Assembly (NCBI GenBank): GCA_963674745.2
Contig: CAXXDV010000001.1
Location: 1,248,001 to 1,312,000 of the forward strand
Source of the DNA: Desulfosudaceae bacterium
GTDB taxonomy: Bacteria > Desulfobacterota > Desulfobacteria > Desulfobacterales > Desulfosudaceae
DNA: 64,000 nt
Direction of reading: 5' to 3'
Shown here: piece by piece, positions 1 to 64,000 of the stretch
Layout of the letters: the number at the start of each line of letters is the position of its first letter
Numbering within the stretch: position 1 is the stretch's first letter
Notes under the pieces: model-generated
What the model saw: the letters and a program-made list of their open reading frames with translations, nothing else
Database searches by the model: none
Told to the model about the DNA's origin: nothing
Position numbers and translations under genes: made by a program

Positions 1-1719
1 CGTGCCTGGCGAGAACATCGCAGAAACAATGAGGACTCTCTTTATCAAGGCGCAGCAATCCGCCAAGAACAACTTCTTTCGGAAGACAGTGATTCCGTAA
101 TGAACAGATGTCGGGAACTTGCCAATGAGGGGGGGGAGATACCGGCGGCCATTGCATACCTGGCAGCCTGGTTAAATATTGATTCTCCCTTTTTGAAAGG
201 ATGTGACGTCGCCCTCGAGTCCGGGTTGCATCGAATCTGGGAGGCGGTAACGGAATACTGGGATGACTTGATGGGTTCCGGAAAAAAAAGGGCGGAGCTT
301 AAAAAAATCCGGCAGCAAATTGTAGACAAAACAAGCGTTTTTAAAAACCTTGAACAGGAGAGTGTAGCGCTCCAAAAAATTTTGGAAACAGAATCTTCTG
401 CCGACAGCGTGCAATCACAGGAAAACGCTGACGCCGGCCAGCCCTCCGCCCATAAACGTCAGTTTGAAAATGAAATAAAGGAGCTAAAAGTCCGCATTTC
501 AAAGAATCAAGCCGATATCGATTCGCTGATAGCCAGGGAAGGCGACCTTAATATCGAACTGCGTGCCATCGATCAGGGGCTGAATGATCCCGGGACCCGC
601 CGAGACCTGTTTAAGGAACATGTCGAGGGTAAAGCCCTTGATCGGTTCTCCAAGATTGTCCCGAAACTGGTGAAGTCTTCAGATGAATGCCAACGCACAG
701 ATAAGGAAGTAGTCCGTAAAGAAAGAGCCAAAACCGGTACCTTGAACTGGTGGCTTTTATCAAATGCCGTGATCTTCGTATGTTCGTTGGTTTTAACCTG
801 TTTTAACCTGAGTATGGAAATGGTGTTAACAACAATATTACCATGGACCGCAACGGCAATCGTAGTCACCCTGATCGTATTTACGTTTTATTATTACTTC
901 AAGATTAAGCCGGATTTACACAAAGCTTATAACGATCGACATCAGGCAAAATGGAGTCAACGGAATATTCAAAACGAAATGGTTGCCGTACTTACCCGGC
1001 TGGAAAAAACACGCCCCGACTTTGCGGCCTGTTTTTATGCCATTGAGTGGTTTCATTCTTTAAAGTCAAACATTGCCAATCGCCATAGCGAATTATCGGC
1101 TGCTGTTTCCGGGCTACAAGACCTGCGGAATAAGGCTGTTTCTGAGAGGAGCCTTGCCGAGGACACGGAAAACAGACGAATCGTTCCAAATAAGATCGAA
1201 TTTGAGGCGCTTTGGCCATTAGGCGAAAAATCTCTTCAAAACAGCCTGTTAACGCAACAACTGGTCAAGCTTTATTGTAGAGAAGTCTTTGAGTCCGGTG
1301 CTGCCCAGGCCTTGAGCAAGCTACAGGAAACACTTGAAGCGGTAACCAGGGAATCATTCGGCGAAATTCTGGGAATGGATATCGCAGAACTTTTTGAATT
1401 ACTTGATTCAACAATGCCCGTAGCCGACCTGGATCAAACTTTACGCACGGGGCTGGAAAACACTTCGCCTCTGATCAATATTCATGAGTTTTCCCGGCAC
1501 CAGGGTGCAGTTGAAGAGTTTTTTATATCACTTAAATGCCGGGATGGCGGTGAGACGGCGAGTCGTATTGAAAGACTGTCCCGGGATAAAAGTCTGCAAC
1601 TGATACCGGCGGAATCCCCGGACAATATCCGATTTGTGCGGCTTATTACAAAAATAACGCCATCTCATTGGATTTATTATGCTTATTTCAACAGCCACAT
1701 TAACCATGTGAATGAGTAA
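1..1719 (+). CDS. Large membrane-anchored coiled-coil protein, 5'-partial
   Basis: Frame is open from base 1 (RAWREHRRNNED...) into the 100..1719 ORF, so the gene starts outside the window. Long coiled-coil stretches and two adjacent hydrophobic helices (WWLLSNAVIFVCSLVLTCF; ILPWTATAIVVTLIVFTFYYYF). Confidence 0.75.
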   Translation, partial: RAWREHRRNNEDSLYQGAAIRQEQLLSEDSDSVMNRCRELANEGGEIPAAIAYLAAWLNIDSPFLKGCDVALESGLHRIWEAVTEYWDDLMGSGKKRAELKKIRQQIVDKTSVFKNLEQESVALQKILETESSADSVQSQENADAGQPSAHKRQFENEIKELKVRISKNQADIDSLIAREGDLNIELRAIDQGLNDPGTRRDLFKEHVEGKALDRFSKIVPKLVKSSDECQRTDKEVVRKERAKTGTLNWWLLSNAVIFVCSLVLTCFNLSMEMVLTTILPWTATAIVVTLIVFTFYYYFKIKPDLHKAYNDRHQAKWSQRNIQNEMVAVLTRLEKTRPDFAACFYAIEWFHSLKSNIANRHSELSAAVSGLQDLRNKAVSERSLAEDTENRRIVPNKIEFEALWPLGEKSLQNSLLTQQLVKLYCREVFESGAAQALSKLQETLEAVTRESFGEILGMDIAELFELLDSTMPVADLDQTLRTGLENTSPLINIHEFSRHQGAVEEFFISLKCRDGGETASRIERLSRDKSLQLIPAESPDNIRFVRLITKITPSHWIYYAYFNSHINHVNE

Positions 1720-1751
1720 CCGTTCATCACAAACCTGCAAAGGAGACTATC

Positions 1752-2480
1752 ATGAACCGAAATTCAATAATTATCGTTATCTCTGTCATCAGTGTTGCCG
1801 TTATTATCGGAGCGGCAGTCGGAGGATACTTGATCTGGTCTCAAGGGAGCAAGTTTACCGTTGTTTTCAGGGACTCCAAATACCTTCAGCCCGGGGCAAA
1901 CGTATACCTCTCCGGTGTTGTTATCGGAACCGTTAAAGCCGTCGATGTTAACAATAGTGGTGGAGTTAATGTTGTTGTCCGGCTTTCGGATAAAAACATT
2001 AGTCTTTCTCGGGCATCTCAGTTCTTTATCGATACCGGTTACGAACGGTGCCTTATGGTAAAGACGTCAAGCAAACCAGCCCTTCCCATTGCCAATGGTG
2101 ATGTTTTAGAAGGGACGGACAGCTTTCTGATGTGGCAACTGTTGGATGTTGTTGATCAAATCCAGGACGTAGTCGATTCTCCGCAAGCACGAAAGCTGAG
2201 GGCGCAATTCAAGCAATGCCTCACCAGTTTTAGTGAACGGCTGCGACAAATCGACTGGGATAAAATAGGAAATGACGTCAAAGTGCAGGTGGAGTCCTTG
2301 GTCGATGAAATTGACCGGGCTTTACAGTCTCAAGAATTTCAGCAAAGCCTGGAACAGATCAAGGAGAAAATCAAAAACACTCAAAACGCCCTCATAGAGT
2401 TGAAAAACAGCGAAGAAGCGACACGACTCTATAAGGATTTACAAGAGCTTTATAACAGAATCAATGAAAGGCACGATTAA
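1752..2480 (+). CDS. MlaD/MCE-domain protein with C-terminal helical region
   Basis: N-terminal TM helix then FTVVFRDSKYLQPGANVYLSGVVIGTVKAV, typical MCE start; SD AAGGAG upstream. Confidence 0.75.
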   Translation: MNRNSIIIVISVISVAVIIGAAVGGYLIWSQGSKFTVVFRDSKYLQPGANVYLSGVVIGTVKAVDVNNSGGVNVVVRLSDKNISLSRASQFFIDTGYERCLMVKTSSKPALPIANGDVLEGTDSFLMWQLLDVVDQIQDVVDSPQARKLRAQFKQCLTSFSERLRQIDWDKIGNDVKVQVESLVDEIDRALQSQEFQQSLEQIKEKIKNTQNALIELKNSEEATRLYKDLQELYNRINERHD

Positions 2481-2528
2481 GAGCCGGGCGTTTCAACAAG
2501 GCTATAAATCAAGATAGAGGGATATGAG

Positions 2529-3815
2529 ATGCCGGAGTTTAAAACACCAAGCATAACCGGTGTGTATTTTGAAGACACAACAGGGAAACTTCGTCTCTTT
2601 GAAAAGGATTCTATCCTTGTCATGACGGTTCAACCGTTACCGCGGGCATGGCAAAAAACAAGGCGGAAATCCTACTGGATAAATTGCCGGCCAGAGAGGT
2701 TTAAAATTCCAATGGGTAATATAGAGAAACGACTGGAGGGATTGAATTCTCATTTAGACGAAAACGGGAAGCTTTTACCTCAATTCTGTACGTCACCCAC
2801 GGATAAATTCTTGAATTTGGGAATACGTAGTCATCTGATGTTTTGCCTGACTATCTCTAAAAAAGACCGTTTGATTATTCGGCCTTTCCCAACAAGACAG
2901 TGGCATTTATTGTCTCTCTTGGCCGGTTGTGGTGATGCGGCGGTGGAACTGGTTGAGTCAAATCCAACGTTAGGCTTTATGGTGTCGTCCAGTTGGGTCT
3001 TCAAGAAAAAGCCCGTTCAAAAGCCTCTCCGTGCGGCCCGCTCGATAGTTAATAAGAAACAACGGGATATTTTGAGATGGCTCGATTGGCCCAATAATTC
3101 TGAAAGCACAAGGAAAATACTGGCGAAGATAGCTCATCCAGCAATCAATATTTCAAATTTGTTGTATCTGCGGCAGGCGATTTGCGACAAAAAAATAGCC
3201 AAGACCTTGTGTCACCTTCCACGCATCAACACAGGGGTGCTGAGAATTGTCACAGATCCAGGCCTGTCTTCCTTAACAACGCCATCATTATTATTTGAAA
3301 TTGCTCATTGTCGGAAGCATGAAGACAAATATCCCACGGCTGCATATTTACTTCGCGACAGTATCCATATTCAACTCCAGCTGTACGCGAACAGGCGATT
3401 TCCAGGGCCGATTCGCCATTTAAAACAATTGTCGGAGGTTCATGATTCGCTGGTGGAGGATCTCAATTGTGCCAAAAGCCTTAATGAAAACATTCCATTT
3501 CCCGCGCCACCTATTGATGGCACAGAGTTTATCCGCCCAATAACTCAAACCGCTGATTTAGTTCGTGAAGGAATTTTCATGAAAAATTGCGTGGCAGCAG
3601 ACTTATATATAACGAAAATACTACAGCGCGAAATATATATTTACCAGGTATTCAAGCCAGAGCGTTGTACCTTGGCCCTAAAAAGAAAAAACGGGGCCTG
3701 GACAGTATCAGAATTAAAAAGGGCTCGGAACGAGGACCCAGCTTCAATAACGAGATCAGCAGTTGAGATTTGGCTGGCACAAAAGCCAACAAATAATGGC
3801 CGTGGTCAAATGTAA
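2529..3815 (+). CDS. PcfJ-like domain protein
   Basis: C-terminal IRPITQTADLVREGIFMKNCVA...IYIYQV...RCTLAL...ELKRARNEDP resembles PcfJ-like domains of mobile elements. Confidence 0.65.
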   Translation: MPEFKTPSITGVYFEDTTGKLRLFEKDSILVMTVQPLPRAWQKTRRKSYWINCRPERFKIPMGNIEKRLEGLNSHLDENGKLLPQFCTSPTDKFLNLGIRSHLMFCLTISKKDRLIIRPFPTRQWHLLSLLAGCGDAAVELVESNPTLGFMVSSSWVFKKKPVQKPLRAARSIVNKKQRDILRWLDWPNNSESTRKILAKIAHPAINISNLLYLRQAICDKKIAKTLCHLPRINTGVLRIVTDPGLSSLTTPSLLFEIAHCRKHEDKYPTAAYLLRDSIHIQLQLYANRRFPGPIRHLKQLSEVHDSLVEDLNCAKSLNENIPFPAPPIDGTEFIRPITQTADLVREGIFMKNCVAADLYITKILQREIYIYQVFKPERCTLALKRKNGAWTVSELKRARNEDPASITRSAVEIWLAQKPTNNGRGQM

Positions 3816-3873
3816 ATACATTAAATTTTGGCAGTCATGGCCGAAAACAATTTCATTCAAGGAGGAACAGACA

Positions 3874-4293
3874 ATGTCAGAATGTATTTTTTGTAAAATT
3901 TTTAATGGTCAGGCTGACGCGAGCATTGTCTATAGAGATGATATCGCCTCTGCCTTTCTCGATATAAGTCCCGTGAATCCGGGTCATGTCCTGGTTGTTC
4001 CCAATGAACATTTTGCAGGTTTAGCAGATCTTCCGGAGAAAACAGCCAAGCATCTGATTTGTGTTGCACAGCGCTTGGCTTCTGCCATCAGGTTTTCGAA
4101 CGATATTAAATGTGAAGGCATCAATCTGTTTCTGGCAGATGGAAAAGCTGCCGGCCAAGAAGTTTTTCATGTCCATCTGCATATTATTCCTCGATTCAAA
4201 AACGATGGATTTCGGTTGGTTTTTTCCGACCATAAGCCAACTCGTTCAGAACTGGAAGAGTTGGCGGTTGGTATTCGAAAGCAATTGGGATAG
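3874..4293 (+). CDS. HIT family nucleotide hydrolase
   Basis: MSECIFCKI start after AGGAGG (3860-3865); PGHVLVVP and HVHLHII histidine triad. Confidence 0.9.
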   Translation: MSECIFCKIFNGQADASIVYRDDIASAFLDISPVNPGHVLVVPNEHFAGLADLPEKTAKHLICVAQRLASAIRFSNDIKCEGINLFLADGKAAGQEVFHVHLHIIPRFKNDGFRLVFSDHKPTRSELEELAVGIRKQLG

Positions 4294-4335
4294 GGGCTAA
4301 CTAATTCTTTATTTTAATCTGGAAGGTTAACGGAT

Positions 4336-4836
4336 ATGAATTATGAAAAAATCTTTTCGGGTTTATTGGAAACAATGGGTTTGACGATAAAAAATTTCGA
4401 AAAGACCTGTAATTTAGAGCTCACGGAGGATCATTACCGGGTTTTGGTCAGTTGGGCTTGTTTTTCTGCAAAACGGGATATGAAATCAGTGTTGCTGAAA
4501 CGTTATTCAGAAAAAATTCCCACTCCATTTTTGCAATTTGACATCTTTCTCCGAGGAGATCCTTCCAACAATTTTGAACCAGATGGGAAAGGAATTGCAT
4601 TTACAGCTACCAGAACTTGGGAATTGATGGAATGTGCTTTGAATGAAATCAGGCTGTTAATTAGCGCGGACGTATCCAAGGCTGATGTTGAAAGAGGGTT
4701 AGCGCTTTTGTTAATCAGCATAATGGATGATGAGCATGAAGGATTTCAAGAACTGTTAAGTCACAATACAGAGGAGGAGGCTACTTTAGCTTATTTTGCC
4801 AAAAGGAATAAACCAGATAACCGGGTAAAAGGATAG
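4336..4836 (+). CDS. Hypothetical protein
   Basis: 166-aa ORF with upstream GGAAGG, 4 nt from the next gene. Confidence 0.6.
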   Translation: MNYEKIFSGLLETMGLTIKNFEKTCNLELTEDHYRVLVSWACFSAKRDMKSVLLKRYSEKIPTPFLQFDIFLRGDPSNNFEPDGKGIAFTATRTWELMECALNEIRLLISADVSKADVERGLALLLISIMDDEHEGFQELLSHNTEEEATLAYFAKRNKPDNRVKG

Positions 4837-4840
4837 ACAA

Positions 4841-5647
4841 ATGAAAAAAACTATTTGGGCGAGCGATTTACACTTGGAATTTTTAAAAAAAGAAAAGCGC
4901 AATGACTTTCTAAATCAACTTGCAGCAATGGAGCCCGAAAATATAATTCTCGGTGGCGATACTGGTGAGGCCCCTAATGTCGGATCATATTTAAAACTTA
5001 TCGCGCAACATATGCCTTCCGCTACAAAGATTTACATCATTTGTGGAAATCACGAAGGATATAGGAGCAGCATCGCTGCTGCTAGAGGGGAGATTATAAA
5101 AATCTGTGATGAATCAGATCAACTATACTATCTTCCGAATGAAGGTGTTGTCGAACTATCCGAAAACGTTGGTCTAATTGGTGCTGACTGCCTTTTAGGT
5201 GATGCGAGAATAGGTAACTATAATAATCGTATTCGGCTGGGTGATTTTACCTGGACCGCTGATTTTCAGTGCTTAAATCATAAAGAAAGAATTACTATTC
5301 TGCGAAAGTTAGGAGATCAAGCCCGAGATTATTTTGAAAGTGTTCTTCCTTTAGCGCTGCAAAAATATAATCACGTGGTGATTATAACCCATGCGCCATT
5401 ATTCAGTGAATTCTGCTTGCACGGTGGGAAGCCATCGAGCCCGGATTATCTTCCATACTTCGTCTGCCAGGCTCCTGGCGAAATAGTTTTTAAGTACGCA
5501 AAAGAATTTCCAGATAATTTTATTTACTGCCTGTCGGGACATTCCCACTGTCATGCTGAAGGGAATCTCTTAAAAAATTTGTATGTTTGTGTTTCTGGCT
5601 CCGACTATGGGGCACCGCGTATTGAAACACTTATCATTGAAGAATAA
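4841..5647 (+). CDS. Calcineurin-like metallophosphoesterase
   Basis: Motifs SDLH, GGD, GNHE, ITH, GHSH. Confidence 0.88.
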   Translation: MKKTIWASDLHLEFLKKEKRNDFLNQLAAMEPENIILGGDTGEAPNVGSYLKLIAQHMPSATKIYIICGNHEGYRSSIAAARGEIIKICDESDQLYYLPNEGVVELSENVGLIGADCLLGDARIGNYNNRIRLGDFTWTADFQCLNHKERITILRKLGDQARDYFESVLPLALQKYNHVVIITHAPLFSEFCLHGGKPSSPDYLPYFVCQAPGEIVFKYAKEFPDNFIYCLSGHSHCHAEGNLLKNLYVCVSGSDYGAPRIETLIIEE

Positions 5648-5660
5648 ATATAGAGGCAAC

Positions 5661-7376
5661 ATGAAAAACTTTGTTCATCTTCACGTACATACAGAATACA
5701 GCCTTTTGGATGGAATTATCCGTCTGAAGTCCCTTGCCCAACGCGCTGTTGAATATGGCATGCATTCTGTGGCCATCACAGATCATGGTACCATGTTCGG
5801 AGTTGTACCTTTTTACCAAGCAATGGTTGAAGCCGGAGTAAAACCCATTATCGGGTGTGAATTTTACCTGGCGCCAAGAACGATAGCCGATAAAACCCCG
5901 CAGGATCACGAAGGCCTTTCTCATCTGGTCCTGCTGGCGGAAAATATGAAGGGGTATCATAATCTCTGTCGTCTGGCGACGATTGCTGCGACAAAGGGGT
6001 TTTATCGCAAACCCCGAATTGACAGAGAACTGCTGCGTCAACACAGCTCTGGCCTCATCGCTTTGTCCGCCTGCATGAAAGGAGCGGTGCCTCAGTTGCT
6101 GATGCAGGGAAGAACCAATGAAGCAAATGCCGCGGCCCAGACTTTCTCAAACATCTTTGGAGAAGATCATTTTTTTCTGGAGGTGCAGAACAACGGCATC
6201 CCGGAGCAAAAGGAGTTAAACCGAGCCCTCTTGGAAATGAGCCAACGGCTTTTTATTCCCCTGGTTGGGACCAATGACTGTCATTATCTTGATGCCGACG
6301 ACTGGCGCGTACACGAAATTTTTCTTTGTATTCAAGCAGGTATAACCAGCTATTACACGGACAGACTGAATTTTGATATTAATCAACTCAACTTCAAGCC
6401 CGTACAGGAGATGCTTGATTTTTGTAAGAATTTTCCTGGTGCTTCTGAAAATACTATTGATATCGCCCGGCGATGCAATGTCGAACTTGAGCATAAATCT
6501 CTTCACTTTCCACAATTTGACCCCCCTGCAGGAAAAACGGCGGATTCTTTTTTTGAAGAAAAAGTATCGGCCGGTTTTGAACAACGAATGGAGGCGATCT
6601 GGAAAAACAATTCGCAAGCTACTGACGGCCGGAAAAAATTAATTCGATATCTGGTTGGAAAAGATGGCAAAAAGACCGATGGTGAAGTTTATTTTGTCCA
6701 TGTTGCTACATTAGGCTCTATGAAAAAGGAAACCGTTATCCAGAAGGTTGGTCGTCTTATGGGCATATCTCAGGACAAAATTGACGAAATGATTAGTCTG
6801 ATATCAGACGCTGGGAAACTGGAGGGCAGGTATCAAAACGAGTCAACTCTGAAAGAAATGATCGAATCAAGCCCGGAGCTTTATCAGCTATTCGCTTTCA
6901 GTAGAAGACTTGTAGGCATTCCATGTCATGTCGCAAAAAGCGATGCCTATGTTGTCATATCATCTAATCCTCTGAATCAAGCCATTCCGCTATGCCGGTT
7001 AAATAATAACATTATTATTACTCAGTATAACAAGTGGTCTATCGAGACTTTTTTGAAGGGGTCAACAATACCTGATATTTCCAACATCCGTCTTCTTTCA
7101 TTTCAATATATTAATAAAAAAATAGTCATTGACGGAATTATTACAAAAATTTATCGAAAAAAAACTAAAAAGAACAAAACCATGGCCATTCTTGAGCTCG
7201 ATGTTTCGTGGGGCAATATAAAGGTTCTCATTTTCCCAAAAGTTTACGAATCGTCAAAAACACTCTTAAACGAAGAAGGAGAAGCGATTCTTGTGGAGGG
7301 CCGAGTAGAAACCGACGAAACACCTGCATTAATCGCGGAAAGGCTAACGCGAGTAAATGCCTTAGACCCTACTTAA
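5661..7376 (+). CDS. DnaE-derived protein: intact PHP domain, degenerate thumb and OB fold, polymerase active site absent
   Basis: MKNFVHLHVHTEYSLLDG, TDHG, GCE, SAC, NDCH are DnaE PHP motifs. No GRGS, PDIDIDF or KFDFLGL. C-terminal OB fold (IVIDGIITKI...MAILELD...IKVLIFPKVY). 571 aa versus ~1150 for DnaE. Confidence 0.85.
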   Translation: MKNFVHLHVHTEYSLLDGIIRLKSLAQRAVEYGMHSVAITDHGTMFGVVPFYQAMVEAGVKPIIGCEFYLAPRTIADKTPQDHEGLSHLVLLAENMKGYHNLCRLATIAATKGFYRKPRIDRELLRQHSSGLIALSACMKGAVPQLLMQGRTNEANAAAQTFSNIFGEDHFFLEVQNNGIPEQKELNRALLEMSQRLFIPLVGTNDCHYLDADDWRVHEIFLCIQAGITSYYTDRLNFDINQLNFKPVQEMLDFCKNFPGASENTIDIARRCNVELEHKSLHFPQFDPPAGKTADSFFEEKVSAGFEQRMEAIWKNNSQATDGRKKLIRYLVGKDGKKTDGEVYFVHVATLGSMKKETVIQKVGRLMGISQDKIDEMISLISDAGKLEGRYQNESTLKEMIESSPELYQLFAFSRRLVGIPCHVAKSDAYVVISSNPLNQAIPLCRLNNNIIITQYNKWSIETFLKGSTIPDISNIRLLSFQYINKKIVIDGIITKIYRKKTKKNKTMAILELDVSWGNIKVLIFPKVYESSKTLLNEEGEAILVEGRVETDETPALIAERLTRVNALDPT

Positions 7377-7394
7377 AATTGATATCCAGCCCTC

Positions 7395-7856
7395 TCATTC
7401 ATAATAGTTGTATTTTGCGATTTTCATGGCTGTTTCAGTAAATAAATATTTCGGATCCGGTATAATGCCGAGCCTGTCAAGATCAAGCCTGTCAGAATCC
7501 CAGCATGCCTTGATTGTCAGGTCATTGGTTTCACAATCATAGGTGTGATGCCGGCAGGCAAAGATAAGCCGTTCCACATCAGACTCGTCAAGGCCCAACG
7601 CCTTCTTTGAAAACGTCTTTATGTATTTTGCCGCTCTTGGGCCATGTTCCGGATCTGACCCGTCAGAAAGCCTCTGACAATCATGAAAATATGCAAAAAG
7701 AGTGATTATTTTCTCATTAACGTCTTCATGTTTTGCAATGGAATGCCCATAATCAGCAACTCGTTCCCAATGCCTATACCCGTGGACAGAGTGTGCGGGA
7801 ACTGGCGTTTCAGCCTTTATACGATAAATTATCTTCTTCATACTCATTATTAACAC
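7395..7856 (-). CDS. HD-domain phosphohydrolase (start may be a few codons later)
   Basis: HGYRHWERV...FAYFHD...HG...HH...CWDSDRLD. Confidence 0.8.
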   Translation of the reverse strand: MLIMSMKKIIYRIKAETPVPAHSVHGYRHWERVADYGHSIAKHEDVNEKIITLFAYFHDCQRLSDGSDPEHGPRAAKYIKTFSKKALGLDESDVERLIFACRHHTYDCETNDLTIKACWDSDRLDLDRLGIIPDPKYLFTETAMKIAKYNYYE

Positions 7857-8032
7857 ACGGTTAGGGGAAATCTACCTAAACAGCAGGCTTAGTCTCTTGA
7901 TATGTATAACATATACTTTTCAATGCTAGAATCAATAGGTGAACAATCTAACAAAAATATAAAATCTGAGTTCAATTAGAATTGAAGTCTTGATCAAGCA
8001 GCGCATGATAATTTATATAATTTCTTATAATT

Positions 8033-8608
8033 ATGAACCAGATACCTACCATAAAAACACATCGCCTGACCCTCCGGCCGTTTACACTTGAAGACGCACC
8101 TGAACTTCAGCGTCTGGCCGGAGACCGGGCCATTGCCGATACCACCCAAAGCATACCGCACCCATACGAAGACGGCATGGCCGAAAAGTGGATTTCCAGT
8201 CATTTTGAAACATTTAATCAGGGGAAAGGTGTGGATTTTGCTATAACCAGAAATTCAGACAAAGCACTTGTTGGAGCAATCAGCCTCATGCACATAATAA
8301 AAGGTCATCAGGCAACTTTGGGTTATTGGATCGGCAAACCATACTGGAGCAAGGGCTTTTGCACTGAAGCGGCCCATGCTGTTTTAAATTTTGCGTTTAC
8401 AAAGTTTAGGATGATTCGTGTTCATGCCAGTCACATTACCCGGAACCCGGCTTCAGGCAGGGTAATGCAGAAACTGGGCTTGCGCCATGAAGGCTGTCAG
8501 CGTCAGCAGATCCGGAAGTGGGGTAAATTTGAGGATCTGGAATTGTACGGCATTTTGGAAGAGGAGTGGCGGAAAGGGCCTAGTGAACCGTTTAGCGGGT
8601 CCTCTTAA
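8033..8608 (+). CDS. GNAT N-acetyltransferase, RimJ/RimL family
   Basis: IKTHRLTLRPF, LGYWIGKPYWSKG, NPASGRVMQKLG. Confidence 0.92.
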   Translation: MNQIPTIKTHRLTLRPFTLEDAPELQRLAGDRAIADTTQSIPHPYEDGMAEKWISSHFETFNQGKGVDFAITRNSDKALVGAISLMHIIKGHQATLGYWIGKPYWSKGFCTEAAHAVLNFAFTKFRMIRVHASHITRNPASGRVMQKLGLRHEGCQRQQIRKWGKFEDLELYGILEEEWRKGPSEPFSGSS

Positions 8609-8747
8609 AAACAGGAGGCCAAAACGCCGAAATAAGCCGATAGAAAGTCGAAAAAACACGAAAAACTTAGCATATTATAAAAGCGTATGTTGAAGCTGAT
8701 AAAGAATAGTCGGAAAAAATCGGGAGCCCTTATTCTGGCAATCGAAT

Positions 8748-8779
8748 AAAAAAGGGGGGTTTTACCCCCCCCCTTTTTT
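8748..8779. terminator. Bidirectional intrinsic terminator between convergent genes
   Basis: A6-G6 / C-run-T6 hairpin. Confidence 0.7.
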
Positions 8780-8790
8780 GTAAAACGATT

Positions 8791-9273
8791 TTACAGAAAG
8801 CAAAGTTGCGCTAGCTCGAAATAATTCATGATGAATTGGTAATCACTGATAAGATCTTGATAGGTTATTGAATTCGGACATATCAATGACAAAAACGCAA
8901 CTCCCGAATTATCCTCTTGATAATGCATGTAAAGGGTCGTTACCTCTGAGGAAGGCAGCTCATCTTCCCCGGAAATCATTATGTCGCCCCACATATCGGC
9001 CAGGACATCTACTTTGTCAATTTCTTGCATGTAGACTAAAAAATCTATCACATGGCCACCAATGTCAGTGCTACAGAGCGTAAAAAGGGCCCTACGAATA
9101 CCATCCTCATCAATAAAGATGTCCACACAGGGGGCATTTCGGTCTTTCGATTCTGTCAGAAAAAAACGATAACCCCATTCCTTGTCAAAAATTACCTGTT
9201 GGTCAAAAGATTCAATAGATATTCTTCCACAAATAAACTCATCTTCATCCAGTAGGTACAAATTTTTTTTCAT
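8791..9273 (-). CDS. Acidic hypothetical protein
   Basis: ATG at 9273 preceded by AAGGAG; 160 aa. Confidence 0.6.
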   Translation of the reverse strand: MKKNLYLLDEDEFICGRISIESFDQQVIFDKEWGYRFFLTESKDRNAPCVDIFIDEDGIRRALFTLCSTDIGGHVIDFLVYMQEIDKVDVLADMWGDIMISGEDELPSSEVTTLYMHYQEDNSGVAFLSLICPNSITYQDLISDYQFIMNYFELAQLCFL

Positions 9274-9830
9274 AAACCGTCTCCTTGAATTAAAATACAT
9301 TTTAATTTTAATTGGTTATTAAAAACTTTAGGCCTTATAACAGAAACCACCCCCTTTCCTAGAGGAGAGGTGCGTGAAGATCCCCAGCCGTCTTTGGAGA
9401 ACACCGCGACCGAAGCAGGTGAGACTATATCTGGTTGCTGTAGTCGGGTGGAGTTCAGGGTGGGTATAATGGTGCGATGCGTTTTGTTTTGCCTGAAAAC
9501 TAAACAAGAAAAACGGTAACATGCTGATACAAAACAAAAAAATCGTCTCACACTCCATGAGCGCACCACTCCTTTCAGTAGTGCCTCAAGAACGAGTAGT
9601 AAGGCGATTTTTTATCGTCTGACAAGCAGTTCTCGTAGCTAAATTAAAAATAATTACGGTCGGAAATTATGCAAGACCAAAAGGCATTTTTTTCGTTACG
9701 TGCCGTTACGTACGAAATTACAATAATATTATCGTAGCACCCTGTTCGAGAAACCCGCGTTCATTCAGAAATCTGCAAAATCGCCCCTATAAGGATCGAC
9801 TTTTTAGCCGGATCTGGGTGCCAGGTGTCG

Positions 9831-10018
9831 GGTTTCTGTGTGTGAATTGTGTGTGAAAGTTTTTCCAAAATAAGCAAAAACGTGGAAAATTGACAAAAAC
9901 ATAGAATTTAAAAACCCAATATTTTCAGCTTCCTAATAAAAAATGAGGAGGTTAGGAAACCCGGGGGTCTTGACTGGCAGTCATGAGGTCAGGGGTTCGA
10001 TCCCCCTCAGCTCCACCA
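9831..10018 (+). repeat. att-like direct repeat copy 1 (188 bp)
   Basis: Gap-free 160/188 match to 12889-13076; tandem TGTGTGTGAA at 9837-9846 and 9848-9857. Confidence 0.92.
9974..10018 (+). pseudogene. 3' half of tRNA-Ala(GGC) (att core)
   Basis: Anticodon loop CTGGCAG, T-arm AGGGG-TTCGATC-CCCCT, ...CTCCACCA end; no 5' acceptor strand or D-arm. Confidence 0.88.
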
Positions 10019-10037
10019 AAATTCTACAATGATGAGG

Positions 10038-10076
10038 AAGGGTTAACCGAAACGGCGGTTAGCCCTTTTTCTTTTT
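10038..10076 (+). terminator. Intrinsic terminator after tRNA fragment 1
   Basis: AAGGGTTAACCG/CGGTTAGCCCTT stem plus T tract. Confidence 0.8.
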
Positions 10077-10220
10077 GTTCACTGGCTGTGTGTGAAAAAC
10101 AATTCGGTTCATGTTACGAAGTAAGAATCCGGATTTTACTTGTTTGTCTGAAGTTGATCATTTATAAATTAAAAAATTATATCCAGATGTTTCTCCTTCA
10201 AGCTCTTGGATTGGTGCACT

Positions 10221-10601
10221 GTGAAACGACGACTACAGGCCATTGGGGGATTGCTTCTATTTGTGGCGGGAACGTTGCTTATCCCTGCCATGCACAAATG
10301 GGAGCTGTCCTGTAGCCACGCCGGAACGACGGGAGGCGCCTTTCATGCGTGCTGCTCCCACGCGCATTCGTCTGATCGCAGAACGCACGGCCATTCGCGA
10401 GATTCCCATCCGGCTAAGAAACACCACGATCCGTCCACCTGCCCGATCTGTCAGATTGCGAAGATGCCGGCCAATATGCCGGCGGTTGGGGTTCCCGTGC
10501 CGCGGTTCGAGCCCGTCAAGATCGTTTTTCCGGTTGCGCCACGGCAACCGGCGTTTAAAACACCACGCCTGCTGCCCTTCTTCCGCGGGCCTCCTGCCTG
10601 A
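10221..10601 (+). CDS. DUF2946-like upstream ORF (signal peptide, His-rich, CxxC, C-terminal RGPP)
   Basis: GTG start giving MKRRLQAIGGLLLFVAGTLLIPA; 10 His; CPIC; Pro-rich tail ending FRGPPA*; directly upstream of a TonB receptor. Confidence 0.82.
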   Translation: MKRRLQAIGGLLLFVAGTLLIPAMHKWELSCSHAGTTGGAFHACCSHAHSSDRRTHGHSRDSHPAKKHHDPSTCPICQIAKMPANMPAVGVPVPRFEPVKIVFPVAPRQPAFKTPRLLPFFRGPPA

Positions 10602-10699
10602 TTCTGCACCACACATAATTACATTCATGCGCCCTACACACGTTGTGCCTTGTTGAGGTATGTGCATGGGTTGTTCCCCAACAGAATCACTTACAGGAG
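10591..10699 (+). promoter_or_regulatory. mRNA hairpin sequestering the TonB receptor Shine-Dalgarno
   Basis: CTCCTG (10591-96) pairs with CAGGAG (10694-99), and TGATTCTG (10599-606) with CAGAATCA (10682-89); inner stem 10624-32/10662-70. Confidence 0.75.
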
Positions 10700-10708
10700 T
10701 TCGTTCCG

Positions 10709-12733
10709 ATGAAGATAATATTCGTGTTTATTGCAGCTACACTATGCTGCGCATCGTTTGTTTTTGCCGAAGAACCCATCTCGCTTACGGAAATCGTGGT
10801 GACGCCGACCGGGAGCGAAAAAGAAAAATTCGATACGTCGCTGCCCGTGAACCTGTTGGAAATCAGCGACCTGGAAGATATGATCGCCATCTCAATGGGC
10901 GAAATCTTTCAGAACGAGCCCGGCGTAGATGCTGTCACCACCGGTCCGGGAAGCGTTCATCCCATGATCCGGGGGCTCTATGGAGAGCAGGTGCTGGTGC
11001 TCGTCAATGGCGTGCGCCTGTCTGAACAGCGCCCCGGAGGCAATCATGTGTTTTCTATCGACCCCGCCCAGGTTGAACGCGTCGAAGTGGTCCGTGGCCC
11101 GGCGTCGGTGCTCTACGGCTCCGATGCCATCGCCGGCGTGATCAACTATATCACGAAGCAGGCCGACGAGGAGACCACACCTGAAGCCCGTTTCGGGGGC
11201 GAAGCCGATGTGCAGTATGAGGGCGCGACGGACGGGTGGAAGGAGTCGGCGCACCTGCGTTTTGGCCAGGGCCGGTTCAACGGTTATGTCGGCGGGACCT
11301 ACAAGGACACGGGCGACATCGAGACCCCGGAAGGTGAACTTGCGAATAGCTTCTACGACGGCTATACGGTCTGGGGCGGCGGCAATTACATTGCTGACGG
11401 ATGGAAAACGTATGCCGATTATTCGTTCATGGAAGCGGACATCGCCATACCCGGCCCCGCTGCTTTTGCCGAAGACTATTTCAAAGGAGAAAAGCATCAG
11501 CGGCTGGCGCTCGGCTTTGAAAACAACGCGTTCGGCAGTGCCCCCGAGCGATATAGCATCGATTTCGGCTGGCAGCGGCATAACCGGCATCGCTACCGCC
11601 GCAAGACCGATGCGATTCCCCCTGTCGTGCAGGGCGACCTGGAAGTCAATATCTGGCTCGACATCGACACCTACACGTTAAAGCCGCAGATGGTTCTGGT
11701 TCCCGACGACACGCACTGGATAACGTTCGGGCTGGATCTGTTTTATGAAGACGCTTCATCAGACCGCACGATAAGGGACAGCGCTTCTTCGTGGGTTAAT
11801 CCGGGGTTCGACGACGTTCCTGTCATCCCCGACTCGACCCGCATGAGGATGGGTGCGTTTGTTCAGGACGAAATCGTGATAAGCGACCGCTGGGTCCTCT
11901 CGCCCGGGATCCGTGTTGACCGGATTGAGGCCAAGACGGACGGGCATCCGCGTCACCAGTTGACCGGAAAGGAGGACTCCGGGAGCAGTGCCGTGAGCGG
12001 AAATCTCGGCCTGCTTTACAAGGTAAGTAACGAGATCAACCTTTACGGCAATGTGGGTCGGGCCTTCCGTGCGCCGACCCTGTTGGAGCTGTACTTCTAC
12101 GGGCCCCATGATGTGGGCAACGACATCGGCGACCCGGACCTCGATCCCGAAACGAGCTGGAACTTCGATGTCGGCCTGAAAACCCGGACCGAACGGCTGC
12201 AAACAATGGTCAGCGTTTTCTTCAACATGGTCGACGACTATATCGTCAAAGAGAACCAGGGCGATGGAAACTACCGCTACATGAACTACGCCGAGGTCTC
12301 ACTTTACGGTGCGGAAGCAGGCCTGGAATACGAGCTGGGCGGCGGCTTCTCGACATTTGCCTCTGTTTCGTACGTGCGCGGAGAGAATGACGATACGAAA
12401 GAGGATCTTCCCGGCATTCCGCCGTTGAAAGGCCGTTACGGTGTGCGATACGATGTTGCGTTTGGCGCACAGAACGGCCTCTGGGTTGAGTTGGCCGGAC
12501 TGACCGCATCGGACCAGGACAAGACCGGCCCGAACGAACGCGAGACCGACGGCTACACACGCGGCGACCTGCGCATGGGGGTCGATCTTGGCGAGACATG
12601 GCGTTTTGTTGCAGCCGTCGAGAACTTCACCGACAGACTGTACGAGAATCACCTTTCTTCGTCCTGGCAGGAATTCGGGTTGAACGATCAGCCGGGCAGG
12701 AACATAAAGGTGATGGCCAAAGCGCGATTTTGA
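10709..12733 (+). CDS. TonB-dependent outer-membrane receptor (probable metal uptake)
   Basis: SD AGGAG, signal peptide, TonB box-like EIVVT, plug IRGL and VERVEVVRGPASVLYGS, FRAPTLLELY, LDPETS, C-terminal PGRN...ARF. Confidence 0.95.
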   Translation: MKIIFVFIAATLCCASFVFAEEPISLTEIVVTPTGSEKEKFDTSLPVNLLEISDLEDMIAISMGEIFQNEPGVDAVTTGPGSVHPMIRGLYGEQVLVLVNGVRLSEQRPGGNHVFSIDPAQVERVEVVRGPASVLYGSDAIAGVINYITKQADEETTPEARFGGEADVQYEGATDGWKESAHLRFGQGRFNGYVGGTYKDTGDIETPEGELANSFYDGYTVWGGGNYIADGWKTYADYSFMEADIAIPGPAAFAEDYFKGEKHQRLALGFENNAFGSAPERYSIDFGWQRHNRHRYRRKTDAIPPVVQGDLEVNIWLDIDTYTLKPQMVLVPDDTHWITFGLDLFYEDASSDRTIRDSASSWVNPGFDDVPVIPDSTRMRMGAFVQDEIVISDRWVLSPGIRVDRIEAKTDGHPRHQLTGKEDSGSSAVSGNLGLLYKVSNEINLYGNVGRAFRAPTLLELYFYGPHDVGNDIGDPDLDPETSWNFDVGLKTRTERLQTMVSVFFNMVDDYIVKENQGDGNYRYMNYAEVSLYGAEAGLEYELGGGFSTFASVSYVRGENDDTKEDLPGIPPLKGRYGVRYDVAFGAQNGLWVELAGLTASDQDKTGPNERETDGYTRGDLRMGVDLGETWRFVAAVENFTDRLYENHLSSSWQEFGLNDQPGRNIKVMAKARF

Positions 12734-12888
12734 AGTCGAGAAGGATGGGGGGGCGGACAACACCTGAACCGTACACGTGGAGGCCTGCGGACATGGCCTC
12801 CACCGTCCGGTCCGGGTGAACGTATTAAATTTTAAGGTCCTGAATAGAGATCAAAACAAGAACAAGGATCTGAAGGCTTCAGAAGTCA

Positions 12889-13076
12889 GGTTTCTGTGTG
12901 TGAATCATGTGTGAAAATTTTTCCAAAATAAGCTAAAACGTGGAAAATCGACCAAAATGTGAGATTTAAAAATCTTATAAATTCCGTTTCCTACAAACAA
13001 TTGAGGGGGTCAGGAAACCCGGGGGTCCAGCCTGGCAGCCATGAGGTCAGGGGTTCGATCCCCCTCAGCTCCACCA
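12889..13076 (+). repeat. att-like direct repeat copy 2 (188 bp)
   Basis: Matches 9831-10018; TGTGTGTGAA 12895-12904 plus a degenerate copy at 12906-12915. Confidence 0.92.
13032..13076 (+). pseudogene. 3' half of tRNA-Ala(GGC) (att core, probably the displaced host tRNA end)
   Basis: CTGGCAGCCATGAGGTCAGGGGTTCGATCCCCCTCAGCTCCACCA followed by a terminator and core genes. Confidence 0.88.
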
Positions 13077-13087
13077 GAAGTAAATTC

Positions 13088-13116
13088 GCCCGCCTGTCTT
13101 TCAGGCGGGCTTTTTT
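13088..13116 (+). terminator. Intrinsic terminator
   Basis: GCCCGCCTG/CAGGCGGGC stem plus T6. Confidence 0.88.
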
Positions 13117-13118
13117 AT

Positions 13119-13147
13119 TTGATATCCGTTTGCTGGTAAGTTAAAGT
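13119..13147 (+). promoter_or_regulatory. Putative sigma70 promoter
   Basis: TTGATA-17 bp-TAAAGT, ending 7 nt before ATG 13155. Confidence 0.5.
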
Positions 13148-13154
13148 TCAGTTT

Positions 13155-13577
13155 ATGAAACGAATCTGTGTCATTGACGGACAGGGCGGCGGCATCGGGG
13201 CCGCCATTATCAAGCGGTTAAAATCCGCCTTTGGCGAACGTGTGGAAATCATCGCCCTGGGCACCAATGCCATTGCCACGGCACAGATGCTCAAAGCCAA
13301 GGCCAACCGCGGGGCGTCCGGCGAAAACGCCATTACCAGAACCATAGCCGATGCAGACATTATCGTCGGCCCGAGCGGCATTGTCATGGCCCATGCCCTG
13401 ATGGGCGAAGTCACGCCGGCCATTGCCGAAGCCATATCCGGATGCCGGGCAAAAAAACTGCTGATACCCCTGTCCCAGGAAAACATGGAAATCGTCGGCA
13501 TGACCCAGGATCCCCTGCCCCATCTGCTGGACGCCATGGTGGAAATACATTTAAAAGATATTGATCGCAAGGAGTAG
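13155..13577 (+). CDS. DUF3842 family protein
   Basis: VIDGQGGGIG...ALGTNAIAT...GASGENAI...GEVTP. Confidence 0.85.
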   Translation: MKRICVIDGQGGGIGAAIIKRLKSAFGERVEIIALGTNAIATAQMLKAKANRGASGENAITRTIADADIIVGPSGIVMAHALMGEVTPAIAEAISGCRAKKLLIPLSQENMEIVGMTQDPLPHLLDAMVEIHLKDIDRKE

Positions 13578-13582
13578 TTATC

Positions 13583-13780
13583 ATGTGTGAAGCAAACGCC
13601 TATTTAAAAAAAGAGGCCGGTGACGAACTGGTGATGGAATCGGTTGATCTGGTAGAACCGGATGAAGACGGTGACGGCATTAAGCTGATCAGCATTTTTG
13701 GTGAGCAAAAATTCTTAAAAGCCCACATTCATGCCCTTTCACTGGTCGACCACAAGGTGTATTTAAAAGAAAACGTTTAA
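13583..13780 (+). CDS. cooT: CooT family nickel-binding protein
   Basis: MCEANAYL...IFGEQK...LVDHKV; SD AAGGAG. Confidence 0.8.
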   Translation: MCEANAYLKKEAGDELVMESVDLVEPDEDGDGIKLISIFGEQKFLKAHIHALSLVDHKVYLKENV

Positions 13781-13800
13781 ACCGAACCGCCGACTCATTA

Positions 13801-15528
13801 ATGAAAGTCTCGATCGCAAAAACATCCGGTTTTTGCATGGGGGTCCGCCGGGCGGTCGACATGGTCCTGGACGCGGCCAACAAATATGACGGCCCCATTC
13901 AAACCTACGGCCCGCTCATCCACAACCCGCAGGTGCTTTCCCTTCTGGAAGAGAAACGCATTTCCGTCATGGAAACCATTCCGGAAAAAGGGGCCGGCAT
14001 TGCCCTCGTCCGGGCCCACGGTGTTCCGCCGGAAAGCACCCGGGCCCTGGAACAGGCCGGGTTTACGGTGATTGACGCCACCTGCCCCCGGGTCATCAAA
14101 GTACAGACCATCATCAGAAAATATGCGGAACAGGGATACGCCTGTATTATTGTCGGGGATGAAGATCATCCGGAAGTCATGGGGCTGCTTGGTTTTGCCG
14201 GCGAAAACGGACATGCCGTCAACACGCTGGATGAAATAAAACGCCTTCCGGCATTTGAAAAAGCCATTATTGTGGCGCAAACAACGCAAAGCGTGCCTCT
14301 GTTTGAACAGGTTACCGCCTGGGCCGCCGAACACCATCCCCACTACCAGGTATTTAACACCATTTGTCCGTCTACCAGGGATCGACAGGCCGAGACAAAA
14401 CAGCTGGCGGACAAGGTAGATGTCATTATCGTGGTCGGCGGCCAGAACAGCGGCAACACCCAGCGCCTGGCCCAGATATCCGAACAAAGCGGAAAACCGG
14501 TTTTTCACGTGGAAACCAGCGCCGACCTTGACGTTAACGCCCTGGCCAAAGCCTCACACATCGGTATCACGGCCGGGGCTTCAACCCCCAACTGGATCAT
14601 CACCAAAATTTTCCGCGAACTCGAGGCGGCACATTACAAATCCAAGGGCCGCATCGCCCGCTATCTGTTCAAATTTCAACGCCTGCTGATGCTGACCAAT
14701 ATCTATCTGGCCATTGGCGCGGCTTTTTTATGTTATTGTGCGTCTCAACTCCGCTTTGCCGATCTGTCCATGCCGCATATTATCATTGCCCTTCTGTATG
14801 TTTTTTCCATGCACACCTTAAACCGCCTGACCGGCATTGAAGAAGACCGTTACAACGATCCTTATCGTGCGGTTTTTTATGAAGAGCACATGTTTCTCCT
14901 GGCCGCCATGGCTATTGCCGCCGGCGCAGTCGGGCTGCTGGTGGCCTTTACGCTCGGGCCGTTTCCATTTCTGATGCTTCTGGTCATGAGCCTGCTGGGG
15001 CTGTCATACAACCTTTTTCTGGTTCCGGACCGCTTTTCGCATTTTCGGATTCGTCGCATCAAGGACATTCCCGGATCCAAAACCCTGTTAATTTCCATGG
15101 CCTGGGGTATCGTAGTGTGCGCCTTTCCGGCGGCCGCCTCCGGATCACTCAACCTGGCGGCCGGTTTAACCGCTGCCTGGTGTATGGGTATCGTTTTCGT
15201 ACGGTCCGCTTTCTTTGATATCATTGCCATGCAGGGAGACCGGATCGCCGGAAAGGAGACCATACCCATTCTTCTGGGAGCGGACAAGGCCCTGCGGTTT
15301 TTGAAATTTGTGTTGGCCGTCCTGTTTGTTCTATTACCGGTGGGGGGGGTATTCGGTGTTGTTTCCGGTCTGGGATACGCTTTGCCGATTCTGTCCTTAA
15401 CCGGCTATGGCCTGCTTTCCGCCTACAAAAAGCAAACCCTTCAAAGCGGCAACCGGCTTGAGTTTCTGGTGGAAAGCCAGTTTGTTCTGGCCGGTCTGAT
15501 CAGCCTGGCCTGGGCCGTTCTTTTTTAA
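13801..15528 (+). CDS. ispH: IspH fused to a UbiA-like membrane prenyltransferase domain
   Basis: GFCMGVRRA, HN, RAHG, DATCP, HPE, QTT, TIC, SGNT, AGASTP, then ~290 aa multi-TM domain with NRLTGIEED and DIIAMQGD...GKET. Confidence 0.92.
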   Translation: MKVSIAKTSGFCMGVRRAVDMVLDAANKYDGPIQTYGPLIHNPQVLSLLEEKRISVMETIPEKGAGIALVRAHGVPPESTRALEQAGFTVIDATCPRVIKVQTIIRKYAEQGYACIIVGDEDHPEVMGLLGFAGENGHAVNTLDEIKRLPAFEKAIIVAQTTQSVPLFEQVTAWAAEHHPHYQVFNTICPSTRDRQAETKQLADKVDVIIVVGGQNSGNTQRLAQISEQSGKPVFHVETSADLDVNALAKASHIGITAGASTPNWIITKIFRELEAAHYKSKGRIARYLFKFQRLLMLTNIYLAIGAAFLCYCASQLRFADLSMPHIIIALLYVFSMHTLNRLTGIEEDRYNDPYRAVFYEEHMFLLAAMAIAAGAVGLLVAFTLGPFPFLMLLVMSLLGLSYNLFLVPDRFSHFRIRRIKDIPGSKTLLISMAWGIVVCAFPAAASGSLNLAAGLTAAWCMGIVFVRSAFFDIIAMQGDRIAGKETIPILLGADKALRFLKFVLAVLFVLLPVGGVFGVVSGLGYALPILSLTGYGLLSAYKKQTLQSGNRLEFLVESQFVLAGLISLAWAVLF

Positions 15529-15542
15529 ATCACGCAATTAAC

Positions 15543-16184
15543 TTATTTTGCCTGGCGGGAATCTTTGTCCCGTTTACCGAAAAACGGCGGTTCTTCTCTC
15601 TTGACCAGCCGGATGATATTGTCTTTATGCCGTGCCACCACCACCAACCCGACAATAAAGGCGCCGGCGCACAAGACCGCGCTTGATGAAAACCACCAGA
15701 CCGCCGGAGCAAGAGTAATGGCAGCGGACATGGACCCGGCCGAAACCCGGCGGGAAAAAAGGACGACCAGCGCGAACACGACTACGGCTGTCAGGCAGGC
15801 CAGGGGTGAAATGACCAGAAAGCAGCCGGCAGCGGTGGCCACGCCCTTACCGCCGCCGCTGAGTTTCGTGTACACCGGAAACATATGGCCTCCGACTGCG
15901 GCCAGGGTCGCCACGGTCATGGAAAAAGACGCCTCTGCCGGGCCCAGTTTGCCGGCCAGAAAAACCGGCAGCGCGCCTTTAACCAGATCAAGGGCCAGGG
16001 TAAACAGACCCAGCCGCATACCGGCCACCCGGGCCACATTGGTGGCGCCAATATTGCCGCTGCCTTTTTGGCGAATGTCCTGCCCTGAAAAAACCCTGGT
16101 TACCAGCACACCGGACGGAATGGATCCCATCAGATAGGCCAGTATAAATATAATGCCGTATCCGGCTAAACCTGTTATTTCCAT
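15543..16184 (-). CDS. plsY: Glycerol-3-phosphate acyltransferase PlsY
   Basis: AYLMGSIP, GSGNIGATN, GGKGVAT, RHKDNI. Confidence 0.95.
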   Translation of the reverse strand: MEITGLAGYGIIFILAYLMGSIPSGVLVTRVFSGQDIRQKGSGNIGATNVARVAGMRLGLFTLALDLVKGALPVFLAGKLGPAEASFSMTVATLAAVGGHMFPVYTKLSGGGKGVATAAGCFLVISPLACLTAVVVFALVVLFSRRVSAGSMSAAITLAPAVWWFSSSAVLCAGAFIVGLVVVARHKDNIIRLVKREEPPFFGKRDKDSRQAK

Positions 16185-16288
16185 GTGCTCACTGTTTTTT
16201 AAATTCGGTTGAAACGGTTGCTTATAACGCGTATCCTTTTTAAGACACCCTTTAATTATCAAAACCGGACAGAGAGAACAAGCCTGCC

Positions 16289-16588
16289 ATGATAAAACCG
16301 GTAAAAATTGCCATTACGGATGAGCTTGACCTGCATACGTTCCGGCCGGAAGAAGTAGAAGATCTGCTGAAAGAATACTTTACGGAATGTATTAAGCTGC
16401 ACCTTTTCACGGTAAGGGTGGTTCATGGAAAAGGAACGGGGATGTTAAAAAAACGGGTGCAGGCCGCTTTGAAAAAAAATCCCCTGGTAGTCTCTTTTTC
16501 TGACGCCCGGCCTGAAGCCGGGGGCTGGGGAGCAACCATGGTAACGCTTGATCCTTCTTTTTCTGCTGACACCGGCACAACCTGCTGA
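16289..16588 (+). CDS. Stand-alone Smr-domain protein
   Basis: LDLH, VVHGKGTG, GGWGAT. Confidence 0.9.
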   Translation: MIKPVKIAITDELDLHTFRPEEVEDLLKEYFTECIKLHLFTVRVVHGKGTGMLKKRVQAALKKNPLVVSFSDARPEAGGWGATMVTLDPSFSADTGTTC

Positions 16589-16669
16589 TCAAACCATGAC
16601 TTTCTTGTAAATAACAAAACCATGCGCGCTTTTGGATCTGTCCAAAAGAAGGCCGGCTGGAACGCTAAT

Positions 16670-16712
16670 CACATAACCACTTAAACACATAAGCGCATAA
16701 ACATTTAAGCAC
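16670..16712. repeat. Degenerate 8-bp tandem repeat (5 units)
   Basis: CACATAAC CACTTAAA CACATAAG CGCATAAA CATTTAAG CAC. Confidence 0.6.
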
Positions 16713-16763
16713 CACCATTACTTCCCGGTTTGGCTCCGGGCTGTGCCCGGTCAGGACGCCGAC

Positions 16764-16813
16764 AAAAAAAACCGGCATACCCGAAAGCTCAGATATGCCG
16801 GTTTTATTTTTTT
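16764..16813. terminator. Bidirectional terminator
   Basis: AAAACCGGCATA/TATGCCGGTTTT stem with A and T tracts. Confidence 0.8.
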
Positions 16814-16836
16814 AAGTGTTGATTAAAAACAGATTA

Positions 16837-18012
16837 CTAAACTTTTTCAACCAGCAGGGCGCCGCCGTTTCCAAACGCGCCGCAAAGTGAGGCCAGACCG
16901 TATTTTTCATCCGGAAAATCGGTCTTCAAAACGTTCAGCAGCGTTACGATAATGCGGGCACCGGATTCTCCCAGAGGATGGCCAAGCGCAATCGCACCGC
17001 CCCAGACATTGACCTTGTCAAACGGGGCATTGTCTTTGTCCAGTTTCAGCTCCCGAATACAGGCCAGGGACTGACTGGCAAACGCTTCGTTCAACTCAAT
17101 GGCGCCGATGTCAGCCGGTGTCAGGCCGGTTCTCTTGAACAGCTTTTCCACGGCCGGAACCGGGGCCATGCCCATCATTGTGGGATCGCATCCACCCAGG
17201 CTACCATAACTGTATTTGTGCGTATAGGTGCAGCCCAGTTCATCGGCCTTTTTGCGGCTCATCATCAGCAGGCAGCAGGCGCCCTGGGTCAGGGGGGATG
17301 ATGTGGCCGCGGTAACGTTACCGTCGGGTTTAAACGGAGAAACCATGGCGGCCATTTTGGCGGGATCGGTTTTGTCCCGGATCCACTGGTCATGCTCCAC
17401 CAGAAACTCCTTGCCTTCCATATCAAGGCCGGTCACCGGAATGATTTCATTCTTGAACTTGCCGGCATCCCGGGCAGCCGCGGCTTTTTTGTTCGACCAG
17501 ATGGCCATGTTGTCCATGTCTTCACGGGCGACTTTGTAAACCTCGGCGACCTTTTCCGCTGTCGCGCCCATGGGGAAATCCATCAGGTTATAACGATCAA
17601 ACAACCGGGGCGGGAAATCCATGTTGGCGCCCATGGCCACTTTTTCCATATCCTCGACGCCGGCGGCGATCATGATGTCTGTTTCACCGGTCATAATGGC
17701 GCGGGCGGCGTGCATGGTAGCCGCCATGCCGGACGGGCACTGGTTGGTTATGGTGTTACTGGGAACACTTTCCGGATAACCCCCGGCCAGCCAGCCCAGA
17801 CGGCCGATATCGTTCTGCATGCCGGAGGGATTGGCGCAGCCGACTAAAACCGCATCCACGTCTTCCGGCTTTACCTGTTTGTTTCTTTCAAACAGACCAT
17901 CATAAACGGCGGTAAGCATTTGATCCGGTCTTAAGTTCCGAAACCAGCCCTTTTCGGCATGGGCACGGCCATTGGGTGTTCTAACGCCATCAACAAATAC
18001 ACATTCTTCCAT
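16837..18012 (-). CDS. Thiolase (acetyl-CoA acyltransferase)
   Basis: NQCPSG, NEAFA, GGAIALGHPLG, C-terminal SLCG. Confidence 0.93.
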   Translation of the reverse strand: MEECVFVDGVRTPNGRAHAEKGWFRNLRPDQMLTAVYDGLFERNKQVKPEDVDAVLVGCANPSGMQNDIGRLGWLAGGYPESVPSNTITNQCPSGMAATMHAARAIMTGETDIMIAAGVEDMEKVAMGANMDFPPRLFDRYNLMDFPMGATAEKVAEVYKVAREDMDNMAIWSNKKAAAARDAGKFKNEIIPVTGLDMEGKEFLVEHDQWIRDKTDPAKMAAMVSPFKPDGNVTAATSSPLTQGACCLLMMSRKKADELGCTYTHKYSYGSLGGCDPTMMGMAPVPAVEKLFKRTGLTPADIGAIELNEAFASQSLACIRELKLDKDNAPFDKVNVWGGAIALGHPLGESGARIIVTLLNVLKTDFPDEKYGLASLCGAFGNGGALLVEKV

Positions 18013-18047
18013 AACAGCTCCTCTCTTCAGATAAGTTCTCTTTTGAA

Positions 18048-19907
18048 TTATTTCTTTATTTTGTCTGTAAACGCTTCCTGAGCCATGGCCCGCACTTTTT
18101 TCTTGTCCAGTTTCTGAACCTCGGTCAGCGGCATATTTTCAACAATCTCCACCGCCTTGGGAACCGCGTACTTGGCCACCTGTTCTTTTAGAAAATTTAT
18201 AATGTCTTCGGGTTTCAACAAATCCATTTGATCCGCTTTTGGTTGCACATAAGCCACCACCCGCTCGCTGCCCTCTCTCTCCGGATCCGGAATACCGACC
18301 GTGGCCGCCATCTCCACCTGAGGATGGGAGCACAAAATATCATCAATCTCTCTTGTATATACTTTGTAGCCTGAAACATTGACCATGTCCTTGGTCCGGT
18401 CAACAATATAAAAATAGCCGTCCTCATCCACCTTGACCACGTCACCGGTCCGGACATAACCTTTTTCATCCAGTCCGCTGCCGGGATCCGGCCAGTAGCC
18501 CAGCATCCGTTGCGGGCCCTTGAGACACATTTCGCCTCTTTTACCGGCCAGGATATCCGCCTCTGAAAGCTGAGTTCCGGAATCCACGTCAATCAACACA
18601 ATCTCGGTGTCCGGAAAGGGAATGCCCACAGCGCCTCTTTTTTCGCTGGTTTTCTTTTTCTTTTTTTCGCTGCCCGTACTTTTTACTTTAAACGAAATAA
18701 ACTTTCCGGCGACGGTTCCGATGGTTTTACTTCCCACCATTCGTAATGCCTGATTGGTAATCGGCGTTACGCCGGGCAACCCCAGAAAAGTACTGTTCAA
18801 CCGCTGCGGAATACGCCCTCCGGCCAGCCGCAACAAAAAAGAGGTGTTCAGATGGGTGCAGGGAGACATTTCCGAAAGGCCATAGCCCTCCATGATGGCA
18901 CCGCTGGACTTTTTCTCAAACGCCTCCTGGGTACTCGGCGGCAGGGGGGCGGAACCGGAAACGGCCAGCATGCCGAGACCTTCCATTTCTTCCTGGGCGA
19001 TTTTCAAAAACTGAGTGGGAACACCCATCTGCATGAGCGGCCGATACTCTTTGATCATGTCCACCATTATTTTGGTGTCACGCGCGTCCGTGATCAGAAT
19101 CTGATCTGCACCCAGAATCGTCAACACATGCATAATAATATGACCATATGAATGAAACATGGGCAGCCCGTTTAAAACCGAAATAGCCCCTCTTATAACC
19201 CTGCTGGCCCCGCCCTGGGCCCAGCTCGACTGGATGGCGTTGGCGTAAACATTTCGGTGGGTCAGCATGCATCCCTTGGGCAGGCCGGTGGTACCACCGG
19301 TAAACAGCAGCAACTCCAAATCCTTTTCCACATCGAACTGAATCGTGGGGGGAGTGGGTTGTGACTCGGCGATCAGATCACTCATCCAGAAAGCATTGGG
19401 AATATCAAGCTTTTCATGGCTTGCCGGTGGCGCCAGGGAATAATCATCCAGGCTGGTGACAATAAGAAACTCGATGGCTGTTTTTTCCATGACGGCTTTG
19501 GCCAGGTCAAGGTATTCATCCAGACAGATCAGTGCCCTGGGCGTCCCTTTTCCGAATTTGTGCTCCAGGTTGGCCGGGGGTTCCAGGTTGCTGCTGGGAA
19601 TCTGGACCAGGCCCGCCTTGGCAATACCATAATCCGCTATCACAAACTGAATGGATGTCGGCAGAAGGGTTGCCACCCGATCACCCTTTTTCAGCCCTTT
19701 TGCGGCCAGGGCCGCCGCCAGACGATCCGCATGATCCTTGACCTCGGGATAGGTCATCTTAAACTTGTTTTGAATGACACCTGTCCGCTTGAACTTCCGG
19801 GCGGCCTCGTCCAGAATGTCACCGACCGGTTTGTCCGGATAAGGGGCCAGTGTTTCGGGAATACCGAAAACTTTGTACTCTTTAAACCACGGCATTTTCG
19901 CAGTCAA
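18048..19907 (-). CDS. Long-chain acyl-CoA ligase (AMP-binding) with internal insertion
   Basis: FTGGTTGLPKG, EGYGLSE, TGD, DRTKD; TTG start after AAGGAG. Confidence 0.92.
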   Translation of the reverse strand: MTAKMPWFKEYKVFGIPETLAPYPDKPVGDILDEAARKFKRTGVIQNKFKMTYPEVKDHADRLAAALAAKGLKKGDRVATLLPTSIQFVIADYGIAKAGLVQIPSSNLEPPANLEHKFGKGTPRALICLDEYLDLAKAVMEKTAIEFLIVTSLDDYSLAPPASHEKLDIPNAFWMSDLIAESQPTPPTIQFDVEKDLELLLFTGGTTGLPKGCMLTHRNVYANAIQSSWAQGGASRVIRGAISVLNGLPMFHSYGHIIMHVLTILGADQILITDARDTKIMVDMIKEYRPLMQMGVPTQFLKIAQEEMEGLGMLAVSGSAPLPPSTQEAFEKKSSGAIMEGYGLSEMSPCTHLNTSFLLRLAGGRIPQRLNSTFLGLPGVTPITNQALRMVGSKTIGTVAGKFISFKVKSTGSEKKKKKTSEKRGAVGIPFPDTEIVLIDVDSGTQLSEADILAGKRGEMCLKGPQRMLGYWPDPGSGLDEKGYVRTGDVVKVDEDGYFYIVDRTKDMVNVSGYKVYTREIDDILCSHPQVEMAATVGIPDPEREGSERVVAYVQPKADQMDLLKPEDIINFLKEQVAKYAVPKAVEIVENMPLTEVQKLDKKKVRAMAQEAFTDKIKK

Positions 19908-19988
19908 AGCTCACTCCTTCTGTTGACGGGTTTATAAAAAAAATAACCATATGGGATGAACGTACGACAAGTCAGTTTTTAATGCTAA

Positions 19989-20549
19989 TTATGTAAACAG
20001 TGGCTGGGTCTGCATGGCAAAGGCCATATCGCCTTCAATCTGCATCCCGCCGGACATAAAAAGGTTAACCGGGTTGGTCTCTTTTTTCACCAGGGCTATG
20101 GAATCGGACATTTTCATCTTAAACGTCGCCTTGGGGGTATCGGCACCGTTCAATACTGTGGCAATGCTAACGACACTGCCGTCATCATTGGCGAGTTCGG
20201 CGACCATTGTTCCTTTCAGACCCTGCAGCGCCTGATATTTTTTCTTGTTCAGATCGCTCTGAATGCCCAGGAGCATGTCAAGGCTGTCGGTCTCAATCAT
20301 TTTCTGCAGGTCACCTTCGGCAATCTCAATAAGGACCATAGCACTGTCAAGATCGCCTTCTTTAACGTCAAAGTCGGTCCCGTTTTTGACCACGTAGCTG
20401 TACTTGGTGCCGGAAACGTCGACCACCATCGTAAGCTCCGTATCCGCCAATTCTGCAGCAGCTCCGCTTTCAGCTATCATTTTTTTGGCCATGTTCGGTG
20501 AAAAATCAAGCAGCAAATCTTTTATACTAATGTCTTTTGGAATATCCAT
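19989..20549 (-). CDS. SCP2 lipid-binding protein (apparently two SCP2-like units)
   Basis: C-terminal NPVNLFMSGGMQIEGDMAFAM is an SCP2 signature. Confidence 0.75.
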   Translation of the reverse strand: MDIPKDISIKDLLLDFSPNMAKKMIAESGAAAELADTELTMVVDVSGTKYSYVVKNGTDFDVKEGDLDSAMVLIEIAEGDLQKMIETDSLDMLLGIQSDLNKKKYQALQGLKGTMVAELANDDGSVVSIATVLNGADTPKATFKMKMSDSIALVKKETNPVNLFMSGGMQIEGDMAFAMQTQPLFT

Positions 20550-20887
20550 TATATTAATTCTCCTCTTTCGGGTTTTTCAAAGCAAAACAAAATTATTAAG
20601 TTATATTCATCCCATATGGTTTCTGTCAACAGAAAGTTAACCTTTAAACTGTCGTCTTTGGCAACTGGCAAAAGAGCGACGCTCCGTATTCACAGGGCTT
20701 TTATCGGCACCACCTCCCATCCAATAACCCATGTCGGCTTTACCGGCTTCGGGTTTAAAGGGCAACACATTTAAAAAAACCTTCGTTTTGACATTTTTTT
20801 ACCGGTTTCATCCTTTTTTAAAACCCGGCCTTGACAAAAAAATGCTTGTGTGTTGACTTTTCTAACTTTATTGTTTACGTTATAAAA

Positions 20888-20903
20888 AACTGACATGTCA
20901 GTT
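20888..20903. promoter_or_regulatory. Perfect 16-bp palindrome, candidate TetR operator
   Basis: AACTGACATGTCAGTT, adjacent to TATAAT (20905-10), between divergent SCP2 and TetR genes. Confidence 0.65.
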
Positions 20904-20959
20904 CTATAATTTAGCCAATCCGTTGTCAACAAAAAAACGGAAAAAAGGACATAAAAAAT

Positions 20960-21580
20960 ATGAAAGCCGAAAAAAGGAAGCAGCTGATACTCTGTTGTGC
21001 CAAAACGCTTTTCTCCACATATGGTTTTTATCGCACCCAGATTTCGGACATTACGAAAAAGGCCAAAATCGCCCGCGGCACGGTATACCAGTACTTTAAC
21101 AACAAAGAGGATATTTTCATCACGCTGCTTGAAAACGCTTATCAGCAATGGGAAATTGCCATATCAAAAGCCGTTTCGGAAACCAACCTGAACACCATAA
21201 CGCCTGTTGATTTCCTAAAACGAAGAATCCGCACAACCGTTGCATTTCTCGTCGCCGACCCGGATATTTGCAACATTGCCATGACCATGGGGTTTGGCCT
21301 GCCGAGCCGGCTGGAATCGGTTACCCGCAGGATCGAAAAAAAAATTGTCATTATTGCCATCAACGACTTCAAGCTGGCATTACATAGCGGTCATGCCCGG
21401 GAAGACCTAAACACCAGACACGTTGCCGAAATGTTGGCCGGGGCTATTTTCTACTGCGTCTACTCGTCGCTTTTGCGGGCAGAAAAAAAGCCAGAGCAGG
21501 TCGATGTCGAAGCCCTGACCGACGAAATTGTCGCCCTTTTCGCACCGGGCATTTTCAAGCTGGAATCCCTAAAGCTGTAA
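20960..21580 (+). CDS. TetR/AcrR family regulator
   Basis: AKTLFSTYGF...ARGTVYQYFNNKEDIF HTH. Confidence 0.93.
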   Translation: MKAEKRKQLILCCAKTLFSTYGFYRTQISDITKKAKIARGTVYQYFNNKEDIFITLLENAYQQWEIAISKAVSETNLNTITPVDFLKRRIRTTVAFLVADPDICNIAMTMGFGLPSRLESVTRRIEKKIVIIAINDFKLALHSGHAREDLNTRHVAEMLAGAIFYCVYSSLLRAEKKPEQVDVEALTDEIVALFAPGIFKLESLKL

Positions 21581-21618
21581 CGTATTTTAAAAAACATCGC
21601 CCTTTTGTTAATTTTCTC

Positions 21619-21646
21619 TTGACAGAAACGGTTTGTAAAATATAAT
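21619..21646 (+). promoter_or_regulatory. sigma70 promoter of the rplU operon
   Basis: TTGACA-16 bp-TATAAT. Confidence 0.75.
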
Positions 21647-21693
21647 TAACTGTTTTTATAATATAGTGTTATTCCATAAATTAAGGAGTGGTT

Positions 21694-22008
21694 ATGTACG
21701 CGGTAATTGCCACCGGTGGCAAACAGTACCGGGTTGAAAAAGATGACGTTCTGCGGATCGAAAAAATTCCCGGAAATGTAGGGGATTCCGTCTCCTTTGA
21801 CCAGGTCCTGCTGTTTTCTGATAAAGAAAACGTCAGCATAGGACGCCCCCTTCTGGAAAAGGTTACAGTCAAAGGACATATCGTAGAACAGGACCGGGCG
21901 AAAAAAATAATTGTATTTAAGTTCAAGCGCAGAAAACGGTATCGCCGGAAACAGGGGCACAGACAATCGTTCACAGCCATTAAGGTTGACGCCATAGAGG
22001 CTGCCTAA
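21694..22008 (+). CDS. rplU: 50S ribosomal protein L21
   Basis: MYAVIATGGKQYRV...GHRQ. Confidence 0.98.
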   Translation: MYAVIATGGKQYRVEKDDVLRIEKIPGNVGDSVSFDQVLLFSDKENVSIGRPLLEKVTVKGHIVEQDRAKKIIVFKFKRRKRYRRKQGHRQSFTAIKVDAIEAA

Positions 22009-22047
22009 AACGGTTCTGCATTGAATTTTAAAAGTTGAGGTGTTGAT

Positions 22048-22299
22048 ATGGCTCACAAAAAAGCGGGCGGAAGCTCCAGAAACGGTCGAGACAGTCAAGG
22101 TCAGCGACGAGGTGTCAAGCGGTTCGGCGGTGAACAGGTCACCGCGGGCAGCATTATCGTGCGCCAACTGGGTACGAAGTTTCACCCCGGCAACAACGTC
22201 GGACTGGGTAAAGATTATACCCTGTTTGCAAAAATTGACGGTGTCGTCGCCTTTGAAGCTTCGGGTAAGCGAAAAAAAGTCAGTGTTTATGCAGCTTGA
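22048..22299 (+). CDS. rpmA: 50S ribosomal protein L27
   Basis: [16 protein letters not shown]. Confidence 0.98.
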
Positions 22300-23321
22300 A
22301 GTTTATTGACGAAGCCACTATTACAGTCAGTTCCGGCCACGGCGGCAGCGGGTGTGTCAGCTTCAGGCGGGAAAAGTATATCCCGCGGGGCGGACCCGAC
22401 GGCGGTAACGGCGGTAACGGCGGTAATATCATTTTTAAAACAGACACCGGTAAACGCACGCTTCTCGAGTTTCGAACCAAAAGATCTTTTACCGCCCAGA
22501 ACGGGGCCCCGGGTAAAGGCAAACAGCAAACCGGAAAAACCGGTAAAGACACCATCATCTCCTTGCCGCCCGGAACGATCATCAGCGAGGCTGAAACCAA
22601 CCGGGTAATTAAAGACATGGTCCGGCCGGACACGACCTTTGTCTTTCTTAAAGGCGGCCGGGGCGGTAAAGGAAACAAGCATTTCACCAGTTCAACCTAC
22701 CGTTCTCCGAGATTTGCTCAACCAGGCGAACCCGGACAGACCGTAACGCTCAAACTGGAACTGAAAGTTCTGGCCGATATCGGCATTATCGGGCTTCCCA
22801 ATGCCGGTAAGTCCACGCTTCTCAGCGTTATTTCAGCCGCCCGACCCGCTATCAACGATTATCCTTTCACAACCCTGTCGCCAAACCTGGGTATGGTTCA
22901 GGTTAAAAACGGCGAACCTTTCGCCGTTGCCGATATACCCGGCCTGATCGAAGGGGCGCACACGGGTACCGGTCTGGGCATACAGTTTTTAAAGCACATT
23001 GAACGAACCCGCTTTCTGGTTCATTTGATTGATGCCAGTGCCATTGATAATGCCGACCCGTTGAACGGGTTCCGGACGATAAATACCGAACTGGCACAAT
23101 ACGGCAAAAACCTGATGGAAAAGCCTCAGGTGGTCGTGCTTAACAAAACAGATATTCCCGAAGCCGTTGAAAAAGCCGATACATTTATAAAAGCAACCGG
23201 TCTTAAAACCTGTTTTAAAATTTCCGCAGCCACAAAAAACGGTATAGAGGATTTAAAAAACCACCTGTTTGCGCTATTATGCCAATATCATGAACAAGAT
23301 TCGTCACCAGATTCTGAATAA
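22296..23321 (+). CDS. obgE: GTPase ObgE
   Basis: [36 protein letters not shown]. Confidence 0.97.
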
Positions 23322-24417
23322 TGCCAGAAGAGTTGTCATCAAAGCGGGAAGCGGCGTTCTGACCGGCCGGCGCGGCCTGAACGACACCGCCATGAAGACC
23401 ATCAGCAAGGGCATCTGTGCGCTGATGGATAGAAACATTGAAGTCATTTATGTTTCCTCCGGCGCCATGGCGGCCGGAGAAAAAAAGCTGGGGTTGACCC
23501 GGCGTCCGACAGAACTGCCGCAACGTCAGGCGGTGGCAGCTACCGGACAGGCCGGTTTGATGATGGCATACGAAAAAGCGTTTGCCCGTTTCGGTAAGCA
23601 GGTCGCTCAGATATTGCTGACCAGCGACGACTTGACCAACCGCAGGCGCTACCTGAACGCCAGAAACACGATTCACACGCTTCTGTCCTGGAAGGTGGTG
23701 CCCATCATTAACGAAAACGATACGGTAGCAACAGAAGAGATCAAACTGGGCGACAATGATAATCTGGCGGCCATGATAACCCTTCTGATGGAAGCCGACA
23801 TTTTGATAAACCTGACGGATATTGACGGGCTCTATGATAAAGATCCGCGTAATGACCCCACGGCCGCACTGATTGACGCTGTGTCGGCTGTTTCTCCGAA
23901 GCTGGAACAGGCGGCGGGAAACATGCCGGGACCCCTGGGCAGGGGCGGTATGCTGAGTAAAGTCAAAGCCGCAAAAAAACTGATGACGGCCGGTATTCCC
24001 ATGATTATCGCCAATGGTCGAAACAACAACATCCTTTTTGACCTTTTTTCCGGTGTGGAAACCGGGACTTTTTTTGAGCCCAAACCGCATAAAATGTCCT
24101 GTAAAAAATGCTGGATCGCTTTCAGTGTAAAACCCAGGGGCGAAATTACGGTTGACGATGGTGCTGCCAACGCTTTGACAAGCCGCGGTAAAAGCCTGCT
24201 TTCCAGCGGAATCACGGACGTAAGCGGTACTTTTACCGTCGGTTCGCCGGTGACCGTAAAAAACCAGTCCGGAGACATCATCGCCACCGGACTGGTAAAC
24301 TATTCGGCCTCGGACATTCGCGCCATAATGGGCTTAAAATCGAGTCAAATCGGAGAAAAACTGGGCTACAAGCCTTACGACGAAGTCATTCACAGAAACA
24401 ACCTGGTTCTTTCCTGA
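23290..24417 (+). CDS. proB: Glutamate 5-kinase
   Basis: VVIKAGS, VSSGA, INENDT, GDNDNL, PUA domain. Confidence 0.96.
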   Translation: MNKIRHQILNNARRVVIKAGSGVLTGRRGLNDTAMKTISKGICALMDRNIEVIYVSSGAMAAGEKKLGLTRRPTELPQRQAVAATGQAGLMMAYEKAFARFGKQVAQILLTSDDLTNRRRYLNARNTIHTLLSWKVVPIINENDTVATEEIKLGDNDNLAAMITLLMEADILINLTDIDGLYDKDPRNDPTAALIDAVSAVSPKLEQAAGNMPGPLGRGGMLSKVKAAKKLMTAGIPMIIANGRNNNILFDLFSGVETGTFFEPKPHKMSCKKCWIAFSVKPRGEITVDDGAANALTSRGKSLLSSGITDVSGTFTVGSPVTVKNQSGDIIATGLVNYSASDIRAIMGLKSSQIGEKLGYKPYDEVIHRNNLVLS

Positions 24418-24482
24418 TCCCGCCGGACGTTTAAAAAACCCTTTCAGGTGGAACCTTTAACTGTTTTTTAGGGGATTCAAGC

Positions 24483-25739
24483 ATGACCATTGAAAAGATG
24501 ATTGTCACTATGGCAAAAGATGCCCGTAAGGCGGCGGCACATATGGCGAAATGTCCGACCGGGCAAAAAAACGAGGCGCTTAAAAATATCGCCCGCCAGC
24601 TGGAAAAAGACACGGACCGTATCAGGAAAGAAAATGAAAAAGACCTTAAAAAGGCTGAACAGAACGGTCTTTCGGCGGCCATGATCGACCGCCTGACGGT
24701 CAACGACAACACCATTGCTTCCATGGCCACGGGTATGCTCGAAGTCGCCGCCCTGGAAGATCCGGTCGGCTTAAAAGGTGCCACCTGGCGAAGACCGAAC
24801 GGACTGGAAGTGGCTAAAATGCGTATTCCCCTCGGTGTCATCGGGATCATCTATGAATCCAGACCCAATGTCACGGTTGACGCGGCCGGGCTATGCCTTA
24901 AAGCCGGAAATGCGGTAATTCTTCGCGGCGGATCGGAAGCGCTGCACTCCAACCAGGCGCTGGCGACAAGCATCAGGCAGGCGCTTTCAGCGGCCAACCT
25001 GCCCGAAAAGGCGGTTCAGGTTGTTCCTTTGACGGACCGGGAAGCGGTTACCTGTCTTCTGGCACAGGAAGAGCATATCGACCTGATCATACCCCGGGGC
25101 GGAGAAGGACTCATACGATATGTCGTTCAACACTCCTCGATCCCGGTTCTTAAACACTACAAAGGTGTCTGCCATGTTTATGTTGATGAAAATGCCGACC
25201 TGGAAATGGCCAAAGCCATCTGCTTCAACGCCAAAGTCCAGCGTCCGGGCGTTTGCAACGCCATGGAAACCATGCTGGTCCACAAGCAGATCGCTGACGC
25301 TTTCCTCCCGGCCATGGCAGAACAGTTTCTCTCGGCAGGCGTTGTTCTCAAGGGATGTCCTGAAACACAAAAACGGGTGACACAGGCCCAGGCGGCCTCT
25401 GAAGAAGACTGGTACGCCGAATACCTGGATCTGACCCTGGCGGTGAAGGTGGTCGACACAATGGATGACGCCCTGGCCCACATTGCCCGATACGGTTCAT
25501 CCCATACAGAAGCCATTGTTACCAAAGACTATAGCCGGGCCCAGCGCTTTTTAAAAGAAGCGGACGCCTCTGTTGTCCTGGTCAACGCCTCAACCCGGTT
25601 TAATGACGGCGGTCAATTGGGGTTGGGCGCGGAAATCGGCATCAGCACATCAAAGCTCCACGCTTTCGGACCAATGGGTGTGGAAGAGCTGACAACGGCC
25701 AAGTTTGTTGTTCTAGGTGATGGACAGATAAGAGCGTAA
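24483..25739 (+). CDS. proA: Gamma-glutamyl phosphate reductase
   Basis: [23 protein letters not shown]. Confidence 0.97.
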
Positions 25740-25748
25740 AGGCAATCA

Positions 25749-26402
25749 ATGAAAGCAGGGCTTTTCGGTGGGACGTTTAATCCGGTTCATTCCGGACATG
25801 TTTTGATTATGTCCGATATAATTGATGCTTATTCTTTGGATAGCGTCATCATCGTCCCTGCTGCCGTGCCGCCCCATAAACCGGCTGATTATATGGCAGA
25901 TATAAACCTGCGTCTGGAAATGACGCGTCTGGCCTTTGCCGGTTTGCCGCGATGCCGGGTGTCCGATATAGAGGCAAAACGCGGTGGCAGGTCTTATACC
26001 ATTGATACGGTTCACTATTTTTTAAAAAACCTGTCGTCGGAGCCGGAGCTTTTTTTTATTGTCGGCCTGGACGCTTTTCTGGAGCTGGATACCTGGAAAG
26101 ACTACATGGCGTTGCTTAAAACCATACCCTTTATCGTGATTAATCGCCCGCTGACCGATGGTGCGGGGCAGCAGGCACTGGCTTCTTTTCTGACCTCAAA
26201 AATTTCCCCCGGATACGTATTTTCTCCTCAACGAGATGTTTTTGTTGATGATAGGTTTATGCCCGTCTTTTTTCATAAAACGCCGGCCATTGATATTTCT
26301 TCCACGCAAATAAGAGAACGGCTGAAAACAGGCCGCCCGGTACAAGACATGCTACCCGATGATGTTGAACAATTTATTAAAGAAAGAGGCATCTATCAAT
26401 GA
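25749..26402 (+). CDS. nadD: Nicotinate-nucleotide adenylyltransferase
   Basis: GGTFNPVHSGH, PPHK, ISSTQIR. Confidence 0.96.
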   Translation: MKAGLFGGTFNPVHSGHVLIMSDIIDAYSLDSVIIVPAAVPPHKPADYMADINLRLEMTRLAFAGLPRCRVSDIEAKRGGRSYTIDTVHYFLKNLSSEPELFFIVGLDAFLELDTWKDYMALLKTIPFIVINRPLTDGAGQQALASFLTSKISPGYVFSPQRDVFVDDRFMPVFFHKTPAIDISSTQIRERLKTGRPVQDMLPDDVEQFIKERGIYQ

Positions 26403-26761
26403 CAACCGACATTGTTGCCGCGTTTGAAACGTATCTCTCGGCAATTACGGAAAAAAAAGCCCAGGATGTGGTGTTGCTTGACGTGCGGGGGCTGACGTCC
26501 ATCGCCGACGCCTTCATTCTCTGCTGTGGAAATTCCAACCGCCAGGTTTCCGCCCTTGCGGATCATATTATAAAAACCTTAAAAAAACAGGGGGTCAGAC
26601 CGCTTTCTGTCGAGGGTTTAAGGGAGGGGCGCTGGGTTCTTATTGATTATGGATCCGTTATCATTCATGTTTTTTACGAATCCGTGCGGACTTTTTACGA
26701 TATAGAAGGTCTCTGGTCGGATGCCGTGCGAATCGATATTTCAACTGAAGAAACAACATAA
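26399..26761 (+). CDS. rsfS: Ribosome silencing factor
   Basis: EKKAQD...WVLIDYG...FYDIEGLW. Confidence 0.95.
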   Translation: MTTDIVAAFETYLSAITEKKAQDVVLLDVRGLTSIADAFILCCGNSNRQVSALADHIIKTLKKQGVRPLSVEGLREGRWVLIDYGSVIIHVFYESVRTFYDIEGLWSDAVRIDISTEETT

Positions 26762-26778
26762 AAGGAGACAACCGGCTT

Positions 26779-28320
26779 ATGTTAAAAACCAAACGGCCCT
26801 GCCTGCTGATGATTCTTGACGGCTGGGGAATAAGCCCCGAGCTGAAGGGAAACGCTGTGGCCGCCGCCGACACACCGCATATAGACCGTTTATTTGCCGA
26901 GTATGCCCACACAACGCTTCGTTGTTCAGGCGAGGCCGTCGGCCTGCCCGAGGGATACATGGGCAATTCTGAGGTCGGCCATCTGAATATCGGTGCCGGA
27001 AGGGTGGTCTATCAAGACCTGATGCGTATCAACCTTTCCATCAGAGACGGTTCGTTCTTTAATAACCGGATATTCGCCTCGGTCATGGACTCGGTAAAAG
27101 CCCGGAAGGCCGCCCTCCACCTGATGGGTCTGGTTTCCGACGGTGGTGTTCACAGTCATGTCGATCACCTGCAGGCCCTGGTAGAAATGGCTGCGGAACG
27201 CGACATAACGGTTTTTATTCATGCCATTTTAGACGGCCGGGACACCCCTCCGGACAGTGGAAAAGCCTATGTCTCTGATCTTGAAAACTTCCTGTCAACA
27301 TATACCAATGCCCGAATCGCAACCATCTGTGGCCGTTATTATGCCATGGATCGGGATACGCGCTGGGATAGAACTGAAAAGGCTTACCGGTTATATACCG
27401 AAGGCGTGGGAATTGCCGAAACAAACCCCGTTGCCGCGGTTGAAAACGCTTACAACAGGGGAGAAACCGACGAGTTTGTGGTTCCGGTAGCAATATGTGA
27501 TGATAACGGTGCGCCTTCCGGCGTGCTTTCAGAAAATGACGGCCTGATTTTTTTCAATTTTCGCTCTGATCGGGCCCGGCAGATTGTTCGCGCTTTTTCG
27601 GAAAAGGATTTTACATCTTTTTCCAGACCTGTCATTCCACGACTTTGCGACATCGTCTGTATGACCGAATATGATAAATCCCTGGCTCTTCCGGTTGCTT
27701 TTCCGCCAGCTTATCTTACCCATATCCTGGGTGAAACCCTGGCGGGCCAGGGGTATTCCCAGTTGAGAATCGCCGAAACCGAAAAATACGCCCATGTTAC
27801 CTATTTTTTTAATGGGGGTGTCGAATCACCCTTCGATCGGGAAGAACGCATACTGATTCCCTCCCCCCGGGATGTGGCGACCTATGATCTGAAACCGGAA
27901 ATGAGCGCGGCCGGTGTGGCCGAGGCCCTGATTCAGAAAATAAAACAAAAGGATCACGACCTGATGGTGGTCAACTTTGCGAACCTGGACATGGTCGGGC
28001 ATACCGGGGTGTTTGAGGCAGCTGTGTCCGCCTGTCAGACCGTAGACCGGTGTGTGGGTGCGGTAATAAAGGAACTTTTATCTCTTGACGGTTTTGCCCT
28101 GATCACCGCCGACCATGGAAATGCCGAGCAGATGATGGACATAAACGGTTCACCGCACACAGCGCACACGACAAACCCGGTGCCCTTGATTCTGGTTGAT
28201 GACAAGCGAAAAAAAACCGACATGAGGGAGGGAAAGCTGGGTGACATCGCACCGACTATTTTAAACCTCATGGAACTGGTACCCCCGGCTGAAATGACGG
28301 GTATTTCGTTGCTCGGTTAA
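26779..28320 (+). CDS. gpmI: 2,3-BPG-independent phosphoglycerate mutase
   Basis: ILDGWG, MGNSEVGH, ETEKYAHVT, TADHGNAE. Confidence 0.98.
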   Translation: MLKTKRPCLLMILDGWGISPELKGNAVAAADTPHIDRLFAEYAHTTLRCSGEAVGLPEGYMGNSEVGHLNIGAGRVVYQDLMRINLSIRDGSFFNNRIFASVMDSVKARKAALHLMGLVSDGGVHSHVDHLQALVEMAAERDITVFIHAILDGRDTPPDSGKAYVSDLENFLSTYTNARIATICGRYYAMDRDTRWDRTEKAYRLYTEGVGIAETNPVAAVENAYNRGETDEFVVPVAICDDNGAPSGVLSENDGLIFFNFRSDRARQIVRAFSEKDFTSFSRPVIPRLCDIVCMTEYDKSLALPVAFPPAYLTHILGETLAGQGYSQLRIAETEKYAHVTYFFNGGVESPFDREERILIPSPRDVATYDLKPEMSAAGVAEALIQKIKQKDHDLMVVNFANLDMVGHTGVFEAAVSACQTVDRCVGAVIKELLSLDGFALITADHGNAEQMMDINGSPHTAHTTNPVPLILVDDKRKKTDMREGKLGDIAPTILNLMELVPPAEMTGISLLG

Positions 28321-28400
28321 TTGCGCCCGGAGCCTGACCGGCCGTTAACAGTCCGGAAGTACAGGACAATAAAAGTATTTTCCCGACAGATCAAAGTGGT

Positions 28401-29075
28401 TTAAGTTGACACCTCTTTACCACAGTGCTTGCAAACTTTTGCTCTTTTTTTAATTATTTCAGCACAATAAGGACACTCGGTGGTAAAATGCCGTTCGTGG
28501 ATCTTTTGGATGGCCGCCTTGACGGTCGTGTCAATTTTTTCATTTCCGCTGATAAAGCCGCGCAAGGGCTCGATCGCTTCCAGATCTCCGATATCACCCA
28601 TCATTTCACCCGCTTTCAACCGCACCCGGGCCGGTGCCGTCACATCAAGCAAGAGCCTCAAGACTTCAATCCACCGGTTTTCCGTGTAAAGTTCAGCCAA
28701 CATCAAAAAGCCCTGTTTGGTGGCTTCTTTGATTCGCTCTTCTTCGGCCAGCACCTCGTCCGTAACAATCTGCCCGGTACCGCCCTGTGAACTGAAAACC
28801 GGCATGCATTCGAATCTTCCGGAGTCCGGATAGCAGATGTTTCGATAGGATGCCGAATGCCCAAAAGAGCCGCCGATATGATCCCACCCCTGCTTGAACG
28901 TCGGGCAGTCTTCATTAAAGCAGACATACAGATAAGGAACGCCCCAGCCCAGCCCGTCACCGAATGACATCGGCGGGACCTCCCAGATTTGCATCTCCTG
29001 ATTACAGCCCGGACATTTTGGTTTTTCCTGTTCCATCATTTTTTCCAGGAACTGTTCTTTGGTTTGAGTTGCCAT
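28401..29075 (-). CDS. Zinc-ribbon/HEAT-like conserved protein
   Basis: N-terminal CxxC and CxxxxC; C-terminal CPYC...CKHC. Confidence 0.75.
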   Translation of the reverse strand: MATQTKEQFLEKMMEQEKPKCPGCNQEMQIWEVPPMSFGDGLGWGVPYLYVCFNEDCPTFKQGWDHIGGSFGHSASYRNICYPDSGRFECMPVFSSQGGTGQIVTDEVLAEEERIKEATKQGFLMLAELYTENRWIEVLRLLLDVTAPARVRLKAGEMMGDIGDLEAIEPLRGFISGNEKIDTTVKAAIQKIHERHFTTECPYCAEIIKKRAKVCKHCGKEVST

Positions 29076-29079
29076 ATGA

Positions 29080-29880
29080 TTAACCTTTCTTAAGCAGAAC
29101 CATTGCGCACCAACCGTTTTCTGAAAACGTCGAAAGACAGTCAAATGCTTTTGTATACACCGACAGAAGGTTGTCGCACTCTTCTACTTTTGCACCGGAA
29201 AGAACCGCCAGACCGTTCTGCTTTGTTTTATCGGATATCTGTTTTGCGTATCTTATCAGCGTCGGTGGCCTCATGTTGCCTATTATTAAATTAAATCGTT
29301 CTGCTATTTTGTCAACGGGCTCATTGCAAACCGAAATCCGGTTTTGCAGATCATTTGCAATAATATTTTCCCGCGCCTCTTTTCTGGCGCAAGGGTCTAT
29401 GTCGATTGCCAGAACCCGCTTTATACCCAGAACCGCTGCGGTTATAGCAAGAATACCCGAACCGGTGCCGATGTCCAGCGCTGTTTTTTCACCCGGTTCC
29501 GATATGTTTTTCGACAAAACGGTATCAATGACGCGAACGGAAAGCCGCGTTGTCGGATGGCGGCAGTCTCCAAAAGCGGCTCCCGGCAGAATCTTTACCA
29601 GCGACAGCCCGTCTGGAAGGGGTGTCTTGTTTTGATGGGTCGCAAGCAGGATTCGCTCGGACAGGCGCACGCCGGTGGTATAATCTTTCTCCAGAAAGCT
29701 CTGACCACTGTCATAGACATATCGAAAATAACCGTCATTCACCAGCCGATGAAGGAACCCCACGGCCTGTCGCATCTTTAAACCGTTTTTACGCGCCAGC
29801 AGCCGGGTGGCCTGATGACAGGAAACCCTGGTGGGCGTTTCTTCCAGCAGCCTGGAAATATCCTCTATTATTTTTTCCAA
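29080..29880 (-). CDS. PrmA-like SAM methyltransferase with atypical N-terminus
   Basis: PGAAFGDCRHPTT, LDIGTGSGILA, DID. Confidence 0.85.
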   Translation of the reverse strand: MEKIIEDISRLLEETPTRVSCHQATRLLARKNGLKMRQAVGFLHRLVNDGYFRYVYDSGQSFLEKDYTTGVRLSERILLATHQNKTPLPDGLSLVKILPGAAFGDCRHPTTRLSVRVIDTVLSKNISEPGEKTALDIGTGSGILAITAAVLGIKRVLAIDIDPCARKEARENIIANDLQNRISVCNEPVDKIAERFNLIIGNMRPPTLIRYAKQISDKTKQNGLAVLSGAKVEECDNLLSVYTKAFDCLSTFSENGWCAMVLLKKG

Positions 29881-29955
29881 GGAAAACCAACCCGTTTAAA
29901 AGCACCTGTTATCCGGTAAAACGTTTCAATCCGAAGAAAACAAAACATCGCCGGT

Positions 29956-30309
29956 TTAACGAAACTCAACTCCTTCCTTATCCAGAAGCGCTTTATACCA
30001 GCAGGAAAAGTCAAACATGGCTAAAAAACGATCTTCATTGTTGATCAGCCCCAGGCTCATTTCAACCAATCCCCGCCGGTACTGACCACTGATTTTTTCA
30101 TCACCCCGGGTTTGCAGAAACTCCTTTGTCAAGGTGTGGCTGGTTCTCTGTGTAACGTCTTTTCGTATATCGATGGGATCTTTTGGCGGCTCAAATGGAT
30201 TCCAATCCTCGTACCCTTTCTTCAGAATCCGCTTCTGGCCCCGTTCAGACATGCTTTCAAAAATGGCACGCTTCTGGTTTTCATCTGCTGACATACCGTT
30301 TTCTGTCAT
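29956..30309 (-). CDS. Hypothetical protein
   Basis: 117-aa ORF with AAAGGAG SD, in operon context. Confidence 0.7.
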   Translation of the reverse strand: MTENGMSADENQKRAIFESMSERGQKRILKKGYEDWNPFEPPKDPIDIRKDVTQRTSHTLTKEFLQTRGDEKISGQYRRGLVEMSLGLINNEDRFLAMFDFSCWYKALLDKEGVEFR

Positions 30310-30323
30310 CTGAACACTCCTTT

Positions 30324-31016
30324 TTATGTTTGATCCTTTTTTTCGTCTTTATCTTTCTCATCTTCCTTTTCATCAGAAAAACCGAAATAAGCGTCATTAT
30401 AGTCTGTCAAAATGGCCATGGACACCGGAACCAGCAGGCCATCCATGTTTTTGTAAGGCGTTTGGATGGCTTCTACAATTTCAGCGGAAATCCGGTTTAA
30501 CTGATCAAAAAGCTTGTCCATGTTTACCACCGGGTATTTTTCACCTTCTATAAAGCCGCTTTTCCCGCAGGTATGACTCATCCCCTGTATCAAGGTCGGA
30601 ATACCGTAAACCCGGCAGGTAATCGGTCTGTCGGCGTATAAAGAACACATCTCCCTTTCGTTGAGCAGCGGACAACGTATTCTTTCCCGACCCATTTTAT
30701 ATAAAAGTTCCACTTCATTTGATCGGTCTTCCTTGAGCTCTTTGGAAGCCTGTTTTTTCAGCTTGAACACGGCCCGGTCAGCCTTGTTGGCCTTTTCCAT
30801 GAGCTCCGAATCTGCGCCAAAAGCATCCCTGGCCTTTTGGTTCAAGTACAGGGCCTCAACCAGAGAAAGATCAAACAGCGCGTAACAGCAGTCGGTACAC
30901 CCTTTTTTACAGTTAACGCAGGCCGGATACGCCGCTTTAACTTTTTCAACGATCTGGTCTATCTGTTCAACCAGGGCTTCATATTTTTTAAAATACGGGG
31001 AAAAATCAAAATCCAT
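30324..31016 (-). CDS. YkgJ family cysteine-cluster protein
   Basis: CKKGCTDCC, CPLL...CSLYADRPITCRVYG. Confidence 0.88.
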   Translation of the reverse strand: MDFDFSPYFKKYEALVEQIDQIVEKVKAAYPACVNCKKGCTDCCYALFDLSLVEALYLNQKARDAFGADSELMEKANKADRAVFKLKKQASKELKEDRSNEVELLYKMGRERIRCPLLNEREMCSLYADRPITCRVYGIPTLIQGMSHTCGKSGFIEGEKYPVVNMDKLFDQLNRISAEIVEAIQTPYKNMDGLLVPVSMAILTDYNDAYFGFSDEKEDEKDKDEKKDQT

Positions 31017-31047
31017 AATATGTCCTCACCTTCTGTGTTTTTATTAA

Positions 31048-31063
31048 TGTTTCACGTGAAACA
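31048..31063. promoter_or_regulatory. parS: parS centromere site
   Basis: TGTTTCACGTGAAACA, exact consensus; palindrome extends 31046-31065. Confidence 0.92.
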
Positions 31064-31066
31064 TTT

Positions 31067-32476
31067 TTACTTTCCGATACAAAACCGGCTGAAAATATCA
31101 TCCAGGACATCCATTCCGGCACAATGACCGACGATCTCATTAAGCGCTTTGATGGCATCTCTCAAATCAATCGCGACCAAATCCTCGGGAAGATTGCGGG
31201 TTATGGCGTCCATTGCAGACATTACGGCTTCAAGCGCCTTTTTCAGGGCGGCCCGGTGTCGAATGTTCGGCAGCAGCGAATCCTCTTCAACCATTGTCAG
31301 GCGGCTTTTAAGCCGATTGACCATTAACGCCTTAAGATTGGAGACGCCCTCACCTGTCAGCGCCGAAATCTTAACAGCCGGAAACCGTTCCTGCAACTCG
31401 GAATCAAAATCAAAGCCGTCCGTCTGACAAAGATCTGTTTTGTTACCGACAAGAATCAGGTTGTCCGGCGGAACCGATGCCATCATCTCCAGGTCTTCGG
31501 TAGAAACACCAACCGTGGCATCAACCAGATATACCACCGTGTCCGCTTTTGAGGCAACGTCCTTCGTCCGTTGCATACCGGCTTCTTCCAACACGTCTTT
31601 TTTTTCGATTCCAAGACCGGCCGTATCCGTAAAAACAAAACCATAACCTTCGATCGTCAGCGTTTCTTCTATAAAGTCCCTGGTCGTACCCGGAATGGCG
31701 GAAACAATCGCCCGCTCCCGCCCCAAAAGCGTATTCAGAAGGGTTGATTTGCCGGCGTTGGGAGCACCAATCAGAGCAACCTTAACACCCGTCCGGATCC
31801 AGGCATAGTCTTGATGGCGCTCGATTAACTGCTCCAGTCGAGGAACAACAACAGAACGAAGCCGGTTTTGAACCGCTTCTAAAAAAACCGGTTCCAGGTT
31901 CTGGTCCGAAAAGTCGATTGAGGCTTCGATTTCCGCAAGTATGCCGGAAAGATGTTCTTTTATGGTATCGATTTCCACGTTCATCTTTCCGGCTATCTGG
32001 TTGACCGCTAAATTGAGCGCTTTTTTCGACCGTGACGCAATAATATCAGCCACTGCTTCGGCCTGCATCAAATCTATTTTACCATTTAAAAAAGCACGGC
32101 GGGTAAACTCCCCGGGCTCGGCAAGCCTGGCGCCGAGGTCCATCAGCAACTGAAGAATCGTATTCAAAACATAAGGGCTGCCATGGGCATGGATTTCGAC
32201 CACATCCTCTCCAGTGTATGATCGGGGTCCGCGCATAAAAACAACCAGAACCTCATCAATCAGCTGGTGATCATCAACAATCTGTCCATGATAAAACCGG
32301 TGTGATCGAATCGTTTCGATAGAAAGTGTTGCCGGGGCTTCGTCTGGCCGGGCACGAGATACTGGTCGAAATACCTGTAAAAGAAGCGCTAAAGACCGGG
32401 GTCCTGAGACCCGAATGACCCCAACACCGCCGGCGGCAAGAGGCGTGGCAATGGCGGCTATGGTGCTGTTTTCCAT
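31067..32476 (-). CDS. mnmE: tRNA modification GTPase MnmE
   Basis: TIAAIAT, SYTGEDVVE, GAPNAGKS, GTTRD, FCIGK. Confidence 0.98.
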   Translation of the reverse strand: MENSTIAAIATPLAAGGVGVIRVSGPRSLALLLQVFRPVSRARPDEAPATLSIETIRSHRFYHGQIVDDHQLIDEVLVVFMRGPRSYTGEDVVEIHAHGSPYVLNTILQLLMDLGARLAEPGEFTRRAFLNGKIDLMQAEAVADIIASRSKKALNLAVNQIAGKMNVEIDTIKEHLSGILAEIEASIDFSDQNLEPVFLEAVQNRLRSVVVPRLEQLIERHQDYAWIRTGVKVALIGAPNAGKSTLLNTLLGRERAIVSAIPGTTRDFIEETLTIEGYGFVFTDTAGLGIEKKDVLEEAGMQRTKDVASKADTVVYLVDATVGVSTEDLEMMASVPPDNLILVGNKTDLCQTDGFDFDSELQERFPAVKISALTGEGVSNLKALMVNRLKSRLTMVEEDSLLPNIRHRAALKKALEAVMSAMDAITRNLPEDLVAIDLRDAIKALNEIVGHCAGMDVLDDIFSRFCIGK

Positions 32477-32559
32477 TTTTCTGTTTTTCTAAAACATTTG
32501 GAGGCCTTTTGAGCTTAAAAAAGGTGGTGGCCATCAACAACTTTTTAAGGGTTAGACCG

Positions 32560-33414
32560 TTACTTCTCTCCGCCCTTTTTTCCTCGCCAGGTTTTTTTAC
32601 CTGGATGAATGACAATATTCCGGACTTCTCCACCACCCGTACTTCGCGTTTTAACGTTTTTGTTCTTTCGTAGCGCGTCGTGAATTATTTTTCGTTCATA
32701 AGCATCCATGCGGTTGATGGTGGTCGGTTTTCCCGTCTGTTTGACTTTATCCGCCATTCTTGCGGCCAGGGATTTCAAAGAGGCTTTTCTTTTTTCCATA
32801 TATTTTTCGACATCCACAGAAACCCGGGCCCGTTCGCCACAGGACTTGTGAATGATTTTTTCCACGATATGCTGCATGGCCTTCAACGTCTGTCCGTGCT
32901 TTCCGATCAATATGGCGGCATTGTCCCCTTCGATATTAAAAAAAGCCTGCTGGTTCTGTAAACGGAAAGAGACGGTCGCTTCGGTGCCGATACAATCAAT
33001 GATTTTGGAAAGCGCGATTTTTCCAACTTCAAGGTCCGCTTCGGTAAGCGTTCTTTCCGGCTCACGGTCTAAGGCGTCCGGTTCAGGGTCTAAGGCGTCC
33101 GGTTTCGCGGGAGCCGGGGGTTCGTCTGCTTCCTCCGGGTTGTTCGTGTCCGCATCGGCAAAGGTTTCATCCACCAGGGAAAGAATTTCCTGTCTTTCCT
33201 TTTCCGCCGCTGTTACTTCCGCGTTTTCCGGCTTCTTAACACGGATTTTAGCATTTTTTGCACCGACCAGACCGAAAATTCCACTGGAGCCGGAAAATTC
33301 TATTTCATATTTAAGCTTTTCTGTCGTAACCCCAAGTTCTTTACACGCATTTTGTATGGCAGCATCAACGGTTTTTCCTTCAAAAAAAGACCAGGAAGCC
33401 ATTTTTTCCTCCAC
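32560..33414 (-). CDS. jag: Jag/EloR RNA-binding protein (Jag_N-KH-R3H)
   Basis: EGKTVDAA, LIGKHGQTL, ERKIIH. Confidence 0.93.
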   Translation of the reverse strand: MEEKMASWSFFEGKTVDAAIQNACKELGVTTEKLKYEIEFSGSSGIFGLVGAKNAKIRVKKPENAEVTAAEKERQEILSLVDETFADADTNNPEEADEPPAPAKPDALDPEPDALDREPERTLTEADLEVGKIALSKIIDCIGTEATVSFRLQNQQAFFNIEGDNAAILIGKHGQTLKAMQHIVEKIIHKSCGERARVSVDVEKYMEKRKASLKSLAARMADKVKQTGKPTTINRMDAYERKIIHDALRKNKNVKTRSTGGGEVRNIVIHPGKKTWRGKKGGEK

Positions 33415-33417
33415 TAC

Positions 33418-35097
33418 TTAAGATTTCTCCCGGGTGACATACTGCTGCTGAAAAATCGAAAAAAGGTTGTTCACTATAAAATACAGCACCAGCCCGGAAG
33501 GGAAGTTGATAAAAATAACGGTTAAAAATATCGGCATCAGCAGCATCATTTTGGCCTGGGCCGGATCCCCCGGAGACGGTTGCATTTTCTGCTGCAAAAA
33601 CATGGTGGCACCCATGATAATCGTCAGCACAGGAATTCCCGTCGGTGGTTGCATCAGGGGAATTGTAAAATCAAAAGAAAAAAGTCGCTCCGGGGCGGAA
33701 AGATCATTGATCCACATGAAAAAATGGGCGTGGCGGAGTTCTATGGCCTGGTAAAGCATTCGATAAAAAGCAATAAACACCGGAATCTGAATCACCATGG
33801 GAAGGCAGCCCCCCAGTGGGTTGACTTTATATGTTTTATAAAGCCCCATCATTTCCTGATTCATTTTCTGTTTATCGTTTTTATATTTTTCCCGTATTTC
33901 CGCCATTAAGGGTTGTATCTTCTTCATCTCACCCATGGATTTATAGCTCTTTGTGCCCAAAGGCCAGAACAGCAGTTTGATGATCAGCGTCACCAGCATG
34001 ATGGAAATCCCGTAGTTGGGAATGATGCGATAGATCTGCTTCATCAGCCAGAGACAGGGCCTGGCTACAACATCGAACCAGCCAAAATTAACCGCCCGGT
34101 CTAAATCACTGCCGACCGATTTTAAAACACTGATATCCTTGGGCCCCATATAAAGCGTATAGTGATAGGTCGACTTCGCCTGGGGTGACAGGGACGCCAT
34201 GTTCTGACGATATTGAACCGATACCAGACCGTCTTCCCCATGCTTCAGAGCCATGACGGCTTCGTCCGGCTGTTCGGGAATCACAGCGGTCATAAAATAG
34301 CGGGTCTGAATGGCAACCCAGGAAAGAGGGCCGGGAATACTCGGGGTCTCTTCTATCTTTTTGAGCTTGACCTCTTCCAGTTTTCCCCCGATGTAAGTGC
34401 AGGGGCCTTCAAACACAAACCGGCTTTCCTTTTCTGAAAAATTGCGGTTTAGAGATACGCCCAGAACACCGCCAAACGGTTCTGCCGATCGGTTTTCAAC
34501 CGTAATATCAAGACCAACCGTATAAGTATCCGGCAAAAAGGTGTATCGTTTTGTTATGGATACGAACTCGTTTACATGGCTTTTAAAAGAAAGCGTTCTG
34601 GCCGAGCCGGCGACCTCAACCGTTCCGGAAACACCGGCATCCGGGTAAAAACGGCTTGTTTTATTATCCGGTACAGCGGTTAATTCAAAATTAACGCAGC
34701 CGGTCCCCCGGTCGTTTTTTTCTGAAATAAGCTGTTTGTTTGGTGATGCGTCACTATTGTCTGCTTTATAGTGTTTTAAATTAAAGGCCGTAAAACACAT
34801 TTCCCGTCCTGATAACACGGCTGAATACAATGGGGTTTCAATAAAGATGGGGGGTGAGGGCGGTTCTTCAACAACCGTGGTCACCTCCGTCATTTTATCG
34901 CCATCGTCTTCCACCGGTTTTTTGGCTGGAGGCAATGCTTCCCGGAGGGGTTCTGACGGAGGGTGAACAACCTTCTCCTCTTGTGCCGTTTGCTCGGGGA
35001 CAGGCGCCCGGGGCATTTCCGGTTTAAAGAAAAAATCCCAGACCAGAAGAATAAGAACTGATAGCACAATGGCTATAACAAGTCGTGTTTGTTCCAT
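33418..35097 (-). CDS. yidC: Membrane protein insertase YidC
   Basis: NYGISI, NPLGGCLP, FPSGLVLY. Confidence 0.97.
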   Translation of the reverse strand: MEQTRLVIAIVLSVLILLVWDFFFKPEMPRAPVPEQTAQEEKVVHPPSEPLREALPPAKKPVEDDGDKMTEVTTVVEEPPSPPIFIETPLYSAVLSGREMCFTAFNLKHYKADNSDASPNKQLISEKNDRGTGCVNFELTAVPDNKTSRFYPDAGVSGTVEVAGSARTLSFKSHVNEFVSITKRYTFLPDTYTVGLDITVENRSAEPFGGVLGVSLNRNFSEKESRFVFEGPCTYIGGKLEEVKLKKIEETPSIPGPLSWVAIQTRYFMTAVIPEQPDEAVMALKHGEDGLVSVQYRQNMASLSPQAKSTYHYTLYMGPKDISVLKSVGSDLDRAVNFGWFDVVARPCLWLMKQIYRIIPNYGISIMLVTLIIKLLFWPLGTKSYKSMGEMKKIQPLMAEIREKYKNDKQKMNQEMMGLYKTYKVNPLGGCLPMVIQIPVFIAFYRMLYQAIELRHAHFFMWINDLSAPERLFSFDFTIPLMQPPTGIPVLTIIMGATMFLQQKMQPSPGDPAQAKMMLLMPIFLTVIFINFPSGLVLYFIVNNLFSIFQQQYVTREKS

Positions 35098-35237
35098 TTT
35101 TTTTGTATCCTGACAATAACTTTTTTACAGAGGACAGCACGGTCGAACAGCTGCCAAAAACAAAACACAGGTCTTGTTCTCGGCCTGTTCAGCTTGGATG
35201 CGTATTCGGAAAAAAAGACAGACGGCTTGTCCGTGGC

Positions 35238-35453
35238 TTAAGGGACGGGATCATAACCACCGGGATGAAAAGGCTGACATTTTGAAAGTCTTCTAATGGA
35301 AAGTAAGCCCCCTTTTATAACCCCATACCGATGGACAGCTTCGTAAGCATATTCTGAGCAGGTAGGATAAAACCGGCAGGCAGGCCCCAGCAAGGGGGAT
35401 AACCACCACTGATATGCTTTTATTAACAAAAGGAGGCCTTTTTTAAATATCAT
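35238..35453 (-). CDS. yidD: Membrane protein insertion efficiency factor
   Basis: [10 protein letters not shown]...[13 protein letters not shown]. Confidence 0.95.
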
Positions 35454-35838
35454 GGCTAGAAATTTTTTCAAAAATTTTATCCAGTGATGAAAAAACCTTC
35501 TCTGAAGAACATTGCGCAATATTTTTTTTGGCAATGATATTAATATCCCAACAACCACATAGGTTTTGCTTGCTTGTTCTGAAACGCTCTCTGACCTGTC
35601 GCTTTAAACGGTTTCGTGTAGCGGCGTTTCCCGCTTTTTTAGATATCGTCAATCCCAGCCGGCTGTTATTTCTGTTGTTTCCTGTAAACTGAGCAATAAA
35701 GCAATCCGAATGTGCTTTTTTCCCCTTGTTCCTTAATAGAACAAACTCCGCCCTCTTTAACAGCCTGTATTTTTTTGAAAAACTAAACTCTGCCAACAGA
35801 ACCAGCTTGTTTTGTAAAAAGTTTTCGTCTGTTTCCAA
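35443..35838 (-). CDS. rnpA: RNase P protein (start uncertain)
   Basis: [21 protein letters not shown]. Confidence 0.93.
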
Positions 35839-35912
35839 TCAACCCCGTTGGGTGTTTTGGCCTGGTCATGTTTTCCGTTTGCGTCACGTCTTTCTCTCGA
35901 ACAATCAAACAA

Positions 35913-36047
35913 TTAAACAGACAGCCGTTTTCTTCCTTTTGCTCTCCTCCTTTTAATAATATTTCTACCCTGTTTTGTAGACATACGTTTTCTGAAGCCG
36001 TGTGTTCTGGCTCGTTTCACACGACTCGGCTGATATGTGCGTTTCAT
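35913..36047 (-). CDS. rpmH: 50S ribosomal protein L34 (missing from the ORF track)
   Basis: Hand translation [44 protein letters not shown]. Confidence 0.98.
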
Positions 36048-36098
36048 GATCCTACATCCTTTTTATCGGTATTTGTTCTCAAAAAAAATAATCCACCT

Positions 36099-36127
36099 TT
36101 TATAATACCGGCAAAACCAAAAGTCAA
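36099..36127 (-). promoter_or_regulatory. sigma70 promoter of rpmH
   Basis: TTGACT-17 bp-TATAAA on the minus strand. Confidence 0.65.
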
Positions 36128-36174
36128 GATATAAAAAATTATCAATAAAATCAGATTAAACCATTAACGTCTGG

Positions 36175-37710
36175 TCATAAAATTTCTTCTATTTCAAATT
36201 GCTCGATATGAAATTTCGGCATGGGATAAATAATGATCTGCCTTTCCAGTTTTTGTTCCAGTGCGTTTATCAGGTTGTTTTCTTCTCCATGAAGCACTTC
36301 TGCAATATCCGGATGAACCTTTACGGTTATTTTTTCACCGGTGATGTCTCCGGAGCCCCTCAATACTTCTCTGTACAAATTATAGCAAATGGTCTGTCTG
36401 GAAAGTAAACGGCCGTCTCCTTCACAATAAAAACACGGTTCGCACAGCATGCTGGCGATGGAGTTTCGGGTCCTTTTCCGGGTCATCTGAATTAGTCCCA
36501 GTTCTGAAAACGGCAGAACGGTGGTTTTGTTTTTATCTTTCTCCAGATATTCCTTCAGTGCGCTGAAAACCTTATCCCTGTTGGTTTCCTTAGCCATATC
36601 AATAAAATCGATAATAATAATACCGCCCAGATTACGAAGCCGTATCTGGTAGGCAATTTCTCTGGCGGCTTCCAGGTTGGTTTTAAAAACCGTTTCTTCA
36701 AAATTATGCTTACCCACATACCGACCGGTATTTACATCAATAACCACCAACGCCTCGGTCTGTTCAATAATGATATACCCGCCGGATTTCAACCAGACCT
36801 TGTTCTTCAGTGCCCGAAAAATATCCCCTTCAATGTTATAGGCGTCAAAAAGCGGTTCGCTTCCGGAATAACGTTCAACCGATACTTTCATCTGCGGCAT
36901 TACTTCATCCAGAAAAGCGAGTATTTCATTGTAAACAATGTCGGAATCCACAATGACGCAATCTGCCTCATGGGTCAGATAATCACGGACCGCTCTTAAT
37001 GAAACGGTCATTTCTCTGTGTAAAAGTGTCGGTGCGGAAACATTGCTGTAACGCTTTTGAACCTTTTTCCACAAACTAATCAAAAACCCCATCTCTTTTT
37101 TAAGGGTTTGTTCGTCGATGTTTTCTGCCGCTGTCCGGACGATAAACCCGAAATTTCCCTCTCTTAAAGAAACAACCATCTCTTTTAGTCGGGTTCGTTC
37201 TTTTTCTTCGATAATCCTTTTGGATACACCAACATGTTCAACCGTCGGCATCAACACCAGAAAACGGCCCGGCAGTGAGATGCGTGTTGTTATCCTTGCG
37301 CCCTTGCTGCCTATCGCGGATTTTGATACTTGAACCAGCATTTCCTGGTTTTCCGTTATCAGATCGCTGATATTAACCGCCTGAAGGGTAACGGCATTTG
37401 ATTCATAATCCGAAATTTCATTATTATCCGTTTCTTCATTTTCCACAGAACCCACGAACATCTCATCCATATCCCAGAAAGCGCCGGGTACGACATCATT
37501 AACGTATATAAACGCGGCCTGGTCCAGGCCCAGATCCACGAAAGCCGCCTGCATTCCTGGAAGTACCCGTTGAACCCTGGCTTTATAGATATTGCCGGAT
37601 ATGTTAAATTGATCTCCTCTTTCCATGAAAAACTCTACCACCGTCCCATCCTCAAGCAGGGCGACACGGGTTTCGTTCTCCGTGGCATTTATTATCAACT
37701 CTTTTGACAT
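36175..37710 (-). CDS. rng: Ribonuclease G (Rne/Rng family)
   Basis: GNIYKARV, IDVNTG, GGIIIIDFIDM, CFYCEG; no long C-terminal tail. Confidence 0.93.
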   Translation of the reverse strand: MSKELIINATENETRVALLEDGTVVEFFMERGDQFNISGNIYKARVQRVLPGMQAAFVDLGLDQAAFIYVNDVVPGAFWDMDEMFVGSVENEETDNNEISDYESNAVTLQAVNISDLITENQEMLVQVSKSAIGSKGARITTRISLPGRFLVLMPTVEHVGVSKRIIEEKERTRLKEMVVSLREGNFGFIVRTAAENIDEQTLKKEMGFLISLWKKVQKRYSNVSAPTLLHREMTVSLRAVRDYLTHEADCVIVDSDIVYNEILAFLDEVMPQMKVSVERYSGSEPLFDAYNIEGDIFRALKNKVWLKSGGYIIIEQTEALVVIDVNTGRYVGKHNFEETVFKTNLEAAREIAYQIRLRNLGGIIIIDFIDMAKETNRDKVFSALKEYLEKDKNKTTVLPFSELGLIQMTRKRTRNSIASMLCEPCFYCEGDGRLLSRQTICYNLYREVLRGSGDITGEKITVKVHPDIAEVLHGEENNLINALEQKLERQIIIYPMPKFHIEQFEIEEIL

Positions 37711-37746
37711 ATCGAAATCCTGATTAATTAACGATAAAAAATACTA

Positions 37747-40272
37747 CTATATCGTCTCAATTTTGACAACCCTGGCCTGTTTGACCGTTTTCTCTGTCAG
37801 TTCGAACAGGGCGCCGGCAATATCTGTTGGTTTGGCCTTTTGACCGGATATTTCTTTTATTTCCATCATCAGGCGTTTTTTATCTATCACCTCTAAATTC
37901 GACACGATCTTTTTTAGATCGATTTTTTTGACGACCCCTTTTTTATTCTGTTTTTCCAGTAAAAAATGCTCCCGCTGGCGAAAAGCGTCAGCTTTTTTGT
38001 TGTCAAAAATGTCGGCTTGGCTTTCTATACGATAAATCGAGGTTTTGTCTTCGGCCTTCTTTTTACCTTTTGTTTCCGGTAATATTCGGCAGTCCTTTAT
38101 GTCGATACCCTCCGGAAGTTCCTGGTTTAAGGCTTTTTTAACCGCATCCGGTTCAACCATTCCGTTTACCGTCAAAATAAGCGTTTCTTTTTCACTCTCA
38201 ACGCCAACCGGCAACGGATCCGGAAAAACGATTTTCGGCATGGGATGATAGCCCTGAGAATAAAAAACAGGAATTTGTGCGCGATTGATGGCCCGGATAA
38301 AAATATTGATAAATTCCAAATGCCCAAAATACCCGGCCGGTCCGGTTTTGGCATAATCGATGGCCAGCTTGTTTTTTACGGTGAATATTTTTTGAGTTTT
38401 TAATACGGTGTTAACCGTCGATGTTGATCTGTTCTCAGAAGCGTTCAGCCTTGGTTTTATTTCCTTAAAATCGCATATGCCGCAATCGCTGCAACTGCCG
38501 TCTCTACAGTCCTGCGTCAATTCCTGCTGATACGCCTTTTCTCTTTCTTTAATAAAAAACGCTTTTGTAATTCCGCACGAAATCATGTCCCATGGTAACG
38601 GTTCACCGGTATCTCTTTTCCGTTTTGTATAAAAATCCAGATCAATCTCGTTTTCCTCGGCTGCGTCAAGCCAAAAATTGAAATTAAAACTGTCACTCCA
38701 GCCATCAAACCGGCATCCTTTCATATATGCCGCTTCTATTAATCGGGATAAGCGCCGGTCTCCACGGGCAAAAACACCTTCAATAAAACTCGCTTCCGGG
38801 TTCTGCCATTTAAATCCGATCTGCCGGTTTGTAAGGCTGGTTTTAAGATATTTTATGGTTTCTTTTGCTGTCTCAAGTGGAAGTTGTCTTTCCCATTGAA
38901 ACGGCGTGTGTGCCTTGGGAATAAAAGTCGCCACGCTGACATTTAGTTTTTGTTTACCCTTTTGTTTGTTACCGATCTTTGAAAGACGACGCACCAGCGC
39001 AATGATTTCATTAACATCCTGATCGGTTTCCGTCGGCAAACCGATCATAAAATAAAGTTTAATCAGATTCCATCCCAAAGAAAAAGCGTCATTAACCGTA
39101 CGTGTTATTTCTTCTTCGGTAACATTTTTATTGATAACATCCCTTAAACGCTGACTTCCGGCCTCGGGTGCGATGGTAAAGCCGGTTTTTCTGACGCTTT
39201 TAATAAGCTGCATGGTATTCTGGTCTAAAGATCCGGCTCTGAAAGAAGGAACCGAAACCGCTATGTGTTTTGAGCTGTACTTAAACATCATCTGTTCTAT
39301 CAGACAATTTAAGCCGCCATAATCTCCCGTGCTCAAGGAAAGTAAAGATACGTCTTCGTAACCGGTGTTTTTTAAGGCTTCGTCCGCCTGGCTCAAGACC
39401 TCATCTACCGGCCTTTCTCTAACCGGTCTGTAAATCATGCCCGCCTGGCAGAATCGGCAACCCCGGGAACACCCTCGCGCCACTTCCAGTCTCAGCCTGT
39501 CATGAACCGGTTTACCAAAAGGCAAAACCGGTTTATCGGGAAAATCTTCATTTTTCAGCCATGGCGTAACGGCTTTGGACACGGTGCCAACCGACCCTTT
39601 TTTAGGATCAAGGTGTTCAAATCCCTGATCATCATAACGTGCCGTATACCATTCGGGTATATAAACGCCTTTTATTCTAGACCACGCCTCAAGAACCGCC
39701 TTTTTATCTGTTTTACCGTTGTTTGTTTTAATTTTGAGAAGATCAGACGCCATTTGAACGATAACCGATTCAGCATCACCGACAACAATGGCATCAAAAA
39801 AATCAGCCACCGGTTCAGGGTTAACCATACACGGTCCACCGGCGATTATCAGTGGATAGGAATCATCCCGTTGCCTGGCATAAAAAGGAATATTTGAAAG
39901 ATCCATAATGGTTAACACATTTGTATAGTTCAGCTCATAAAGAAGAGAAAAGCCGACAACATCAAATGTACTCACCGATTTCCCGGTTTCCAGTGAAAAT
40001 AAGGTTCTGCCCGTTTTTCTCAATTGTTGTTCCATATCAAGACCCGGGGAAAAAACCCGTTCGGCCATGACATTTTCCATCTTGTTTAAAAGATAATACA
40101 AAATCTGCATGCCAAAATGAGAGGTCCCTATTTCATAAAGATCCGGGAAACAAAGCGCAAAAGAGACCTTGTGCGGTTTGTCCGGCTTTACGCTGTTTAT
40201 TTCACCACCTATATAACTGCTCGGTCTTCTGACAAAAGGCATTACTATCGGAAAATCATCAAACTTCATCAT
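37747..40272 (-). CDS. TIGR03960-type radical SAM protein fused to a DUF2344/TIGR03936-like domain
   Basis: PDLYEIG, RGCSRGCRFC, APEAGSQR, then YSQGYHPMPK; start probably 40272. Confidence 0.88.
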   Translation of the reverse strand: MMKFDDFPIVMPFVRRPSSYIGGEINSVKPDKPHKVSFALCFPDLYEIGTSHFGMQILYYLLNKMENVMAERVFSPGLDMEQQLRKTGRTLFSLETGKSVSTFDVVGFSLLYELNYTNVLTIMDLSNIPFYARQRDDSYPLIIAGGPCMVNPEPVADFFDAIVVGDAESVIVQMASDLLKIKTNNGKTDKKAVLEAWSRIKGVYIPEWYTARYDDQGFEHLDPKKGSVGTVSKAVTPWLKNEDFPDKPVLPFGKPVHDRLRLEVARGCSRGCRFCQAGMIYRPVRERPVDEVLSQADEALKNTGYEDVSLLSLSTGDYGGLNCLIEQMMFKYSSKHIAVSVPSFRAGSLDQNTMQLIKSVRKTGFTIAPEAGSQRLRDVINKNVTEEEITRTVNDAFSLGWNLIKLYFMIGLPTETDQDVNEIIALVRRLSKIGNKQKGKQKLNVSVATFIPKAHTPFQWERQLPLETAKETIKYLKTSLTNRQIGFKWQNPEASFIEGVFARGDRRLSRLIEAAYMKGCRFDGWSDSFNFNFWLDAAEENEIDLDFYTKRKRDTGEPLPWDMISCGITKAFFIKEREKAYQQELTQDCRDGSCSDCGICDFKEIKPRLNASENRSTSTVNTVLKTQKIFTVKNKLAIDYAKTGPAGYFGHLEFINIFIRAINRAQIPVFYSQGYHPMPKIVFPDPLPVGVESEKETLILTVNGMVEPDAVKKALNQELPEGIDIKDCRILPETKGKKKAEDKTSIYRIESQADIFDNKKADAFRQREHFLLEKQNKKGVVKKIDLKKIVSNLEVIDKKRLMMEIKEISGQKAKPTDIAGALFELTEKTVKQARVVKIETI

Positions 40273-40480
40273 TCTCTCTCTTCTGTTGATCGAAAGACGA
40301 TACCTGTATATTTGAAAATTGGTTTTATTATCAACCGGTTTTATTGTGTCGGGCAACGCCCGGTATAAGATGATGATACGGGATTTTCAGAATCAAAATC
40401 TGGACAGGGTCTTTGTTTTTAGAATAAAGAAGGGGTCTTTTAAACTTTATCAAACAATATCAGCGCTTCTAAAATATTAT

Positions 40481-42907
40481 TTATATATCAAGCGTTTCTA
40501 CTTCCAGCGCATTATCATGGATAAACTTTTTTCTGGGTTCTACATTATCACCCATCAGAACCGTGAAGGTCTCATCAGCCTCAGCAGCATCCTCTATTTT
40601 TACTTTCAGCAGTCTTCTGCTTCCCGGCTCCATGGTTGTTTTCCAGAGCTGATCCGCATTCATTTCTCCAAGACCTTTATATCTTTGAAAAACAACTCCT
40701 TTTTTGCCTGACTCCTCCATGTAAAGATACATCTTTTTAATGGTTTCAAAAGAGGCTTCTTCTTTATCGGTTTCGGTGTTATAAACGATAAATGGTGGTT
40801 CATTATACTTCGATATTTTCTGAGCCAAGACCACCATATTCTGATATTTATTTGAATAAATTAAGTTTCTTCCTATCTTAATTGGTTTAATATCCGTCAT
40901 GGGTTTACCGGTTATAAATTCTTCTTCGTCATCTTGAACCGGAATCGTTATAAAAAATTCATATATTTGTTTTTCTTCATTAAATAATATGTCATCGACC
41001 AGAAAGCCGTTTTCAGATAAAACCGTTCTTAAGCTTGAAATTTTTTCTTTATCCTTCAATACTTCTTTATCTGTCACTTTTTGGCGAATCAACAAATCCA
41101 GCAGTTTAGCGTTATATCCCCTTTTCTTTAAATCGGCCATTTCTTTTAAATAATCCGAAACATGACCTAAGAAAACAAATAATTCTTCATCTTCAAGCCG
41201 TTTATTACCAGCTATTACATACCTTTTATCACAGGCATTTTTTATAAAATAATCGATTAACTGGGACTCCTTATCAATATATTGCTCGTTTTTTCCCTTT
41301 CCAAGTTTAAAAAGTGGCGGTTGAGCGATATACAGATATTCTTTTTCGATCAATTCACGCATCTGCCTGAAAAAAAAGGTTAATAATAATGTTCTGATAT
41401 GAGCGCCATCAACATCCGCGTCCGTCATAATAATGACTTTATGGTATCTTAGTTTTTCAATTTCATATTCCTCACTTCCCGCGCCCATCCCAAGAACGGT
41501 TATAATATTCTTTATTTCTTCACTTTTTAAAATTTTATCAAACCGCGCTTTTTCTACATTTAAAATTTTACCCTTTAGGGGCAAAATAGCCTGAAACCTT
41601 CGATCCCTTCCCTGTTTAGCAGACCCCCCGGCGGAATCACCCTCAACCAGAAACAATTCTCTTTCTGCCGGATCGGTTGATTGACATTCGGCCATTTTAC
41701 CAGGGAGGCTTGAATCCATTAACGCACCCTGGCTCCTGGCAATATCTCTGGCTTTTTTGGCGGCGTTTCTGGCTCTGGCGGCTTCTAATGATTTATTAAT
41801 AATAACTTTGCCGATAGAGGGATTTTCTTCTAAAAAAGTATTTAATTTTTCATAAACAAGCGAATCCACATATCCTTTAACTTCACTGTTTCCAAGTTTG
41901 GTCTTGGTCTGACCTTCAAACTGCGGGTTTCTTATTCTGACACTGATGATCGCTGATAACCCTTCCCTGGCGTCCTCTCCGGTAATTTTTTCGGTGCTTT
42001 TTTTGGCGGCAGATACATTCACCATATATTGATTGACTGACCGGGTTAAGGCGCCTTTAAATCCGATAAGATGAAATCCCCCTTCGGTCGTATTAATATT
42101 ATTGGCAAATGAATAAATTTTTTCTGAAAAACTATCGTTATACTGAATTGCCACCTCTATCTGGACGTCATTTTTTTTACCGGCTATATATATCGGTTTG
42201 TGTAAAACCTGATGGGCTCTGTTTAAATATTCAATAAAAGATTGAATACCACCGTCATAACAATATTTGACCGATTCATCGGTCCTTTCGTCGTCTATTT
42301 GTATCGTTATTCCTTTATTTAAAAAAGCCAGCTCTCGGAGTCGACGACTTAATATTTCGAAATTGAAATTATCAGAATTCATAATTTCAGTGTCAGGCTT
42401 GAAAATAATTCTTGTTCCTCTTTTATCGGTATTACCGACAACCTCTAGCTCACTTGTTTTTTTACCTTTGCGAAAGATTTGTTTATAAATTTTTCCTTTG
42501 TTAAAAACATTTACTTCCAAAACTTCTGAAAGGGCATTAACAACGGAAATTCCTACACCATGAAGCCCTCCGGAAACCTTGTAATTGGAATTATCAAATT
42601 TACCGCCGGCATGCAGTTTTGTTAAGACCACTTCAACCGCGGGAACCTTTTCCTTTTCATGTATGCCAACTGGAATACCACGTCCGTTATCTTCAATACT
42701 GACCGAATTATCTTTGTTGATGACAACAACAATCCGATCGCAATAACCGGCCATGGCTTCATCAATACTGTTGTCTACAACTTCATAAACAAGATGATGA
42801 AGACCTTCACTGTCAACATTACCAATATACATAGAAGGTCTTAAACGAACAGGTTCAAGCCCTTCTAGAACATTGATACTTTTTTCGTTATAATTTGTTT
42901 CTTCCAT
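40481..42907 (-). CDS. gyrB: DNA gyrase subunit B
   Basis: EVVDNSIDE, GGLHGVG, EGDSAGG, PLKGK, DADVDG, RYKGLGEM. Confidence 0.98.
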   Translation of the reverse strand: MEETNYNEKSINVLEGLEPVRLRPSMYIGNVDSEGLHHLVYEVVDNSIDEAMAGYCDRIVVVINKDNSVSIEDNGRGIPVGIHEKEKVPAVEVVLTKLHAGGKFDNSNYKVSGGLHGVGISVVNALSEVLEVNVFNKGKIYKQIFRKGKKTSELEVVGNTDKRGTRIIFKPDTEIMNSDNFNFEILSRRLRELAFLNKGITIQIDDERTDESVKYCYDGGIQSFIEYLNRAHQVLHKPIYIAGKKNDVQIEVAIQYNDSFSEKIYSFANNINTTEGGFHLIGFKGALTRSVNQYMVNVSAAKKSTEKITGEDAREGLSAIISVRIRNPQFEGQTKTKLGNSEVKGYVDSLVYEKLNTFLEENPSIGKVIINKSLEAARARNAAKKARDIARSQGALMDSSLPGKMAECQSTDPAERELFLVEGDSAGGSAKQGRDRRFQAILPLKGKILNVEKARFDKILKSEEIKNIITVLGMGAGSEEYEIEKLRYHKVIIMTDADVDGAHIRTLLLTFFFRQMRELIEKEYLYIAQPPLFKLGKGKNEQYIDKESQLIDYFIKNACDKRYVIAGNKRLEDEELFVFLGHVSDYLKEMADLKKRGYNAKLLDLLIRQKVTDKEVLKDKEKISSLRTVLSENGFLVDDILFNEEKQIYEFFITIPVQDDEEEFITGKPMTDIKPIKIGRNLIYSNKYQNMVVLAQKISKYNEPPFIVYNTETDKEEASFETIKKMYLYMEESGKKGVVFQRYKGLGEMNADQLWKTTMEPGSRRLLKVKIEDAAEADETFTVLMGDNVEPRKKFIHDNALEVETLDI

Positions 42908-44046
42908 TATATTTTCATCGGCATAATGATATTTAAATTAGTTTCTGTTTCCTGTCCGCATATAATACAGGGTGTTTGCTCATCCTTTATTTTTAACAAT
43001 ACTTTTGCCTCATCAATAATATTTAAGGCGTCAATAAAGTAATGCGGGTTAAACATGGTCTCTATCGTGTTTTTATCATATTTTATATTTATATATTCCG
43101 ACGATTCACCCCTTTCCGGGTTAGCTGCGTTAATTGTTAATTTATCTTTTTCAAACTTGAAAATAACCCCCTTGTAATCTTCTGAGGTTAAAATAGACAT
43201 TCTTTCCAGCATGTTTTTAAACTCTTTTTTTTCTACTTCAATTAACGTTCTGTCTTCATCTTCAAAAAGCCCTTTTAAATCCGGAAAATTACCGCTGAAA
43301 AGATTTATATATATAATTTCATTATCTTTTTTCACTATAAAATAGTTTTCTTTAACACCGATACCAACTTTTCCTTTATCATGTAAAAATTTTTGAACTT
43401 CATTCAGCGCTTTTTTGGGGATAATAATTTGCTGACCCGATTCGATTCCCTCTAAATTTTTTTCTTTTAACACGGACTCGGTTTTGGTCAATCTTTTACC
43501 GTCTGTAGAAATCATTATAATTTTTACATTATTATCTTCTGTTTCAATACATTCGAAATCAACACCGAGAATATGAACCCTTTTTTCATCCCCGCTATAC
43601 ATGACCTGAACCGCCCAGGTGATCATTTTTTTAAACGTTCCGGCTTCGATTTCAAAATAGGATATATCTTTTATTTTGGGGAGTTCTGGAAATTCCTGAC
43701 TGTTTGCACCGACAATATTATATTTAAGGCTGCTACCATCTTTTAAATCCGTTATTTCGATCCATTGTTTTTTCTTTTCATTAATGAAAAGATTTTCTTT
43801 GTCTGATTTTTTTACGATATCATAAAAATCACGGGCGTTTATGGTTATTTCACCCTGTTTTTCAATCGTGGCCGGATAAATTCCCTCAAATCCGGTTTCG
43901 ATATCAGTCGCGCAAATGGAAATACCTTTTTCATTTGTTTTAATTAAAATGTTTTCGGTAATTGCCAGAGAAGATTTTTTACCGGTAATACCTTGAATGT
44001 TGGCCAGCGTATTAATAATATCTGATTTTTTAATTGAACATTTCAT
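42907..44046 (-). CDS. dnaN: DNA polymerase III beta clamp
   Basis: ATDIE, STDGKRL, FNPHY, IMPMKI. Confidence 0.95.
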   Translation of the reverse strand: MKCSIKKSDIINTLANIQGITGKKSSLAITENILIKTNEKGISICATDIETGFEGIYPATIEKQGEITINARDFYDIVKKSDKENLFINEKKKQWIEITDLKDGSSLKYNIVGANSQEFPELPKIKDISYFEIEAGTFKKMITWAVQVMYSGDEKRVHILGVDFECIETEDNNVKIIMISTDGKRLTKTESVLKEKNLEGIESGQQIIIPKKALNEVQKFLHDKGKVGIGVKENYFIVKKDNEIIYINLFSGNFPDLKGLFEDEDRTLIEVEKKEFKNMLERMSILTSEDYKGVIFKFEKDKLTINAANPERGESSEYINIKYDKNTIETMFNPHYFIDALNIIDEAKVLLKIKDEQTPCIICGQETETNLNIIMPMKI

Positions 44047-44099
44047 AATAATGTCCTTTTGAATTTGTTATAAATTCGTGTCAGAAAGAGGTTAATCTT

Positions 44100-44561
44100 C
44101 TTTAATGAAAATATCAATAAATTATTAGGGAAGAACAAAAATTATAATATAAGTATATTAATTAAATATATAATATAAACTAATTAAGGGGTGTTCATAA
44201 CCGGCATAACTTTTTAAGGGTTTAATTTTTTTGTATAATTAATCCAGTATGCAAATGTTTATAAAATATCGGCAATACGGCTGAAAAGAACAGTTAATGA
44301 AAAGATGTTTATAACTTTTATGATATGAACAATTATTTAACCGGTTATTTAACGCGGTCATTAAGACGGGACGATATGCGGATAATAAAGAGTTGAACCG
44401 ATATTTATAAGATAAAAAGAGAAAAGGAAAAAGGATGTAACATAATCTAAGGAAGACCGGATGTTGTTAGGTTTAAAAAAAAGGTATAATAAAAAAATAA
44501 TTAAAAAATTTGCCAACGTTTTGTTTTAGTGTTATATTCATAAGCTGGTAAATGTTGATAA
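44100..44561. other. Candidate replication origin oriC
   Basis: Very AT-rich intergenic upstream of dnaN with degenerate DnaA-box-like 9-mers at 44192, 44256, 44306, 44377 and 44553 and an A/T tract at 44141-44187. Confidence 0.62.
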
Positions 44562-44612
44562 AAGTTGAAAGATTCTTTTTTTTATGGCAAACCAGATAAA
44601 GGATTTTCACTC

Positions 44613-45131
44613 ATGCTTGAATCAAAATACCTGAAAGATAACATCCAGAATATTCAGCGCCTCATGGCGATTCCCGCTTTAAAGTCATTTGAAACAAGAA
44701 GCCTGTCTAAAATTTTGAGGCTCAGTAAAATAAGGGAATATGAGGACGGTGAAATCATTATTAAAGAAGGGGATATTGATCCCTGGCTTTATTTTCTTCT
44801 TTCAGGACAGGTGCGGATTCAGAAAGGCGGAGAGGAAATAACCTGTATTTCCACAACAGGGGAAATTTTCGGGGAGATGAGGATTGTTGACGATAAAGCC
44901 AGATCCGCTTCAGTTGTTGCTGATGGAAAAACGATTTGTCTGGCAGTCAACACCACTGCGCAGCAGAGACTGATGGCCCACGGTAAGGGAGAAAAAGAAG
45001 ATGCGGTGGAATTTGTTCTGTTGCTTTACAAAATTTTTTCCGAATATATGAGCGCCCGTTTAAGATTGACAAACGATGAACTGATTAAAGAAAAAAAGAA
45101 AGTAAGGGCGCTTAAAAAGAAAGTAAAGTAA
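44613..45131 (+). CDS. Cyclic-nucleotide-binding domain protein
   Basis: IIKEGD, LYFLLSG, GEIFGEM, RSASV; no HTH. Confidence 0.88.
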   Translation: MLESKYLKDNIQNIQRLMAIPALKSFETRSLSKILRLSKIREYEDGEIIIKEGDIDPWLYFLLSGQVRIQKGGEEITCISTTGEIFGEMRIVDDKARSASVVADGKTICLAVNTTAQQRLMAHGKGEKEDAVEFVLLLYKIFSEYMSARLRLTNDELIKEKKKVRALKKKVK

Positions 45132-45138
45132 CAGGGGT

Positions 45139-46161
45139 ATGACCAGTCGAACGGTTTCCTTTTCACGGAACGCGATAAATGTTTTTTTTCATATTCTGAC
45201 ACGCTGTAACCTCAACTGTTCCCATTGTTATATCAACCCCCGGCAACATGGTGATCAGACATTACCCTTAGAAACCATCCGTATATGGCTGGATGCGTTT
45301 GCCGATAAATCGAAAAAAGCCAATGTTATTTTTTTAGGCGGCGAACCGACCCTTCATCCTGATCTTTCACAGGCGGTTAAATATGCCCGGCAAATCGGCT
45401 ATCAATCTATTACTATAGACACCAATGGTTATCTTTTTAATAATATTCTGTCCAGGATAACACCTGCCGATGTTGACTATCTCAGTTTCAGTCTGGACGG
45501 TGCCACCGGCCCGGTTAATGATGCCATCCGGGGCAAAGGATGTTATGATCAATGCCTGTCCGGAATCCGGTGCTCGGTTGCCGGGGGGTTCAAAACCAGC
45601 CTGATCTATACCGTCAGCGCGGTTAATCTCCATGAACTGCCGGAAATGGTTCCGCTTGTAGACCAACTTCAAATTGACCGGTTTTTTATTCAGGTTATCG
45701 GTATTCGGGGTAAATCCGCGAAAAAAAGAAATGCCGATAGCCGATCGAATCAAGTATCCCGCGATCAGTGGCAGGAAGTGGTGCCGGCCGTGGCTGAAGC
45801 CATAGCACAAAAGGGGATTACCGTAACCTACCCAAAAGTTTTCCTGTCAACGAACGAGACCTTTGAATGCGCAGGCCTGGTGGCGGACAACTATTTTATT
45901 TTTCCCAATGGCCGGGTTTATCGTTGCCCCCTTTGCGAAGACTTTCCGTTCCATAGCCTGGTTTTTGAAAATAACCGGCTGACCGAAAGACCGCCTTTGA
46001 ATGAAAAAGATTTTTTCGGTTTGTCTATATCTGAAGGATGTGTCATGAATAAACTCATTCAGCCGGACAATCTGTCTTATGACAAAGAAGGTCGACCGGA
46101 ACATAAAATTGCCTGCTGCATGTTGAAAGAAGAATTCTCCGGAAAAAGCAGCAGAAAATAA
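45139..46161 (+). CDS. Radical SAM protein
   Basis: CNLNCSHC, GGEP, C-terminal Cys residues. Confidence 0.9.
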   Translation: MTSRTVSFSRNAINVFFHILTRCNLNCSHCYINPRQHGDQTLPLETIRIWLDAFADKSKKANVIFLGGEPTLHPDLSQAVKYARQIGYQSITIDTNGYLFNNILSRITPADVDYLSFSLDGATGPVNDAIRGKGCYDQCLSGIRCSVAGGFKTSLIYTVSAVNLHELPEMVPLVDQLQIDRFFIQVIGIRGKSAKKRNADSRSNQVSRDQWQEVVPAVAEAIAQKGITVTYPKVFLSTNETFECAGLVADNYFIFPNGRVYRCPLCEDFPFHSLVFENNRLTERPPLNEKDFFGLSISEGCVMNKLIQPDNLSYDKEGRPEHKIACCMLKEEFSGKSSRK

Positions 46162-46259
46162 CGCCTTCCGGGCTCTTTATTCCTCCAAAAAACAGCCTGA
46201 CTTACAAAAGTATAAAAAAAGCAAAGAATCAGAAAAAAGCAGAACGGTTAAAAAAGATC

Positions 46260-48692
46260 ATGTCCGATAATAGCGCCGACCACGGAAAAAGGAATCTTTT
46301 AAAAAGCTGGTTTGCCGTAACCGGCGGCTGGATTTATCAACACCGGTGGCTGGTTTTAATGATATGTCTTGTCTTGCTGGGCCTGGCCGGTTCTCTGGGT
46401 TGGAGCGTTCGTTTTGATAACAGTTTTACAGCCTATTTTGACGAAGATGATCCCACCTATACGGCCTTTCTTGATTTCAGGGACGAATTTGGTTCGGATG
46501 AAACCTCATATATTCTCTACAGGGCGCCGGAGGCGGAGCATGGCGTCTGGAATATAGAGATAATGAAAAAAATTTACGGGCTGACCCAACAGCTGGAAGA
46601 AGAGGTTCCGTTTGTTAAAGATGTTGTTTCCCTGGCCAATGCCGAATTTATCGAGGGTGTTGAAGGAGAGCTGCTGGTCCATGATATTCTTGAAAATTTC
46701 CCGGAAAACCAGAAAGCGCTGCTGGATTTAAAAGCGCGGATAATGAACAAACCGATTTATATAAACGGGCTGGTCAGTAAAGACGGAAAGTATGGCGCGA
46801 TTATTATCGAGATGGAAAAAGCCAGTATTGATCCTATCGATGAAATTCGTTTTGATCCGGAAAAGGGAGATCAGATGGATAATCTGTATCCGCAGATTAC
46901 CCATGATCGGATTGAGGCGATTCTGACCATGCCGGAATATACCGGAATTGATTTTTATCATACCGGAGATGTTTCTTTAAATGCTTCCTACAACCGGATT
47001 TCTCAGTCGGAAAGTGTGCGGCTGGGGATTATCGCATTTGTCGTTATCGGCCTGATGCTGTTGTTCTTTTTTCGAAATGTCATGGGGATTGCCGGACCGT
47101 TGCTGATTATTTCAGGGTCGGTTGCTGCTGTTTACGGTTTTATGGGTTTAATGTCATGGACGCTTGATTTGATGTTTATTATGCTGCCGGCCCTGCTGGT
47201 GGCCGTGGGTGTCGCCGACGCGGTTCATCTTTTGTCCGAGTACAATCATTATTTTGATCAAGAATATGAGCGGAAAAAAGCCATCCAGCAGACCCTTTTT
47301 CTGATGGGCGTACCCTGTCTTTTTACGTCGTTAACGACCATGGCCGGTTTTGCCTCGATGAGTGTTTCACCCATAAAGGCCATCAAGCATTTTGCCATCT
47401 ACAGCTCGGTCGGCGTGGGCGCGGCTTTCGTGCTGACCGTGACCCTGCTGGTGGCCCTGGTTTCCTTCGGGCGAAAAATGCGTAAAAGAAAAACGGTTGA
47501 AAAAGAAGCCGGTGACCTGGAAGCCTCTTTTTTGGGAAGGGTGTTGATCCGGATAAGCGCTATTAATTTTAAAAACAAAGGCCTTATTCTCTTTGTTTTT
47601 ACGGGTTTGATTCTGTTCACCGGTGCGGGATTGTTTCGGCTAGAGGTGGACTCAAATTTTTTATCTGAATTTTCCACCCGGGCGGAAATCAGGCGCGTCA
47701 CCGAGTTTGTTGACCGGATTATGGGCGGATCAACCAGCTTCAGTTACGTGTTTGATTCCGGCCAGACGGACGGTGTAACCGATCCGGACTTTTTACGACA
47801 GATTGAAGCCATGCAGGTAGAGGCGGAAAAGAAAGATGTTATTATGAAGGCCTATTCCATTGTCGATTTACTCAAGGATATTAACCGGGAATTTCACAAT
47901 GGAGATACGGACTATTATCGAATACCGGAAACCCGGGAAATGGCAGCGCAACTGCTTCTGGTGTATGAAATGTCGGGCGGCGATGATCTTACGGACTACC
48001 TGTCCGGAGATTTTCGTAAAGCCCGGCTGGAGCTGCGATGTCAGGCCGTGGCCAGCAGCAGGTATAAAAAAACAGTGGAAGAACTGGATGTCTATCTGAA
48101 ATCGAGGGCCAAAGCAGACCTGTATCCTGCGCCGATTTTGTCCGGCATGGGAACGTTATGGTTGAAGCTGCTGGATTATATCACCAGCAGCCAGATCCTG
48201 GGGTTTTCTATCGCTTTTTGCGTTATCGCCGCCATGATGTGCCTTGTCCTTGGTTCCTGGCGCGTGGGCATGCTGTCCATGATTCCCAACCTGTCACCGA
48301 TTATCATCACCCTCGGCCTGATGGGTTGGTTGGGTATTGAGCTGGATTACGTTAAACTGTTGATCGGCTGTGTTGCCATCGGGTTGGCGGTGGATGATAC
48401 GGTGCACATGATCGTTCGTTATCAGCACGAATTCAGCGTTAGAAAAAATTACCGGGAGGCCCTGACCGCGTCTTTTCTGGGCGTGGGTCGGGCGCTGTTT
48501 ATTACCTCGATCGTCCTGGTGGCCGGATTCCTGGTGTATGTGTTTTCAATCATGCAGACACTGGTGGATTTCGGCCTTCTGGTGGCCTTTACAATCGTGA
48601 TGGCGCTTCTGGCGGACTTCTTTCTGTTGCCGGCGCTGGTGCTTTTCTTGAAGCCGTTTGGTCCGGAATATCCGACGCCGGCGGAAGGGTGA
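46260..48692 (+). CDS. MMPL/RND family transporter
   Basis: Two TM repeats with GVADAVH and GLAVDDTVH. Confidence 0.9.
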   Translation: MSDNSADHGKRNLLKSWFAVTGGWIYQHRWLVLMICLVLLGLAGSLGWSVRFDNSFTAYFDEDDPTYTAFLDFRDEFGSDETSYILYRAPEAEHGVWNIEIMKKIYGLTQQLEEEVPFVKDVVSLANAEFIEGVEGELLVHDILENFPENQKALLDLKARIMNKPIYINGLVSKDGKYGAIIIEMEKASIDPIDEIRFDPEKGDQMDNLYPQITHDRIEAILTMPEYTGIDFYHTGDVSLNASYNRISQSESVRLGIIAFVVIGLMLLFFFRNVMGIAGPLLIISGSVAAVYGFMGLMSWTLDLMFIMLPALLVAVGVADAVHLLSEYNHYFDQEYERKKAIQQTLFLMGVPCLFTSLTTMAGFASMSVSPIKAIKHFAIYSSVGVGAAFVLTVTLLVALVSFGRKMRKRKTVEKEAGDLEASFLGRVLIRISAINFKNKGLILFVFTGLILFTGAGLFRLEVDSNFLSEFSTRAEIRRVTEFVDRIMGGSTSFSYVFDSGQTDGVTDPDFLRQIEAMQVEAEKKDVIMKAYSIVDLLKDINREFHNGDTDYYRIPETREMAAQLLLVYEMSGGDDLTDYLSGDFRKARLELRCQAVASSRYKKTVEELDVYLKSRAKADLYPAPILSGMGTLWLKLLDYITSSQILGFSIAFCVIAAMMCLVLGSWRVGMLSMIPNLSPIIITLGLMGWLGIELDYVKLLIGCVAIGLAVDDTVHMIVRYQHEFSVRKNYREALTASFLGVGRALFITSIVLVAGFLVYVFSIMQTLVDFGLLVAFTIVMALLADFFLLPALVLFLKPFGPEYPTPAEG

Positions 48693-48718
48693 TTTTTAGA
48701 GAAACCCTTAAGTTTACA

Positions 48719-48772
48719 AAAAGAAAAAGACCGTGTGTCCCTGTTTTCATAAACACACGGTCTTTTTCTTTT
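48719..48772. terminator. Bidirectional terminator between convergent RND genes
   Basis: 20-bp inverted repeat AAAAGAAAAAGACCGTGTGT/ACACACGGTCTTTTTCTTTT. Confidence 0.85.
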
Positions 48773-48792
48773 CGGACCAGGTCAAAAAACGG

Positions 48793-51144
48793 TTATTCTA
48801 CTTTTTTCGGTTTTACCAGAAAACAGGCCAGCGCCGGGAGAAGCAGCAGGGCGCCGAGCATGTTCACAAAAAACATGAAGGTCAGCAGGATGCCCATGTC
48901 GGCCTGAAATTTGAGCGGTGAAAAGATCCAGGTGACCACGCCGATGGCCAGGGTTATACCGGTAAAAAGCACGCCGATACCGGTCACGCCCAGCGTGTTT
49001 TCATATGCTTCTTGCAGCGAGACCCCTTCCTCTAAAAAGGTCCGGATGCGGCTGAAAATATAAATACCATAATCAACACCAACACCGACACCCAGAGCCA
49101 CCACGGGCAGGGTCGAAACCTTGAGACCGATTTCCAGCAGACTCATTAAAGCATAAGCCAGAATTGAAACCAGGCCCAGGGGCAAAACAACGCACAACAT
49201 GCCGCGGAAAGACCGGAAGGTAATCAGGCACAGAAAGATGATAGCTGAAAACACATAAAAAAGTATCGGAAACTGGGAAGCCGCCACTTCTTCATTGGTC
49301 GCCGCCATGACCCCGACGCTGCCTGTAGCCAGCCGGAACTTGATTTTGTCTGTTCCGTATTTTTCCCGGAACTTTTTAACTTCCGCGACAATTCTTTCGA
49401 TGGTTTCAGCCTTGTGGTCTTTGGTAAAAATCATGACCGGCATCACATCGCCACAAGAATTGTAAAGACCGCTGCCGGTAGGGATGTAGGCGACCGACTG
49501 GATCAAAACACTCTGATTTCTGGATAGCACCCGCCACTTGGGGCTGCCCTCGTTCCAGCCGGAATTGATAATTTTGGCGATATCCGGCAGGCTGATGACT
49601 GACTGGACACCCGGCACATTACGCATATGCCACCCGAACCGGTCAATCAGTTCCATGGTATCATAATCAATACAACCTTCTTTTGTTGTTTCCACAATGA
49701 CTGAAATAATATCCACCCCGATGGAAAAACGGTTGCTGACAATCTCCGAATCAATGTTATACCGGGAATTGGGTCGTAACTCGGGCACACCCCGGTGAAG
49801 GTCGCCGATTTTTACATCCATGGCTTTCCAGCTGCCCAGCACAAGGAGTACGAGGGCAACCAAAAGGGTAATGCCAGCGGGCTTGGGCGTCGTTATTCTG
49901 GCCAGTTTATGCCAGATGGGTCTTAGAGAACGGCGTTGACGGTCAATACGCTGTTTATATTTTTCATTATAGCTCAGATAAGACATGAGCACCGGAATCA
50001 GGATCAGGTTGGTTAAAATGATGATGGCCACACCGATACTGGCCGTAATGGCCAGTTCCTGAATGATACGGATTTTAATAAACAGAATCGTGACAAACCC
50101 GATGGTATCACTTATCAGGGCAACGCTCCCCGGAACAAGCAGCCGCCGGAAGCTTTCCCTGGCGGCCTCCATGCCGTTGTGGCCGGACAGAACCATTGTT
50201 TTGACAACGCTGACCATTTGAACACCATGGCTGACGCCGATGGCAAAAATAAGGAACGGTACCAGGATGCCCATGGGGTCAATACCGTAACCCATGGCCG
50301 TCAGGATACCCAGTTGCCAGATCACGGCCATCAGGGAGGCGGTCAGGGGGATAATCGTCAGTTTGAGAGAAAGGGTATAAAAATAGATTAACAGGGCGGT
50401 GATCAGAAACGTAAAACCAAAAAAAAGAATCACCCGCGCCACACCATCGGCGATATCACCGATTACTTTGGCAAAGCCGATGATATGGATGCTAAAACGG
50501 TTGCCGGCATCCTGGTTTTCATATTTTTCCCGGATCTCTTTTTCAAGCTTGTGCGCTAAGTCAACAGGGTCCAACCGCTTTCCTGTGTCAGGGTTGATTT
50601 CCATCAGTTGAGCGCTGACAATGGCACCGGAAAAATCATTGGCAATCAATCGTCCGACGATGCCGGCTTTGAGGATATTGCTTCTGACGCGGGCAAGGCC
50701 TTCTTTTGTGGGCTTAAAATCGTTCGGTATGACATTGCCGCCGGCAATACCGTCTTCGACCACCTCCGTGTAACGGACATTGGGCGTAAAAATAGACTTT
50801 ACCTGGGCGCGATCCACGCCGGGCAGAAAAAACACATCGTCGGTGACGTTTTTTAACAGCTCGAAAAACTCCGGCGTAAAAATATCACCCTCTTTAGTCA
50901 TCACAGCAATGAGAATACGGTTGGCCCCGCCGAAATCCTTCCGGTGTTCAACATAGGTTTTCATGTATTCGTGTTCAAGCGGTAGCAGTTTTTCAAAACC
51001 GGCATCTATTCTCAAGTGGGTGACGGAAAAGAGCATGTAAACCGTGATCAGAACAAAAAAACAGATGACCAGTAAACGGTTTTTAAAAATAAGATCTTCA
51101 AACCGGGACTTAATGGAAGCGTTTTTCATAATCATAGGATCCAT
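48793..51144 (-). CDS. MMPL/RND family transporter
   Basis: FAIGVSHGVQ, GVGVDYGIY, LKFQADMG. Confidence 0.92.
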   Translation of the reverse strand: MDPMIMKNASIKSRFEDLIFKNRLLVICFFVLITVYMLFSVTHLRIDAGFEKLLPLEHEYMKTYVEHRKDFGGANRILIAVMTKEGDIFTPEFFELLKNVTDDVFFLPGVDRAQVKSIFTPNVRYTEVVEDGIAGGNVIPNDFKPTKEGLARVRSNILKAGIVGRLIANDFSGAIVSAQLMEINPDTGKRLDPVDLAHKLEKEIREKYENQDAGNRFSIHIIGFAKVIGDIADGVARVILFFGFTFLITALLIYFYTLSLKLTIIPLTASLMAVIWQLGILTAMGYGIDPMGILVPFLIFAIGVSHGVQMVSVVKTMVLSGHNGMEAARESFRRLLVPGSVALISDTIGFVTILFIKIRIIQELAITASIGVAIIILTNLILIPVLMSYLSYNEKYKQRIDRQRRSLRPIWHKLARITTPKPAGITLLVALVLLVLGSWKAMDVKIGDLHRGVPELRPNSRYNIDSEIVSNRFSIGVDIISVIVETTKEGCIDYDTMELIDRFGWHMRNVPGVQSVISLPDIAKIINSGWNEGSPKWRVLSRNQSVLIQSVAYIPTGSGLYNSCGDVMPVMIFTKDHKAETIERIVAEVKKFREKYGTDKIKFRLATGSVGVMAATNEEVAASQFPILFYVFSAIIFLCLITFRSFRGMLCVVLPLGLVSILAYALMSLLEIGLKVSTLPVVALGVGVGVDYGIYIFSRIRTFLEEGVSLQEAYENTLGVTGIGVLFTGITLAIGVVTWIFSPLKFQADMGILLTFMFFVNMLGALLLLPALACFLVKPKKVE

Positions 51145-51204
51145 TCGGGCTTGAGTTAATAAACAAGAAAAGTCAAAAAACTCGTTTGGTTAAAGTGGTA
51201 AAAA

Positions 51205-52206
51205 TCATTTTGTTTCGGACAGAAAAAACCGTTTTACGCCTTGATCGCCGACAAGAAGGACGGTATTGTTGTCAACCGGCAAAATCGAGACAATGCTCAT
51301 CCGGTCCGACTGCTGGCGTATTTTAAACGATTTTCCACCATCCTCGCTGATGAGAAGAATACCGCCCATGCCTCCGATGACAATACGTCCGTCATCTAAA
51401 CGGGTTCCCCCGTTAAACAGGACTTTGACGGGGATATTGATTTGCTCCCAGTTCGCGCCGGCATCTTCGGATCGGTACACATGACCCTGGAGGCCGAAAA
51501 TAAGCACGGTATCACCGTCCAGTGGAAGCGTCCCGAAAAAAGAGCCGCCATAGGGTGACGGCAATGAAACCCAGGTTTGCCCCAGGTCATCCGAGCGGTA
51601 TATCGTTCCCGCCTCACCGGCAATATAAAGCTTGCCGTTATCGGACATCCGGACCTGATTTAAGTGCCAGTCATCCTCGCTGACCATTTTATCGGTCCAG
51701 TTCAGGCCACCGTCTTTTGTCGTCAGAAAATAACCGTAGGCCCCGATGGCAAAGCCTTTCTCGGGGTTCTGAAACCAGACATCCAGCAGCGGCCGCTCTT
51801 CTTCAGGGGCGGAATATACCAGGGACCAGTTTTTCCCACCATCGGTGGTTCGAAGAATTACGGCGTCGTGACCGACCGCCCAGCCCAGTTTTTTGTCATG
51901 GAAATAAACACCGGTCAGGGTGGCAAGGGTCTGGACTTTGGCCTGCGTCCACGTATTTCCCCCATCATCCGAATAAAGAATATGCCCCCTCTCTCCGACA
52001 ACGACCATCCGGTCTCCCGCAAAACAACCGGCCAGTAAAAGTGTTTTAGCGGCCAGCGGGGCGATAACGGAATATTCAGGCGGTGGTTCGGCGGCAGGCA
52101 GCGCAACGGAAAACAGGGCAGACGAAACAAAACAGACAAACAAAATCACAGCGGGGTTCTTTTTTAAAAACAGCGCTGGAAAAAAAAATTTTTTTAACCG
52201 GTTCAT
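51205..52206 (-). CDS. YCF48-related beta-propeller protein
   Basis: VGERGHIL and repeated S/TxDGGxxW Asp boxes. Confidence 0.9.
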   Translation of the reverse strand: MNRLKKFFFPALFLKKNPAVILFVCFVSSALFSVALPAAEPPPEYSVIAPLAAKTLLLAGCFAGDRMVVVGERGHILYSDDGGNTWTQAKVQTLATLTGVYFHDKKLGWAVGHDAVILRTTDGGKNWSLVYSAPEEERPLLDVWFQNPEKGFAIGAYGYFLTTKDGGLNWTDKMVSEDDWHLNQVRMSDNGKLYIAGEAGTIYRSDDLGQTWVSLPSPYGGSFFGTLPLDGDTVLIFGLQGHVYRSEDAGANWEQINIPVKVLFNGGTRLDDGRIVIGGMGGILLISEDGGKSFKIRQQSDRMSIVSILPVDNNTVLLVGDQGVKRFFLSETK

Positions 52207-52235
52207 AAAAAGTAAATCCCTGTTGCCAGATTAAA

Positions 52236-52268
52236 AGATAAAGCCGGGAGGGCGGCCACCCTCCCGGC
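52236..52268 (-). terminator. Intra-operon hairpin/terminator after DUF1329
   Basis: GCCGGGAGGG/CCCTCCCGGC stem followed by a T-rich run on the minus strand. Confidence 0.65.
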
Positions 52269-52305
52269 CAACCACATGTTTTTTTAATCGCTTTTCGAGG
52301 CGAAA

Positions 52306-53673
52306 CTACCTTCTTCCCTGGCGTCTCAACGCGGCCGGGGTAAAGTCTTCCTTGGATAATTCAATGTCAAACTCCGGCACCGAGCTTTCATTCATCAGGC
52401 CCAGGGCGAGATACCGGCCGGATTGAAGATCGCCATGCACCTCCAGGGTGGTCCACAGGTTGGGTATGCTATAATAGTTCATTGCATGGCCTTCGTCATA
52501 CCGCCAGAGCTGATCACGGTTGTCATAGATATCGGCCAAAAGAATCTGCCAGGAGTCTTCATCCACGTAAAACGTGCGGCGTTTATAAAGATGGCGGCTG
52601 CCTTCCTTTAGCGTGGCCTCTACAACCCAGACCCGGTGAAGTTCATAGCGGCAGACATCCGGATTGAGATGCAGGGGGGTCAGGATGTCTTCGTATTTCA
52701 GCTTGTCACTGTGAAGCCTGTACTCATTATAGGGCACGTAAAGTTCTTTTTTGCCCACCAGCTTCCAGTCATAGCGGTCGGTTGCGCCGGAAAACATATC
52801 AAACTGATCCGTCGTACGCACGCCGTCAGCCGCCGTTCCCGGATTATCATAAGCCACGTTGGGCGCCCTGCGGACCCGCCGCTGACCCGGGTTGTAAATC
52901 CAGGCCGAACGGGGTTCGACAACCTGGTTCATGGTTTCATGGACCAGCAGGATGCCGCCGGCCAGCCGGGCCGGCGCCACGACTTCCTGCTTAAAGTACG
53001 CCACGACATTACCCACAGTTTCCGGCGTCGCGCCTTCATGGGCGTAAAGCATGTCCCACGAATCTTCCATTTTAACCAGGGTGTAATCACCGCTTCGGGT
53101 CAATACGGCCTGGGCAATGGAGCGTGCGGCGGTTACACAGCGATAGCGCAGGATGTGGTTCCAGATGACCTCCAGACCGTTTTTGGGAATCGGGAACGGG
53201 GTACCGATAGCCGAATTTTTCACGCCGTAACCGTTTTCCACCAGCTCAGCCGTGGCGGCCGCTTTTTTGGTCGCTTCGTAAATCCGTTCCGGAAAGGCAG
53301 CGGTGCGGCGGGTCTGATATACGTTCATCTTAAAAGTGTCATATGTTTCCAGCATGGCCTTTTGGGCGGCCGACAGCTTATCGGCATACTGGTTCATATT
53401 GTCCTTGGTGATGGTAAACAGGGCTTTATCGTCGGGAAACGGGTCGATGTAATGCATGCCGGGTTGGTAACCCGCCGGCGGTGTGGTGATCCCGCCGGTC
53501 CAGGCCGGAATGGTGCCGTCGGCGTTGCCGGCCCTTTCACCACCCATGGGCGTCAGGTCCTTGTCCAGGCGGGCGATTTCCTCAGGTGACATCTTGGCGC
53601 CGGCCGATGAGGCGACAACAGCCAGCAGCATTGCAAGACTGATACATAAGAGCTTTTTTTTCAACATAATCAA
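52306..53673 (-). CDS. DUF1329 periplasmic protein
   Basis: LTPMGGERAGNADGTIPAWTGG, PGQRRVRRAP, RYELHRVWVVEA. Confidence 0.9.
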   Translation of the reverse strand: MIMLKKKLLCISLAMLLAVVASSAGAKMSPEEIARLDKDLTPMGGERAGNADGTIPAWTGGITTPPAGYQPGMHYIDPFPDDKALFTITKDNMNQYADKLSAAQKAMLETYDTFKMNVYQTRRTAAFPERIYEATKKAAATAELVENGYGVKNSAIGTPFPIPKNGLEVIWNHILRYRCVTAARSIAQAVLTRSGDYTLVKMEDSWDMLYAHEGATPETVGNVVAYFKQEVVAPARLAGGILLVHETMNQVVEPRSAWIYNPGQRRVRRAPNVAYDNPGTAADGVRTTDQFDMFSGATDRYDWKLVGKKELYVPYNEYRLHSDKLKYEDILTPLHLNPDVCRYELHRVWVVEATLKEGSRHLYKRRTFYVDEDSWQILLADIYDNRDQLWRYDEGHAMNYYSIPNLWTTLEVHGDLQSGRYLALGLMNESSVPEFDIELSKEDFTPAALRRQGRR

Positions 53674-53684
53674 TCTCCCATTAT

Positions 53685-55598
53685 TTAGAATGAATATTTG
53701 ATGTTGGCTTGTACAAAGTCACGATCATTGATCAGGTTGTACCGGCCCGCGCCGAAGTAGTTCGTATAACTGACATCAACCGACCAGGCGCTTAAATACG
53801 TTGCTGTTACACCAAAGGTAACGGCCTTGCGGTTTTCAAGGAAATTTCCCCCCGGACCCGGAGTGTTTCCGTCTACGTCATGTTGCCAGACAAGGCGGGG
53901 TGAAAGACCGATGGCGCCGATAGCATCTTCGTATGTCAGTTTGGTCAGCAACCGGTATCCCCAGGAATTGGCGTCCGCAAAATGTCGTGAAGTTTCAGAT
54001 GCTTTTCCGGCATGGGCGCCGCCGAACGGTTTGGTCGGATCCATACCCGGCAAAACCGCCTGGGACGGGTTGCCGGTGGTATAAGAACCGGCAGACTCAA
54101 GGCGCAACTCACTTTTGCTCGGCATATCATCGACATAGGTATATCCGACTTCACAGAGCATGGTCAGGTTGTCGGCGCCGAAGGTCGGCCCGAAGACCTG
54201 GGTGGCGGTCATCGTTGCCGTCGTTACGTCTCTTTCGATATAACCGTGAATAATCTCATTGGGACCATAGGTTTCGTTAAAGTACTGGCTGACCTGGTTG
54301 TCTTTATAGGTCGGGTTGAACTCGATGGGTGACAGGTAGGCCAGGATCAATTCCACATCATCGATCTGCAGGGGAAGGTCAGGACGGTAGGCGACTTCCC
54401 CCTGGAGGGCGATGCCGGTGGCGCCCAGGGAGGTGTTGAAACTGAGGCCGTACATCTCGATATCTTCCGGATATTCGGTAAAGTAAAAACCGGTTTTGGA
54501 ATAATTGTTGACGCAAGCGCCGGCGGCTGCTGAAACGTCGCCACCCACCGCCGCAACGGTTTGCTGAAAGGCGGCTGCGGACGAACCGGCCACACCCGCT
54601 TCGGTTCCGGTCTGGGTGCTTAATATGGGCACCCGGCTGTGATAATTCATATAGTAAAAGCTGAATTCCGTATCATTCAGGGCTTCGGAAAAATAACGGA
54701 ACGCGAGACCATACTGACCGTCGTCATCAGCCTTTGCGTCCGGCCCGCGTTTAACCATCAGAAATTCCGGATCGAAACCCATTGGCCCCAGATCCGTTCC
54801 TTCGTCGGAAATCGAACCAAAAGCCAGTACCACATATTTCCCCCCTTCACCGGCCGCGTCCGAGGTGGAAAAATAGGATCCCGGGGGATCAACATCGGTA
54901 TTGTCCCAGTCATACAGGTACAACGCTTCCAGGGTTGTGCTGTCAGTAAGACCGAATGAACCGTAGACCATGCCTTCAGGAACCAGCGCTTCTTTTAATT
55001 CGGCACCGGGTACCCGGATAGCGCTGACATTTATGGGGTTGATGGTGTTGATACCGCCCTGGAAAAAAGTGCCTTCCCCCCAGCTGACGACCTGATCACC
55101 AACGCGGAGATCAATGGGCATGCCGAAAACGTCAAAAGACCCGGAAAGATAGGCGTCAAGTACTCTGGCATCGCTTCCCACCAGCTCCAGGGCGTCATCA
55201 GACAGTTCCATTTTGTCCATGTGGCGGTTTTCGACTTCAAAATCATAAAAAGCCGTGCCCCGGACAAAGGCGCCCAGATTTTTATACGTCAGAAGCAAAT
55301 CGGACGTTATTTTTGGCGCGTTTCCGACAAGGCCTTCGCCGAAGTTCAGGTTTCCATTATCGCCGTTTACAGAGAACGCGTTACCGCCGTTCATCAGGCC
55401 GATAATGTCCTGGTCCCGGTCCTGTACGCGCCATTTCAAGCCATAGGAGAGTGTCGTGTCAAAACTACCCTGGATTTCTCCCATTTCAAACATTAAAGCA
55501 TGGGCCGGTTTAACGAAACCGGGAATTAAAATTGTCGAAAATAAAAATACCCCCCCCGACAACAACCAGACAAAAAGATGTAATGGTTTGATTTTCAT
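53685..55598 (-). CDS. DUF1302 outer-membrane protein
   Basis: NGDNGNLNF, GDQVVSWGE, PGAELKE, DRDF...YSF end. Confidence 0.88.
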   Translation of the reverse strand: MKIKPLHLFVWLLSGGVFLFSTILIPGFVKPAHALMFEMGEIQGSFDTTLSYGLKWRVQDRDQDIIGLMNGGNAFSVNGDNGNLNFGEGLVGNAPKITSDLLLTYKNLGAFVRGTAFYDFEVENRHMDKMELSDDALELVGSDARVLDAYLSGSFDVFGMPIDLRVGDQVVSWGEGTFFQGGINTINPINVSAIRVPGAELKEALVPEGMVYGSFGLTDSTTLEALYLYDWDNTDVDPPGSYFSTSDAAGEGGKYVVLAFGSISDEGTDLGPMGFDPEFLMVKRGPDAKADDDGQYGLAFRYFSEALNDTEFSFYYMNYHSRVPILSTQTGTEAGVAGSSAAAFQQTVAAVGGDVSAAAGACVNNYSKTGFYFTEYPEDIEMYGLSFNTSLGATGIALQGEVAYRPDLPLQIDDVELILAYLSPIEFNPTYKDNQVSQYFNETYGPNEIIHGYIERDVTTATMTATQVFGPTFGADNLTMLCEVGYTYVDDMPSKSELRLESAGSYTTGNPSQAVLPGMDPTKPFGGAHAGKASETSRHFADANSWGYRLLTKLTYEDAIGAIGLSPRLVWQHDVDGNTPGPGGNFLENRKAVTFGVTATYLSAWSVDVSYTNYFGAGRYNLINDRDFVQANIKYSF

Positions 55599-55697
55599 AA
55601 GCCCTCCCCGCGAAAGAGTTAATTAAGAATGATACATTGATAGGAATACGGTTGACATTCTTTAACCACCAGAAACACGGTTAATTTTGTAGAACAA

Positions 55698-55726
55698 AGT
55701 TTAGCAAAAGAAAAAGGCGGTGTCAA
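55698..55726 (-). promoter_or_regulatory. sigma70 promoter of the DUF1302 operon
   Basis: TTGACA-17 bp-TAAACT with TGn extension on the minus strand. Confidence 0.6.
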
Positions 55727-55758
55727 TGCTTTTGCGGGCAGGGTTTTACGAAAAAGCG

Positions 55759-56565
55759 TTATCCGTTTCCGGACACCTGCTTTCCGGCTTCGGCCGCCGC
55801 ACCCAGGGCGCCCATCAGTTGCGGGTCAACTGAAAGGGGTTCGAGCTCCATTCGCAGCATTCGGGCCAGGTGGGTGGTCAGGCCGCGGCTCTTGGAGCAG
55901 CCGCCGGTAACCGTCACTTTCGGCTGGATGCCGACGCGTTTTAACAGCGTGAAGCTGCGTTTGGCGATGGAGGCCTGAATACCGGCGGCAATGTCGGCGG
56001 CCGGTTTTTTCTTGCTCAGCAGGCTGATAACTTCTGTTTCGGCAAATACGCTGCATTGAGACGTAATGGGAATGACCGATTTGGCCTGCATGGAGAGCTC
56101 GGAAAACTGGTCCAGATCCATTTTGAAGATGCGACTCATCATTTCCAGAAATCGTCCGGTGCCGGCCGCACACTTATCGTTCATGACAAATTCCCGAACC
56201 CGGCCCTGATCGTTCAAGGCGATGGCTTTGACGTCCTGTCCGCCGATATCGAGAACAGTGCGGACCCCCGGGTTGCAGAAATAAACACCCGAAGCGTGGC
56301 AGGTGATTTCGGAGATGTTGTCATGGGCAAAGGGCACCTCGTTTCGACCGTAGCCGGTTCCGATCAGGCGGGTAAGGCTGCTTATTCCGTTCAGCCCTTC
56401 CACCTGCCTGCCGGCCAGCGCCAGCACTTTGGTGGCGGTCTCTTCAGGATCGATTTCACTGGGGATAATGGCCGTGCCGACAATAGCGTTGTCTTTTAAA
56501 ATGACGGCTTTGCCGGTGGTGGATCCGACATCACAACCGCCGAAAAAAAGTGCTTCCGTACCCAT
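55759..56565 (-). CDS. Acyl-CoA dehydratase activase (HgdC/BcrAD family)
   Basis: GCDVGSTTGK, TGYGR, DIGGQD, CAAGTG, CSVFAE. Confidence 0.92.
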   Translation of the reverse strand: MGTEALFFGGCDVGSTTGKAVILKDNAIVGTAIIPSEIDPEETATKVLALAGRQVEGLNGISSLTRLIGTGYGRNEVPFAHDNISEITCHASGVYFCNPGVRTVLDIGGQDVKAIALNDQGRVREFVMNDKCAAGTGRFLEMMSRIFKMDLDQFSELSMQAKSVIPITSQCSVFAETEVISLLSKKKPAADIAAGIQASIAKRSFTLLKRVGIQPKVTVTGGCSKSRGLTTHLARMLRMELEPLSVDPQLMGALGAAAEAGKQVSGNG

Positions 56566-56579
56566 AAGAAGTTTCTCCG

Positions 56580-57983
56580 TTATACATCCAGGCGTTTCGC
56601 ATGCATGATGTTTTCCATAAAGTGATTGACCTGTTCGATAATGCCTTCCCTGGAAACGATTCTGGGGTCGCTTAAGTCATAATTGATAATCAGCATGGGC
56701 AGGTTGTGCTCCCGGCATTTTTCCCGCAATATACCGTTTAAGGCGGCGGTGTTTTTACAGCCCACATGTCCGGCCACCCAGAGCATATCAAGGTCAAACT
56801 GTTTGATCATGTTAAAAATATCGTCCAGATAGTTTTCCGCCGGTCCCCGGGTGTGGCGGGCCATGGGGCCTTCCATGATGTTCAGGCCCAGGCCGTACAA
56901 CAGGGATTCCTCGGTTGAAGTGTCAATAAAAGGCTCCCGGCGGTTATAGGACATGCTGTCGATAATCAGCGAAACACCGTAAGCGGATTCCGCCCAATTA
57001 AAAAGGTCAATGGCGTGCAGCAGTGGCGGGTTCCACAGCAGGGCCCGGTATTTTTCATTGGTCACGGCACCGGTCCCGGTCCGCAGGTTTTTTTCGGCCA
57101 GGTCCCGGAGGCGCTTGAACAACAAGGTCGTTTCCGGTTCACCAGGGGAAACGTTGGCGCCCCAGAGGTGACTCAAATAAACCGGTTCCGCGGCCAGAGG
57201 TGCCGGTCGGGTCTTGAGCATATCCCACAGCTCCAGTTCATATTCAACCATGCGGTTGCGTTCTTCGCAGATCCGCGCCAGTTTGTCCCAGTCCATTTTT
57301 CCCGGCGTGTTGTCTTCAAGCCACTTGATCAGGCGCCGGAGTTCTCCCACGAAAAAAGCGCGCGTCCGGTCATTATAAAAATGGTGCGGAATGTCCAGTC
57401 GGAAAGTCGGCAGTTTTAACGTTCTTTCGATCAACGTGTAGGAGGACATACCACCGTCACAAGGCAGGTTTGAAGAAATCAGGGCCAGGGCCGGCGGTAT
57501 TTCTCCGGCCAGAAAAAATCCCATGGTGCTTTTGGGCAGGCTGCAGACGTCCGGGGGTATACCGTAATTTTCCGCTTGATCAATATACTGTTCCACGGCA
57601 TGCGGATCGATCATGGGCAGAGCAATGCCCAGTAGTTCAGCCATGAATGGTGTAAGGCCCATGGCCCTGAAAAGTTCAGGCGGGACCATGTCTTCGTGGA
57701 CAATCAGCCGGTCGCCGCGCAGAAACATGTCATCCAGAACCCGGACAAAACCGTTGATAACAAATGAAATAACCACCAGCGTGGCTTCATAATAAGCGTC
57801 GTTACGGTTTTGACCAAATTTTTGGTTGAGCAGGTTGGCACGTAACAGCACTTTCATCCAGGGGTACCGCTTAAGATCACGCAGTGTTTTGAGGGGGCCG
57901 TTGCGCAGGGCCATACCAGCAATGGCCGACAGGTTGGCGGCGACGTGTTTGGTATATAACGCCCGGCGGGTGATTTGATTCAT
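56580..57983 (-). CDS. 2-hydroxyacyl-CoA dehydratase/BCR alpha-type subunit
   Basis: DVCS, PCD, GCKN cysteines. Confidence 0.85.
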   Translation of the reverse strand: MNQITRRALYTKHVAANLSAIAGMALRNGPLKTLRDLKRYPWMKVLLRANLLNQKFGQNRNDAYYEATLVVISFVINGFVRVLDDMFLRGDRLIVHEDMVPPELFRAMGLTPFMAELLGIALPMIDPHAVEQYIDQAENYGIPPDVCSLPKSTMGFFLAGEIPPALALISSNLPCDGGMSSYTLIERTLKLPTFRLDIPHHFYNDRTRAFFVGELRRLIKWLEDNTPGKMDWDKLARICEERNRMVEYELELWDMLKTRPAPLAAEPVYLSHLWGANVSPGEPETTLLFKRLRDLAEKNLRTGTGAVTNEKYRALLWNPPLLHAIDLFNWAESAYGVSLIIDSMSYNRREPFIDTSTEESLLYGLGLNIMEGPMARHTRGPAENYLDDIFNMIKQFDLDMLWVAGHVGCKNTAALNGILREKCREHNLPMLIINYDLSDPRIVSREGIIEQVNHFMENIMHAKRLDV

Positions 57984-57986
57984 TTT

Positions 57987-59105
57987 TTATTTTCCCATGC
58001 TTTCAAGAAAAGCCTGCACCCGGGTCTGAAGTTGCCCCAGGCCGGTGCCGCTGTATTCCCGTTCCAGGACGAGTACCCGGAAGCCGGCCTTTCGCAAGGC
58101 TTCTATCAGAGAAGCCGATTCCACGCCCCAGGTGTCGCAGAATTTGATAAATTCGATGATAATGCCGTCCACCCGGAAGTCTTCGGCCGCGGCGACGATC
58201 TGTTTCAGTCGCTTGTCAAAATCTTCCATCATGCGCGGGCAGGACGGCACCGACAGGGTGTGTTCGGCGATTGCCGTCAGCGGGTCGCCTTCCAGCCGGA
58301 TTTGGTCCAGTCCGGGAATGGAGCCGGTGCAGATACGGTCCGCGACCACCAGGGCGCCGGTGGATTCGATGGCTTCAATATACCGGGGATCATCCAGCTG
58401 TCCGCCGACGATCATCAGCCGGGCGCGATGGTTTCCGGTTTCCCTGCCTTCTTTTAGCTGGTCGCGAAAGTCTTCAATAGGCTTGCGGATCAAATGACGG
58501 GGCGTTGTAAAAGCGGCCATCAACAACCGATGAAAGTCGGTTCCTGATAACGGCGGGCGTTCTTTTTTTCTTTGTTCCGATATGGATTGCAACAGGGCCA
58601 GAAAATGGTTTTCTTCTTTTACAGCGTTTATCAAGGCCTCATCCGTAACGGAAATCTGAAAATGGGACGCCAGGTGCGCTATCAGTTCTTTCAACTCGTC
58701 AACGTACCAGGCCAGCCCCTCTTTTCCGGTCCGGTGGGGCACATCAAGAATATGGGAAAAATCCAGAGGCATGAGGTGGCTGATGTTGTCATGCAGGCGT
58801 CGCAGGTGATCGCAACTGGCTGTGTGTACCCATCCGCCCAGAAAGTCATAACGGGAATCCATGGCAAACTCAAGCAGGCTGCGGGTGTAGGAACAGGTCA
58901 GCTTGGAAAGATAAATATCGGCCAGTTCTGTATCCCCCACGCCCGGTGCCCGCATTCGTAAGGGAAACAGAGGGGGGATTGAAAGCAGTACCCGTGGCAC
59001 ATAGCTGCAGGTGTAACCAATAGGAATACCGCCCTGGTCGATGGCGTTTTGCACCAGCAGGTTGACAGGGTCTTCCAGGTATTGATCGAACAGGCTTGTC
59101 TTCAT
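57987..59105 (-). CDS. 2-hydroxyacyl-CoA dehydratase/BCR beta-type subunit
   Basis: GYTCSYVP, CSY, SCD, KFCD, TRVQAFLE. Confidence 0.88.
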   Translation of the reverse strand: MKTSLFDQYLEDPVNLLVQNAIDQGGIPIGYTCSYVPRVLLSIPPLFPLRMRAPGVGDTELADIYLSKLTCSYTRSLLEFAMDSRYDFLGGWVHTASCDHLRRLHDNISHLMPLDFSHILDVPHRTGKEGLAWYVDELKELIAHLASHFQISVTDEALINAVKEENHFLALLQSISEQRKKERPPLSGTDFHRLLMAAFTTPRHLIRKPIEDFRDQLKEGRETGNHRARLMIVGGQLDDPRYIEAIESTGALVVADRICTGSIPGLDQIRLEGDPLTAIAEHTLSVPSCPRMMEDFDKRLKQIVAAAEDFRVDGIIIEFIKFCDTWGVESASLIEALRKAGFRVLVLEREYSGTGLGQLQTRVQAFLESMGK

Positions 59106-59115
59106 CCGCCGGCAA

Positions 59116-59856
59116 TCATTCTTTTGTTTTTGATTTTTCTTTCATGGCCTGGCGCATGTTACGCAGTTCGGACACCTCGTCGCAGACCGGGCTGTACTCG
59201 CAGGAATCACAATCAAAGTCCATTTCTTCAACCATTTTGTTCATGGCCCCGATAATCTCTCCCACATCGTCACCGATGGTTTTTAAGGCCAGAACATCCT
59301 CAACTGTCGATGTGACAAAAACGATTTCAACCCCATGAATATATGGTTTTTCTATTAATTCAACCATCAGGGCGCTTCCCAGCAGGGACAGGGAAAAACC
59401 GTCGGCGACCGCGGTTTTGCTGATTCTGCTCCATTCCCGCTGGTACTGTGAAACCGCCCGCATCATGTAACCGGCCAGGCTGATGTCGTATTTGGCCAGT
59501 TCCATTTCCCGGTAACGGTCATAACTGTTCTCTTCGTCAAAACCGCAGACTTCCACCATGACGACTTTGCCGAAAGGCACCAGCGGGCGGGTTTCCCGGT
59601 GAATATCCGGGCCGATCAGAGAGATGCGGCCGTGATGAACGGCGTTGGGGCGATCGGTCCAGAACAGAAACGACGTGGCCGCAGTTTTGGGGCTGCCCAA
59701 CTCTACGGCGGTGTCCGTTGACAGAACCAGGTTGCTGTTTCCCCCGGACGGCCAGCCTGGATCGGTTGCGGCAGTGAACGTTGAAAAGTCGTTTTTTCCG
59801 GTTCTGTCGGCCAGAAAATGTCTGATGCGTTCGAGGTGTGTGTCAAACAGAGCCAT
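59116..59856 (-). CDS. Acetyl-CoA synthase (CdhC/AcsB) middle-domain-like protein with C-terminal CxxCxxxxC
   Basis: VELGSPK...GRISLIGPDI...PFGKVV; CDSCEYSPVC. Confidence 0.6.
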   Translation of the reverse strand: MALFDTHLERIRHFLADRTGKNDFSTFTAATDPGWPSGGNSNLVLSTDTAVELGSPKTAATSFLFWTDRPNAVHHGRISLIGPDIHRETRPLVPFGKVVMVEVCGFDEENSYDRYREMELAKYDISLAGYMMRAVSQYQREWSRISKTAVADGFSLSLLGSALMVELIEKPYIHGVEIVFVTSTVEDVLALKTIGDDVGEIIGAMNKMVEEMDFDCDSCEYSPVCDEVSELRNMRQAMKEKSKTKE

Positions 59857-59865
59857 TTGTTGCCT

Positions 59866-60648
59866 TTATTTTTGGTCGAGCATTTCCGCAGCGAACAGGG
59901 CCGCACCCAGGGCGCCATTGATCTGCGGATCAACGGGCAGTGTTTTGACCGGGACGCCCAGCCCGTCGGAAAGGGCATTGAACATGCCGCTGTTTTTGGC
60001 CACCCCGCCGGTCATGACCACATCCTCATGAACCTCGATGCTCTTGGCCAGGGAGGCGACCCGGTTGGCCATGGCATGATGCAGGCCGCAGATAATGCTA
60101 CGCACATCGCGGCCCTCGTTGATCAGCGATACAACTTCGGTTTCGGCAAAAATGACGCACTGGTTGGATATTCTGATTTTTTCATTTGCTTGAGCTGAAA
60201 GTTCACCCATGTCGGCCAGATCGACTTCCAGGGCTTTGGCCATGACTTCGAGAAAGCGGCCGGTGCCGGCCGCACATTTGTCATTGTATATATAACGGGC
60301 CACGTTGCCTTTATCATCAATTCTTATGGCTTTGGCGTCCTGACCGCCGATATCGACAATGGTGCGTACCGAGGGCAAATTCCACCAGGCGCCTTTGGCA
60401 TGACAGGAAATTTCTGATTGCGTGGCGTCGGCAAAGGAAACCGCGTCTTTGCCATATCCCGTTCCGACAGTGATTTTTATATCAGAGAGGGAAATATCCG
60501 CGTTTTCCGCCGCCAGACGGATAACCGCATTGGCGGAATCTTCAGGCCTGGTCTTTACCCGGATTACTTCCTGACCGATTATTTTGTCGTCGTTCATGAT
60601 GACGGCCTTGGCAGTCAGCGAACCGATGTCACACCCTGCAGTAATCAT
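59866..60648 (-). CDS. Acyl-CoA dehydratase activase
   Basis: MITAGCDIGSLTAK, DIGGQD, CAAGTG, CVIFAE; start at 60648 after AAAGGTG. Confidence 0.92.
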   Translation of the reverse strand: MITAGCDIGSLTAKAVIMNDDKIIGQEVIRVKTRPEDSANAVIRLAAENADISLSDIKITVGTGYGKDAVSFADATQSEISCHAKGAWWNLPSVRTIVDIGGQDAKAIRIDDKGNVARYIYNDKCAAGTGRFLEVMAKALEVDLADMGELSAQANEKIRISNQCVIFAETEVVSLINEGRDVRSIICGLHHAMANRVASLAKSIEVHEDVVMTGGVAKNSGMFNALSDGLGVPVKTLPVDPQINGALGAALFAAEMLDQK

Positions 60649-60660
60649 ATTTTCACCTTT

Positions 60661-60798
60661 ATGGCGTCGTAAAAAGCCCAATTGCCGCGGGGCGGCCGGC
60701 TGCGTTGCGCTTCGTCTCTCGGAAGTTCACGTACTAATTTGTACGCTGCATTCCTCGAGATTCGCGACGCCTTGATCTTGAACTTTTTATTTTGCCAT
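60661..60798. mobile_element. 138-bp palindromic MITE/REP-like element
   Basis: Imperfect terminal inverted repeats ATGGCnnnnTAAAAAG / CTTTTTAnnnnGCCAT and nested internal stems. Confidence 0.7.
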
Positions 60799-60814
60799 CC
60801 AAATTAAAACTGTT

Positions 60815-61606
60815 TTATGATTCCATGTTTACGTTTTCGTTTGCGAATATGGCCGCCCCGATGGCACCGGCCAGCTGAGGATCGGCCCGCCGTATTTTCC
60901 GGATGCGGTACCCGAGAATTTTTTCCAGGGTGCTGACCACGCCGCTGTTTTTGGCCACGCCGCCGGTCATGCAGATTTCCTTTTCCACTTTGACGGTATT
61001 GGCCAGAATGGCCACCCGTTTGGCCATGGCGCTGTTGATGCCGGCGCCGATATCCTCAATCAAGTATCCGGAGTTCAAGTACTTGATGACGTCGGCCTGG
61101 GCCCAGACCGTACAGGTTGAGGCCAGCATGATCGGTGAGCGGGCCCGGGCGGACAGGTCGCCCAGTTCATCAATGCCGATATTTAGAACGTCGGCCATGA
61201 CTTCCAGAAAGCGGCCGGTGCCGGAGGCGCATTTGTCGTTGGTGATAAAGTTTTCAACAGCGCCGGCGTCATTCAGCTTGATGGCCTTGCAGTCCTGCCC
61301 GCCGATATCGATAACGGTTTTGACCGTCGGCACCATCCAGTGCGCGCCTTTCCCGTGGCAGGCGATTTCCGACCTGGCTTCACTGAGAAACGGGATCTTG
61401 TCCCGGCCGTAACCGGTTCCCACGACATACCCGATTCCGGACATGTCCACCCCGGCGTTTGCCAGGGCCTGGTCCATTGCTGCCTGGGCCGATTCCCCGG
61501 GTCTGGCCTTGGAACGGATAATGCTGGAGCCGACAATTTTTTTGCCTTTCATGATAACGGCTTTGGATGTCAGCGATCCGACATCGCAACCGGCGACAAG
61601 TTTCAT
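60815..61606 (-). CDS. Acyl-CoA dehydratase activase
   Basis: GCDVGSLTSK, DIGGQD, CASGTG, CTVWAQ. Confidence 0.92.
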   Translation of the reverse strand: MKLVAGCDVGSLTSKAVIMKGKKIVGSSIIRSKARPGESAQAAMDQALANAGVDMSGIGYVVGTGYGRDKIPFLSEARSEIACHGKGAHWMVPTVKTVIDIGGQDCKAIKLNDAGAVENFITNDKCASGTGRFLEVMADVLNIGIDELGDLSARARSPIMLASTCTVWAQADVIKYLNSGYLIEDIGAGINSAMAKRVAILANTVKVEKEICMTGGVAKNSGVVSTLEKILGYRIRKIRRADPQLAGAIGAAIFANENVNMES

Positions 61607-63003
61607 AACAACCCCCTTACACTGAAGAATTCTTCCAGGCGCTCTTTGGTGTTTTCCCAGGATTCCACCCGGTCGTCAAAAGCGTCGTCGTAAAGAATAT
61701 GGGTGGGATAACCCAGTTTTTCCAAGTCTCTGGCAAAAGGCTTGACCATGCCCCAGGTGTTGCGGCAGCCCGGGGTGCCGTTGTAGATAATGCAGTCGGC
61801 CTTGAAGGCCCGGGCAATGGCAAGGGTTTCGTCCAGCCACATGTTGGGCTGGTCATAGGGGCCGCGAATGGAACGGACCATGGGCAAACGGGCGTTTAAC
61901 TGGGCAATGCTGTTCAGCATGGCCGCTTCCGATCCCGTGTTTATTTTATAAGCCGACCCGGGAAGGTCCTTTGTGTAAGACGTTCCTTCCATAAAGGTTT
62001 TGGAAAGAATGCTGCCCAGATGGGAAATACCGTTGTCGTCCAGCCATTTCCAGAAGGTCATGTCCACCGTGTAATGATCGATATAACACAGGTAAAGTCG
62101 CCTTTTTTCAACCTTGGACTTTAAACCTGAAACCCCATTTTCAACGTTCTGCCGGACGACCTTCCGCATTTCTTCAAGGGCACGGGTGTATTCCGGTAAT
62201 CCGGCGCATATAAAACGGCCGGCATAGATAAACATGTTGTAGATGGGCGGCACCGGACAGGGTACGACCATCTGCATGTCCTCCATGTCTGAAATGATGG
62301 TGTCCTGCTTTTCCACTTCCAGAAGAACGTCTTTCAGCCGGTCATAATCCATTTTATTACCGGTCTGCTCTTCCAGAAACCGGATCATTTCCCGGTAGTC
62401 CTCGAGCTGGTACTGGCTGGTGCGGTCGTCGTTGATCTTCTGGGGATAGTTGAGCTGGTAGCAGGGTTTTTCCAGATAGCTGGACGCAAAGGCGAAGGCA
62501 TTGGCGTTGGTGTCGCAGACACCGGGCGTGTCACAGACCAGAAAGTCGATTTCTTCGGCCAGACCCGCGAAATAGGCGCCCAAAGAGCCCCTCTGAGAAG
62601 AGCAGGATGTCTCGGTCAGGCCGACCTCGCAGCCGAAATCCAGATAATCAAATGCTCCCCGGCGCCAGACCATACTGGCCAAGGCGGACAGGATTTCAAA
62701 TGTTACGGGCACGGCGTCCACGGCATAGAGGATGGCCGGGGAAAAACAGAAGGTCGTGGCCGCAATTTTTTTTCCTTTGGCATGAGCCGTCAGAATATTA
62801 TCGAAGAACCGGGCCATCATCTTCAGAAAAACCGCTCCCGGTTCGCCCTCGTCCAGAATGGCGCCCAAAGGCTTGTTGAAATAGGGGACATACCGCATCA
62901 AAATGTCTTTTTCCTTGGGCGTGCCGTCCGATGCCTTGGACGCGGCACTGATGATGCGGTCCAACATCCAGTCAAAATGATATTCTTTTATTTCCGCCCG
63001 CAT
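61603..63003 (-). CDS. 2-hydroxyacyl-CoA dehydratase/BCR alpha-type subunit
   Basis: TSCS, VCD, GCRN, RLEEF. Confidence 0.85.
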   Translation of the reverse strand: MRAEIKEYHFDWMLDRIISAASKASDGTPKEKDILMRYVPYFNKPLGAILDEGEPGAVFLKMMARFFDNILTAHAKGKKIAATTFCFSPAILYAVDAVPVTFEILSALASMVWRRGAFDYLDFGCEVGLTETSCSSQRGSLGAYFAGLAEEIDFLVCDTPGVCDTNANAFAFASSYLEKPCYQLNYPQKINDDRTSQYQLEDYREMIRFLEEQTGNKMDYDRLKDVLLEVEKQDTIISDMEDMQMVVPCPVPPIYNMFIYAGRFICAGLPEYTRALEEMRKVVRQNVENGVSGLKSKVEKRRLYLCYIDHYTVDMTFWKWLDDNGISHLGSILSKTFMEGTSYTKDLPGSAYKINTGSEAAMLNSIAQLNARLPMVRSIRGPYDQPNMWLDETLAIARAFKADCIIYNGTPGCRNTWGMVKPFARDLEKLGYPTHILYDDAFDDRVESWENTKERLEEFFSVRGLL

Positions 63004-63040
63004 AAAACGACCTCCTGCGTTTGGGGATTGTTGTTTGTGG

Positions 63041-64000
63041 TTAGCCTGTAAGCCGTTCCAAAAAGGCCTGAATTCTCATTTGCAGACGGCCGGTTTCCGT
63101 CAGCGGGCCATACTCTCTTTCAATTTTCAGACAGGGCACCCCCGCTTTTTCCAGGTCCCGTTCCAGCAGGCCATGTTCCGAGCCGTGCAGGTCACAAAAG
63201 CGGATGTTCTGCATGATAACACCGTCAATGGCGGCCGCGTCGATTTTTTTCTTTAAAATATCCAGGCGTTCTTTGTATTTACCGAACATTCTCGGGCAGG
63301 TGCATTCACCCAGATATCCTTCGGCCATGGCTTCAAGAGGATCACCGGCTTCCGCCACCAGGTTGCCTTCATAGCGCACGCCAAAGCAGAGGTTTTCGGC
63401 CACCACCAGGGCGGTTTCATTCTTTTCAATCAATTCAATCAGCTCTATGTCGTCACTGATGCTGCCGATAACCAAGAGGCGTTTTTTTCCGGTGGAAACC
63501 GGGCGGCTGCTTTTCAGGTCCGCCAGGAGTTGTTCCAGCTTTTCCGTATATGTTTCCCTCGGCATGACCGTGCCGGCCACGGCCACGGCAAAGGCCTGGG
63601 AACCGGTTATGGGCACTTCCGGCCGGGCCCGGATCTCCTCCAGCTCCTTGAGCAGCAAACGGCCCCGGTTGTAAATCGCGATGGATTGCCGCAAGGCCTC
63701 ATCGTTTACGGTGACGTTGAAATGTTTCTGCACAGCATCGATAAGCATTTGAATTTCATCTTTAAACCATTTCATGCCATGGGGCAGTGTTTTGTGGGGC
63801 ACGTCAAAATAATAAAAGAAGGGCGGTACGATGCCTTCATAATCTTCTCCGGCTTTTCGCCAGCATTCGTCCAGACGGCGCATGGCGTCACAACCGGGTG
63901 TAATAATAGTGCCGTCCAGAAAGTGATACTTGCCCTTGCCGGCCAGTTGCAGAATGCATTTGGGAAAAGAACAGATAAAGGGCCCGAAAAAGGCGTCGCC
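63041..64000 (-). CDS. 2-hydroxyacyl-CoA dehydratase/BCR beta-type subunit, 5'-partial
   Basis: Frame is open to the window end (GDAFFGPFICSFPKC...GCDAM); RFCD, RIQAFLE. Confidence 0.88.
   Translation of the reverse strand, partial: GDAFFGPFICSFPKCILQLAGKGKYHFLDGTIITPGCDAMRRLDECWRKAGEDYEGIVPPFFYYFDVPHKTLPHGMKWFKDEIQMLIDAVQKHFNVTVNDEALRQSIAIYNRGRLLLKELEEIRARPEVPITGSQAFAVAVAGTVMPRETYTEKLEQLLADLKSSRPVSTGKKRLLVIGSISDDIELIELIEKNETALVVAENLCFGVRYEGNLVAEAGDPLEAMAEGYLGECTCPRMFGKYKERLDILKKKIDAAAIDGVIMQNIRFCDLHGSEHGLLERDLEKAGVPCLKIEREYGPLTETGRLQMRIQAFLERLTG

Follow-up and report, generated by a model that had tools for sequence, protein, structure and literature searches.

To our knowledge, studies of leader peptides that sense a metal through the nascent chain cover just two, CruR and CutF, for which different modes of action are reported. 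Such on-ribosome leaders are a recently recognized means of controlling metal uptake and detoxification. CruR (Bp2923) of Bordetella pertussis needs its CxxC motif for the copper response; its export signal is dispensable, and sensing is proposed to be cytoplasmic, via CxxC (PMC9426467). For CutF of Rhodobacter capsulatus, export is reported to be required (PMC9973294; bioRxiv 10.1101/2025.02.05.636593). Toeprinting of CruR placed the first proline of its motif (Pro1) in the P site and the second (Pro2) in the A site of the ribosome arrested in vitro (PMC12992588). According to the same source, RGPP is the strongest published arrest core, being strongest in four peptide contexts and EF-P-resistant, and is avoided by proteomes, and the Arg is irreplaceable for RAPP-type arrest in ApcA, ApdA and ApdP as well as SecM. 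This article, a 2025 survey of RAPP/RGPP leaders, leaves open how arrest regulates the downstream gene, and the terms Shine-Dalgarno, stem-loop and secondary structure are absent from it.

Here, a related locus is described in a window of 64,000 nucleotides, which is the whole stretch of DNA that was analyzed; all positions are numbered from its first letter. The order of the operon is a terminator upstream, the leader as the first gene, a 107-nt spacer and then the gene of a TonB-dependent receptor. Its features are:

9822 to 10021, + strand: direct repeat copy A, the left flank of the cassette, with the 3′ half of tRNA-Ala(GGC) at its end.
10034 to 10071, + strand: intrinsic terminator at the end of the upstream repeat with the tRNA-Ala fragment (terminator scan: 16 pairs, then a T run).
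10221 to 10601, + strand: leader ORF (uORF) of 126 aa, DUF2946/CruR family; GTG start at 10221, TGA at 10599 to 10601.
10233 to 10289, + strand: codons of the N-terminal hydrophobic segment (residues 5 to 23), the most hydrophobic 19-mer, with a mean Kyte-Doolittle value of 1.96 and KRR before it.
10311 to 10427, + strand: codons of a variable His/Cys-rich tract, residues 31 to 69 (nine His, C31, C44 and C45).
10440 to 10451, + strand: codons of CPIC (C74, C77), the CxxC metal-sensing motif of the family; both Cys invariant in 23 of 23 sequences.
10584 to 10595, + strand: codons of the RGPP arrest motif, CGC GGG CCT CCT, residues 122 to 125, read from the sequence.
10585 to 10606, + strand: predicted anti-SD strand, made of the Arg-Gly-Pro-Pro-Ala codons, TGA and the next 5 nt (fold and pair probabilities).
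10607 to 10681, + strand: spacer with a predicted inner stem (10623 to 10632 with 10662 to 10671), an apical hairpin (10645 to 10661) and a C-rich, G-poor 5′ part (fold).
10682 to 10704, + strand: Shine-Dalgarno (SD) strand, made of CAGAATCA, a 4-nt internal loop, CAGGAG and TTCGT, with the SD AGGAG at 10695 to 10699.
10709 to 12733, + strand: gene of a 674-aa TonB-dependent receptor with Plug and beta-barrel domains; ATG start at 10709.
12880 to 13079, + strand: direct repeat copy B, also with the tRNA-Ala 3′ half at its end; right flank of the cassette.

The leader has ten His (residues 25, 33, 42, 47, 49, 56, 58, 63, 68 and 69), five Cys (31, 44, 45, 74 and 77) that form a CC and a CPIC, and a C-terminus that reads FFRGPPA-stop, which bears out the ten His, CC, CPIC and RGPPA-stop of a first, sequence-only reading of this DNA. 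Homologues begin at an equivalent M-K/R-R-R position, which matches the GTG start. A TTG at 10206 is an alternative start. That reading had also likened the leader to DUF2946 uORFs, and it indeed matches the Pfam profile PF11162 with 33.0 bits against a cut-off of 23.7 (E = 1.2e-7, profile positions 13 to 117 of 117), as the sole match above the cut-off in the genome. A word-indexed protein search returned no homologues of the leader; an exhaustive phmmer search returned 32. Across 23 aligned leader sequences, only H25, H69, C74, C77, P124 and P125 are invariant and G123 is almost so. The search for related loci was built on seven closer sequences, the 23-sequence alignment being too diverse. 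The CxxC and RGPP of the leader are separated by 44 residues, and a CxxC-to-RxPP spacing of 45 ± 1–2 is reported for the DUF2946/CruR family (PMC9426467). Judged by profile and motifs, the leader is a member of the CruR/CutF leader-peptide class (DUF2946).

Residues 5 to 23 probably serve as an export signal or membrane anchor; of the signal peptide claimed earlier, the N-terminal hydrophobic segment following KRR is confirmed and its identity as a signal peptide is probable only. At the other end of the leader, the earlier listing of RGPP-like motifs among ribosome stallers agrees with the published rank of RGPP, and the stall is predicted, by analogy with CruR and ApdA/ApdP, to hold Pro1 (10590 to 10592) in the P site and Pro2 (10593 to 10595) in the A site. 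The motif Arg is replaced by Cys (CGPP) in 14 of the 23 aligned homologues and, since Arg is irreplaceable elsewhere, this clade may rely on a weaker Gly-Pro-Pro pause. The window leader itself, unlike these relatives, has RGPP.

The terminator at 10034 to 10071 is near-identical in sequence to one located 3′ of an intact tRNA-Ala elsewhere in the genome and marks the 5′ limit of the leader-receptor unit. Repeat copies A and B share 84% identity, and another terminator lies 3′ of copy B (13088 to 13110). The leader-receptor cassette looks horizontally acquired, and the DUF2946 family is rare in the host lineage, being found in 5 of 401 genomes of the phylum, with the source genome counted. No known RNA family exceeds its Rfam gathering cut-off anywhere in the window, and ARAGORN finds no tRNA or tmRNA within it. 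Weak tmRNA-like Rfam matches in the window were rejected, as they correspond to 3′ halves of tRNA-Ala; the true tmRNA is located elsewhere in the genome. A CooT gene is present in the neighborhood of the locus.

The receptor start is placed at ATG 10709, where the N-termini of homologues align and which an SD-based start rule also chooses. An in-frame TTG at 10643, inside the stem-loop, was rejected as the start. No NCBIfam model matches the receptor at its cut-off: the best is TonB-hemin (266.7 against 316.85), and the OprC-type model TIGR01778 gives 137.5 bits, below its cut-off of 472.45. The best solved structural relatives are a haem receptor and OprC. At the CxxxM-HxM copper site of OprC (C143, M147, H323 and M325; PMC8610252), the receptor aligns R, N, H and R, so that one residue of four is kept and the essential Cys is missing. 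An orthologous receptor in a genome of the same family has no leader and adjoins a gene for a Fur-family regulator and a palindrome.

The His-rich tract had been taken as a hint of Ni, Co or Zn rather than Cu. The tract is little conserved, with H69 as its only invariant residue among 23 sequences, and it therefore says little about the metal; nothing indicates Ni or Co. Zn is supported indirectly by the relatives, and the OprC copper site is missing. The sensed metal is probably Zn or Cu, and the genomic context in relatives leans toward Zn. Sibling leaders are followed on their 3′ side by a His-rich protein of about 420 aa, for which neither Pfam nor NCBIfam has a matching family.

The arrest codons and the SD of the receptor are complementary. 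CTCCTG at 10591 to 10596 is complementary to CAGGAG at 10694 to 10699, and TGATTCTG at 10599 to 10606 to CAGAATCA at 10682 to 10689, so that the 6 + 8 bp proposed earlier are correct; the AGGAG sits 9 nt 5′ of the receptor ATG. The minimum-energy fold of 10560 to 10730 contains an 8-bp helix (10599 to 10606 with 10682 to 10689), a 5-bp helix (10592 to 10596 with 10694 to 10698) and a 6-bp helix that includes three G-U pairs (10585 to 10590 with 10699 to 10704). The inner stem of the sequence-only reading is also found, as 10 bp between 10623 to 10632 and 10662 to 10671, with its apical hairpin. Of the 14 claimed pairs, 13 have probabilities of 0.94 to 1.0 and one has 0.62. These values persist when the fold is extended to 578 nt, so as to take in the whole uORF, the spacer and 60 nt of the receptor gene.

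Taken alone, the window gives weak evidence that the helix is more than chance. The fold of the 171 nt is unexceptional (z = −1.52; 20 of 200 shuffles fold equally well), and when a 22-nt SD segment that leaves out CAGAA is used, 63 of 377 other 30-nt windows of uORF and spacer pair with it as well as the stall segment does. With WIN denoting the window locus and L-numbers the related loci, that segment has 90 equally good windows out of 377 in L005 and 64 out of 503 in L006. With so many equals, this control is uninformative for WIN, L005 and L006, and a comparison of cognate and non-cognate pairs with a 26-nt segment was used instead. The case for a functional helix rests on the relatives, through conservation, cognate-specific complementarity and codon bias.

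In all four loci that share the spacer, neither strand of the 8-bp helix varies, in stretches corresponding to 10599 to 10606 and 10680 to 10689 of the window, with an interior that is only 31–73% identical. In some loci, the spacer is replaced by a repeat of 216 to 260 nt, and the SD there still pairs with the stall codons. In all five close loci that carry a receptor gene after the leader, the main pairing partner of the SD core lies in the final 24 nt of the leader, with a probability of at least 0.95 in WIN, L007 and L018, about 0.7 in L005 and about 0.5 in L006; the spacers of L018 and L006 (216 to 221 nt) are entirely different. Over 17 non-redundant loci, stall-site segments favor their own SD over those of other loci, with a duplex energy of −15.44 for the cognate pairs and a mean of −12.05 ± 0.59 for permuted ones (0 of 20,000 permutations), and eight controls with displaced segments give no cognate-pairing signal. 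When the leaders are recoded synonymously, the native sequence falls in the top 5.1% for the window and in the top 10.5% at 11 of the 17 loci (Fisher's combined p = 7e-7); codon choice does not favor pairing in the other six (L057, L066, L048, L049, L050 and L068). Both Pro codons of the window's RGPP are CCT, a codon that makes up 55 of the 479 Pro codons (11%) in the long frames of the window. Compensatory changes are limited to three inner-stem pairs, among three sequences only, and the two outer helices, being invariant, offer no covariation. The earlier proposal that the stem is favored and conserved thus holds for the minimum-energy fold and the invariant 8-bp helix, while the z-score and the lack of covariation in the outer helices count against it.

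It had also been proposed that a stalled ribosome covers the anti-SD. This is borne out in the model: with Pro1 in the P site, the ribosome would shield 10578 to 10605, nearly the whole anti-SD strand, and opening 10692 to 10714 would then cost 6.8 instead of 10.8 kcal/mol. When placed 5 or 10 codons farther upstream, the ribosome brings no such drop (11.7 and 12.3 kcal/mol). With the ribosome in place, the modeled start site still retains 6.8 kcal/mol of local structure.

Given the family membership, the motifs, the predicted helix and its conservation, we favor, with somewhat more confidence than doubt, the reading that a cis-acting leader peptide of the DUF2946 (CruR/CutF) class controls the initiation of receptor translation; published relatives supply the arrest, the metal and the direction of its effect. 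In the off state, the five sense codons at the end of the leader (CGC GGG CCU CCU GCC), the UGA and the following 5 nt would pair with the SD region of the receptor in free mRNA, and this long-range helix is proposed to prevent 30S subunits from landing. In the on state, R-G-P-P would arrest a ribosome that is translating the leader, the P site holding Pro1 and the A site Pro2. The footprint of this ribosome would cover the anti-SD strand, and the helix could consequently not form, leaving the SD 90 nt downstream free. When the cognate metal is plentiful, it would bind the nascent chain at the invariant segment H-D-x3-C-x2-C, 44 residues from the arrest point; the arrest would be relieved, the ribosome would terminate two codons on and depart, and the helix would re-form. 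The release of the stall by metal is a step that we infer by borrowing it from CruR. As the downstream gene encodes an importer, the logic is expected to be inverted relative to CutF. The C-rich spacer could additionally permit transcription termination by Rho.

For the characterized architecture nearest to this one, in which a DUF2946 leader precedes a TonB receptor, the mechanism in print is in fact Rho-dependent termination (PMC9426467). CruR-type attenuation as the main mechanism would mean that the stalled ribosome shields a Rho-utilization (rut) site, that release by metal lets Rho terminate before the receptor and that the SD helix is secondary or incidental. In the three loci that have most of the spacer in common, the first 50 nt after the stop codon are indeed rich in C and poor in G (C:G of 17:6 in the window, 17:5 and 20:9); in L069, which keeps only the outer helix, the ratio is 14:12. 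However, this tract is partly paired in the predicted fold, and loci in which a repeat replaces the spacer lose the bias (15:15, 16:17 and 15:16) yet retain the SD pairing. A rut site does not explain the cognate-specific complementarity or the codon bias either. We consider it unlikely that Rho plays the main part, although attenuation and SD masking can coexist.

A simpler arrangement would be plain translational coupling, in which any ribosome at the end of the leader briefly opens the helix and metal control resides elsewhere, for example in a Fur/Zur-type promoter repressor. A ribosome on the leader stop codon opens the modeled SD as well as an arrested one does (6.9 against 6.8 kcal/mol), the regulator gene and palindrome next to the leaderless orthologous receptor would suit such control, and the CGPP members lack the Arg that RAPP-type arrest requires. 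Coupling nevertheless appears improbable, as it leaves unexplained the invariant CxxC and GPP, their fixed spacing of 44 to 45 residues and the presence in the window copy of RGPP, the strongest and proteome-avoided core. It is more improbable still that the DUF2946 protein is a trans-acting, metal-binding partner of the receptor in the periplasm or membrane and that the helix has no regulatory role. The putative export signal, the Cys/His-rich sequence and the conservation of H25 and PRLLPF outside the arrest motif would fit such a partner, and CutF was initially taken for a copper chaperone. However, CruR and CutF are cis-acting and undetectable as proteins, cutF fails to complement in trans, and the RNA-level signals (pairing, codon bias and helix conservation) would be unexpected.

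A wider version of the control of receptor initiation by the leader may be put forward tentatively, with rather more doubt than confidence: stall codons and stop codon would form the anti-SD throughout the family, co-adapted at each locus. This would settle how RxPP leaders act on their targets where these encode TonB receptors, ZnuA-type binding proteins or His-rich outer-membrane proteins; the branch would sense zinc rather than copper, and CGPP would arrest or pause ribosomes without the Arg. Synonymous recoding of the two Pro codons should separate the role of the peptide from that of the RNA. The locus also extends the class, as a seemingly acquired cassette in a lineage where the family is rare, by tying the branch to probable zinc-uptake genes and through CGPP variants, which are at odds with the published view of Arg as irreplaceable. 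In the literature on DUF2946/CruR, arrest peptides and TonB-dependent genes (for CruR and CutF, the main articles), no anti-SD inside RxPP codons was found; the CruR/CutF leader class itself is in print.

The closest described system is CruR-bfrG (PMC9426467). Both leaders belong to DUF2946, with an N-terminal export signal (putative here), an invariant CxxC and an RxPP near the C-terminus, at a CxxC-RxPP spacing of 45 residues in CruR and 44 here. Each opens an operon and has, after a long spacer, a TonB-dependent transporter behind it, an uptake gene that is expected to be metal-repressed. However, CruR has RAPP with three residues to the stop codon, whereas the leader here has RGPP with one. 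Rho-dependent termination is proposed for CruR, and SD masking is not described in the article; here, the arrest codons and stop codon form the predicted anti-SD. Moreover, the OprC copper site is missing from the present receptor, no PepSY gene follows it, and the host comes from a lineage where DUF2946 is rare.

CutF-cutO (PMC9973294; bioRxiv 10.1101/2025.02.05.636593) likewise has a DUF2946-like, exported and cis-acting leader with a C-terminal proline motif, and its stalled ribosome melts the mRNA structure by which the following gene's SD is shielded, an event that is only predicted here. CutF differs in its CxxxC and EF-P-dependent PPP, compared to CxxC and RGPP-A in the present leader, and in that copper induces the stall and thereby turns on a detoxifying oxidase, whereas an outer-membrane importer lies downstream here. 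In addition, its anti-SD (CTTC) is part of a stem-loop between cutF and cutO and not of the arrest codons.

The principle of a C-terminal arrest that exposes the next SD is shared with SecM-secA, MifM-yidC2, VemP-secDF2 and ApdA/ApdP (PMC7897499, PMC10951233, PMC12992588), and the RxPP core with the RAPP peptides ApdA and ApdP (PMC12992588). However, these peptides monitor protein export or insertion and precede sec or yidC genes, and no CxxC metal motif is reported for them. Finally, as a small, putatively secretory protein with a C-terminal RGPP, the leader fits a class of RAPP/RGPP small ORFs upstream of TonB-related genes that was defined bioinformatically (PMC12992588). For one branch of such leaders, the locus and its relatives offer a testable answer to how RxPP arrest regulates the next gene, namely that the arrest site would itself be the anti-SD.

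The receptor gene is preceded by a short upstream ORF, and the two lie as follows:

10221-10601, + strand: leader ORF, 126 aa, GTG start
from ATG 10709, 107 nt past the leader, + strand: TonB-dependent receptor gene, with Plug and barrel domains

The sequence-only reading had likened the leader to DUF2946 uORFs, and the profile search agrees: it scores 33.0 bits against Pfam DUF2946 (curated cut-off 23.7) and is the single gene above that cut-off in its own 5.5-Mb genome. The protein opens with KRR, followed by 19 hydrophobic residues, and its C-terminus reads FFRGPPA-stop. It has 10 His; of its 5 Cys, four form CC (44-45) and CPIC (74-77). By alignment, its GTG is at the equivalent start position in the homologues. 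The receptor has an AGGAG Shine-Dalgarno (SD) sequence 9 nt ahead of ATG 10709. An in-frame TTG at 10643 was ruled out as the receptor start: an SD-based rule selects ATG 10709, and so do the N-termini of homologous proteins.

The proposed complementarity between the end of the leader and the receptor SD is exact in the sequence. The minimum-energy fold, computed on 10560-10730 (171 nt), contains the following elements:

10599-10606 with 10682-10689: helix of 8 bp, its 5' strand beginning with the UGA stop codon
10592-10596 with 10694-10698: helix of 5 bp
10585-10590 with 10699-10704: helix of 6 bp, three of them G-U
10623-10632 with 10662-10671: inner stem with an apical hairpin, enclosed by the outer helices

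Ensemble pair probabilities are 0.94-1.0 for 13 of the 14 claimed pairs and 0.62 for the remaining one, and when the fold is extended to 578 nt (complete leader, spacer and 60 nt of receptor gene) the SD pairs with the Pro-Pro-Ala codons at a probability of at least 0.97. On its own, without comparison, the helix is unexceptional: the z of the 171-nt fold is -1.52, 20 of 200 shuffles fold as well, and 63 of 377 other leader windows pair equally well with a short 22-nt SD segment.

Comparison begins with the family itself. An exhaustive phmmer search found 32 homologues of the leader at E <= 0.001, and a 23-sequence alignment defines a subfamily with the C-terminus PRLLPF-[SA]-[CR]-GPP-A-stop, in which H25, H69, C74, C77, P124 and P125 are invariant. 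At the Arg position of the leader, 14 of the 23 members have Cys, giving CGPP rather than RGPP; in the mutagenesis portion of PMC12992588, Arg is irreplaceable for RAPP-type arrest. The codons CGC (Arg) and UGC (Cys) differ by one base, which lies inside the anti-SD strand. Loci came from a species-genome scan (13), a metagenome scan (28) and genome searches.

The close loci have two spacer types. In type 1 (the window, L005, L007 and L069), the spacer is 102-107 nt long, and the strands of the 8-bp helix (10599-10606 and 10680-10689) are invariant in all four loci, with just 31-73% identity in the interior between them. The stem is both present in the minimum-energy fold and conserved in these loci. 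RNAalifold on the window, L005 and L007 keeps the outer helices and finds compensatory changes at three inner-stem pairs. Covariation, one of the checks named in the sequence-only reading, is confined to the inner stem; since the sequences are few and the outer helices invariant, the type 1 signal is one of conservation, not covariation. In type 2 (L006, L018, L055 and, on a partial contig, L019), 216-260 nt of CCAATGAC-type repeat hairpins take the place of the spacer, an arrangement that looks like a REP-like repeat expansion within the loop of the regulatory helix. Short GC hairpins alternate with CCAATGAC/GTCATTGG repeats in all four of these spacers. In L018, the SD and the next 6 nt pair with the Cys-Gly-Pro-Pro codons at a probability of at least 0.95; in L006, the SD pairs with the Phe-Ser-Cys codons slightly further upstream at about 0.5. 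In all five close loci folded whole, the main partner of the SD falls within the final 24 nt of the leader.

Pairing was then compared across 23 loci: the window, L005-L008, L018 and 17 from genome searches. L061 (contig ends), L065 (start unclear) and the other loci of the two scans, with uncurated downstream starts, were left out. The footprint spanned 30 nt, starting 12 nt upstream of the first base of Pro1 and ending 17 nt downstream of it, and the SD segment was the 26 nt preceding the downstream start; starts were picked by eye, not blind to pairing, and an objective SD-scoring rule agrees at 23 of 23 loci. Mean duplex energy was -15.66 kcal/mol for cognate and -11.74 for non-cognate pairs. 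When each set of related spacers was represented by a single locus, the 17 cognate pairs averaged -15.44 kcal/mol against a permuted -12.05 +/- 0.59, reached in 0 of 20,000 permutations, and still in 0 of 20,000 when three receptor-type representatives were removed (14 loci). The signal is gone when the footprint is shifted 45-135 nt upstream (18424, 561, 6004 and 13427 of 20,000) or when coding segments of the downstream gene replace the SD segment (18567, 5772, 8028 and 12610 of 20,000).

Codon choice was assessed by ranking each native footprint against 1,500 random synonymous recodings of it. The window's own footprint falls in the top 5.1%, and 11 of 17 loci fall in the top 10.5% (Fisher's combined p = 7e-7); a bias towards pairing is absent at the other six (L057, L066, L048, L049, L050 and L068). 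Both prolines of RGPP are encoded by CCT, which accounts for only 55 of 479 Pro codons in the window's long frames. An anti-SD formed by the predicted arrest codons together with the stop codon, co-adapted across a subfamily, is new relative to the literature searched.

A known counterpart is CruR of Bordetella. According to PMC9426467, this DUF2946 leader has 45 residues between CxxC and RAPP and precedes a TonB transporter; expression requires RAPP and repression by copper requires CxxC. The proposal made there is that copper lifts the arrest, after which Rho terminates. In PMC12992588, CruR arrests ribosomes in vitro with Pro1 occupying the P site and Pro2 the A site; of the arrest cores tested, RGPP was the strongest, and arrests of this type resist EF-P.

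A ribosome with Pro1 (10590) in its P site would cover about 10578-10605. In the model, blocking this stretch lowers the opening cost of 10692-10714, which includes the SD, from 10.8 to 6.8 kcal/mol. A ribosome at the stop codon gives a similar cost (6.9), and one placed 5 or 10 codons upstream gives no drop (11.7 and 12.3). The switch would therefore depend on ribosome dwell time over the four final codons of the leader. For a gene that encodes an importer, the logic of CruR makes most sense: metal would relieve the arrest and receptor expression would fall. A contribution from Rho is possible: C:G is 17:6 over the initial 50 nt of spacer. Repeat-type spacers are without C>G bias and keep the SD pairing. 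Overall, the sequence-only reading was right in its observation, and its interpretation as a stall-dependent metal switch is supported in part.

In RAPP-type DUF2946 loci L024, L044, L045, L026 and L027, the downstream frame, which is a ZnuA gene in L024 and L026, has its first start 1-25 nt past the leader stop, about 25 nt in L026 and L027. A stalled ribosome would thus cover the start region of the next gene, implying a different logic, possibly inverted or reinitiation-based.

As to the metal, the His-rich tract, once taken as a hint, is not conserved in the 23-sequence alignment and is therefore a poor guide. The receptor falls below every NCBIfam cut-off and keeps one of the four OprC copper ligands, with R, N, H and R at C143, M147, H323 and M325. 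ZnuA-family binding proteins follow sibling leaders L024, L026, L041 and L058, the last with a His/acidic loop. In L056, L057, L059, L060, L062, L063, L066 and L067, the next gene encodes an uncharacterised His-rich protein of ~420-450 aa that matched neither Pfam nor NCBIfam families. This protein carries a signal peptide, His-rich loops and the motif FNP-x-(V/I)S-x-(I/V)-(V/I/L)-D, ends in GAH(G/D)AH(K/S)F in seven of eight inspected copies (GAHGAHKF among these endings; L066 has an extra His/Cys tail), and may be an outer-membrane metal-uptake protein. A genome of the same family carries an orthologous TonB receptor (L071, G003:C13; 78% nucleotide identity) without any DUF2946 leader, adjoined by:

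L071 823-1269, - strand: Fur-family regulator gene, divergent from the receptor
L071, within 1270-1340: 9-nt inverted repeat with a 6-nt spacer, in the promoter region

The best solved relatives of this regulator are 3mwm, 7vo0 ("putative metal uptake regulation protein") and 2o03 (zinc uptake regulator FurB); the first two are Streptomyces Zur. The same receptor thus appears under two alternative control systems, leader and Fur-family regulator. Of the earlier preference for Ni, Co or Zn over Cu, the context in relatives favours Zn, though it proves nothing; no support was found for Ni or Co.

The cassette is flanked by two 200-nt direct repeats, 84% identical:

9822-10021: copy A, ending in the 3' half of tRNA-Ala(GGC), its own terminator after it
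12880-13079: copy B, with the same ending and its own terminator
13155-13780: DUF3842 and CooT (nickel-binding accessory protein of CO dehydrogenase), directly past the right-hand repeat
G000:C1:1188342-1188473: intact tRNA-Ala and terminator (L077), ~70 kb upstream in the genome

After DUF3842/CooT comes an IspH-like ORF of 575 aa whose long C-terminal part is mostly hydrophobic stretches. Over 104 nt, copy A shares 99% identity with the 3' part of the intact tRNA-Ala and its terminator, and parts of the repeat occur elsewhere in the genome and in relatives. The layout resembles a tandem integration into a tRNA site, and window 1-9970 may therefore be the end of a ~70-kb island. A genome search gave a credible leader match in 0 of 60 relatives; the family occurs in 5 of 401 genomes of its own phylum, own genome counted, and in 16 of 401 of the phylum of L007, and the closest genome loci in the species-genome scan are in Desulfobacterales, Verrucomicrobiota, Victivallales and Kiritimatiellia MAGs. 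The repeat/tRNA layout, the absence from relatives and the closest homologues in other phyla suggest that the cassette was horizontally acquired at a tRNA integration site.

By the sequence-level tests of membership, the leader belongs with the CruR family; in its working mode, the leader-receptor locus is predicted to resemble CutF or SecM.
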